Shown here: positions 1 through 64,000 of the stretch, piece by piece | Numbering within the stretch: position 1 is the first letter of the stretch | Layout of the letters: each line of letters opens with the position of its first letter | Source of the DNA: Octopus vulgaris | Lineage: Eukaryota | Assembly (NCBI GenBank): GCA_951406725.2 | Contig: OX597832.1 | Coordinates: 67,518,001 to 67,582,000, forward strand | DNA length: 64,000 nt | Reading direction: 5' to 3' | Program-made: the position numbers and the translations under genes | Notes under the pieces: generated by a model | What the model was told of the DNA's origin: nothing | The model's input: the letters and a program-made list of their open reading frames with translations, nothing else | The model's database searches: none

Positions 1-451
1 GTCAAATGACTGAAACAATTAGAAGAGTAAAAGAGAGAGCTCGATATGAGCACCTATCTCTCACCTGGTCATAAAGTTTGAAACAGAAATTCTTTCTTTT
101 TTGTTCATTAGAACGTTATCCGTTTTCTAATGACTGATCTGATAGTCACAGTGAACCGTTGCATCCCACAAAATTTTGCTGTCTTCATTCTCAGCTAGTC
201 CTAGAAATTGGTCATACAATGTCTTTACTCTCTGTAGGCCGTAATATTCCAACGGATCATTCTTTCCGAAATTGCTGGCCTTGTGCGAAAATGTGAAATA
301 AATATTTTCCTTGTTTATGTATCCATGCTCATTCTTTCTTCCCTCTTGCCAGTTTATGACTCCAGCAACATACTAAGATGATGCTGCCGCCCATGAACTT
401 GAAGCTTGAATTTCACTCCATGAAGTCAAATTTGCGCGAAGCACCTGGTAC

Positions 452-561
452 TATCATCATCATCGTCGTCGTCATCGTCATCGTCATCACCAGCACCACC
501 ACCACCACAACACCACCACTACCACCACCACCACCACCACCGCCACCACCACCATCATCAC

Positions 562-597
<36 letters not shown>

Positions 598-624
598 CAT
601 CCTCATCATCATCATCATCATCAT
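452..624. repeat. Compound trinucleotide microsatellite (CAT/CGT/CAC)n
   Basis: Directly visible; explains the low-complexity ORFs at 378-675. Confidence 0.95.
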
Positions 625-1836
625 TCTCTTTTCTACCAGGCACTTCAAGTTTTTCGTAATTTCAGGAGCTTCCATGATTTCAGTCTCCTACATGCTATAT
701 ATTCTGCTTGACTTTTGTTTTAGCTTTCACTAAAATCAATTCAATTTGTACATTTTTATGAACCTTCACAAACACTATTCATCTCATTCTGCACTGAAAA
801 ATCAACATACTCATCCGATAGTTATTTTCGATAACAGTTTCTTGTTGATCATAATCTGCCTTTACTTTAAATTTAAATTTCCTGAGCATTAACACATTAA
901 ATTATGTTGCCTATTCTCAAATGTCCATAAACTGTTTATTACTTTTCTTACGCAAGATGATTGGCCCTGCGCTTAATACCTTACAATTGTAGTCGTTATT
1001 GCTTTTAAGAATTTTAAAAAAATGTTTCTGTTTCTTTATTTCTTACCTCACCCTATTTCAACCATTCTACGTGGTTTGTTATCTTAAAAGTAGATATCTG
1101 AAGGCTTTACATTTTTCTCTTTGTTTGTCTTGTTGTTACTCTAATTTACATTTTCATTCTTCTCACAGCATATGTTTTCGCCGTTGATATAGTTGGCGGT
1201 AACATAGACCTTACATTTCCTAATATACCGCTCTTTTTTCTATAACTGCCAAGGGCATTGTATCTGCAAGAGTGAGTACTTGTCGTTTCGCTATAAACAG
1301 TCTGTCACAACTGATTAACGATTGTAGCTTCATTAGGCAGTGCTAACGCCTGTCGCGTGTGTTTATCCCTTTCATCAACAATGTTATGCTTTTCCTTTGT
1401 CCATCGAAGGAATACTGAAGAAAATAAATCAATATTGATATTTACGAGTCCCGATGGTGTCGAATACTATCTGAACTGTAGTAGAATTAGCAACCAAACT
1501 TGGAGTCTCACCTAACTCTCTTAAAGAACACGTTGGACATTGTAGTCACCGAGATTTACAAAAGGATGGTGAGATGATCTGAGTTAGAACTCATTTGCAA
1601 ATTACTGTGCAGAATTAGGTTAGTTTGAAGCTAAACAACAATGTGTACTTATAAATGACAGATAATGAGGGAATCTATGTACGTCACGATGTGAGAATAT
1701 TAACTAAAGAACCCTTATGTTGCACTTAATGGTTATGATTGTGTCCCTCGATATTCTTCCTTCTAAATATGTCAGGTGACGAGAAAAACAATATCATCTA
1801 TATAAGCATCATTTCATGAAAGATACAAGTAACTGT

Positions 1837-2063
1837 TGTAGTGAAAATGGTACTCCGCTTCACACGTGACAAAGTGGCATGAGTGGTCAGTAGTAGTAGG
1901 ATCGTTGGACGAGCTCTCATTTTACGTCAGTGTCAGTCACGTGATATACATGAGTTCGAGCAGCCGTCGAGGTACACGTTTCAATGTCATTGTCTTACGG
2001 AGCTGTCAGCGATAGCACAAAAGACGAGTCAAAGATAATAAGACGCTGTATAGCGCCACAACA
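1837..2063 (+). mobile_element. Short LTR-like unit, copy 1
   Basis: Starts TGTAGTG and ends CACAACA (TG...CA, imperfect inverted termini); homologous to 2097-2345. Confidence 0.6.
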
Positions 2064-2096
2064 TATTACCCCTGCTAGAAAAAATAAAATGGGAGA

Positions 2097-2345
2097 TGTA
2101 GTGAAAATGGTACTCCCCTTTCCCACGTGACAAAGTAGTAAAATCAGACAGTTAGTCGTTGTAGGGGGTCATTAGTTGTAGCGTCGTTGTAGGAGTTCTC
2201 AGGTGGAGTCAGTGTCAGTTACGAGATATATACGAGTTCGAGTTACCGTCAAGGTAAACGTTTTAAGTCATTGTCTTGCAGAACTTATCAGCAAGAGCAC
2301 GATAGACGAATCGAGGATAATAAGACGCGGAATACCGCCACAACA
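2097..2345 (+). mobile_element. Short LTR-like unit, copy 2, with PPT-like tract upstream and PBS-like motif downstream
   Basis: TGTAGTG...CACAACA. Preceded by AGAAAAAATAAAATGGGAGA and followed after 6 nt by TGGCAACGAGAATG. Confidence 0.6.
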
Positions 2346-2924
2346 TAATAGTGGCAACGAGAATGTTACAGTTCCGACAATGACATACAATTGGACGAGG
2401 ATCCCACCTTATAGCAATAATATCAGACAAAACCAACACCACGATTGCACAAATATGCCAGACATATCAATTCAACGAGGATGTCACTGAGCCGTCTATC
2501 GAACTGGTAGAAATAGTAGTTAAATCCCTCTTAGATCACAACGTACATCTACATAAAATTCAATAAAATTATGAAATAAATTAACGCATGATATTCGAGT
2601 AGACTCACGTATGGAATACTTACTGATCGAAACATTCACAGCTGATTTCGCACTAAACAATAGAAATAACAACATCAGGGACAATAGAAAAGATACATTT
2701 CAGAATAATGACTCACATGCTGAAACGTAGCTAGTAAATAAAACCCCCTTCGTCATTATGTGTACGGGCCTCCGCAAAGATCAGCAAAAAGACGTAATTA
2801 CAAGTGTCTAAACAACAAGCTAAGTGCATGCCTATATTTATATATGTGTGCGTGTGTGTGTGTGCGAGTGCCAGTGTGCGTATATGTGAGCATGTGTCAG
2901 CGTAAAAATATATTTTATTTGTTA

Positions 2925-3331
2925 CTAGCAGTATCGCCCGGCGTTGCTCGGGTTTGTAAGGGAAATAACTATATAAGCATTTTTAGAGATGTAAAGTATA
3001 ATAGCCATCTCAATATGGCTAAACACAAAGGGGGGGGTGTTACTGTAGCTTTTTACGTTCTGAGATTTAATAATGAATTTTTTGAGAGTTACTTCCCTTA
3101 TATATGCCAAAAATGCATTAAAAATGGAAAAAATTGATGGTAAATTTTTTTTGAAATCGTAGACTCGTCGTAGACTCGTCGTAGACGCGCGCTAATACCC
3201 AGAAGGGCTCGATATAAATCACGACTATAAGATACCGGTTTTGGTTAAACTGCACCGCAAAATGTGGGAGTAGTTAGGAATCTAAATCGTAGGAGACAGA
3301 CAACACACAACCTCACTTTTATATATAAAGA
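2925..3331 (-). mobile_element. Non-autonomous Helitron-like element
   Basis: Minus strand begins TCTTTATATATAAA and ends CCCGAGCAACGCCGGG (hairpin)-CGATACTG-CTAG. Sits between A and T with no TSD. Confidence 0.8.
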
Positions 3332-3390
3332 TTTATGTTTTGGTTTATGTCTATCATTGTTTGAATTGCATGATAGTGGTTTCATCTCTA

Positions 3391-3500
<110 letters not shown>

Positions 3501-3507
3501 AGATAGA

Positions 3508-3933
3508 GGATCTTTTCGGTTTCAACGGCAGTTTTTAACATGATTTCTAGGTAACTAGAAAATTTTAAACTTAGTATACTGGTAGAATGTGTTTATAAAA
3601 CATATTTTTCTCTTGGCTTTATTGAGAAAATTCTATAGCTTCTAAGATAATTGTTGTTTTTTTCTTCAATTTCTGCAATTTCAACCAATCACTGACGTCC
3701 AGTGAGGTAAACAACATTCTGTGCCGTATGAATATGTCCCTCGTCTAAGAAACAGATTGGGTTTATTTACATTTCTGAAGAAAAAAAGATACCCTTCCCC
3801 CCATCTCTAACCCTAACTAACCCTAACCCTAAAATAGATTGAAATGCAATAGATCGATACTAGGGTCATAATTATGGGCGACAATTTCATATGACACCGC
3901 TAGGAAAAACTGCCGTTCAAACCGAAAAGATCC
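3508..3933. mobile_element. MITE with ~29-bp TIRs and 8-bp TSD (possibly Merlin-like)
   Basis: TIRs GGATCTTTTCGGTTTCAACGGCAGTTTTT / AAAAACTGCCGTTCAAACCGAAAAGATCC. GAGATAGA flanks both sides (3500-3507, 3934-3941). Confidence 0.8.
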
Positions 3934-3934
3934 G

Positions 3935-3984
<50 letters not shown>

Positions 3985-4349
3985 AGAAACAGAGACATGT
4001 ATATATTCATACACATACGCACATATAACTCCCCCTCTCTCTCTCTCTCTCCCTCCCTCTCTGAGCGTGTGCGACATTGTTTTCTGTAATGTTTCAACCT
4101 ACGAAATAAATTACGATGGTCCCGGTTGTAATGTACTATGTCGCAAACCTGTCAATTCGATGAACCCGAAAGAAACGCTCATAGATGACTGTAACAAATG
4201 GAGGAAAATATAATTATGTATCGTCTGAAAAGCAATCAGCCGATAGAATTTCAGTCGACGTAAGAAGTGGAAGGATTCAAAGACAAAATATTCAGTAGAA
4301 GATTATTGCGAAGCACGTTTGAACTCTCGCCATCCTCGCTTTAAACTAC

Positions 4350-5677
4350 TCTCTATATTATAATTCTGAAATGCAAAAAGTTTATTTGTCTGGTTTTGGC
4401 AATGTTAAAAGGTGTGGTTACTAGGGCAAAAAATGCACACTTTGACAAGTCTTCTCTCATTCTCTTATCAGCTTATCTTCCTCTGTCTCTCTCTCTTTCC
4501 TCCCTTCCTTCCACGTTCTATCTATAACGTCGTTTGACAGCGTCTACTATCTTTCCCCCAACGCCTTCGCCAGCGCCGTCATTCTCTCTCTCTCTACGTC
4601 TGTCTGCATTCATAGAGAGAATTATCATCGCCACCACGGCCACACAATCATGAGAACAAATATTATGAATCAGATATTTATTGGGATAATTTATATATGT
4701 GTGTGAGTTCTATATATAAATATGCATATATAATGTATATATATATAAAGTGTATATATATGTATTTTTATTTATATATATATATATTTATATATATATA
4801 TATATATATATATAATGTGTGCATTATGTTTTAAAAGTGCTGGCGAGTTTGCATGGCAACTATTTTTTCCTCAAATGAAAGGCGTGACCTCTAGGACAAA
4901 ATTCCTAATCTTATAAAATGTGGCCCGAGTAGACCCGAATGAAATCGGGTTATATTAACCAAAATGTGAAAAGAGGTCTAAATGGGGCTGGAAGGGGATT
5001 AAGATTTACACGACCGGATCTTTAGGAGTTCTCTGTTACATCAAGCTAAAAAATTTGCGCCAGCCTTTAAATCGTCAATGTGTTGCTGTCCATGAGGAAG
5101 AAGTTTTGAATGCTTGCCATGGTGAGACTGTCGTGAGAAAGAATCACTTCAAAACTTGGTGTTTAGGAATTTTCTTTTACATCAAGTTCAAAAGTTTACG
5201 CCAGCCGTTAAATTGCCATTTCGTTGCTGTACGTCGTTAAGAAATGGCAGCCATGGTGACTCTACTATACTCAGATTCTATCCCTTCAAACTTTTGTTTC
5301 CAAATTATTTTTTTTTTATTCAGCTCCCAAGTTCGTCTGTCCCTTTTAAATGTTAGTGTTTTGCTGTCTGCCTTGAAGCAGACATTTCCGTTGTCACTGC
5401 CTGATATTTATGATTGATCTTTCAAAATATTTTACTTTCTCAACTTACTCAAGATCATTAGTTGTTGATAAATGGGAGAGAGATAGATAGAGAAGGATAG
5501 AGAGTAAGAGAAAGCGAGGGAGAGTCCGAGAGAAATAAAGAGTAAGAGAGTGGGAAAGTGAGAGAAAAAGGAGAGAGAAACAAAGAGGGAGAATGTGGTG
5601 ATAAAAAGCAAAAAGGAAGCAACAGAAAGCAACAACCACACTGTTACCCGCTCGTCGAGCGGGTCACCTTAAGCTAT
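4350..5677 (+). mobile_element. Probable non-autonomous Helitron-like element
   Basis: 5' TCTCTATATTATAA. 3' hairpin ACCCGCTCG-T-CGAGCGGGT followed ~10 nt later by CTAT (degenerate CTAG). Internal diverged duplication at ~5020-5130 and ~5162-5262. Confidence 0.55.
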
Positions 5678-6189
5678 TTTATTATAATAATAAAATGTAT
5701 GAACATTCGTGAAGCTGAGAAAAGTTAGCAAAGCCCTAAATATTGTCCATATACACAGACCCAGATTGTTTACAAGATATATAACACTAACATCGCAGGT
5801 GACTCCAATGATTCATAGATACTATTCAAATTACAGCAAAAATTAAAGGATTCATAGCTACATTGTAAGTTTTCATCATTATATATGTCACTTATCCAAA
5901 CTCTGGCCTGATAATTTCCTTCTATTAGATTATAATACTGCCACGATACACATTACATTATAACTGTGGTATAAGAGTTGGGGAAGCAAGCTGGAGATCT
6001 TAAAATGACAGCAAACCTTTATGAAATTATGCATATTAACACTTGCATGACATAAATGAATAAGAATCCGCTTTCCTCGCAGATATTCTCTCCCTTCTTT
6101 TCGTTCTCTATCATGACAGATATTGATCAGGCCATAACAGCATTGAAAATCTCTCTCCCTCTCTCGTTCACTTGCTCTATCCATCTGTT

Positions 6190-6530
<341 letters not shown>

Positions 6531-8401
6531 CAGCCTATTTTTGATTAATTATTACAGAATGTTTTTTTCCTCACTTTATCTTTGACTTTCACACTTTCAG
6601 GTGCCCTTCTCTCACTCTCACCCATTTTTCTCTCCCCACATTCTCTACCCTCCTTCTCTCCCCTCATTCTCTCTCTTTCTCTACCTCTACTTCCCCATCG
6701 GTTAATGACAGTCTCCTCACAATCGACTTAACATAATTTCTATATTCTTACGTTATGCAATTTTTCCTAACACAACCTGAAATATTTCATAACTTCATAA
6801 TTTCGCAGCATTTCATTACTATAATTAAATTTCATTATCCGCAAATACACACAAACCTTTCTTTCTCTCTCTGTCTCTCTCGCTCTCTCTCTTTCTCACA
6901 CACATGCGCGCGCGCACACACGCATCGAAACTTATTATTCATTTCAAATTATTCCCTCAGCTCTCGAAATTTACATGTGCGTCGCTATGTTTATGAATTC
7001 CAATGTTGTTCGCCTGTAACAATATTTGCATGTTGTACCATTATACCTATACATTCTCATTAAATTTAAGCCAGATAGCAATATATTTACCTTCAGTGCT
7101 CATCTTGACATGAAATTTAACGGTCATATTTTCCACCCACCTCACCTCCCACTAACCGCTTACTTACAGATCTTACTTTTCCTTTTTTCCCTCTCTCGCT
7201 GTGTGTGCTCGGATTTGCATATACATCTATGTACGTGCGCGTGTGTGTTTATACACACAAACATATATGACTGCGTCGACTTAAAAGACACGGTAGCGAA
7301 ATCGCCCGCTTCCTCTCTTGTTCCCCTTCAGTTTATAGTTATATATTTCTCAAACCACACACACATACACACAGCACGTACATCTGAGCAGATAGATAAA
7401 CACACAAATATCGTTTCTCTCTCTCTCGCTCTCTCACGCGAACTCACACACTCACACTCACACACACACACACACGCACACACACTCTTTCTGCGATGAC
7501 TGTTCTTGAATCATATTATTGATCTTGCATACGATATTTAGAATTGAAATACAGGAACGCTATATTTCCCTTGACTTCTATCATAAACGGTAATGATAAA
7601 TATCTCCTAGATCATTAGGGTTCCATCATGTTCGTATTTACATAGGGTTTCATGTGGTTTTTCGCAGATCTGGCTTTCCTCTCCTTTTCACAAGTTTTGG
7701 CAGTTTGACTAAATGATCATGGCATGGCAAACTCATGAAATATTTTACTGAAGACAATAGTATAAAAACGGAAATATGTTCAACAACTGAAATCCAATTC
7801 GACTAAAATGGTTGACATTATTATAATTACCCCAGTCCTACTCTAAATCAGTAAACGCATGATCTGAGGAATTCTAGCCGTGACCATCACCTTGTTTTTC
7901 AGTGATTGTATATTTTAAAGTACGTTACCTAAACTGCTCTTCTTTCTACGTTAAGACAATATGTATGATTTCTTATAGTTTTCGGTGCTATTTCTCTTAT
8001 ATCTCACTTATTGTGATTTAATGCTTGTTAGTGGTATTTTCTAGGCAAACGTCAAGCCTGAACAACCCGAATTATGGTTTACGTGTAAAAATAGGCTCTA
8101 AGCGTAACGCAACTGGCGTTAGTTGTCAAATACAAGGAACATATAATCCAATGTGTATTTCTTCTTGGGAATAAAATTTAGTTTTTGCTTTCTACAAGGT
8201 CAAACGTAAATCAAGCTGTGGTTTAGCAGACTCCTCAGATGAATTGTGCAAGGGAAGTAGTAGAAAAGTTATATACATTTTGGTATATGGATATAAATAT
8301 ATATATATATATTTATATATGAGTGCATATATATATATATATATATACGTTTACATATTTGTTGTGCAAGATTTTTTATGTGAAGTCGTGTGTTGAAACA
8401 G

Positions 8402-8664
8402 ATATTATTATATTTCGGAATGATCATTTTGCCAGTTTAGCCAATAAAAACACACGCACTATATATTTGGTGTTACTTTGCTTCAGTGTTATTCATTTTT
8501 TACATTAATCTTAATCTTATGTGACGAAAGAACTCTGGCCGAAATACGATTAAGATTAATGTAAAAAATAAAAAAAACACTGAAGCAAAGTAACACCAAA
8601 TATATAGTGCGTGTGTTTTTATTGGCTAAACTGGCAAAATGACCATTCCGAAATATAATAATAT
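8402..8664. repeat. Long near-perfect inverted repeat (~120-bp arms, 23-bp spacer)
   Basis: 8402-8520 is the reverse complement of 8544-8664 with only a few mismatches. Confidence 0.9.
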
Positions 8665-8677
8665 GTATATATTTATA

Positions 8678-8736
<59 letters not shown>

Positions 8737-8814
8737 CTTTTATTCTTTTATTCGTTTCAGTCAAGAAGTGTGGTCATGCTGGAGCACAACTGTGGTTTTG
8801 CTCATTTCCTCCGG

Positions 8815-9080
8815 CTGTGTGGGGTTTCACATCACCAATACTATATGTACCTTTACCCTAGATGTTGGCTCGTTTGGTGTATAGGAGAGTTTAATTCGGC
8901 TACCCTCGTCTGTACATCATGCCAGGCCGTTGGTTGATCCGGTATTGTGGAGAGGAAGATCTCTAGTTCCTTTTTGAAAACATCTACGTTCACATTATGC
9001 AGATGTCTTAATTTTTTGCGAGGGCATTGAAGAGTGGTGGGACCTTGAACCCCAGTCAATTTCAGTATCTGGTCCTGAAC
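8815..9080 (-). mobile_element. CR1-like LINE 3' fragment
   Basis: ORF 8853-9140 contains LRHLHNVNVDVFKKELEIFLSTIPDQP...AELNSPIHQ, resembling a CR1 ORF2 C-terminus. Confidence 0.7.
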
Positions 9081-9897
9081 TGGATGGAATCCAGTTCTGA
9101 CATTTATATTACACTCAATGCCGAAAGTTTTGTGCATCAACAGGCATCGATTTCATGCATGCATCGTATATATACACATACACGTTTGCGTGCACGTCTG
9201 TGCACATGTAAGGGAAGACAGGAAACTTTCAAACATCATCTAAGCCTTGTTTTTTTTACTAAAGTATTTAGCACGTGTATGGTCCATTTCAAATAGACAT
9301 CACAATTTAAACCACTTATATTAAAAGATTTACCCAAACTAAAGGTTGTATGTGTACAGGGAGTGCCTATACGTTTATATTCATATGTTTGTGCGCATCT
9401 GTGTGTATCTTTGCTTGCTTGTGTATGCATGACTGCACGTGTCTCTGTGCACATTGAAGACGCTTCTCCATCTTTCCATGAGCATAGAGCTTCTGAACCT
9501 GCTTGTGTACTGAAAGACAGCACTACAAATGATATAGATGAGGGTATGGACTACTTCTTTATCGCTGGCAAAACAATTTTCTGTCCGTATAAACAAGAAA
9601 CAAAAGATTGAAGAGGTGTATTGGTCATCACTTGGAACCAAAATCATGATTGAAACCATCTTTCTCGATGCAGCAGGAAGGTTCAGCAACGTTTCTCACC
9701 TCATCAACAAACATGTGCTTATTACTGATCAGACACATTCTCGAGCATTGAAGGTAAATTATCATTTCGAAGAATATGAGATACAGTTTGGAAACGTACG
9801 TATACACACAAGTGCACACACACACACACATAAAACATATAAAGCAGATTTATGAGTTCGTGCATACGGCCGCGTTTATGTTCACGTCAGTGCGTAC

Positions 9898-10190
<293 letters not shown>

Positions 10191-10604
10191 TACGTATATA
10201 TAGATATAAAAACACAAAACAGAAACAGACACATGAAGCGACTCCCAAAGAAATGTATACACACAAGCAAACAACACACGCATATACTGTTTTCGTAAAC
10301 GTAACTATGTATACAAAGCCAACGATGGTGATTACTCATGAGACGGTGAGTATATTTACAGGAATTAAGATGAACGGCATCACGTGCAGTTACATACACA
10401 CACGTAGTCGTGTATCCTTATATGCATACACAAATACATTATCATGTACGTAGCTACGTATATATATATATATATATAGGCGTGTATGTGTAAACAGGCG
10501 TGTATATGTGCGTGAGTGGTTGTAAAAGTGTGTGAATGTGTGTGTTAATATATATTTTCCTACGTGCATTCACATCGATGATTCATTGTTAATCCAATGT
10601 TATC

Positions 10605-10770
10605 GTTACCCTTTAATCCTTCATGGTAATGCTGTGCACCTGGTGTCAAGGATTTTACACAAAGGATTATTATTCCAAGTCAAGGCAATGCTGTCAAATA
10701 CCTGAATATGTAATTAACAGTAGATGCTTCTATCACTTCCACAGGGCATCTGGCAACACAGCTTAGAGGC
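10605..10770 (+). mobile_element. Ancient CR1-like LINE 3' remnant
   Basis: Homologous in inverted orientation to 17095-17245; both retain a (P/S)EYVINSR-like translation. Confidence 0.5.
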
Positions 10771-11847
10771 AAGTTGCGGTTACATCCTTCTTGCATCATA
10801 ATAAAGTAACAACTTCTTGTGTATATGTGTTTGTTGATAATTTTCGTTTGTTCTTAATACATTATTTCTTCGCTACTGTTATGCTGGAGGAAGCAATGAA
10901 ATATTATTCCGAAACCTATTCTTAAGCTAGCAATACGATCTTTATATTATTCACCTAACATATAGAAATAGTTTACAACAGAGGTTTGTAAATATGTATG
11001 CATGCATGTATATATGTATACATGTATGTATCGATGTGTATGTGGAGGTGTTCATTTTTATTTGCAACCATTTTGAGAATCCTGAGGTACGTCCTCTAAG
11101 GTAAATATTAAAATCCTGTCACTAGAAATACAAATTGGGCAGTCAAATAACTTCTACATGTTTACGTCTAGGTCTGTACATCTTGGGATGGAAAAGTTGG
11201 GTAGCAATCCAAATCCACATATGTATGGGTGAATGTATGTATTCATGTAAGTACATATAAAATGTATGTGCATATATACATATACATATATATATATATA
11301 TATATATATGGATGGATATGCACAGACAGATTGGTCGATCGATAGACAGATACACACATATATTCATACATATATACATATATGCATCGATATACACATA
11401 TATGCATATATACACGCGCGCACACAGATACATAATCTATAATATAAACTGGACATGGGCGATCGTTGTATTCTTTTTGTTTTCAGATTCACAGCCAAAC
11501 GACTGGGTGAATACGCGTGAAAAATCGCACACATTTAGAGACGGCTGCATAGTTTGTATTTTTCCACAGCCCCCATAGTTACCGAGAAAATGGATTAATT
11601 TATTTTTCTAATGGAATTCCCCAGATTGTACCGCCATTAAACCAGTTGCTCACACAGTCGGCATATACCATTTCGCTAGCAACAAGCGGAGTACAGGATG
11701 ACAGTCAGTCAAAACTTTCGCTATGCTGTCTCTCTTCTTTCACATCTTTGTGGGGTTAGTAATCTTAATCGTTAGTTAGTTTCTCATTCAAACTACATAA
11801 TAGGTAGAATTGTCGGATTAAGACGGTAGGGTGTTTTGAGGACATTC

Positions 11848-11895
11848 TCACACACACACACACGCGCGCAAGCAAGCACGCACGCACGCACGCAT

Positions 11896-11981
<86 letters not shown>
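11848..11981. repeat. (CA)n microsatellite
   Basis: Directly visible. Confidence 0.97.
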
Positions 11982-11984
<3 letters not shown>

Positions 11985-12305
11985 CATTTCATATATTTTC
12001 TTTCAATTTCTACTCTCTGCAACTACAATTTTTACGGATACAACTGCTTACAAAAATAGCGATTAATATATAATTTCTTTCTATGTTCATGATTAAATAT
12101 ATGTTTTAATGATTAGACAGAGATCCAATAGAATAGATTTCAGAAACAGATTAAATACACATTCGTTCTTCACAACTCCAGAAGCTGTTTTCTGACAGGG
12201 GGGAAGGAAATTTTCATACAGCTGGAGGCTCCAAAGGAAACAGGAGACCCGGCAAACGATCACAGCCACATCATCCAAACAGAGTGAAACCGGGCTTAGT
12301 TGCTA

Positions 12306-12355
<50 letters not shown>

Positions 12356-12727
12356 ATATAGATAATGCAAATGAAGCTAAATTGATTAATTTTATTATTT
12401 AAGGTTTATTAACACCCTTTATATCAATAATTTGATAAACACAAATTGAAGAGCTCAAAACGTATAGAGTTGTCTCCCCTTATTCACAACACAGGAACTG
12501 AAGAACTACAATTACTACTACTTCCTGTTTTGCCAACACCCTTAATTAAACTAAACAACACATGGCTTTAATCCCATTGGATCCTAATACTTCAAGGTAA
12601 TTTTTTCGTGAACAATCATTAAACTCAAGATACACAAAGACTTCACAATGTATCGGAGTACTTATTTTTTAATTTTTGTACATATTTATCATTATTTTTT
12701 TGCAAAAAACAATGCAATTTTCCTTTA

Positions 12728-12771
12728 CAATTCTTGACAAGTCATATTATGACGAAAACCGGTTTGAATTA
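12728..12771 (+). ncRNA. Minimal type I hammerhead ribozyme motif (U3-A8 variant) in a Penelope-type remnant
   Basis: AATTC-TTGACAA-GTCA(TATTA)TGAC-GAAA-ACCGG-TTT-GAATT. All three stems can form and stem III is palindromic. Confidence 0.65.
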
Positions 12772-12980
12772 ATATATATTTATATATTTTATCAATTTTT
12801 CAAAGACTTTTTCCATACACCCATTTACATTAAAATTTTCTTTCAATTTAACATTCTGCATTTTTACAATTTTTCCTTGCTATATATATATATATATATA
12901 GTATATATATATATATATATATAGTATAGTATAGGAAAGAATGGAGCTGAACGAAGATTTAACAAAGTTCTTTTATTTTA

Positions 12981-13066
12981 TTTTTGACATATGTTTCGAA
13001 GTCTGCAAAATCCCTAATTCCGAATGAATAAGGTGTCCATTATGCAGCTTTCTCTTCAGGAAAAAC
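12981..13066 (-). ncRNA. Type I hammerhead ribozyme motif in a Penelope-type remnant
   Basis: Minus strand CTGAAGA-GAAAGCTGCA...TGCAGACTTC-GAAAC-ATAT-GTC, with palindromic stem III and a GUC cleavage triplet. Confidence 0.65.
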
Positions 13067-13362
13067 CAGGAACTTAATTCTCCAACAAAATGCACAACAG
13101 GTTTTTCGATGACTGCTCACTAGGAGCCCATAGAGATAATGATAAATAGTGTCTATTTATAGAGGGTGACGCCAGATTGGTTGAAAGTAGGAGAAAATGC
13201 CAGTTAAAATAGTTCAAGAGTTCAATCAAGGTTGCTGAAGGAAGGTAAAGGAAAACTAAAGTGAGGGAATGTATTCTGTATGACTGGTGTTTATATTTGA
13301 TTTATTTTATGAATGAGTGCTCGTATGTATGAGTGTGTAAATTTGCCTTAATGTGTGTGAGT

Positions 13363-13394
<32 letters not shown>

Positions 13395-13695
13395 TAACAC
13401 CAGTGGTCTAGCATAATAAAATCTGAAAGTTCAATAAATTGTATTATATATATACGAGAGGGATGGGCAACCCTTATGCTAGAAGTAGATCCGCTATGGT
13501 CTTACCACTAAGAAATGTTCTCAAGAAAAATTTAGCAAACACCAGGAACGTAAGCGAGCAAGACAAATGTAAAGTAACAAAATACAGATTATTCACCTAC
13601 ATGTTTCTCTATTAACAGATAACGTAATTTTACTTACGCAATTGTCCCTAGATCTTCAGTATGATCCTTAATACAAATATAATTTATAGAACAAT

Positions 13696-13771
13696 ATACG
13701 AGGTCAGATTTGTATCTAGTTGTATACGAGGTCAGACTTGTATCTGCACGAGGTCATATCTGTATCTAGTT
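13696..13771. repeat. Short tandem repeat, ~3 x ACGAGGTCAGA(T/C)TTGTATCT
   Basis: Directly visible just upstream of the CR1 fragment. Confidence 0.8.
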
Positions 13772-13799
13772 CTACCTATTACACTTGCGGTTATTTTTC

Positions 13800-15030
13800 A
13801 AAAGTCCTCGTTTTTGGCGCGCTAAATTACCCTCTTCATTATCTACATCAATAACATTGTAGACGTATGAAACATTCTACATTGAAAATATTTGCAGGTG
13901 ATTCCAAACCTCAGAAAGACATAAACGGCATGGGAGGCTGAACACTCATTCAGTCGGATCTATTTGCTATTGTCCAATGGGCGAAAAGAAAAAAAATATA
14001 TTCTAAATAAAGATAAGTTTGGTTTGATCACCTTTGGAAAAGAGGATACTCTGAAATTACCATATGCTCTTCCCTTGGACGACTCCCTAGTATCATCCAA
14101 CAGCACCAGAGAACTTGGAGTAATTGTTGATAACAGTCTAAGCTTGAGTTCTCTCGTAAACAGCAAGGTTGACTTGGCCCGCAAGATATACTGCTGGATT
14201 CTGAAAACGTTCCGGTCTAGAGATGCTCACAGATGGGTTGAAGACAATTATAGACAGTTTAATGCTGGAAAATTCCAAGCATTCAGCTACCAACGCCCAA
14301 AATTGTATATAAAACTTGCAAGGTACACTGGCCCAAAAGGGATTATAATCCTAGAGCCGAAATCAGTGAGGGACCTGGGTATCGACATGAATGATGACGC
14401 TTCTTTCCAAATTCACATGGCCAGGATGGCTGGCTGGATCATGAGAACCTTACAAATCAGAGAAAAGGAAACCATGATGGTCCTTTGGAGGGCATTCTTC
14501 CTCAGCCGCCAGCTATGTTCCTCACTCAGTGTAAAATTAACAGCAGACCTTGAAGCAATCCAGTGACGCTTCAGAAAGAAGATCGCCTCATTGCAATAGC
14601 TCAGTTGCTGGGATAGTCTGAAACTTTAGGAAGAGAATACACTGAAGTTACTCTATGTTCTTCCCTGGGGTGAAGGTGGGAAATATATGAAGTAATATAC
14701 ATCTAGAATATCCTGGAAGGGATTGTGCCAAATTTTGGCATTTAAAACTATACCAATACCAGAACGGGTCACTCCTGCACAGTGCCAAAGTTCTCAGCAA
14801 TACCATCGTGCTTCAGGACTAGTCACAGCAACAGCCTGGGTTTCAGGAGCCTACATCATTTTAATATTCTTCCAATGAGCCTTAGGTATCTACACAAAGT
14901 GGATGTGGCGGTTTCAAATCGAGACTGGATTTCTTCCTGTCGAGAGTCCCATATAAATCTACCTCGCGACAGACGGTGCAAATGAGGATAGTGGCATCAA
15001 GCTCCCTTATTTCCAAAATATCACATATCA
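13800..15030 (+). mobile_element. Degenerate CR1-like LINE, two joined fragments
   Basis: LFIIYINNI...KIFAGDSK (FADD-like), RELGVIVDNSLS, then a second WVEDNYRQFNAGKF...VRDLGIDMNDD segment and a CR1-type C-terminus; many stops. Confidence 0.8.
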
Positions 15031-15059
15031 GATAAGGCTTTCAATAATAACAGCGTATA

Positions 15060-15355
15060 AAAACGGCGGTGCCCCAGCATGGCCACAGCTTTGAACTGAA
15101 ACTAATAAAACATAAAACATGTGTACCTGTGTGTGTGTGTATGTGTGTGTGTTTGTGTGTTCGTTTTTGTCCCCCACCACCGCTTGACAACTGTTGCTGG
15201 TATTTCTACGTGCTTCTAACCTGCGGTTCAGGTACAAAGACCGATAGAATATGTAATAAGCATAAAAAAGTCGAGTGGTCGATTTGTTTGCATAAAACCC
15301 TTCAAGGTGGTGCCCAGCATGGCCAGAGTCGAATGACCTAAACAAGTGAAAGAAA
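15060..15355 (+). mobile_element. tRNA-derived SINE 3' portions
   Basis: GGCGGTGCCCCAGCATGGCC...GTCGATTTG motifs shared with SINE copies at 19455-21827 and 43965-44370. Confidence 0.7.
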
Positions 15356-15688
15356 AAGATATAGATATGATTACATAGAGAGGAAGAGGGATAGAGAAAA
15401 GATGGCATGAACAGTTAGAAGAGGTAAATTGTAAGTTATATAAGAAAGAGTCGTAATTTGTTCTGTAAATGTTGGTAACTCAGAATTCCCCAGGTTAGAA
15501 GGTTTTACATAAATTATCAGGTCGTGTGTGAAGTTGTGTTAACATAGCTGGCGCGAGAACAAAAGATGGTTTTCGACGCCGAGAATTGAGTTATCTTAAT
15601 AGAGGTAATTGAAAACCAAGTGTATGATTTTTTTTCCAATAGTTGTGTCACTGAGTCTAATTTGTGCCTATATTCCAACATATGCGTG

Positions 15689-15770
<82 letters not shown>

Positions 15771-16408
15771 CATACATTATGTATGCATGTACGTATGCAC
15801 ATATATGCTTAAGTGTATCTTTCTATGCTTATCTATTTACATATACTTTTCTATAACTGCTGTATATTTATTTGAACTGGGAACAAAGAAAAATAAATTG
15901 GTTACCACCAAAATGACAGAAGTCAAGCCAACTAGGTAACAGTTTCAAATTAGTATTGAGCACATAATAATAACAGTTCTGTCTGTGTTATACATAAATA
16001 CTCGTTACAACCATATTGTCTGCAGCATGTCGCACTGCGTTGCATCTTTGCATGTTGGACAGGAATATTCAACGGTGATGTAGTTTTTCTGAGATCTGGT
16101 GCGTCTAAGTGCTGGTAGCTGGCAGAGAAAGCCTAGTTGCATACAGAATTGTAGAAAAAAATGTCATTTAGATATGCACATGACTTTCATAATTGTTTTC
16201 TTTTAGTATATTTGATATATTTTTCAAACCGTTCGGCCTTTTTTGCTGTAAATAACTTTTCCTATCTCCACCGCTTGTATTAAAAAGGCATCATATACAT
16301 ATGTAACGACAAACGTATAAACATTCATGCATGAAGATATAAGTATACATATACATCTACAAACACTTACACACCCACGCACATATATACATATATATAC
16401 ATACATAC

Positions 16409-16468
<60 letters not shown>

Positions 16469-17094
16469 GTTTTGTGAATCTGTCTGTACATGTATGCCCC
16501 TGTCTTTTTTTCTGAACTTTACGGTGCTTGAAAGCACACAATAATGTATGTTTTCATACTCCATAACTTGATGGTATGACAGATAACTATCACTAGCATC
16601 TTCAATACTCCAAGACACTGCAATGCCATACTTCAGTAGGACGGTGTTCCTAACTTCTACGTCTTAACAAGGCAACTATGTCAAAGAGAACTCTAAACTG
16701 CGCAACATTTTTATTCACTTTAAGACACCATGTCTGCTTCTCTGCTTTTGCTACTCTATCTACCTTTATCTCTGCTCATACCCATGCCTCTGCTCATATC
16801 CTTGCCTTTGCTCATTATTTACCGATCTGAACTCAGCCACCATCCACTCACTCACTTCTCTCTTTCTCTTTACTTCCACCTTTATTGTGTCGATCTTGCC
16901 AGATTCTGTTGTAAATTCTTCTCGCACTTGTCCCCATCCAGTTTTCTAAATAATATTTTGTGCTTTCCTCCCAGCATAATAGGATATAAAATATGATGCA
17001 GTAACGTTGAAATGCATACAACATTCGATCTCATGCAAACACATAAAATATTAATATAATATGATGGAATTTGAAATGTATATGTAAACAAAAA

Positions 17095-18620
17095 TGCCTT
17101 TAAGCTTCATAGAAGTTAACGAAACGTCTACTGTTAATTACGTATTCAGATGTTAGACAGCATTCCTTCGCTTTGCAATAAAACTTCTTTTAGCAAAATC
17201 TTTGATACCATGTGCCCTTCATGCTTATAAAGTATTAAGGTCACCAACAATATTAGACTTCTAATCAGCCAACAAGCTATGGGTATATACGGAATTCTAT
17301 CCTTGTCGTTACTCTTCTTGCATCTGTCGAATTATGATCATTTAAATGGGCAACTAAACAATTCAATTTCATCGACCTTCGAACGTATTTTCAAGAAATA
17401 CCACATATCTTTACTCCAGAAAAAGAAGTGAAAAGAAATTCTACGCAGTTGAAGCAACAATTGCGACGAGGAATATTGTGTTCTAACTAGTAGTGTTTTC
17501 TTCAATATTGTATTGAAACTTTTTTTAAATCTTGGAGAAAATAATAAAATTAATTAATTAATTAATTAATTAATAAAACTAAATTTCATTTATTTAAAAT
17601 CGGTAAATCTAAACAGAAACGTTATTTCTGTTTTCGACTTATATTTTTAATTGACAATTTACCAGAAGTAAAAAAATGATTGAAGTATTTAATTACTTGT
17701 CGACTGTCGATTGCCAGGCTAATTAAAACGTCCTACAGAAGGCTTTAGTGTAATGGGTTTTGTATTTTGATTTGTGAGTTCAAGTGTGACAGAAGTGAAT
17801 CTTAACTCTTCTCATACCTGAAAACATGAACTCGGATTTACCGTAAGGGACCAAAGTCACGTTGTTTTGTTTGGGTTTTTTTTACCCTGCATCCAAATCA
17901 TTTTGATTGTGTTTTATCCTAAATACTTCTGATCAGTGCTGCTCCGGTGTTAAACAGCAACAGTAACAATAATAGAATTTCTATTAGAAGCTAAAATTGA
18001 TAACAGAAACAACAGAACAGTTAAGCACAGATAAATGATAGAAGTGGGAAACGTCAATTGTAATGATATTCATACAAAGTAATCTGAAGTTGTATAGATT
18101 TTGGGTTACTACAATTGCCCAAGTGATCATTCTTACGATGGGATGTACATATCTCATACAGATCACATTAGTTGAAGTAATTACTCCAAAACGTTCTTCT
18201 CTTGGGGCCAAATGGAACTGCAAGCAAGATTAATTTGCTAGATCTTTACAAAGAATAAAAAGAAAATAGGAAATTGAGAAGCTATAAAGTTGGAATGAAA
18301 TCTTGAGCGTTGGGGAGCTAAAAGTGAACATTAACATCAAAGTGGTGTAAGTTATTTCCTCCGTTTCTAATCATTTATTCTCAAAAGGAATTGTTTCCGA
18401 AATTATTTCTTTCTTTGGTATATCATCCTTGCGTATATTTCCATTGAGTTTTTTCTTTCCCCACCAGTTTCCTCCAAAATACAAAGTCCCTGTAAAAACT
18501 GAAAGCAGTTACCGTATTGAAATTGGCAGTAGTTAGTCACATCTTATCTAGATTTCTCCTTTTTATCAATCTTCTTGGAAGGGATCCACTTAAAGGAGTT
18601 ATTAGTTTTCTAATGACGAA
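17095..18620 (-). mobile_element. Very old CR1-like LINE remnant
   Basis: Minus strand shows traces of KK...DVTNY (RT, ~18530-18570), PIFFLFFVKDL (~18235-18275) and the EYVINSR 3' end (~17140), in the expected order. Confidence 0.4.
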
Positions 18621-19620
18621 AGAAAGTTATATTGGTTTGATAATTTTTGCATCAGATTCATAGCTAAACCCTTTAACGAAAAATATATCTTTAAAGCACT
18701 GAAGAATATTTAAGCTTTCTCAAGATAAATCCTTAGAATATGAAAATAAATCTTTCTTTATAACGAGAGCAGAGTTCATGATAATTGTAAATTGATTTTT
18801 CTCCGGGAGATAATCTTTGAAAGAAAACTAAGGTTGCACAAATAAATTTAAAAATAAAAATGTTAAAGCTGTCAAGATGAAAGTGAAACGAATACATGAA
18901 CCTCATTTAGAAAGTTCAGTATCCTCTATTGCATCAGCCATATTAAAAATGCTTTCTCTGTCATTGATGACTTATCTTTCAAGCATCTTAGTATAGAGTT
19001 AAATATGTTTTCTTTTCAATTCACCAACTCAAACCGGGTTTCACTTGCATATGATGATTAGGACAGCTCAAAACCTAACAATCTGACGTGATTCGTCAGG
19101 AATATTTCGAATTGCTTCATCATAAAGATTTTCAGATTCTCTTAAAAAGGAGCACGAAGCATTACACTGTAACATTTCTCTCAATATGTTTGCCACACTT
19201 TCGTGTCATGATATCTAGGTTAGTGTAACCTAGATGTGTTAATTCGGTTTCGTTATAACTTTTATGGCTCGGTACCTCACTCTCTTGAATGGTTTGTGGC
19301 CGAACATGACTGCAACCTTTATAAAGAAGCACATAAAAGTATACAATTGACTCACGCGTCTTCAGATTATTTTAAGCAAACTGAAGATAAATTTGCATAT
19401 ACCATCTGGTATGTCCATTTCTCTCCATATTTGCCCTTACTAGAGATACCTATTTATTCTTTTATTCTTTTACTTATTTAAGTCATTTGATTGTAGTCAT
19501 ACTTTTATTTTTTTACTTGTTTCAGTGATCTGAGTGCGGTCATGTTGGAGTAACGCCTTAAAGGGTTTCAGTCGAAGAAATCGTCCCCAGGACTTATTCT
19601 TGATACGCCTAGTACGTATT

Positions 19621-21520
19621 CACCGAAATAGGAGACAGATGGAGAGAACACTTCAATGACCTCCTCAATCACAAGGCTACCATCGACAAAAGCATACACT
19701 TGACATGATTCCTAAAGAGGCCAAAGATTACTCTCTCGCTCGAAGAGGTCAAAATTGCTATCACAGCGATGAAGAACAACAAAGCTGCGGGTCCTGACGG
19801 AATCCCAGCTGAGATCTACAAACTGGGAGGTGATTTTGTCCAACACCAGCTCCACCAACTCTTGGTCAAAATCTGGACAAATGAAGTTGTACCATCCGAC
19901 TTCAGGAATGCTAACATCATTACCATTTACAAACGAAAGGGCGATCGTTCTGAGTGTGGAAATTACCGGGGTATTTCCTTATTAGCAACTGCTGGGAAGA
20001 TTCTTGCACGCATCCTGAACAACCGCCTCAAAACGCAGTCAGAGAGGATCCTTCCTGAGACGCAGACCGGCTTTAGGCCATCACGAAGCACAACCGACAT
20101 AATCTTCACGCTGCGACAGCTACAAGAAAAATGTCGTGAGCAACACCAACCGCTCTATTTGGCCTTTATCGACCTATCCAAAGCCTTTGATCGTGTCTCG
20201 CGAGAGCTCCTCTGGGATATTCTCGCCCAGTATGGATGCCCAGATAAGTTCATCCGGATTCTCAAACTTCTCCACGACAATATGCACGCCAGAGTCCAGA
20301 CCGACGGAGGCAGTTCTGAGCCCTTTAAAGTCACCTCCGGAGTGAAGCAAGGCTGCGTGATAGCGCCAACTCTCTTTACCATCTTTATCGCGACAGTGTT
20401 GCACATCATACGAGAAGACCTTTCACCTGGCATCGAGATCTCGTACAGAATGGACGGCAAGCTTTTCAACCTTGCTCGCCTCAAAAGTACGTCAAAGACA
20501 ATTGCGCAAAGCTTGCTAGAGTTCCAATATGCCGACGACAACAGAGTAGCTGCTTACAGAGAGGATCACTTCCAACAGATCCTAAATGCTTTTCATCATG
20601 CATATACTAAACTTTGACTGAGCATCAACATCAAGAAGACTCACTTACTCTACCAACCTCCTCCCAATGCCCGTGTTGACAACCCGCCATCGATTCAACT
20701 CGAAGGAATTCCACTGGAAAATGTGAACCATTTCTGCTACCTTGGGAGCCATCTGTCAGCAAAGGTAGACCTCAGCGATGAAATCCAACACTGTCTGAAG
20801 TGTGCAGGAACAGCTTTCGGCAAGCTTCGAACAAGAGTTTTTGCTGATCGGGACATCCGAACCGAAACCAAACTCATGGTGTACAGGGCAGTCATTATTT
20901 CAACCCTCCTTTACGCATCCGAAACCTGGACCCCGTATAGTCACCACCTGAAAACGCTCGAGAAATTTCACCAACGCTGTTTTCGCAAGATCCTTAACAT
21001 CAGCTGGGATAACAGAAGAACTAACGTCAGCGTGCTACAAGAAGCAAAAATGCATCGAAGCCTATGTCATCAAAGGCCAACTAAGATGGAGCGGCCACGT
21101 GGTTAGAATGACTGACGAACGACTTCCCAAACAGATCTTCTACTCCCAACTCAAAGACGGCAAGCGTACAAAAGGAGGCCAGAAGAAACGCTACAAGGAC
21201 TCCCTGAAAACGAACCTCAAAAAGTGTGACATCGACTTCACTAACTGGGAGGAAACGGCAAAAAACAGACCACTCTGGAAAACCACCATCCATGAGGGGA
21301 CGGCGACTTTAGAGTCGAAAAGGTCTGCAGAGCTGGAGGAGAAAAGACGACGACGGAAGGAGCGCCAACAACAACCACGTGCGACTCTCCCTTCCGGCAC
21401 TAGATGTCCGCATTGCAACCGATCTTTTCAAGCAAGATTTGGTCTTATCGGTCACCTACGGACTCACCAGTAAATTTGCGCGAAGAGCATCATCCTCGAC
21501 CTTGAGGGATTGCCATCATC
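19621..21520 (+). mobile_element. 5'-truncated RTE-clade LINE (RT to 3' end)
   Basis: KAAGPDGIP, NYRGISLL, FIDLSKAFD, GVKQGCVIAPTLF, QYADD; C-terminal CPHC...HLRTH; GCCATCATC tail. One in-frame stop (20615) and one frameshift (~21050). Confidence 0.95.
19769..21473 (+). pseudogene. RTE reverse transcriptase ORF, disrupted
   Basis: ORFs 19769-20617, 20723-21106 and 21099-21473 are consecutive parts of one RT protein. Confidence 0.9.
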
Positions 21521-22109
21521 ATTCTATTGTTTTACTGCCAAACCGCTAGGTCACGGGGACGTAAACATAAGACCATCGGGTGTCAAGTAATGGTGAGGGG
21601 GCAAACACAGACACAACACGCAGACACATATACATAAACATATATATAAGACGGGCTTCTTTCAGTTTCCGTCTACCAATTCCACTCACAAGGCTTTGGT
21701 CGGCCTGAGACTATATAGTATAAGGAATTTGCCCAAGATGCCACACAGTGGGACTGAACTCGAAACCACTTCACATCGCCTGTAACCATGTGGAAAGCAA
21801 GCTTCTTAGCACAGAGCCACGCCTGCGCTTATGTATGCGTATAATAATTATATCTAACATGTTTCCGTGCACTCGGACGTGTGAAGGCCATCAGCAGTGG
21901 AAACAGTGTCTGAAAATGTTTTCCTTGTAGATATAAAGCACAATAAATTTGAAATTAACAAATTAATTAGAGGCTAATAAACAGTGCTGGGTACATGTAA
22001 AACTATATTTCCAGTTAATTTATACCAGATCGACCAATATTTCTCCTCGCCGGAAAAGGTTACTCTTTGTGGTCAGTATATAGTATAACACCATTTAGTC
22101 ATATATATA

Positions 22110-22363
22110 GGCCTCCTCGATATATCGTCAGCGAGTGTCAGTCGCTGTCTGACTGACTTGTCAAATTTTCTCTTTAAATACCCGCAGATAGGCTCCAGCA
22201 GACAGCCCCAGTAAGTCGTCACATGACACTGTCTCACCTTAACTGACTAGTGAAGGCGGGTAGTCTTAGCCCGCGCATTCTCTAAACGATCGTCACCTGT
22301 CAGTCAGCGAAGCTGATTCAGTGTCACCTTGTCTCACCAAGTGATATTATTTCCCGCCGGCAT
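22110..22363 (-). repeat. 3' terminal direct repeat of the Hero-like element
   Basis: About 20 differences in ~253 bp versus 25964-26216 (counted by eye). Confidence 0.95.
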
Positions 22364-22369
22364 GTTATG

Positions 22370-25300
22370 ACTTTCAAACCATCTTTGGTCTTCTCGCTTC
22401 AGCCATATATAGAAGCTGGCTTTTTCGACCGCCTCCCTCGGAGCTAGAAAAAACAAATCTTTTGAATAGCGTTGTCATTTTCCTTTCAATGAAGCTTCTA
22501 GCCCCCACTACCAGGTGGTAATACTTGACATTCCATCCTTGTTCTCTGCATTCTTCGATGAATTTTTCATACCTCTTCTCCTTTCGTTCTTTTGCATTGC
22601 CGATGTTCTCTTCCCAAGGTACTGTCAGTTCTAGTAAAATTCCTATTCTCCATTCTCTGTTCCATAGGACTAAATCTGATTTTTTTTGTCGTTTTTACTA
22701 GTGGAAATATTACTTGTCTTTCCAAATCCGTGGCCACCTCCCAGTATCCCTTCCATCTCTCGTCTATCTCGTATATTTTACTTGGTTTTAGGTAGGACTG
22801 GTTTTATATCCTTTTCCATCCTCGTGGGAGTATACTTTCCTGCGATTTCCTACTTTTGGGTACACTCCCTTATTGTACCTCTTGATCTTCTCCTTGAGAG
22901 CTGCGCTTATGACGCCGAGGACTTGATTATGCCGCCATGTATATCTTTCTAGTGCTAGTCTGCAATTTGACAGAACATGTCTAACCGTCGCTTTCTCTCC
23001 GCATCTACACTCAAAGGTTGTTTTTATGTTCCACCGGACTAAGTTCGCCGGTGGGGGTAGAACGTCGAAGGTAGACTTGATCAGGAAGGATGTTCTTGCT
23101 TGTTCCCAAGACCAAAGTTCCTTCCATGATATTCTGCGGCTGATCACATATTCCTCCCATCTAAGGCACTGTGCCTGTTGACTACATTGCACCAAATGTA
23201 CATTTCGCCTTTCTTCTTCCTCCTTTCTCACTTCGTATACCACTACCTCTTTCATATCTTTTATACTGCTCTTGCAAAATGGCCTGAAATTGTGCGACCC
23301 TAGGCCGGTTCTTGTTCCTTGCGTCGTTCCGACTACAGCTGCGTGCCTTAGTTTTCCGATCGCCCTGTTTACTGCCTCTTTCGCCTTCCATTTCCTCCCT
23401 GTTCGTACCTTTGGCGTGTTTTCCCGGATGCTCTGATCTTTTGAATACCTTAGCATCATTACTGTCCTTGCCTTTCCTGCCTTATATTCTTCGGCCATTG
23501 ATGTTATAGGTAGTTGCAGCACGGGTTTTCCATATAGTGCAGTTGTATTCAGTGGTTTCGACAGACCAAGCCATTTTCTGATAAACACACTGCATCTTTG
23601 TTCCATCCTTTCTACCCTACTCGAGGCTCTTTTGTACATTTGCAATGGCCACATTATTCTTGGGTACAGCCCAAATTGCAGTATCCAAACTTTGAATTTT
23701 CCCGGCAGCGTTGTTCTGTCAATTGCCTTTAATCCTTGTTCTACTAACTCGTGTATTTCTTTCCCTTGCTTCTTATCATTTAATAAATATCTATACCATC
23801 TGCCGAGACTCTTTACTGGTTGTTCTTTCACCGTTGGTATGCCTTCACCTCCTATACTGAATTTCACTTCTCTTTTCCTTCCTTTCACGAAAGCCACGCT
23901 TCGAGATATTTTGGCTTTGAATTTCATCGTTGCCCATCCTATCAGTTCGTCTAACCGCTCTAACGTTCACTCTGGTGCTTCTCTACTTTCCGATAATACA
24001 GTTATGTCGTCAATAAAAGCCTTTAATGGTGTCTTTGTAACAGTTTTCTCGCAGTTTGTAGATCTAAGTAACATTTCCATGACTAGCACGAATAAGATGA
24101 CTGATATCGTGCATCCGGCTGCAATACCTATTTCAAGCGTTGCCACTCCGTTGTGAACTTTCCTACTGTAAATCTCATCATCAGGTTGTCGTAGTAGGAC
24201 ATGAGCATTCGTTGAACATCTTTTGGAATGCAAAAGAAGTCCATCGCTGTTTTTACTATTGCGTGCGGAACAGATCCATAAGCATTGGCAAGATCTAGCC
24301 AAACGATATACAGGTTTTTCTTCATTTGCTTTGTACAGGTGATGGCTTCCCAGATGGCAAATGCGTGTTCTATGCACCCAGGGATTCCGGGGATTCCTGC
24401 TTTTCGGATTGTTCATTAACGTACCCGTTATACTGTACGAATCTTAGGATTCGTCTAGCAATTATTCCAAACATTTTCCCGTCTTTATTTAGTAGTGAAA
24501 TCGGTCTAGATTGACCTTTTTCTTTTGGTATACACCATCGCTCCGCTACATCTTTCTTCTTCCACATTTCTCTTATCAGTACAAGCAGCTGCAAGCGTAA
24601 TTTCGGGCAATATTTATATACCTTGTAGCTCACTCCATCGTTCCCTGGAGTACTTTTTGCTCTTGCTTTTCTTATGAACCCATCCATTTCTTTCCGTTTG
24701 ATGCCACTCAAATCAAATGGTACTCTTTTTTCAGGTGATTTCTTCAGTTCGTGCATTTCTAGGAGTACTTCATTTCTGTCAGAGTTGCTGTATGTCTCTT
24801 TCAGATGTTGTTAGAGCTCTTCTTTTGTGAAATCCAATTTTCCGCTTTTACTTTCAGTAAATAAATGTTTCGCATATTGATAGGGAGTGTTCACAAAGCT
24901 ACGATACTTCTTTTCTCTCTCCTTTCTTCTGCTCTTTCTTCTTTGTTTTCTTAGCAGATCTCGATGCCTCTTATTTTCTCTTCATATAGCTGTTTTAGCC
25001 TTTCTCTTTCCTCCTCCTTTGCATCCCTCCATCTGGTTCTGAGTTTTTTTTTCTCTTCTCGAAACTTTGCGATCCGTCTTTCTCTCCTCGATGGGCCGCT
25101 CTTTGCCGTTGATTCTACCTTCCCTGTTGTTTCCAATCCAAATCTTTTCTCTCCTTCCTGGTAGATTTTATTAGCCAGGTTTTCGAGCTTTTGTTCGTCG
25201 TCGCCTTTGAATTTGGTGGTCATTCTTGATACCTCGTTGTCAAATTCTTTATAACTCACCGCGTCATTTGCTTTCGGCCACTTAATCTTTGTCCTCTTCA

Positions 25301-25540
25301 CGCCTATCAGTTTTTTTGATTGTTCCAATTCAACTGTGGGATGAACCTCACTATGGTTATGTTCCAGGGGTTCTGGCCACACGTCGTATGGTTTATCAAC
25401 CCTCGTTGTTGAATTACTTTCTTCTGACACACCTTCCCCTGGTGGATTCTCAGCCCGATGTAACTAGCAAACACCTTTCCGCAGCAGCTGAACTCCTCAT
25501 CTACCATCCCTATACCGTGTCCTTTCTCATGGTCCATTTC
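22370..25540 (-). pseudogene. Hero-like ZnF-RT-CCHC-RLE polyprotein, frameshifted
   Basis: ORF pieces 25307-25537, 24951-25430, 24370-24756, 24128-24325, 23967-24416 and 22788-23927 fall in domain order. Confidence 0.88.
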
Positions 25541-25963
25541 CGGTCCAAGTCCATTTCGTTTTTTCCGTCCCTATTTGATCCTTTATTCTCCCCCCGTGAT
25601 CCGGGATCATGGGGCCATGATTACCCATGTTTTTCGTTGCAATCTTCCCCCCGATCGGGCTGCAAGCCCATTTGATCCTTCATTACGCTGTCGTACTGTC
25701 AAGCGTCTCTCCGCTTTGTCATCCTTCTCTCTGGATTGTCAGCAAGTCTTTCTCTGCAGTCAGTATCTGAGGAATTACAACAACGTTTCGTCATCTGCTA
25801 CCACAACAGCTCCTTCATAGGATCCAGTTACCTCAAGATATCACCAGGAGGAACCACGTCCGTTTTCGGCCCCTACTCCTCTACCGTTTTGACGTGGCGC
25901 CCGCCCTTTCGGCGGTGTCTTCAGCTCTGGTGTTGGGTGCATGTCTTCTTTCTTCTGTTCCCT

Positions 25964-26216
25964 GGCCTCCTCGATGTATCGTCAGCGAGTGTAAGCCGGT
26001 GACAGACTGACTTGTCAAATTTTCTCTTTAAATACCTGCAGATAGGCTCCAGCAGACAGCCCCAGCAAGTTGTCACGTGACACTGTCTCACCTTAACTGA
26101 CTAATGAAGGTGCGTAGTTTTAGCCCGCGCATTCTCTAAACGACCGTCACCTGTCAGTCAGCGAAGCTGATTCAGTGTCAGCTTATCTCACCTAGTGATG
26201 TTATTTCCCGCAGCAT
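25964..26216 (-). repeat. 5' terminal direct repeat of the Hero-like element
   Basis: Copy of 22110-22363 located upstream of the 5' leader. Confidence 0.95.
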
Positions 26217-26484
26217 TTTCTTCGCCCATAAAAAATTTTACCAACAATTTTCCTCAGAGAAATAAACATGTTATGTAAATGAACATGCTAAATATAATTG
26301 TGCACATATCTATATATTCTTAAGCTGCTTTGTGAGTCGTTGGTTCAGCAATTATTTCTTCATTTTTCTAGGATTATTCATAAATTATAGTATTTATTAT
26401 TGTCATGGATTATTTATTGCATATGTCAAATTACTGTTTGGTATTTTCCCATCTACCATTGACAATATATTTCTAATATATCTA

Positions 26485-27770
26485 TCAGGTTGGTGCAAAA
26501 GTAATGGCCTATTTTAAGGTCTCTACTGAAAATGAAAAAGCCCACCATTAGGACAATATTTATTCGTTAATGTAATTTCCATTGATTTCTAGAAATTCAT
26601 TCCATCTGTTAACAAGCATATAAACGCCACGCTTGTGAATCTGTTTAGGTTTTGATGCCAAATATGAACCCAATTCATTTTCGCCCTCTTCCCTTGATGT
26701 CAACCCAAGACCATTCAAATGGTTCTATAATCCCCAAAACAAATGATAATAAGAAGGAGCAAGGTCAGGAGAATATGGAGGATGAAGCAATATTTCCCAA
26801 CCAGGCTCTTTCATGAGACTTATGGTCAGTTGAGCTGTGTGAGGACGAGTGTTATCATGGTGGAAGATTATACCCTTTCAGTTGAATAAGCAGTGTCACT
26901 TTCTGTTCAAAGCTCTTTTCAAACGATGAAGTCGCTCACAGTAGAGATTAGCAGTAACCATTTTTGATTGTTGTCTAACAGTTCGTAATGGACAATTCCT
27001 TCAGTATCCCACCATATACTCAACATGATCTTCCTTGGATGAAGTCCTCCTCTTGGTTGTTGAATAGGTCTTCGTCCTTGACTGATCCGCGAACAGTGGC
27101 ATTTAACATTATAGTAAAAGATCCACTTCTCAACATCTGTAACAAACCTTCTTAAAAATAGTCCTTTAAGGTGTCGTGAAAGCAATGACTGACAACAAAC
27201 AACACGCTGTTGTAGATTCTCTGGGTACAGTTCTTGCGGGAGACATTTTCCAACCACTGAAACCTTTCCGATTCTTTCAGTTGGCGATTCTTTCCGATTC
27301 TTTCAGTTGTATGGGCTACATTAAACTGTTCTGCAAGTTGTCTACAGGTAGCGGTTGGATTTTCTGTGACAACAGCTACCAACGCTTCGGAATCAAGTTG
27401 GTTTGAGAGACCTTCTTTTGGATCGTCTTTCAAAATCAACTCTCCACTTCTGAAGCGAGGAAACCATCTCCTGTAACTTCTTTCACTCGCTATGTCATCC
27501 CTATAAATTCTCTGAAAAGATTTTCCCGCTGTGCTTGTTTTGACACCTTTATGAAACTTATAGAGTAAGACATGTTTAATAAGATCTTTAGATGGGACGA
27601 GCATAGATGTGAATATAGTAGAAGATTATGGCCAATACAATCAGGATCCGGATGAAAAATGAATAAATTACTCATTGTGACATTCTTAAAACATTACGAG
27701 ACGTACAATTAAAAAAAAATATCTAAAACTGTTTTCTAAAAATTCGGCCATCACTTTTGCACCAACCTGA
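26485..27770 (-). mobile_element. Full-length mariner transposon (1286 bp), inactive, cecropia/Hsmar1-like TIRs
   Basis: TIRs TCAGGTTGGTGCAAAAGT(A/G)ATGGCC with TA on both sides. Degenerate motifs CLPQEL (WVPHEL), VTDVEKW, HHDNTRPH, HPPYSPDLAPSYYHLF. Confidence 0.95.
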
Positions 27771-27944
27771 TATTTATTCATATTTCATGTTGAAGCAAAC
27801 AATCGAACAAAATAGCCAAAGTTTGTATTTATAAAATAAAATCAATACCAAAGATAGGTGCAAAAAGAAGCTTGTTATTCAACACATGCTTGAAGCTAAT
27901 TTTATTCCTACACCTCGATCCCTGGATCTTATATTTGTATAAAA

Positions 27945-28025
27945 TAGGTAAATGCAGCTGATGAAGACTAATCAAATTTACGTTGTCAAACGTATTTAAA
28001 GAGCCAGAAACCGGTACGATTATCC
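27945..28025 (+). ncRNA. Degenerate hammerhead-like motif in a Penelope-type remnant
   Basis: CTGATGA (27958) ... internal hairpin ... GAAACCGGTA (28007-28016); stem I is poor. Confidence 0.45.
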
Positions 28026-29110
28026 GATTCTAGGTTGTCCATTTATCAGATGTTCTTCCTAGTGGTAAGACAAATTTTTTTCATGTTTGTTGCACACACG
28101 CGTCTTTGCTAGTATATACGCAGTGAAGCTATACAATAGCATCGTATTTATTACGATTGTTATTTTCCAGTAAATATTGGTGCCTTGTTGTACCATTTAT
28201 TTACTTATATATATATATATATGTATGTATGTATATATATAATATAAATCTGTAATTTGTACAAGATTTGTAACTGGAATAAATGACTCTACCAACAAAG
28301 CTGCGAAAATTTGTCAGAGAAGGGCATTGATATCTCAGCTCCGAGTCAGCAACGCATTTGCAAGGCACTCTTTCAATCACCTAAACAGAGCTGAAGATTA
28401 TGCACAGCTATCCCAAGCCTTACTTCCCTAGAAGACTGCTTTGAACTGCTTGAATCAAGAGCCATCCAAACTAAACTTCGGCAGAAGCAATCACTGTAGT
28501 GAGTGACCAGTTAATGTCATGCCAGAACTACTCACCATATACAAGAACAAATACAGCCTGCCATTGCGTTTCATTATCTTTAACGACTTGCCACGACTTG
28601 ACTTTTGACTAATTTGAGTTACCTGTATTGTTCTGGAACGCAGATGACAGATCTTTAAACAATTATGGAGAAAACGTTTTAGATATATTTCCCTTTTTTA
28701 GTTTATTGTTCCACCAGGGTTCTAGCTGTTGCAAATAATGGGACTGCCTTTGCAGGAAAGATAACGGATGAAAAAGGAATCACTGACAAAAGTAACAATG
28801 GTAACGAACAAATGCCACGTTGCGTAGAACGAATATATACCAGATACGATCTGCGATTTTCTTTGGTTTACTCAGCAATAAAATGTTTCCTATTGGAAGT
28901 TATCCCTTATAAAAATATTTTGGACTTTATGCAAATAACCTGAGGGTGTGAAATCGATGTGTTATAAAGGAAGGAAAATTTATTCCCCTTTCTCTCTTCA
29001 CATAGCATAGATAAAAATACTTGAAGCAAAGGAGATATCATTATATTCACTCAAATATAGAATAGACAACAAATATACACTATGCAATCTCTTCATGTAT
29101 ATATATATAA

Positions 29111-29189
<79 letters not shown>

Positions 29190-29254
29190 TGTGTGTGTAT
29201 ATGTATGTGTTTGTGTACATATATATACACGCAAACACTATCATACACACAGAA

Positions 29255-29610
29255 AGTAGGCGGAGGAACGGTTGTGTGGTAAGAAGTTTCTTTCTCAACC
29301 TAAAGATTGCGTGTTCATCTTGTGAGTGGTGGATTTGATAGACGGATACTGAAGGTAAACCGTGGTGTGTGTTTTGTGTGTGTGTGTGTTTGTGTGTGCG
29401 TGCGTGTGTGTGTGTGTGCGCGCACCTGACTGTGTGTCTCTCCTTCTCATGTGTGATAAATACTGTGATATAGAGGTGCGGTAAGATATACCGTTATAGT
29501 TCGTATCTTCTGTAAAACAAATATGTAACGGAATCAATTTGTTTGACTCAAACCATTCAAGGCGATGTCCCAGCAAGGCATCAGTCCAACGACTGAAACA
29601 AAGACAATAT
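29255..29610 (+). mobile_element. Degenerate tRNA-derived SINE
   Basis: GGCGGAGGAACGGTTGTGTGGTAAGAAG head and CAGCAAGGCATCAGTCCAACGACTGAAACAA tail. Confidence 0.6.
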
Positions 29611-29927
29611 AAAGAAAACTTTACACATGCGCACACACTTCTTAACTCATTGTGTGTTGATTGATTCTTTATAGGCTAATTTTGGTAACGACTATCCTAC
29701 ACGTGGTAATATGCGGTGAGTGCACGAGAACTGTACCTGAAAACATAGAATTGGTATTGGAATTCAGAGAGAATACGGTCTAGATAATTCTAACAGCATT
29801 CTGCAATTCTAGAAATAGGGGGCACTTGGCGTTTTATTGTACGAAAACGCAAGGAAACAAATGCTAAGCATACGTATATGTATATAGAAATGTATATATA
29901 TATATATATACACATATGTACACCCAT

Positions 29928-29995
<68 letters not shown>

Positions 29996-30012
29996 GTAAA
30001 AGAGTAAAATAG

Positions 30013-30043
<31 letters not shown>

Positions 30044-30112
30044 CCCCATATGTATAAATATATATATATATATGGTATGTATGATGTATATATATATATG
30101 TGTGTGTGTGTA

Positions 30113-30145
<33 letters not shown>

Positions 30146-31967
30146 CTGCATGTGTATATACGTATATCTACACCCGTTGATGTGGGTCTCGTGACGCTGT
30201 GTGTATATTTTATCGTCGTTAAGTGTTTCTGTTTAGGTGATGAAACAGCGGGTTTATGTTTGCTATCACATTCCCAGGTGTTGTCAGAGCATGTTTATTG
30301 AATAGACTGTCACAAAACAGCTACTGCAATACATGCAATGCAAGAAAAAAAAGAGATACATCTGCTTGTATGTTCCTATATTTTACGAATGGTTTCATGT
30401 CTTGTTTTTGAAATGCTATTTTGCAGGCAAGTCATGTAGGTTTAACAATCCAATTTCTTGATTGTATTGTTTGCTTATGAAATAGAATTGGACTGCTTGC
30501 CAAATGAAAGAAAAAAGGAAAAAGAAAGCAGGAAAGAGATAAAGAAGGGAAGAAAGAAAGGGAGAAAGAAAGTGAAAGGAAAGACAAACGAAAATTGAGC
30601 ACTTAATGAAATATTCCTCGTATTTTGAGAATCTCGTATGATTTCCTGCTAAGCTGCATGTGAAATTGTGTAGGGTGAAAACAAAACGAAAAAAGCATAT
30701 ACATTTAAATAAAACAATAACGAAACATAATTAAATAATATAAGGCAAAAATATAAATATAAAACCAGAACAACTACAGACATTTGCACAAAAATGTTAA
30801 TTCTGCGAGCAGCAACTAAGATGAATATTACTATTCTAAATGAACGCAGACCAAAACAATTGCTATTGGTCCCATTTTCCGCAGAGATAATATTCTATGA
30901 GAAGGCCAGTTTAACATGGACGCTGTTATTGACTAGCCATCCATTTCAGAAATGAAGACATTAATTTTTTCTTTCTTTTCTTTTGCGTTGTCTTGTTTTC
31001 ACCCCACCCAACACCTCTGATATATTGGTTGCTGTCCTTTCCAGCATCAAAATTATATTCTTTGTAATTTTTTTTTTCGTTCTTTGGTTCTTTGGCTTTC
31101 TCATTTTTCGAATATGTTTTATGCAACTGTTCGCTTGTTTTTAATATGCAAAGTGCAACATCATAGTCAATACACACCTACTCGCTTCTTTCTCTCTCTC
31201 GCTTTCTGCCTCTCTCTCTATATATCGCACTTTCTCTCACTAATACAAACACACACATACACACAAAAGTGCAGGCACTCATTCACACAAGCAAATACCT
31301 GAGGAAAGAAAGAAAGGCTATAGCAAACAGAGAAACCGCTACACGGTGGCTTCATCTGCTAAAACTCTCATCCAAATCCCACGTTGCAGCGCCGAAAACA
31401 ATGGATGCATAGTAAATGTAGTTTTGGATACAATATAGGTGAAAAAAGAATCACGGGACTGCCATGTATAGAACGGCTTTGATCTCAAGTCGGATTGTTA
31501 ATAGCAATAGTAGCCAGAAAAAGAAATTAAAATTATGCACTGGCTGGGGGAATTATAAAATCTTGAAATTGTGGTTTTCTTGTTTTTCTTTTTCTTTTTC
31601 TTTTTACTTTGACACAAGACAAAGAGTTATCACAGTCGATATAATAACGTGTTGGTCGTTTGCTGGCGCCTTATTACATCGACCCCAATGGGATGAAATC
31701 CCGAGTCACGATTTGAACGCTATTGATAAGTAGCATGAAGAATTTTTTGATACTCTAACACATCTGCGATGCAAAAAAAGAGAAAAATAGAAACGAAAAA
31801 GTCCCTCATGCGAAATTTCTAAGAAAAAAGATGAGACGTTAGAGATTCAAATGGCAGAGAATATTTTTATTAGATATTTTTTCGAGATGAGTGAGGTATA
31901 CAATTTATATTCTTTAATTCTTTGCGTGTTTATCTCTGTGTGAGTGGGCAGTCGATTCCGGTATGTT

Positions 31968-32006
<39 letters not shown>

Positions 32007-32156
32007 CTGTGCGCGATTGCGTGCGTGTTTGTGTCTCTCTGCGTTTCTCTGCGATCATCGGACCAAAAGAGCTGATGTATACTGTAATATATGATTTCCA
32101 GGGCAGCGCATATACAGAGTTGGCATTATACTACGAAGCACCAAATGACATATACT

Positions 32157-32197
<41 letters not shown>

Positions 32198-32616
32198 AAG
32201 CTCAAGACTACCAACGGAAGTGACTCAAATTTTTTTCGTTTGTCCACTCACTTGTATATATATTTTTTCAACATACGCCAGCTAAACTAAGTTGTACTGT
32301 CTATAGTCGTAAGACACCTGCTGTTTTTGTCCTGTTATTACTATTATTGTTTTTTGTATTTATATTCGTGTGGCATAGTCCGTTTTTCTGTCCTTGTTTC
32401 GTATACATTCGATCCTTTTTCCAAGAAATCTAATGCTCGTAACTTACTTTTTCCTTGGGGCTGGCCGGATCGGAGCGATCTCAAGATTAATCAGCCGAAA
32501 TTGCGAGGATGATCCGGTTCTTGACTGAAGATTGAAGGCTTCGAATGTCCCGTCGTGTTTTTTGTATCGTCTTCTAAATGTTTTACGTTCTTGTCCCAGT
32601 TTGTATTTTTCTACTT

Positions 32617-32679
<63 letters not shown>

Positions 32680-32750
32680 TGTATATATACATGTAGATGT
32701 AGGTACGTACATATATGTATGTATGTATGCATTTATTTTATTTATTAAAT

Positions 32751-32790
<40 letters not shown>

Positions 32791-33608
32791 TTGCATATAC
32801 GGGATGATGGGGTCTGACTTCAAAGGTATCGCGAAAGGTCTGGTTAGAGGCCCAATCTTCTGTGTTCGTGTCACAGGGCTGTGAATAACTGCCAGACCTC
32901 TACAATACGCGTGTGAATCAGAGAGTAAAAGTACAAACCAAGACTTAAGAAACGTGAACAGAGTATATACACAAACTAACTATTCGCACACACAACTCTT
33001 TCTGCCAATTACCAACCTAAACTTTAGCCACTGGACTACATGCAAATGACCCCTGTCCACTCTCTCACCAGACAGATTAAATTTGTAGTGCCTTGATTAT
33101 AACTAGACATGTTATTTTAACCGTGTTGGCCCTCTTTTTAGGTTAAAAATATATTATCACGGGACACTAACGCAACAACGTAGCGGGAAACGTAGAGAAG
33201 ATTATAAATTTAATCATATGATCAGTCTCTGCAAATACTTGACAGAAAACATTCAGAGCATTGATTGGTTGGATATGTTCAGTCAGCCGCGTCAGCCTTA
33301 ACTCTGACGCCAAATGTGGTCACTTGATAGTAACACACGGAAAAAATGTCTAATCCCAGTCATGTGACAATCCTTTAACGATCAAATCCTATTCATAAAA
33401 AAGAAAATAAGCGGCTTGAACCCGTATAAAAATAGAACAAACTTCAACACTAGTCAGAAACAAGAGAGCTGCGACATAAGCCACGACTTTCTATTTTCTC
33501 TTTTTGAAACTCAGCGTAAATTGTCAAACCGGTTACAGCTATACATATATTAATAGTAAATATTTTAACTATTCTCAGAGCTTTTTAATCATCTATTTTT
33601 CCTATATA

Positions 33609-33689
<81 letters not shown>

Positions 33690-33694
<5 letters not shown>

Positions 33695-33882
33695 GGAGCA
33701 CTGCATCCTTCAAGACTTCCATGCTTCCTGAGATTCGCCAACACTACACTTGATTTTCTCCCCTCCATACACACACAAGCATGTTCACTTTCCAGACATT
33801 TCTACATTACTGCATGTGCTTTGTATGCACTTTCTGACAAGTTGTGGTGCACCTGAGCACTGTATACAATAATTTCATTATC
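33690..33882 (+). mobile_element. LINE-like 3' end fragment
   Basis: Ends GTGGTGCACCTGAGCACTGTATACAATAATTTCATTATCAT, resembling a LINE 3' UTR with a short tandem tail. Family not established. Confidence 0.4.
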
Positions 33883-33930
33883 ATATATATACACTTTATT
33901 ATTGAAGCTGCAAAACATCCCCAAAATTCA

Positions 33931-33980
33931 CATAAAATTGCTACCAAGAGTTTCACGCTCCCATTCGTCAGACAGTTATG
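33931..33980 (-). ncRNA. Minimal hammerhead ribozyme motif
   Basis: Minus strand CATAACTGT-CTGACGA-ATGGGAGCGT-GAAAC-TCTTG-GTA-GCAATTTTATG. Confidence 0.55.
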
Positions 33981-34189
33981 ATTGACAGCTTTGATTGTTT
34001 CTCAATCAAAACTGTTCCACGATCAGGAACGTGAAACTCTGAGTAGCATTTTTGGGATTTTTGATGGTTTTGCAGTTTTAATAATAACATATATTATTCT
34101 ATCTTGCTATTCGAGTACTATTTTTTTCCACCTTGTTTCAAATTTATGTGCTTACCCTGGTATATACATATACATATATATATTATCCG

Positions 34190-34520
34190 AAGTGTACAGT
34201 ATTGTATGTCCATCTCGGCTGCTCTTACCGAACGGTTTCGAGCTAGGGCTCCAATAGAGTGTTAGGTAACATTCGATTATAAAACCCTATGTTCATCACA
34301 GATAACCAATACGGAATGAAATATGGTGACTGCTCTCTATTGTTGGAAATAAAAAGGACATATTCGGTTTGTGGTTGCAATCACCATATTTCATACCACA
34401 TCGGGTATTTCTGATGAGCATAGTGTAATATAATCGGATTGTTGCCTAAAACTTTATTGTATCCCTAGCGCAAAACTGATTGGTAATATCAGCCGTGATG
34501 GATATATAATACTATACATT
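34190..34520. repeat. Diverged inverted repeat (~144-bp arms), each arm a hammerhead-like unit
   Basis: 34190-34333 is an imperfect reverse complement of 34377-34520. The right arm has CTGATGAG and the left arm (minus) has CCCTAGCTCGAAACCGTTCGGTA. Confidence 0.7.
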
Positions 34521-34631
34521 GCCATTAATATACCCACTCTGTTGACAGGTATACGAGTGCACAGTGATTTTGTATTAGGTCGTCAGAGTCTTGTATACAT
34601 TCATATTTGTATACATAAGTGTGTGTGTGTA

Positions 34632-34691
<60 letters not shown>

Positions 34692-36137
34692 AGTGTGTGT
34701 GTGTGTCTGCGTTTACTTGATATCTGCCATGATTTGTTCATCTCAATTTTCTCAGGCGCAGGAACAGGTGTGTGTAAGTAGCTTGTTTACCAACCATATA
34801 GTCAAATGACTATATGAATTGAGAAGTATATATATATATATGTTCAGCTAGCAGTAAACTTGTGTATCGAAGTCACTGTCAACATTTTTCATATAAGAAG
34901 AAATGCATTCTCTTCTGAAAAGCACTGTTTGATCCCTGAGTTCAATGTTGAACTATTATTTTATATATACACAGGCATTTGTACTTGTGGACGTATTTCT
35001 ACACATATGCACTGATACAGACTCACGTGCACGCGCGCACGCGCATACATACACAGTCCCGCACTTATATCTATATATGCATTTGTAAACTTATGTATTA
35101 TGCATGTATCACTAGGTATATACATATACATGCTCTTTCTCACATGTACGTGCATATACGTATATTTATACATTTCTGCTTGTACGTCTAATTCTGTGGT
35201 GCGTTGTTGTGCTGATAGAATCAATCCTCGCAGTTGTAGTAAGAAGGTTAATAGATATGAGTGATCACACTACATACTATGATGGCAATGGAGGCGAATG
35301 AAGGTGGCCACCATGGCGAAAATATTCCAAAAGTCAGTTTGAGTTTGTTTGGAATCCTGTCTGAATGAATCGACTAGAATTGATGTAGGTTATTTCTCTG
35401 TTTTTCCTCTTCTTTTGTCGATTATATTTATATTTCGGGTGCGATGTTTTCTTACTTTTTTTCTTTTTTTGCCCATGTCTCCGAGCAAGATTAAAAGAAA
35501 TTCAAATTAAATTTGTCTAGCGGTCAAGTTTGATATCGAATGTTGTTGTTTGTGATAGGAACATGTGGAGATAATGGAAGCGTGCGAAGCCATAGTGATA
35601 TTTGGTCGGATAATCACCAAAGTGAGAGACAGAAACAAGAGCAGAGAGAGAGAGCGAGAGAAAGAGAGAGAGAGAGAGAAGGAGAGAGAGGACGTGAGAG
35701 GGACAGAACGAGAGAGAGAAAGTGAGAGAGATAGAAGGAGAGAGAAAGAGAGAGAGGGAGAAGAAAGCACTGCAATGATGAGGAGACAGTTAGAGATACA
35801 AAATGATGGATGAAAAGAGACATAGAAAGAGAAAGAGAGACGAACAGAAGATGTAAGCGCAAGAGAAATATGCAGAAGAATCAGGGGGAAAATAATACGA
35901 AAATTAGCTAGTCAAGGCTCATTGAAGAGACATCATCAAATAGATATTTCCAGCATCGAAATACACAGACATGCAGTGATGGTGCCACTAGATTTTGGTC
36001 CTCGAATAAAAAAGAAAATGACTAATTCTATATGAATTCTATTATAAGCAACGACTATACAATATAGCTTATATTTTATCCTAGTAACGATATGAAAGAA
36101 TTATTGACTGTTGAAGAAAAAAAACACGTAAAGTGGA

Positions 36138-36231
<94 letters not shown>

Positions 36232-36314
36232 GGATAATAATGATGATGATAATGATAATGATGATGATAATGAGGAGGATTAATGATGACGATGATGATG
36301 ATGATGATAATAAC

Positions 36315-36348
<34 letters not shown>

Positions 36349-36412
36349 TGATGATGATGATGATGATGATGGTGATGATGGTGAGGAGGAGGAGGAGGAG
36401 AAGGATAATAAT
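36138..36412. repeat. (AAT)/(GAT)/(GAG) compound microsatellite
   Basis: Directly visible. Confidence 0.95.
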
Positions 36413-37063
36413 GCATGGAATACGTATTAGTAAAATCGTAGCGGAAACTTAATTAAATTATGAAATTACATCGGCAAAATTGTGAAAGAAAATCTCATTA
36501 AAATTAAAATTTGGTCAACAGATAAAAGGAACAAGTAGCAGTTTGCTAAACCAATTATTCTTTATGTTAATCATACTGGAGCAGCCTCATAAAGAGTGAG
36601 TTGATAAGGTCTTTGTGAGGGCGGGCGGGTGTCTGGCTACAGGATTGTCCGTTCATACTTCTCAGCCGATTCATTACTGACATGCTTTGTAAATTGTTCT
36701 TTTTCTTTTGTGGCCACAAAGTCTGTGTGCAAGATAATTAATTGTTACACGTGGTTTTCCTCATTAAATTATGTATTTAACGTGGTGACGCACAGCCAAC
36801 TAATATACGCCGGCAGACACTTTTCTCTGGTGATAGACTAAATCTGTAGTTCGAGGTTTTCACATCATCACAAGGTCCTCGAATCAATTCACCACGACGC
36901 AACAAAGCAAGGGAAGGGTTTCTGTACAGTTTCCTCCGAGTCAAATACACTTTAAAAGTCATGGATCAATCCAAAGCAACGATGCTCACGATGTCGCGCA
37001 GCGAGGTTGAAACACCGATTCTATGTTAGTTTCGATGCCAACTCTTTAACTCTTAAACTATGC

Positions 37064-37064
37064 T

Positions 37065-37153
<89 letters not shown>

Positions 37154-37180
37154 GGTGGTGGTGGTGGTGGTGGTGGTGGT
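37064..37180. repeat. (GTA)n(GGT)n microsatellite
   Basis: Directly visible. Confidence 0.95.
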
Positions 37181-37181
37181 T

Positions 37182-37586
37182 AAGGCGGTGAGCTGGCAGA
37201 AACGTTAGCGCGCCGGGCGAAATGCTTAGCGGTATTTCATCTGCCGTTACGTTCTGAGTTCAAATTCCGCCTAGGTCGACTTTGCCTTTCATCCTTTCGG
37301 GGTCGATAAATTAAGTGCCAGTTACGCACTGGGGTCGATATAATCGATTTAATCCGTTTGTCTGTCCTTGTTTGTCCTCTCTGTGTTTAGCCCCTTGTGG
37401 GTAGTAAAGAAATAGGTATTTCATCTGCCGCTACGTTCTGAGTTCGAATTCCGCCGAGGTCGACTTTGCCTTTCATCCTTTCGGGATCGATTAAATGAGT
37501 ACTAGTTACGCACTGGGGTCGATATAATCGACTTAATCCGTTTGTCCTCTCTGTGTTTAGCCCCTTGTGGGTAGTAAAGAAATAGG
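37182..37586 (+). mobile_element. tRNA-derived SINE with internal tandem duplication
   Basis: GGCGGTGAGCTGGCAGAA head, GAGTTCAAATTCC B-box-like motif, and GCCTTTCATCCTTTCGGGGTCGATAAA middle domain. 37230-37415 is repeated at 37414-37586. Confidence 0.85.
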
Positions 37587-37611
37587 TGGTGGTGGTGGTG
37601 GTGGTGGTGAT

Positions 37612-39625
37612 GGTACACGATATTAAGGTCGGTAAAACACCGAGTCATCGTCCAAGATCGTGGAACTTCTGTCTGAGAAGAACAAGTTCCACAATGTTGT
37701 TCCAGCCGATCCAGGCTCTGCAACTCTACAAAAGTGGAAGGATTATCATGCCACCGCACAACGCGTCATCAGAAATTCTCAAATCTTTTGGGGACTTTGA
37801 AAGGCGGAAAAAATTACATGTTTTGCAGACGATAAAAAATTTATGGAGTCTACGACCCCAGAGAAACTTCAGCCCAGTGAAATCGTCCCATTACTAAAAG
37901 AGAAAAATGTTATACTTCACAAATGGACCGAAACTTTTCAAGACCTGAATCAGATCAACCCCACGGACCCCAGCGAAGTTGAAGAAATTCCAGATCTTCC
38001 TATTCCGACAGAGCTTGACAACCGCGCAAGTTTTGATGACGTCCAACAGGCCATCAACGGTCTCCAAAACAAGCAGTACTCACGTGCCGATGGAATCCCA
38101 GTTGAGATTTACAAGTATGTTAGGCCTCATCTCATATCTCATCTTTACACTTTGTTCCTTCTCTGTTGGCAGGGGATGATAATACCTAACAGGTGAAAAC
38201 AGTTCAATATTGTCACAATCTAGAAGCACAAGGAAAACCGTGCAGAGTGCGACAACAGCAGGGGATTCTCTCTTTCTGGATAACATCACGAACGGCAGAG
38301 TGACCCGTTACGCTTCAAAGATCCAACAAAGGCGTTTGAAACGGTCAAGCGCCCTATGTTGTGGTGCCTGTTTCAGAAGTTTGGCTATCCATCAACAACA
38401 GCTCTCTGGTTCGTGCAGAAGTTTCCTGATGGTATGCAAGTGAGAGTGAAGCCTCGGAATCCTTTGATATCGAACCGGGAGTAAAACAGGAATACTCCCC
38501 TGCTCCTGCACCATTTAACATTTACCTGGTGGCTCTAACTTTTCTTTCCAGGAAGAAGACGGTATTTGTATCAAGTACCGCTCTAATAGAAGCCTGAAAA
38601 CCACATGAAAAATCATCTCGACCGAAGTATACGTTATTCACTTGGACGAAGTTTCAGCTGCACCATTTCACACCACCTATCCTTAACATATGATGAAGTC
38701 AATGAACAGTGCCTATTCTCAGCTTGGTCTTCAAGTGAATCATCGGAAAACTGAATTTCTTCAATCAGCTTTTCCATACTAACCTGCTCCTTATCCAATT
38801 CTTAATGATGATGCTACTCTACCGCAGGCAAACTCATTTTGATATTGTAGAAGCACAATCTCTCACACTGGGGCCCTTAACAGTGTGATACACTTGCGGA
38901 TCAACTTAGTTTCTGCATCTTTCTGGAGAATCAGCGAACGAGACTTTCAGAACAAGAACATTAGAGCCAGCACATAATCCCCGTATAACGAGATGTCTCA
39001 GTATCCCCTCCTCTTGTGTGGGTGGTCTGAGTACTGAACACTTTATCAGATCCAGATCACGCAACAGGAAGTTTTCCGTATTAGATGGAAGGAAAATATG
39101 CCTCATACCAAAATCTCCATGAGGGCTGGGATCTACAGCATTGAGGCCTGCGTCCCCGGTCATCTTTCACGCTGGATTGGCTATGTGATTAGGATGCCAG
39201 GTAACCGACTTGCAAAAGATAATTCTCTTCAGCGAGATCGCAACTTGAAGTAGACTTCATAGCCGACCAAAACTTAACTTTCATAATTATTTCAAGTAGT
39301 CTCTCATTTCATATGGTGCCCTTGGAAACCCTGGCTGTTCATCGCAAGGCATGGAAATCCGTGTTTGATGCTGGAGCAGATCTCTTTGTAACCGAACACA
39401 GGAAATTGCAAGAAGATAGGAGGTGACGTCTTCACCAGACCCCACATTTGTTGTTCAGAGTCACTTTCAGTATCCTCAATACCATAAGATCTGTCTCTCT
39501 CGTATCGGTCTTGTCAGCCATGTCCGCTCTGATTAGAAAAAAATGTACTGGAAGTGGAGGAGTATGAATATCTTGGATCGATGCTGTCATCATCTTTGAT
39601 GGGGTGTCATAAGTAAGTAAGTAAG
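37612..39625 (+). mobile_element. Heavily degraded RTE-clade LINE
   Basis: ADGIPVEIYK, ECDNSRGFSL, GVKQ-like motif, WIGYVIRMPGNRLAK; (TAAG)n tail at ~39609-39624. Confidence 0.8.
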
Positions 39626-40999
39626 CGGATATCATGATATAGTTTTCAGTCTAAATTGACATAACTTGATATACGGACACGCTTCAAGTGCTTTACAGAA
39701 GCACCTTTTGTGAATCAAGTAAAAGATAAAACTTAAAGACATATACACGTGAACAACTGGCTTCCACATAGCTTCCATTTAAAAAATTCACTCATATGAT
39801 ATTAGTCAGAACGGTGCCATTACAGGCACTTGCCCTCGGTTCCACGCATTGCATAAATTCTGAAGCCTTATGGTTGTAACTGGAGCTTTTTAAACAAACG
39901 GCCCTCGCCTCCTTTATATTTTGTCGAACAACTGAAAATTATTGTCAAATCAGGCGGAAAATCAATTGTTTATGCAGAGGCTTTTAATAGAGTTGTCATT
40001 TTGCAGATAAGACTGAACAGTAGCTGCTAGTCATTGCAAGTCTCCTACCTGCAATTAAGACTAGGCAACTAAGAACAAACTGGCCATCCACGTTCGGGGT
40101 AGACATTCTTCATAAAAGAGGCTGAATCGTCTTCCTTACTGTTGTAAATACCATCACCAATAATTGATGATGCTACATACAAAATAAAATTATACCATTT
40201 GCTGGAAGATAATTGTACGACGCCGGTAAAATATGATTGAGAGAAAATGCTTGCTAACTAAAGTAGGCCAGAAGCAAATTTTAGGAAATATAAATAATTC
40301 ATCGCTCATTTATACTCAAACAATTTGAGAACATTTAGAGTCGAGGCTGTGGTTCATGTATTTACTCATCATTCTGTATGTGGTTTTGTATTATTAACGC
40401 TAAGAAGATATGAAATAATTTACATAAAGATCAACAAACCGGTAGATACAGGTAAAGTAAGCAAGCGATTCAAATAGTGTCTATTTTATCTTAATTGTGT
40501 CCCATATCCTTAGGGATAAACAAGTAGTATTCAAATGCTACAGTGTGAATTAAAGGATATAGAACGTCGACAACGTATATAATAAAGTATTAGATAGAAT
40601 TGAATACTTATGCTACGGAGGCGTAAATACAAAATATGTATGGTAAATTGCACAACTGCGCACCTGAAAGCGCACACATATATATAAATACTAGTATTTC
40701 ACAAAAATAAATTGAGCAGAAAACGTTATACAAATATACATGTACAAATGTGTATATGTTAGTAAATTATGAATATAAAATCATCATATAAGCATACATA
40801 TGTATATTTATACACCCACACACATAAGTGCGGCGGCGGTAGATGTGTGGTAAGAAACTTGTTGCATATATATACGTGTGTTTGTGAGCGTATATAGGGA
40901 GGGGGAGTGCAGGTGTGCACGTACGCGTGTGTGTGTCCTTATATCTGTGCTTGTCAAAAACTGTTATGGGATCGAATATATATATATATATATATATTA

Positions 41000-41135
41000 T
41001 CTCTGTTTATTTTCTCGTGTTTCTTTCTGTTGAAGTGTGTAGGGCTCGAAACGTAAAATACTTTCTCACCTTCCCGAGCGTTAAACTAATCCACCTGTTT
41101 GTTGTTTATACAACTGTCTTCGTCTTTTGTTTTTA
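41000..41135 (+). mobile_element. Penelope-type short repeat with a decayed hammerhead motif
   Basis: CTTTCTGTTGAAGTGTGTAGGGCTCGAAACGTA; homologous to 46490-46650 on the minus strand. Confidence 0.55.
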
Positions 41136-41144
41136 GTAAATTCC

Positions 41145-41222
<78 letters not shown>

Positions 41223-41973
41223 GTGTGTGCGTGCGTATGTGTACGTTTGGACGTGTGCAGGTGCGTTTATGTATATACATACACGATATACATTCAAAAA
41301 TTAAATGGAATATAAAATGCTACACCAACTAATAGATGGGGTGTGCTGGCCTTTAGGCTCCAGTTTACGGGTCAAATTCGCCTTACAGTATAATACACGG
41401 TACATGACCAACTAAACGAACGAAACGTTACATTTCGGGATACGTCGCAATTTTAAAAGTGATGAATTTAAAAGTGAAACAAAAGATGGAAAAAACATTT
41501 TCACATAATTTTCTAGTGTAACAACAGGCCTAGAGAAATGATTACTAGCACACTATCAGATATCCAGCCAAGACAATTCAAACTACGGTAAAATTCCGTG
41601 CCAATTCTTTTGACTGATGAAGAAAAAGATAAACAAACCACAGTCACTCAGGAGCTGTGTGTTAGCGTGAATGCTGATAACATTCAGCAATACGATAGAA
41701 CAAAATGTTAGCTAACATAAAAATAGTCTCACAGTGATTCGGATAATTGCGACCGTAAGTAATAAACCGAGAGAAAAAAAATACAAGCCGAAAAGATACA
41801 TATGTCGAAGCGGCACAGTCTATCGATGGATAACTGCAACAAAATAATTCGATTGATAATTCGATTTCTCTTAATCGACGAATACCTATAGTGGACCACT
41901 ATAGTTAGAACTGGATAAAAGTAAATGCGTTCTCTGTGTTACAACTATATAAGTAATGTATACCGATATATTG

Positions 41974-42014
<41 letters not shown>

Positions 42015-42477
42015 CAGAAAGACAGACAGACAGACATACAGACAGACAAACAGACAGACAAACAGACAGGCAGGCAAACAGGTGGGAAATTTTAATATGG
42101 CATACTTGACGCTTGCGTATCGTTGAAAAGTGAGAGTTTCAGTCTGGAAGAAATACCTGAAGTGAAACGAGTAACTTTTATTGACAAGCAGCATTTGCGG
42201 TGACATGCGCACCTGATACTCTCGTAGATACTTCCGAGACGATTTCGTATTGCGAAGCTTCGAATTTTTTCTTTCTTTACTTTTTCCTTTAGTACAATAC
42301 GTCTGGAGAAAACAGCAGCGTCTGCTTTTCCAAACACGTACATGTCTCAAGTATATCATATAAATAAAAATTTCATTTTAGAGCAGTTTTTATTGCATAA
42401 TTTGACTGTACATATGCATTCATATATATTTATGTATATTTACGTACACTGCACACACACACACACACGCTAACAGA

Positions 42478-43893
42478 ATGAAACTTGGGACTTCTCGGTT
42501 TTCTGTGAATTGATTTCGATATCACATTTCCCAGCTGGCTTGCACACAATGACAGCACCATTGTTATGTTTTAATTATTCTGTGTAACGTTGTTTCTTTT
42601 TTTTATATTTCAAATTCTTCAGTTCTTGGGTGCACCACGCTAATAAATTTTTATTGAAAATAGCCTGGACTTTTTTTTTTCATAAAATGAAGGTTAATAG
42701 TACATATTAAGCATACATTGAGTATATTTTTAACAGAAAACCATAATGATAAAACATTTATTGATATAATGAATTATTTAACCACGTAACCGCAATTTCA
42801 ACGGATAACTTCAAAAGCTCTATTAGTCATGGGATGTGCAAACTTCTTAATTGTAGCAGGTTGGAATGTCTGTGCTGCAGCTTTGATGGTCGCCCATAAG
42901 ATATCTTTCGACGTAAATTGGCGTCCATCAGCATAAACATCTTTTTTAAAGATGGATTAAAGATTTTCATTAGGTTTGAGATCCGGAGATGCTGGCGACC
43001 ACAACATGAACCGTTCATGTTGTTTGCCGTAAGAGCTTAGTAATATTTGGGTTGTCCTAGCAGCGTGAGGGGGAAGGTTATCATGCATAAATACGAGATT
43101 ACTTACAAATGGCAGTGGTATGCCATCTAACCAAGGATCCAAGACCTCCTTCCGGATATTGCAGTCTGCGGTCACTTTAACCCCTTCAGACATCCTGACT
43201 GGGCCAACACATCTGTCGCCAATGCTATCAGCCACAACATGACTATTCCACCATATTGTTGACGTTGTAAACTCCGAAAGAGACCCAACCATTTGCCCAA
43301 TCGTCACGTCCGTCAAGGGTCGCCTTGGTTTCGTCAGTGAACAGAACACAACTCATGCGTAACGTCATTTATCTCTTCGTCCATTGAAGCCTCAAACTCC
43401 TGTGACGGAACGTTGAAGGAGGCAGTTTCATGATCCGAAGATGTGATTTCAGTACATTAAGAAGTCCGGAGGCGGTGAAAATGGCTTTGCTTCTTTGTCT
43501 AAGATTCACAAGTAATTTGAGGCCAAAGATCCTGAAATCACTAGCTGTCAGTCTTGGAGTTCCCACAATCGGATCATTTCTTCCTTGGTGAAGTGTTCTT
43601 CAGGAATCGTCTAATCGTGTCCACATGACGACGTAATTTCTCCTTAATGACATGAAGACAGGTGCTTTACCACTTTTTTCATCGTTAAGGCCTTTTCCAT
43701 GGCGCATTGTACTTAGAGACGAGGGACGCTATTAATGTGGTTTACACAAAAACTGAAGATTCAGAAGTAAAAAAGAAAGGATGTTACACAGAATAGTGAA
43801 AACATAATAATAGGGTTGCCATAGTGTTCAATCCAGCTGGGAAATGTGTTATTAAATTTGATTCGTAGAAAACCGAGAAATCCGAAATTTCAA
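42478..43893 (-). mobile_element. Tc1-like DNA transposon with ~165-bp inverted repeats, inactive
   Basis: IRs at 42478-42645 and 43731-43893. Transposase traces VLFTDETKATLDG, VFMHDNLPPH, WSPASPDLKPNENL (DD34E-type). Confidence 0.88.
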
Positions 43894-43912
43894 TCCTAAC
43901 CTATTAGGGTGG

Positions 43913-43957
<45 letters not shown>

Positions 43958-43964
43958 TAAATGC

Positions 43965-44370
43965 ATATTCTTTTATTCGTTCGCTTCCTTTAGTCATGTG
44001 ATTGCGGCCATGATTTTGTTCCGCCTTAAAGGGTCTAGTCGAAGAAATCGACGCCAGAACATATTCTATATAGGCCTAGTACTTATTCTAGCGGTTTCTT
44101 TTGCCGAACATGCTAAGTTACGGGGACGTAAACACACCAACATCGGTGTCAAGTAATTCTTGGGGAAGAAACAGACACAAAGACACTAAAATACCTATAC
44201 ATATATACGACGGGCTTCTTTCAGTTATGCCTAGAAAATCCACTCACAAGTTTTCGGTTGACGCGAGGCTAAAGTAGAAGACACTTGCCGAAGGTGCCAC
44301 GCAGTGGGAGTGAACATAGAACAATGTGGTTATGAAGCAAGCTCCTTACAACTGAGCGAAGCATGCGCCT
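43965..44370 (-). mobile_element. tRNA-derived SINE, near full length
   Basis: Colinear with the split copy at 19455-21827. Confidence 0.85.
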
Positions 44371-44451
44371 ATATATATATTAATGTATGTATACATGTAT
44401 ACAGGTGCATACATATATATGTATAATTATGTATATGGGTATGTGTATGTG

Positions 44452-44502
<51 letters not shown>

Positions 44503-44645
44503 ATATATATATATACATATGTAGATATAGATATGTGCATATATACAACCATACATATTTATGTGTATGCATAAATATACAAATATATTCAAATATATGT
44601 GTGTATGTGTATGTTTGTAGATGAATAGAAATACAGACAGCCACG

Positions 44646-44777
<132 letters not shown>

Positions 44778-45536
44778 CAGGTAGATAGATTCCTGAACTG
44801 TCTGGTAATATTCTGTCAATCTATTCTTCTTTTGCTCTTTGAAACCTAACAATCGCTTCGTTGTATTCTTCGACAAAACACTTATTTGTAAACGTTTCAT
44901 TAGCAGTAGCAATCTAGTTGGGATAAGCACCAGGTTATTGTTGGAATCTTGGCGAGATTAAAGATGAACGGTTGTTACTATGGAATACATTTGCCATCCG
45001 CTTAACGTCATACAACAAAAGCAACCAACATAAGCTTTTAAATTCCTTTCTACAGCTCAGAGTACATTCCGATTCCCCTGACATTTAAAGGTGCGTAAGT
45101 GGAACTGTGTATAATCTTGCACGGAAATATAATTCAACGCTTGTATCGATCGAAGAATATACTGAAGTCTTTTTACAAGATATAATGTATACTACTATTT
45201 TGTGTGTCCATCTGTTAATAACTATTCTAGCCTCAAGATATCTTAACTATGTAAAGCTATTTGCTGCAATATATCACCACGTTAGTACTATTAATAATAT
45301 GTATGTAGTTGGCACATTACAACTACATTAAAAAATTTCATTGCTAAATGTTACCAGCTTCCACTATATACATGTGTATAGTGAGTCAAACACACTTGAA
45401 TGTCTGGGAGTCAGTGTGTGCATGGTAGTCTCTACATGCATGTGTGTGTGTATGTTCTGTATATGTGTGTATATGTGTGTGCATACATGGAGATATTTAT
45501 GTACACCTCATATACATATGTGGTATATATATACGT

Positions 45537-45571
<35 letters not shown>

Positions 45572-45707
45572 TGAGAGAGTGAGAGAGAGATGCATAGGTA
45601 CATACATATATATGTATGTATAATTATGTATATGTGTATGTGTGTGTGAGAGAGATGTATAGGTACATACATATATATATATGTATAATTATGTGTATGT
45701 GTATGTG

Positions 45708-45758
<51 letters not shown>

Positions 45759-45764
45759 ATTTTA

Positions 45765-46430
45765 TGTCAGATCACTTTCGAGTGCTACTGGTAACATGTA
45801 ACCCAGTACAACCTGTTGCATGGTCGGATCGTCGGCGACTAAACCGGCAACCCCACCAAGCTTGCTTGATGAGGAAGGTGATTATTGGATACCCTGCTTG
45901 ATGAAAAACAAAACTCGTCAAAGGGCGGAGGAATTCTTGAGAGTCAACGGCCATCCGATAAATGTGTATTTTTTTCTCTAAGGCTTAAGGCTGTATCATG
46001 CGCGGGGACATAGAAATAATCGAACTGAATACCCGATCGTGCAGTTAAACCATTGGGAGTGAAGGACTCCTAGCCTTTGTTAGGGCATCCTTCTAGGAGA
46101 AGGTAACTCAGGTAACTGGGATAACTCCGACATAAACCCTGCGGCTCAGAGGTTACCGATGATGTTGACTTGTTCTTCTTTTAGGATTATGGCTGCTGTT
46201 GCTTAGTGGGATTGACTCAGTGCACAGCCTTTCCTCACTTTAAAAAAATCTTCTTGCACAGGCATTGCACGATAACAACATTGATCATGATTGTTGATGG
46301 TGCTGTGAGTCTCAACTGAATTGCTGGCTGTAGCCTTAAAAAGCAAATAAAAGTCACATTCGATGACAGCACCAATAACAGTTAAGCTTCGTGCAATGGC
46401 CATACTCGATAAGGAAGGGGCAGCCATTAT
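45765..46430 (+). mobile_element. Non-coding repeat resembling an RTE 5' UTR-derived non-autonomous element
   Basis: CCTTTGTTAGGGCATCCTTCTAGGAGAAGGTAACTC resembles RTE 5' UTR motifs; the end GGAAGGGGCAGCCATTAT resembles the RTE tail at ~21505-21520. Confidence 0.45.
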
Positions 46431-46431
46431 G

Positions 46432-46478
<47 letters not shown>

Positions 46479-46574
46479 CGGGAAGCTTTATGAAAATAAA
46501 CAAAAGACGAAGGCAGGTGGAGTACAAACAAACAATTGTATTAGTATGGCGCTCAGGAATATAAATAAAACAAA

Positions 46575-46612
46575 TGTTTTACGTTTCGAGCCTACGCTCT
46601 TCAACAGAAAGA
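46575..46612 (-). ncRNA. Minimal hammerhead-like motif (Penelope-type repeat)
   Basis: Minus strand TTGAAGA-GCGTAGGCTC-GAAAC-GTA with palindromic ACGT stem III. Confidence 0.5.
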
Positions 46613-48251
46613 TACACAGAAAAGAAACACGGAGAGAAACAAGGAGAGAAAAAAATGCGTGCAGAAGCTAGCGATTCAACATGGCGATATGTATACAATG
46701 AGCGGATGAGAGAGAGAGAGTGAGGGAATGTTGTAGGTTTCCCGCTAAAACGGCCCGAGTTTCATTACTCAAGATTTTCGTCCTGCTTAAATGATATATA
46801 AATAAGTGGAACAATCTCCTCCTTGAGAAGGGGGTGAAAATTTGTAGAATATTTAACTTCCCTCGGCTGCTGACAGACGTTTTTAGCTGTGTAGACAGGA
46901 ACAAAGCGCACCGGAGAGTTATGCTCAAGAAAGCTTTTACTATACAATCTGGGAATCGGAACCATTACCTTATTCCAAAATACTTTACATTCGTTCCGTA
47001 ATATTGTTTTGTATGTTAAATTCTCTTACTATTTCAGCACTGAAAGTCTATTCACTCGAAGAAGTAACCATTTTGTTGAAATAATAGTCTCAAATATCTT
47101 CATAGTAAACCGCAATGAATTAGACTGAGCACAATACATTGTATAACAAAATTCTACATGAATTCAGCATACTTTTCTTTTTCTACACAATTGCTAGACA
47201 CATTATTTACATAGAAATTGGAAGAATAATAAACATGAAATCCTGCATTACTTGATGGAGCTACATTTTTCTAACGCCCTCATGCTTTCATGTTTCATAG
47301 TTATTGTCATTTCAGGAAGAATCTCAAAACCACATGTATACTCTCTTAGACCAATATTCAAAAGACACTTCTTCAAATACGGAGCTCTGACGAGCATAAT
47401 GAACACATACAAACAGAAATATGAGCTCCGTTCTTAAACTGATGACCCCGTGATATTTTGCACATCACTGTGAGTATATACTGAATGATATATGTAAGAA
47501 AATGAGAGGAGGCTGTCACGTTTCCCTTGAAGTGAATTAGTACTGGATGTCAGACTGTTGTGTGTACCATTCCGTTAGCTGGAGACACGTCAGAGCAGAG
47601 AATCTGTCTTGATACAGGCTTCATTATTCAACAAACTTTCTGCGTACCAGAGAACTACTGGATCAGAGGTAACCTGTGGCATCACAACAACAACAACAAC
47701 ACTAATGTATTACAAATGTTGGTTTTTATCTTCAACTAGGAAGAACTATGCTGGTAGGGAATACAATTCCTTTCGTGTAAAGAAACACATTTCATTTTTC
47801 TCAGGAGAAATCAGAAAATATAAATATATGAAAACAAATTTAGTACAAATCATATATAAAATTCACATTGTTGAAACTTTTAATATATTTAAAACTCAAC
47901 AAATTTTATTATATTTTCCTCTCTTTTTTAATATGTATTTCATTTATTTCGTGTTATATGATTCTACATTTAAAGGTATGTATTCTATTTGTTACTCTTG
48001 CTTTATGTAATGTTATTTTATTCAATCAAAAACCAGATTAATACAATTTATCTAAATATACTTTCATCGGTGTACCATAAGTCTCACACGTTCACCTTTA
48101 GAGTTTTAGATATTAAATATATTTTAATAGGCAAAACAAAATTATTCAACAAAAAGTAATGTTTACTGGAATAGCAGTAAAATTAAAACAAAAATTACTA
48201 TAATTTAATCTTAGGAAAATATACACTGCAGGTAATAGGATACATATTGTG

Positions 48252-48296
<45 letters not shown>

Positions 48297-48577
48297 TATG
48301 TATATGTCTCTGTATGTATGCATGTGTATGCCTAAGTATAAACATGCATCTATATATATATATATATATATATAGACAGAGAGACAGAGAAGAGAGAAGA
48401 GAGAGAGAATATGATATATAGATATACATGCGTACATATAAGCATGTGTTTTTCATACATTTCACACCTATCGCCGGTTTCAAACTATCTATGTTCGCCT
48501 AAATATTAATGTACAAAGTAAAATAGTCCCAAACACACGCAAATATATTTATAATATAGAATATATGCATATAAGAT

Positions 48578-48633
<56 letters not shown>

Positions 48634-48769
48634 TGTGTGTGTGTGTGCGTGTGTGTATGCATTTACCTAATTTATCTTCGTGTACATATACACTTAAACG
48701 CATATATACATGCATACCGAGAATGATTGTATTATCACTGATAAAATACAGTATCGCAATGTTAGATTC

Positions 48770-50210
48770 CATGGTGTCGGCCTCTCTTTGATGCTTTATG
48801 TAAACCTATTGCCATTCATCTTGAGTGCAAAGAGAGTCTCACTGAGTCACCAGGAAACAAAAGTAACAAAATTATACATTGCTTCTTTCTGGATAACTTG
48901 AAACTGTTTTTGGAGAGTGAGCATTAAATGAAAAAAAAAAAAGCCTGAACTGCCTACAATATTCTCAATGGATATAAGGTTGGAGTTTGGCCAGGATAAG
49001 TGTTGCTATATGGTTGTGGAAAGAGAGAAAACTGAAACCCAGGTTAGCAGCTTATCCATCATTGACATAACTTTTTTCTCTTATATCTGATGAGGAGATT
49101 CACCGATACGTATGGGACGATGAAAACATATCTTACGATGATACCTATAGCGAGACACGTGTCACAAACGAATATTGCAACCGCATAACAAAAATATGGA
49201 CTCTGAACACTCAGCATTAAATAAAACAGTAGGCGACTACCTGTTTGCAGTAATAGTAGTCATACCAACATTTGGTCTACTTGATTGGACTCTTGATGGG
49301 TAAATCCGGAAAATACTGACCAGCGGACATAGCTTTCACATGAACAGTGACGTTACTGCCTCTACTTGAAACGAAAACAAGGAGGCAGAGATTTCACATC
49401 GATCGAGACTCTCTTTAAATATCGTATTATATGCCTTCGGCAACATCTTTGAATCACCAAATGTCGAAGTGCATCCTTTGCCCAAGTTTGCATACATGCG
49501 ATACATAGCTTCATGTGACTTGGAAAACAACTCCCCGAGCGACATGCATTGCCTCATAACCTTGAATGCACGCCCAAAGAAGTTGCATGACTCAACCGCA
49601 ACTTATCAGATGAAAGGATGAGCGTATATCAACAGAAGATAATACAGGGATATGCAACACATGGTATAATTATAAACAGGGGAAATTTTAGCCATTTCTC
49701 CGCAGACTGAAAAAAATGATGAACAACCTTAATTAATTTTGAACCTTATAGGGTTCTCATCACAGGCGTCCACATCATTCTGGCAGTCTCCACAGAAACA
49801 AGTAGCCAAACTATATGTTAGCAGAAAGCTCGGGGACGATAGAAACATTGCTAACGAAAGCAGTCTATCATGGACCAACAACCGAATTACGAACTCCCAC
49901 TTTGAAGGATATGCATTTGCTATCCAGGAACAGGGAATATCTGAACCATAAAAAGGCACAGAGATGCAGGAAAAAGCCTAAATGTGATAACCAGTGTAGA
50001 CTTTGTGTAATTAACACTGAAGATATCATCCATATCATAAGTAGTTGTCCAAAAATATCAACGCGGTATTATCTACCAATGAGACATGATTTTGTAACCA
50101 AGACATTGTATGATGAGATTCATCGGCAGAAAAATATTGAGGCCAATTACAAAATAACAAACGTTATGGTAGCGATCACGGTCACTCATAAAATGAAAGA
50201 GTATCCCAGT
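48770..50210 (+). mobile_element. Degraded R4/Dong-like LINE
   Basis: DIRLEFGQDKC, SHFEGYAFAIQEQ, QCRLC...EDIIHIISSCPKIS..YYLPMRHD (CCHC knuckle). Confidence 0.8.
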
Positions 50211-50324
50211 GAAAATCTCAACATTGGATGTTACATATATTTTGTTGTCATTGTTGGTATTATAATTGTTTTGGAGTTACTCTCCAAATGAACACTAGAC
50301 GAGATAGTTTATGAATATAACAGC

Positions 50325-50640
50325 AAGCAAGGCTGTGTGTTAAGAAGCTTGCTTCTCAATCATATAGCTCCAGATTTAGTCCCACAGCATAGAACCTTCA
50401 GCGAGTGTCTTCTACTATAGCATGGGGCCGACCGAAGCGCTGTGAGTAGATTTGGTAGGCTGAAACTGAAAGAAGCTTGTCGTATATATGTGTGTGTTTG
50501 AGTGTGTATGTGTGTGTGTGTTAGCAGTTCATCAGAAAAAGTACCAAGTTTAAGTTTATAAATACTTGGGTCGATTTATTCGGATAAAATTCTTTCAAGG
50601 CAGTGCACTATCCGGGCAGTTCGATTGTTGAAGAATCAAA
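50325..50640 (+). mobile_element. Degenerate tRNA-derived SINE
   Basis: GGCTGTGTGTTAAGAAGCTTGCTT...GTGTCTTCTACTATAG...GAAACTGAAAGAAGC. Confidence 0.7.
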
Positions 50641-52324
50641 GAAAATCGATGGCAAAAGAAGAATGAAGGCCCAATGCAATGCAAAGACGTAATTGTATTG
50701 TTGACAGACTAGGTTTGTAAAGGGGCTAGATGGGGAAGTGGGAGGGATTAACGTAAGGGAGTTTTACATTAGATAAATAAGATAAATGGAGTCTAAAGCC
50801 CTTTAGGGCAATGGATGTGATATAGAAGTCGATACGGGAGGAGTCAAACTTCAACTGATCAGAGATGCGTTAATTATACAAGACTAATATTATTAATATT
50901 TCTGAAAGAACAAGTTAATTGGCAATACATAAAAAGTAGATGAGAATGTAAGTTTTATTAGGTTAAAGTAGAGCGAATTATAACACATAGAGACGAATGA
51001 GTTAAGAAATAATAACTACTGTAATAAATGATAGAATAAAATAAATAAACAAAAAAGGTGAGTAAAAAAATTCTTGTAAGGTAAATTATAAACATAGTTT
51101 TATTGGTGTATGATTATAATAGGTGCTAAGTAAATTGTAAGAAAGTTGAGGTGCGGAAACGTGAATTAATGGAAGAGTATATTCCATAAATTAATTAAAA
51201 TAAAGAAATATGATGATGAAGTAGATTTAGTAGCCTGATTGAAATTTAATTTACACCCTATCATAACAAAACATCCATGAAAATAAGTGTTAGGTTGTTA
51301 TAAAGAAACAGTGGTTTACAGCATTAGGTCTTGTGGTAAAATCTAATAGATGTGACAAATCAGTGGACACTAAAGGAAAAAGCTTGACGTTTGTTACTTA
51401 ATTATTGTGATGCGAATGGGTAGGTATTACATTAGGTATAATCCAGGTGATAGATTTGAATCAATGGAGGGGAGAGAGGGGAAAGAATCTATAAAAAGTA
51501 AATAAAGACAATAGAAGAAACAAATACGACGACAAGCTAATAAAGTAAGCAATAAACCTTATGACATATCTGAACTGCATATCAAAGAAAATATATTGGT
51601 AGGTAATTATATATGGGTAGTTGTCCTACAGCATCTGGACTTGTGGTAAAATCTGACGATGGGAGAATCTCCCGTGATACTGCTTTATGTATCCTGGTTT
51701 ATGGAAGAGTGTATGGAGAGATTCTTTGAAAGGTAACCTAAACGGAGCGTTTTGCCCTATGCATTGACCAGAGTCAATAATGGACCAAGTTACATGGTGT
51801 GGTGAGATTTTTCCTTAAGAAATGTAAATGTTCTGCGAAAGAAGTCGGTTTACTATGTTTCATGACTGAAGGAGGTTAAATGCGCTGTAATATTGGTGGA
51901 GTTTTGAAGTCCCAAGTACTGAGCACTTATACATAACATTAAATATTTTGCAGTGACATTATTTTTGTCCCAAATTTTGTGTTACATCGGGATCTATTCA
52001 GCTCATTAGTCTTTCTGTTCATACATTTTATAATTAGTATAATGATAAAATGTATGATTAAGTTAGGGCGATATGATTTTCACTCCGCGTATGCACAATT
52101 TTCAATATCATCAATGTCATGACTACATGTATTGATGCTTGGTGACCGGTACTTACCAGGAGAACGTCGTTTCGCTAAAGTCCACCGTGGATTGCAGGGA
52201 AGAATACTCGAAGTTCGTGCAGGGGATACTGCTAGAGAAGGTGTGTGATGAGTGGACACTGAGGAATTTATGGTTATGTCGAAAAGATCATTATTAATAA
52301 CAACAAGAATTGTACTTGATTCAG

Positions 52325-52713
52325 GAATAGGGATAACATCATCATCCGCGAGAGCAATGTCACATAAACCTTTTCAGTCTCACTCACACACACAGGCAAA
52401 TACATACATACTTACATATACACATACATATATACATGATGGCCGTCCACTCGTGATCATTGGAAGACCATCGGTGCCCTTCAGGAACATTGTGCGCTCT
52501 AGGCTCCGTTGGTGGTTGAAGAGCCCTGCTCTTGATAAGAATACACAAGTGCAAACATTGCAAACCAAGCTTTCTCCATTCACTATGTATATATATATAT
52601 ATATATATACATCCATAGATTGATAGATAGATAGGTGTATAGCTATGTACCTATATGCATGTCTGTATATAAATATGTGTCTAGGCATGCACGAATGTCT
52701 GTGCGCGCGCGCG

Positions 52714-52775
<62 letters not shown>

Positions 52776-53054
52776 ACAGAAATATAGATTTCAAATTTTG
52801 ACACAAGAGCAGACATTTCGCGGGAGGGGTTAAGTCGATCATATTTACCCCAATATTGAACTGATACTTATTTTATGGAGCCGGACAAGATAATGGGCAA
52901 TGTGTATCGCGACAGCATTTGAATAGGGATAACATCAACATCCGCGAGAGCAATGTCACATAAACCTTTTCAGTCTCACTCACACACACAGGCAAATACA
53001 TACATACTTACATATACACATACATATACATGATGGCCGTCCACTCGTGATCAT
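52325..53054. repeat. ~135-bp near-identical direct duplication (52325-52460 and 52921-53054)
   Basis: Direct comparison shows one substitution and a 2-bp indel. Confidence 0.9.
52436..52580 (-). mobile_element. RTE 3' end fragment
   Basis: Minus strand LVCNVCTCVFLSRAGLFNHQRS zinc finger followed by GATCACGAGTGGACGGCCATCAT tail. Confidence 0.65.
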
Positions 53055-53074
53055 AAAGAGATATTTGCCTGTAC

Positions 53075-53400
53075 GTGTGTTTGTGCTTGTGTGTGTGTGT
53101 GTTTGTGCGTGTGCGTGTTTGTGTGTTGTGTGTGTGTTTGTGTTTTTGCGTGTGTGTGTGTATTTGTGTCTTTGTGCTTGTGTTTATGTCTGTGTGTGTC
53201 TGTGTTTTTGTGTCTGTGTGTGTGTTTGTGTGTGTCTGTGTTTGTGTGCGTTTGTTTTTGTGCGCGCGTGTGTTTTTGTGTGTGTATTTGTGTTTGTATG
53301 TGTGTGTATTTGTGTGTGTGTGTGTTTGCGATTGTGTGTGTGTGTGCGCATGTGTGTGTGTGTGTGTGTGTGTATGTGTTTGTCTGAGTATGTTTGTCTG
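53075..53400. repeat. Degenerate (TG)n tract
   Basis: Directly visible. Confidence 0.9.
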
Positions 53401-53734
53401 CGAGTTTGTATGTATATCAATGTCACTCCCACAACACTAGGAAAGAAAGTAACCTTTCAGAAACACGATATATATATATTTTTTCAATCTACATTTTTAT
53501 CTGAAATTCTTAAAAAAAACACAAACGTTGTCATTTTTTAAAGGTAGATTTATTCGTAGTTGAATGTTATGCAGAAAATGTGATGACAGTTTGACGATGT
53601 TTTTTGAACAGGTAGTAAACGACAGTTTAAGAGATAACATTTTTTATATATTTTTCTGGTGGAATAAAAACAACCTTATACACAATATATGAATAATCAT
53701 AAAACATTAAAACAATAAGGTATAGCCATTTATT

Positions 53735-54670
<936 letters not shown>

Positions 54671-56915
54671 TGTATCTCTTACTCTGCATATTCTTTTTTT
54701 AACGCACCTACTTTCTAAAAACTGTTTATTTGCCTAATACTGAAATTGATTTATATAAACATTCATGGTGCATTTTGCAGTCACTTAAAAAGGATTTTAA
54801 TGTTTTCTCACGTGCGATTCTATAATCTAGAAAGTTATATTGCCGCTGCGAGAATATATGTTGCTGAATAAACAGCCGTTACTTTATAATACCCAAAATA
54901 AAATCTGTATTTGTCTTTTTCCTTTTATTATTTCCAAATTTTATATCGACATTACTTACGTAGAATTCCTCATTTTCACAATCTTTTTCAAAAGATTTGG
55001 TACGAGGATCTAACATCTAATTGCCTACTAATATCTACACATATATAACAATATAAAATTGTTTTTCAATACTGTGTACACTTATAAATTTAATGCTAAT
55101 TGATTGTTGATATTTATTCACATTCAGAAGCTTGTAGATATTTATTCACATCGAGGAGGTGGCTGAAATCTTTGCACACCGGACAAAATGCATGGCGACA
55201 TTTCACCTTATTTTGTGTTATGAGTTCAAATACCGTTGATGTTGGCTTTCTCACTTACCAAAAATGGAGAGGGTAAAATTTGTGAAGAGACACATCAAAT
55301 TTCTAGTTGATACCGCAGTAAAATTAGAATAGCAGTGAGGAATAAGAACTTGACAATATTTATTGTTTCTATACTTGTCCCCATTTTAGAGAGTACAAGA
55401 ATGTTACGCCCGTCATCAGACATATCACTTCAAATAAGTAACGTACTTCGCTTTGGTTTTATTTTGTCTTATCGAGTGAAGAACACCTGTACTTAACTCT
55501 TACCGAACACTATTTAATGATGCGGTGACAATCTATTCGTAAATTATATTCATATCTTTATATTATATTATATATTTATATTACATCTTTTAACATCTTC
55601 AAAGTTTTTTCTTTTCGTAGATGTCAAGCCCGGTATTTAATGTCCTAAATATGGTTCTTATTATGTCGGTATGTTCGTGAATATCCAACTTAGAGAGACA
55701 TGAATAAAGCGGTCAAAGATTAAAGCGACCAGGAGGACGAGCGCGCGCACACGCACACACACATATAGATAGATAAAATGAGAGATAAAGAGACAGATAT
55801 ATTGAATGATAAAAAAAGCTAGATGAATAGATAAATAGTTAGAGAGATAGACAGATACAGAGATATACACGCATACACACACAGTGACGTATACATACAT
55901 GAATGGACATATATATATATATATTAGTGTTACGGTCTTATGTTATGATATACGAGGTACTTGACATTGTCAAGCGGTGATGTAAGACAAACACAAACAC
56001 ACTCTCGCGGACACGCAGAAGCATATGTTTATTCATATACATATACCTGTAAGGTGGGCTATTTTTCGTTTCCGCCAGCGCAAGCTGCTCATAAGATATT
56101 TGTCGACCCGACGGTATAGTAGTAATGGAAGAGACTTCCTCAAAGTGCCCCGTAATGGGATTGAACACGTAGCCATATACTTGGGAAGAAATGTACTCAC
56201 CATACAACGCCTATATACAGGTATAGGAAACAGCAACCATCAAATAAAAGCTAATAAAATGCGATACGAGAGCAATTAGCTCTAGATTCTGCATACAAGA
56301 TTTACAGAAACATCGTATTTATTACAACATCAATGCTTGTTTCGGTAGACATTTTCATTGTTTCGTTGTTCTACATTTGATGTGTGTCAATTAATTTCGC
56401 TGACTATTACGCACAAATAGGAAAATTAACATTATTGAATCTGGTTCTTTCGAGAATACCTCTTAGATATAACATAAATGCGATACAATGATGCACTGGA
56501 TCAACGGAATTATCACAAGCATGGATTCATTGAAATAAATAATAACGGACAAACTTGCAACAAGTCACGTTTAGAAGTACACGCTTAAATGGGCGGGTCA
56601 ATCATCATCATCGAATGAAGTGGTAGAAATAAATTCGACCATTTGTTGTTGGGTGAGGATTTTCGAAAAGGTAAGATTGGTGTTTGAATCTCGAACTCCG
56701 CCTTTCCATAGTTCATAGGTTTTGATTTGCTAAGACTACATGCAACTTGGTTATGCAATTTGTATAACTTTCAGAGAGTACTCTGCAATATGCCAGATAT
56801 TCATTTTGCATAAACACAGCTAAACAGGTTCATCTTAAACTGATTAAATATGTGAGTGGGTGGTTGCGCCCGCGCGTGTACGTACATACTGATACCTACA
56901 TATAATATAAAACAT

Positions 56916-57531
56916 ACGTTTACTATAGATTTCCGGTCACGCCTGCGCAATGACATACTGAAATAGGCTGGAGCTAGCTGCAACATACATAAGTGCATGT
57001 GCCCCATCGAATCACTTTTCTCATAACTTTCAGGAAAATAGCTATTTTTTTAATGAAATTTTCTACAAATACGCCTCACATGGTGTTGATTCCGATTATA
57101 TCAGAATATTTTTTTCCAAACTGATGTGATGTGCTTCTGTATATATGAGTGATATTCCACCAGTTTTTATTTTCATATTGAATCCCGATCTATTCATGAT
57201 CTATTCACTCTGGAAGGTATTTGTTAAAACATTATTTCAAAAATAACCATTATTCCTTGAGTTACGAGGGATAAAATCTCACTTGTGTGAATTTTCTGAG
57301 ATTTTCCTCGTCACTCTCTCATAAAAAGAATTTTCACAACAATTTCAGATAAACTTGGAGTGTACACCATCAAAAGCACATTTGTAGAAAATGCCATTAA
57401 AAGTATCGATTTTTCTTGAAGGTATCAAGAAAGAAATTCGTTGGGGCACTTGTATATACGTAAGCTGCAGCTAGCTTCGACCGGTTACAGAATGTCATAG
57501 CTCATGCGTTACCAGAAGAACATGTAAACGT
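56916..57531. mobile_element. Old foldback/MITE with ~175-bp diverged inverted arms
   Basis: Blocks such as TGACAT, AGCTAGCTGCA, GTGCCCCA.CGAAT and ATTTTCTACAAAT in 56916-57092 recur as reverse complements in 57355-57531. Confidence 0.7.
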
Positions 57532-58474
57532 GTTCTCTTTTCAAAAATAATGATCGTCAATTATAATCTTTGATACTTGGTAAAGCAATGGCTATACATA
57601 CACAAACAAGTCCCTTCGAGATCAAATTCCGCCGAGGTCACCTTTCTTATCTTTTCGGTATGTGAAATTTGGTTTATTGGGCAGATGGTATGAAGCAGAT
57701 CAACAATGGGGCTTTGCATTCCTGTGCGATCAGAGAACAAAAGAAGCATCGCATGCTTCCGGTCAGCAGAGGTCAAATGTGTTCATTACTACTAGCGATC
57801 AATGGGCCCGCTGACCTTGGCCTTGGAAAGAACTGATTAACTTTGTATTAATAACCAATAGAAAAATAATTATATATATATATATTTACATCTTTGATTT
57901 TGAATAAAACAATTTTTTGAATATTTTTTTTTCTTTTCTGTTTTGATGCGGATTTCGTAATAATGTAGGTTGTATATATTGGCAGGTGCTTATGTCCTTA
58001 ATTTTTACCGTGCGTTTAATAATGTTGTTGTAATAAAAGGTATGTTTGCATATCCGAGCAGCTAGGGAGAAAAGAAGCCTAAAATTTTCACAGAAAATTG
58101 ATGATACTAAGAATTTAAAATTTTCTGAAGATAATTGATTGTGAGTCTGACCAGAGAAACTGTAGTGTTCTTGCAAGAAAAGGATGTTTATATTTTCGCA
58201 GAGAGAAGGAAAAGGATAGATATTCACAGAAGTTGTAGATATTAAAGTTTTAGTTTTTAAAGATGGTCGTTTGTGAGTCCAACCAGAGAAAATTTGAGAT
58301 ATGTAAGTTTAAAAACTTATTTTGAGGGAAATTTAATATAGACGCAGGACATTCTAGATGTTCCAGGTTTGAGAGTTATTATATATTGTTCTTCCGGGTT
58401 CGGCAGTTGACTGGTCAGAGCAGAGAACACGTCATGTTCTTCTTTTTCTTCCTTTTCTTCTTCTTCTTCTTCTT

Positions 58475-58561
<87 letters not shown>

Positions 58562-58564
<3 letters not shown>

Positions 58565-61500
58565 TAGTTTTATTTTTATAGCGTACTTTCACTTCACTAC
58601 CGAGCGCAGCTCTGTGTGCCTTGGGTATGTGCTGTGATTTGTTGTGATGTTCTGATGGTTATTGTATGGAAAGTGTTCTGCGTACGATGTGTGCAGTGCC
58701 TAGTAGTGCAATTTTCTGTATGTTATATGTGTTTGTAAGTCCTGGTGTTTTTGTTATGTATTTGTCTGAATATTTTTTTATCATGCCTAATGCACCTACT
58801 ATGATAGGAATTGTTTCTGTTTTCAGATTCCACATTCTAGTTACCTCTATTTCCAGGTCTTTGTATTTTGAGAGTTTCTCCATTTCTTTTAGAGACACGT
58901 TGTCATCAGCCGGTATTGATACATCAATTAGAAAGCATTTTTTTCTTCATGATCTCTGACAACTATATCTGGTCTGTTGGCCTTAATTTCTCTATCTGTG
59001 TGTATCGGCATATCCCAGAGTATGGTTGCTTTCTCGTTTTCTGTGACCTTTTCTGGTGTGTGCCTATACCATCTTTTTTCTGTTGTTATTCCATAATGTT
59101 GGCATAGCTTCCAATGTATGTAGGTTCCAACTCTGTCATGTCTGTGAATATATTCCTTCTTAGCCAGGACTGGGCAGCTAGTGATAATATGATTTATTGT
59201 TTCTTGTCCATCTCCACATATTCTGCAGTTACTTGTAATATTTCTTTTCATTACATGTTTTTGGTAATTTCTGGTGGGGAGGCTTTGGTCTTGTGCTTGC
59301 AATTAAAAATCCCTCTGTCTCTGCTTTGAGTCCTGAGCTTCTCAACCATTGCTGGGATTTTTCTTTGTCTATTTCTTTTGCGTTTAGTTTAGTCCAGTAT
59401 TTACCATGAAGAGGATTTTCTTGCCATCGTTTTATCATGGTTCGTTGCTGTTCTATTTTTAGTTTGGATTTCATTTGTTTTATAGCTTTTGTTGTTTCTT
59501 CATCTTCTTCTTCTTCTTCATGTTTATTAGGTGGTATGATTTCTTGTTTGTATTTGTCAGCCTCCTTAAATACTGAGAACAGTTTTTTGTTTTGCTCGTG
59601 TTTTGCCGCTATCTGGATCAGTTTTCCTTCCTTCTGAAGTAGATATTTTTGCAGTCCTATGGTGGTTATTTTATAGTAGTTTTCCAGCTGTATAAGGCCT
59701 CTACCACCTTCTATACGTTGTATATATAGTCTTTCTATGTCAGATTTTGGGTGATGCATCCTAGATCCTGTCATTATTTTTCTTGTTTTCCTATCTATTT
59801 TGGTCAGTTCATTTCGTGTCCAGTTAAGGATATTGTAGCTGTAACTTATAACTGGGACGGATAAAGCGTTGATACCTATTATCTTGTTTTTAGCACTGAG
59901 CTCTGTGTTTAGTATTGTTCTAACTCGTCTATAATATTCTTTTTTTATTTTCTCTTTCATTTGTGTGTGTTGTGTCTTATCTAGTTCATGGATTCCTAAA
60001 TATTTGTAAGTTTGGCTTTGGTCTAATTCTTTTATTTCATTGGTTTTATCTAGTGTGATGTTATTACTCTTAACTAGTTTTCCTCTTTTCATGGTTATTT
60101 GGCGCATTTTTCGAATCCAAATTTCATATCTATTTCTTTGGTAAATCCATGAACTGTCTTTAATAGTGTTTCCAGCTGTTTGTCATTTGCAGCGTATAGT
60201 TTTAGGTCATCCATATATAAAAGGTGGCTGATCGTTTTGCCGTAACATTTATATCCGCATCCAGTTCTATTTAGCATATCAGATAGAGGTGACAGTGCCA
60301 AGCAGAAAAGGAGTGGAGAGAGCGTGTCTCCCTGGAATATTCCTCTTCTAATGGGGATGTCTTTGGTTTTCATGAGTCCCTCTTTTGTTTGGAGGTGTAG
60401 GACTGTTTGCCATTTATTCATAGAGTGCTCTATGAATTTTATGATTGTTGGTGCTACTTTGTTAATGGCTAGTGTTTCGAGGATCCATGTGTGGGGGATG
60501 CTATCAAACGCCTTTTTGTAGTCAAACCAGGCCATACTGAGGCCTTTCTTCTTTCTGTGGCTGTCTTCAGTTACGGCTTTATTAATCATTAGTTGATCTT
60601 CACAGCCATATGAGCCTTTGTGGCATCCTTTCTGCTCTTCTGGGAACAGTTTGTTTTCGTCCAGGTGCTTGTTCAGCCTTTGTGATATCACTGCAGTAAA
60701 TGCCTTGAACATTGTTGGGAGGCAGGTTATTGGTCTGTAGTTTTCTGGTTTTTCTGTTTCATTTGATTTGGGAATTAAGATGGTTTTCCCCTTCGTGAGC
60801 CATTCAGGCATTGTCTCTGGCTCTGCTAGTACGTTGTTAAAGTTTTCAGCCAGCTTTTTGTGCATTCCTGTTAGATATTTCAACCAGAAGTTGGGGATCT
60901 TGTCATGCCCAGGTGCCTTCCAATTGCTTAGTCTTTGCAGTGCCTGGGTGACCTCTTCAGTTGTTATGGGGGTCCAAAGTTGTTCAGATGACGAGTTCGT
61001 TATATTGATACTCCTTTTTTTGGTGGTTCGTTCGCCGACCATATTTCTCTCCAGAATTCTTCCAATTCTTCTGCCGTTGGTGCTGCAGTGACTTCTATTT
61101 TATTTTTTCCCAGTTCTTGGTAGAACTTTTTGGGGTTGGAGTTGAACTTTTTGTTCTGTTCAAAGAAGCGTTGGCGTTTCTCGTACCGGCGGATCCTTTG
61201 TGCTTTGGCAAGGATATCTTGCTTCAGCTTTTCTTTTATTTCAGGCAAATCTTTCTCTGTGATGTTATATTTGCGGAGTATTTTTGTTCTCTTTTTGTTG
61301 CTCAGTAGCGTTGATTGTTTGCTGATTTCATTAAGAATCGACAGGTCTTTTCTAATTTTTTTAATTTTGTTTTGGATGTTATTTATCCACAGGGTTTGTT
61401 TGGGTGGTGGTACTCCTGTTTGGGCGGGTTTGGGTGAGTATCCAGGATCTTTTGTGGCTGCAGTGGCTGCTGCGTATATTAAGTCATTTAGCTCAGTGAT

Positions 61501-61646
61501 ATCACTTTTTTTTTATTCAGTGGCTATCAGTTCAGTGACGGCTAGGTTTATGCTGTTTATAATAGGTGTTGTTATTTCGTTTATTTTGATTCTTGGGAGG
61601 TATGGTCGGTGGTCCATTTTGAGCTCTGAGGTTTTCAGTTCTTTGA
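58562..61646 (-). mobile_element. 5'-truncated R4/Dong-like LINE inserted in (TAA)n
   Basis: NWKAPGHD, NYRPITCL, WFDYKKAFDSIPH, GIFQGDTLSPLLF, HLLYMDD, CRIC...HIITSC, RPDIVV, EKLSKYKDL. (TTA)n on both flanks; about four frameshifts. Confidence 0.95.
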
Positions 61647-61688
<42 letters not shown>

Positions 61689-62151
61689 GAGTGAGAGAGC
61701 AGTGCATGCCATCAAAGTGACACTGGGGTAAAATATACGAAGCCCAATATACCCATCATGACTACCCGTCTGATAAGGGTACACCAGGCACATGCATCAC
61801 AACCATATGTGCGCGACATGGTGATCTCATATCAAGATATGACCTTGCAGGTGGGGCCCAGTTAGAATTTTCTTCAGGTTGAGTAGCCCATCCCGCTCAA
61901 AAGGTCCCTGAATAAGGGTTGTTTAAGGATGTTGAAAGAACCGCCCTTGTTTCCAGAGGTGAATTATTCAAACCCCAAAGAATCCCTCTCAACACATGGC
62001 TATGATACTCCCCCACTACTTCTGCTCGTGATCAGAGATGCACATATCGTCAGCCACTAAGGGACATGCTCAACTGGTTAAGGTCAAACAACTGACAAGC
62101 AAATCTGTGGTATTGAGCAGAATATTTGCTGTAGCCCATCTTTTATACCAA
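61689..62151 (-). mobile_element. ~470-bp non-coding retroposon-like unit with (TAA)n tail, copy 1
   Basis: Closely similar to 62239-62738; tail at 61647-61688. Confidence 0.8.
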
Positions 62152-62153
62152 CA

Positions 62154-62228
<75 letters not shown>

Positions 62229-62238
62229 CATTATTATT

Positions 62239-62738
62239 GATTAAGAGAGAGCAGTGCATGCCATCAAAGTGACACTGGGGTAAAATATATGAAGCCCAGT
62301 ATACTCATCGTGAATACCCGTCTGATTAGAGTACACCAGGCACATGCATCACAACCATATGTGCGCAATATGGTGATCTCATATGAAGATAAACAGTGCA
62401 TGACCTTGCAGGTGGGGGCCCAGTTAGAATTTTCTTCTGGTTGAGTAAGCCCATCCTGCTCAAAAGATCCCTGAATAAGGGTTGTTTAAGGATGTTGAAC
62501 GAACCACCCATGCTTCTAGAGGTGAATTATCCAAACCCCAAAGAATCCCTCTCAACACACAGCTATGATGCTCCCCCACTACTTCTGCTCGTGATCAGAG
62601 ATGCACATATCGTCAGCCACTTAGGGACATGCTCAACTGGTTAAGGTCACAGAACTGACAAGCAAATCTGTGGAATTGAGCAGAATATTTGCTGTAGGCC
62701 ATCTTTTATTCCAAGACAAAACAATGTCCATGATAACA
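62239..62738 (-). mobile_element. ~500-bp non-coding retroposon-like unit with (TAA)n tail, copy 2
   Basis: Tail at 62156-62238. Confidence 0.8.
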
Positions 62739-62739
62739 T

Positions 62740-62990
62740 GACTTAGTGGTTAGGGTGTTGTACTCATGAATGCGAGATCATGGGTTCGATTCCCAGACCG
62801 GGCGTTGTGTTGCGTTCTTGAGCAAAGCACTTCATTTCACGCTGCTCTGTAATCATTTCGTCAATTGACATGTGGCACCCAGTTGCACCTGTACAGGTAA
62901 TGTCAATTTGATGGAAGGAGTGAGTTTATCTCTACACAAACATTTGATCAGTATAAACAAATCATCTATGTGGTTGTTCAGTAAGAAATT
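62740..62990 (+). mobile_element. tRNA-derived SINE, head partly overwritten
   Basis: TAGTGGTTAGGG A-box-like and GGTTCGATTCC B-box motifs, then TTCTTGAGCAAAGCACTT. Confidence 0.7.
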
Positions 62991-63104
62991 GTTGCGCCCT
63001 CATACGTTGTTTAACGAGAGTCCTTCATATAAATATATATATATATATATATACACATACATACACACATACACATACACAGAGAAGAAATGTGCAAGTG
63101 TACA

Positions 63105-63505
63105 GAGTGAGACTAAAGGAGTGCTGAGTGGGGATAGAGGAGTGCTGAGTGAAGTTAAAAGAGTGCTGAGTGAAGCTAGAGGAGTGCTGAGCGAAGGTGG
63201 AGGATAGTTGAGCGAGGCTGGAAGATAGTTGAGCGAGGCTGGAGGAGGATTGAGTGACGCAAGAGGAGAGTTGAATAGGTGTGCAGGACTACAGAATGGC
63301 TGAGTGAGGCAAGAAAAGTTTTTGAGTAAAGCTAGAGAATAGGTGTGCAGAGTGGGGCCAGAGATGAGAAGAGATGACCAGATATGAGTGAAAGTTGAGA
63401 AGAGGTGTGCAAGAGTAAAGAGTGATGCTGAAGAGGCATATGAAACTAAGAAAACATGAGTGAAACTAGGAGTGTTGAGTGAAGCTAGAGGAGTGCTGAG
63501 TGACA
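63105..63505. repeat. 21-bp minisatellite (consensus ~GTGCTGAGTGAAGCTAGAGGA)
   Basis: 21-bp periodicity, decaying in the middle. Confidence 0.8.
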
Positions 63506-63510
63506 CGAAA

Positions 63511-63562
<52 letters not shown>

Positions 63563-63639
63563 CTTTTTTGTGACAAATAAATGAAATCATTACCATTATT
63601 ATTATAAATTATGTTCCTTTATCACAGGGTTTTGTTGGT

Positions 63640-63970
63640 GCTCCTGAAGTTTTTCATGCGTAGCGGGCTTCCTTCCTTTTCAGCTATCTCATACTTTCCT
63701 GATTATTCTGGCCGTGCCAAGGAGGCAAACCTTTTGTAACAGTTCTACTGGATACTTTATTCCAATTTCCTTTCTATACCTCTTGATGGCTTCTGATACT
63801 ATTCCCAATGACTCACCCATCATTGGCACCGTCTTCATCTTTTTTATTTTCCATAGCCGGGCTATTTCGTACTTAAGAGGGTTGTATCTGTCTAGTTTCA
63901 CGTCTTCCTTCTTAACTATTCGTGGGTCAAAGGAGCTTGCAGCATCAGCTATATAGCACACGTGGTGCAT
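63640..63970 (-). mobile_element. R4/Dong-like LINE 3' (RLE) fragment
   Basis: CYIADAASSFDPRIVKKEDVKLDRYNPLKYEIARLW...LLQKVCLLGTARIIRKV; (TTA)n at 63515-63557. Confidence 0.8.
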
Positions 63971-64000
63971 TTGTTCACCACCGCTAAGTTCGTTCTGTTA

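Follow-up and report, generated by a model that had tools for sequence, protein, structure and literature searches.

Did a LINE in the octopus genome acquire a copy of its own 3' UTR at its 5' end, and could that copy have served as its promoter? The question is raised by a locus of Octopus vulgaris in a 64,000-nt stretch of contig OX597832.1 (hereafter the window), in which a direct repeat of 248 nt (25964-26211 and 22110-22357, minus strand; 92% identical, 19 differences, no indel) brackets one broken minus-strand ORF with a zinc finger, an RT, a knuckle and an RLE-type C-terminus. Homology between the two copies reaches 26220/22366 if one 1-nt gap is allowed, and no third copy was found within the window. 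The original prediction read the upstream repeat as a 3' UTR copy that could act as a Pol II promoter, giving a transcript with terminal redundancy like a retroviral R region. Our tentative answer, to which we give slightly less than an even chance, is that this is a decayed HERO-like LINE, that both 3' UTR copies came from one insertion, and that the upstream copy was a likely Pol II promoter.

The element is a broken single-ORF, RLE-type LINE (22370-25942, minus strand) with a putative start at 25942. Its ORF has decayed, with two certain stops (24813 and 23969) and six to eight frameshifts in the conserved part, and homologues span it from end to end. An N-terminal zinc-finger-like motif (25427-25486, minus strand, limits approximate) gives a weak match (E 0.0025) and is also present in relatives; the first ATG stands about 150 codons ahead of it, and in P0008, whose N-terminus ahead of a detected finger is the longest among the close relatives, this part counts 135 residues. 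Toward the C-terminus lie a C-x-C-x7-H-x4-C knuckle (22962-23009, minus strand) and a restriction-like endonuclease motif region (22605-22679, minus strand), where relatives read PD..ELTVPWE and this copy has SD. A Pfam scan of the eight ORF pieces of the element returned RVT_1 and, beyond it, weak matches only.

A single ORF in which the RT is followed by a CCHC knuckle and then by a restriction-like endonuclease is the arrangement of the R2 superfamily, and it is the one present here. The knuckle spacing is C-x1-C both in the element and in its relative P0001, where PMC5678591 gives C-x2-3-C. Among solved structures, P0001 matches an R2 protein best and L1 ORF2p nearly as well. Of 2658 candidates in a search with the longest ORF piece, 221 were relatives, with 63% identity for the best, and a fragment from Octopus bimaculoides is 77% identical. 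In the supplement of PMC5678591, read by eye, the rows that agree with the element's RT motifs are HERO-1_BF and HERO-2_DR, whereas the CRE row does not. In an RT tree of 32 rows the element falls into a 16-row starred group; because this tree was built without named HERO, NeSL, R4 and R2 references, membership of the HERO clade is likely rather than proven. Judging from its sequence, the element is probably a decayed HERO-like LINE of the R2 superfamily. R2-Hero is present in cephalopods (PMC10294476; PMC13282606), and among the LINE clades of O. vulgaris Hero is a minor one (PMC13282606), with 13 recent insertions in Table 1 of the latter source that total 54,671 bp and average 4.2 kb. The element measures about 4.1 kb with the repeat and 3.85 kb without it; the 4.2-kb mean is nearer to 4.1, a weak indication given that those insertions may belong to other families.

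Like members of the HERO clade, the element combines a single ORF, an N-terminal zinc finger, RT, knuckle and RLE-type C-terminus with a 3' end that joins a TA tract. Unlike them, it has a whole 3' UTR copy at its 5' end, an arrangement that no title, abstract opening or passage in the literature searched, Repbase and Dfam entries lying outside its scope, describes for a HERO. Homologous proteins stop at 22370-22364, so the repeat represents the 3' UTR in full, and the upstream copy (25964-26211, minus strand), a pseudo-LTR, begins about 4-13 nt from the ORF end. In this respect the original prediction is supported. The native 3' UTR is the downstream copy (22110-22357, minus strand).

The two junctions of the repeat differ. 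At the inner one, the upstream copy runs directly into a purine-rich leader of 21 nt (25943-25963, minus strand) and then into the ATG at 25942, with no TA tract between repeat and leader. At the outer 3' junction the repeat enters a 10-nt TA-rich tract (22100-22109, minus strand), either target or tail, and this is the only junction with such a tract; nothing on the 5' side matches it as a TSD. No TSD adjoins the element, and the best candidate, a 10-nt match with one mismatch 93 nt from the junction, was rejected. A search for ribozymes and known RNAs gave four chance-level Rfam matches, none inside a repeat, and a simple descriptor found neither an HDV-like fold nor a proper hammerhead core. 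With a leader of 21 nt and no ribozyme found in it, a dispersed copy would have little room for an internal 5' promoter. Both repeat copies are predicted to fold into a stem (26078-26180, minus strand, in the upstream copy) in which repeat positions 32-56 pair with 110-134 (z -2.2 and -2.3; 7/200 and 6/200 shuffles as stable). None of the inter-copy differences falls in the 21 shared base pairs of this stem, an observation that we did not count because the pair set was defined circularly.

If the two repeats were laid down together, their divergence should resemble the decay of the ORF. Half the repeat divergence amounts to 0.040 per copy over the full length, and to 0.034 when only the part upstream of the putative start is counted. 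In the ORF, 15 of the 171 columns that are invariant in 33 close relatives deviate, where 14.7-17.0 would be expected had the repeats begun identical; this corresponds to 0.035 after baseline (CI 0.018-0.060), or to about 0.03 if two adjacent deviations, which may be one alignment event, are counted as such. With all 69 relatives, 7 of 81 invariant columns deviate. A stop-codon clock comes out younger, at 0.013-0.026, with two to four stops seen against 4.7-6.3 expected (P 0.06-0.40, five reference proteins); its intervals are wide, and it is weaker than the invariant-column clock. Since the repeat divergence of 0.034-0.040 matches the ORF decay of 0.035, both copies probably stem from one event. 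Together, the clocks fit one insertion and weigh against an old fragment later joined by a new copy.

The case for a promoter begins with two motifs, for which TATAWAWR is the TATA-box consensus and TCAKTY the initiator consensus. The upstream copy contains a TATA-like box, TATTTAAA, at 26034-26027 (minus strand), with one mismatch to TATAWAWR, and an initiator-like TCAGTC at 26010-26005 (minus strand), an exact match to TCAKTY, whose A at 26008 lies 26 nt past the box's first T. An identical box (22180-22173) and TCAGTC (22156-22151) occur on the same strand in the downstream copy, offset by 3854 nt. The positions in the upstream copy agree with those originally proposed, as does the distance of about 45 nt from initiator to repeat end, which is 45 nt counted from 26008. 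The TCAGTC also matches the Drosophila initiator quoted in PMC1636488.

Chance was evaluated for a box with at most one mismatch and an exact TCAKTY spaced 25-31 nt apart. When the upstream copy was shuffled 5000 times with its dinucleotides preserved, 8 products showed this pattern, and in sets of 4000 shuffles that preserved 2-, 3- and 4-mers the counts were 6, 36 and 110, respectively; the rate rises to 110/4000 at the 4-mer level because the words TCAG, GTCA and TGAC recur along the repeat as parts of stems. Of the 396 microsatellite-free tiles of 248 nt in the window, among them those over both repeats, 2 contained it, and its background is 0.039 per 248 nt when TA microsatellites are included. 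Allowing one mismatch in the initiator lets 101 of 5000 shuffles pass. Window-wide, the exact pattern has two matches against 0.12 expected, and these two count as one independent event. The motif pair is thus modestly non-random, at about 0.2-4%, for a motif picked post hoc. Its presence in both copies is uninformative, because 14 given sites would escape all 19 inter-copy differences with P=0.32, and conservation between the copies was dropped as evidence for this reason. The repeat also holds a second exact TCAKTY with no TATA, and a DPE-like 4/5 match at +28 to +32 was not counted, being expected about once in five cases by hand calculation.

The spacing of the two motifs fits less well than had been proposed. 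In mouse promoters the TATA optimum is at -30/-31 and boxes closer than -29 are rare (PMC1779604), so that 26 nt, originally regarded as canonical, is short by this rule, which comes from mouse and plant data; the literature searched yielded no mollusc data on the distance from TATA box to start. At 30 nt from the first T of the box there is only a one-mismatch initiator site, whose A is present in the downstream copy alone: position 26004 is T in the upstream copy and A in the downstream one, and either may have mutated since. Should the start be set by the TATA box, 26004-26003 is a likelier +1 than 26008. The putative R-like terminal redundancy would span 45 nt (25964-26008, minus strand). 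Five of the 19 differences, four of them transversions, are packed into 12 nt of it (25993-26004, minus strand; cluster P=0.07), beginning 30 nt past the box's first T. The putative R as a whole shows no significant excess of divergence (6/45 against 13/203, P=0.12; transversions P=0.13). The cluster could mean that the 5' R was inherited apart from the 3' R, or it could be due to chance.

How would a promoter in the 3' UTR be carried to the front of the element? Transcription from the putative promoter in the upstream 3' UTR copy would begin 41-45 nt ahead of the repeat end, and the RNA would span this start, the ORF and all that follows to where the downstream repeat ends. On a TA-rich target, target-primed reverse transcription would initiate at the RNA 3' end, and at the RNA 5' end the RT would jump to another RNA molecule, or to the same one, landing in its 3' part. 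This second copying of the 3' UTR would rebuild the promoter upstream. Acquisition of a 3' UTR and a full element in one event would fit such a template jump, and R2 proteins do jump in vitro from full-length cDNA to further 3' UTR RNA (PMC11371274). The route would be that of the Penelope pseudo-LTR, of HeT-A and, as proposed, of TART, not the retroviral one.

That a cephalopod HERO family does this routinely, using its 3' UTR as a TATA/Inr promoter, making RNA with 41-45 nt of redundancy and rebuilding the repeat by an RT jump, we consider possible but somewhat less probable than its opposite. Such a habit is favoured by a repeat boundary that lies at the ORF end, by the shortness of the leader and by the motif pair. 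Both habit and promoter have against them the single copy available, the short 26-nt spacing and the missing A at 30 nt in the very copy that would be the promoter. Two distant relatives that could be read also speak against a habit: L006 shows no repeat of this kind, and L004 is a circular unit in which no TATA-like box occurs. A jump guided by homology would be hindered by the five mismatches found among the initial 16 nt of the putative R.

The same observations could reflect a single accident, in which the RT, having copied one RNA, made a single jump to the 3' end of another and copied about 250 nt of it before stalling; the motif pair would then be a chance feature of a structured 3' UTR, and the family would rely on an internal promoter or on read-through. 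We find this account doubtful but consider it a serious contender. It explains the equal ages and the clean junction equally well, 3' UTR jumps and head-to-tail products of R2 proteins are documented (PMC11371274), and the upstream copy ends near the base of the predicted stem, which may be a plausible stall point. The short spacing and the mismatch in the box also suit it, as does a chance expectation for the pair of 1-4% under the stricter nulls for a motif picked post hoc. It needs, however, three coincidences: a truncation at the ORF end, a 21-nt leader without a ribozyme, and the motif pair.

Two separate insertions, the first leaving a 5'-truncated copy at a TA-rich target and the later one a full-length copy exactly at the 3' end of the first, appear unlikely. 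Microsatellites are targeted by some HERO families, and tandem insertion occurs now and then in a Utopia family (PMC4640811), the stop clock is slightly younger than the repeat divergence, and the cluster of differences could mark two subfamilies. Yet the more powerful invariant-column clock agrees with the repeat divergence, and no remnant of the target lies between the copies. R1 tandems formed by re-insertion keep target sequence between their copies (PMC2718515), and repeated units at 61640-62250 in the window keep (ATT)n between them, unlike the inner junction described here. An origin at the DNA level, by insertion into an existing short copy that produced a target duplication of great length, or else by recombination or local duplication, is very improbable: other local tandem duplications do occur in the window (e.g. 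37231-37417/37415-37587), but the limits of the repeat fit the element's own landmarks and include no flanking sequence.

The reading of one insertion with a promoter in the upstream copy has a parallel in Penelope, in which a truncated upstream copy, mainly 3' UTR, precedes a downstream copy of full length, and transcription starts inside the upstream repeat (PMC2377424). The same partial-tandem pseudo-LTR layout is found here, for this one copy. Penelope differs in having a GIY-YIG endonuclease and a different RT (PMC5537684); the Pfam scan of the eight ORF pieces and the structure match of P0001 revealed no GIY-YIG match or PLE-type RT in the octopus element. Mapping placed the promoter of Penelope itself internally and showed it to be TATA-less (PMC2377424). 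The RNA that HeT-A makes from its 3' promoter is terminally redundant, and for TART a jump between repeats has been proposed (PMC1636488, PMC5537684). HeT-A, TAHRE and TART form telomeric arrays, bear poly(A) tails and have no RLE, in contrast to this dispersed single copy that ends in a TA tract.

With retroviruses and other LTR elements the locus shares terminal direct repeats of about equal decay and a candidate TATA box and start inside the repeat, and the likeness ends with this layout. Neither repeat contains AATAAA or ATTAAA on the sense strand, which leaves the putative R with no poly(A) signal; the repeat terminates in GGCC rather than TG..CA, and no U5, PBS-like start, clear PPT (both judged by eye) or TSD was seen. 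The RT is of the non-LTR type, and the Pfam scan of the eight pieces gave no gag, protease, RNase H, integrase or tyrosine recombinase. The element is not an LTR element. The proposed role of the upstream copy therefore stands in part: its derivation from the 3' UTR, its similar age and the precedents of Penelope and HeT-A speak for it, while the retroviral parallel beyond layout and the 26-nt spacing do not. A Penelope/HeT-A-like partial tandem rather than a retroviral LTR, with a plausible promoter role for the upstream copy, is a description that we hold with a little under even confidence; it starts from the anatomy, the RT and RLE-type coding, the repeat as 3' UTR, the matching ages and the motif pair, all of them observed.

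The transcription of dispersed RLE-type LINEs is poorly defined; in the sources consulted, R2 is thought to borrow the rDNA promoter. A promoter in a duplicated 3' UTR would, if real, answer this question for one HERO family. The 'promoting in tandem' scheme of Penelope and HeT-A has been proposed as a step toward LTRs (PMC5537684), and it would then extend to an enzyme of the R2 superfamily. Were the arrangement family-wide, a TPRT enzyme would sustain an LTR-like life cycle outside telomeres, in early-branching RLE-type LINEs. If a single jump is responsible, the repeat is an ordinary insertion accident.

The collections searched yielded no sister copy of the element. None of 11 candidate proteins extends across the repeat-leader junction, and 1.84 billion proteins contained one match, unrelated and repetitive. 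The repeat motif is absent from the 12 of 33 supplement files of PMC10294476 and the 4 of 8 of PMC9115989 that were searched, and plasmids and phages contained no sister copy. An Atlas search added eukaryotic clusters only. A scan of bacterial genome contigs yielded nine loci from 34 candidate stretches, apparently eukaryotic contaminants; four, which share 41-54% identity, are fragments 162-573 nt long, and for the longer loci the identity is 26-33%. Two of the nine, L006 and L004, are complete enough to be read, at 23-26% identity and outside the core group. L006 (5138-9042) is a near-complete RLE-type element with (GA)n on both sides and no terminal repeat, beside a kinase-like gene of animal appearance; its 1.5-Mb contig, filed as Nitrospirales, is likely host DNA in a MAG. 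L004 (1-4403), from a Rhodospirillales MAG, is a distant RLE-type element forming a circular unit of 4284 nt with a 119-nt end overlap; (GT)n lies between its UTRs, it has no TATA-like box, and the circular assembly suggests a tandem array.

Several other repeats occupy the window. A decayed mariner-type transposase remnant (26484-27700, minus strand; Transposase_1, HTH_48) lies near the 5' flank of the element. On the plus strand, 19709-21520 holds a second, 5'-truncated LINE fragment, which we take to be RTE-like, with an RT (RVT_1 E 6e-31) and a C-terminal C2H2 finger. Another 5'-truncated RLE-type LINE, presumably Dong/R4-like, occupies 58562-61640 (minus strand) and is flanked by (TTA)n tracts. 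Two units of 460-470 nt (61693-62151 and 62245-62714), 92% identical, are each preceded by (ATT)n on the plus strand; this local tandem retains a microsatellite between its units, unlike the inner junction of the HERO-like element. A large inverted structure of about 260 nt at 8402-8664 is 90% self-complementary and possibly a MITE, and a minisatellite array of 21-nt units (63100-63513) ends at an (ATT)n tract.
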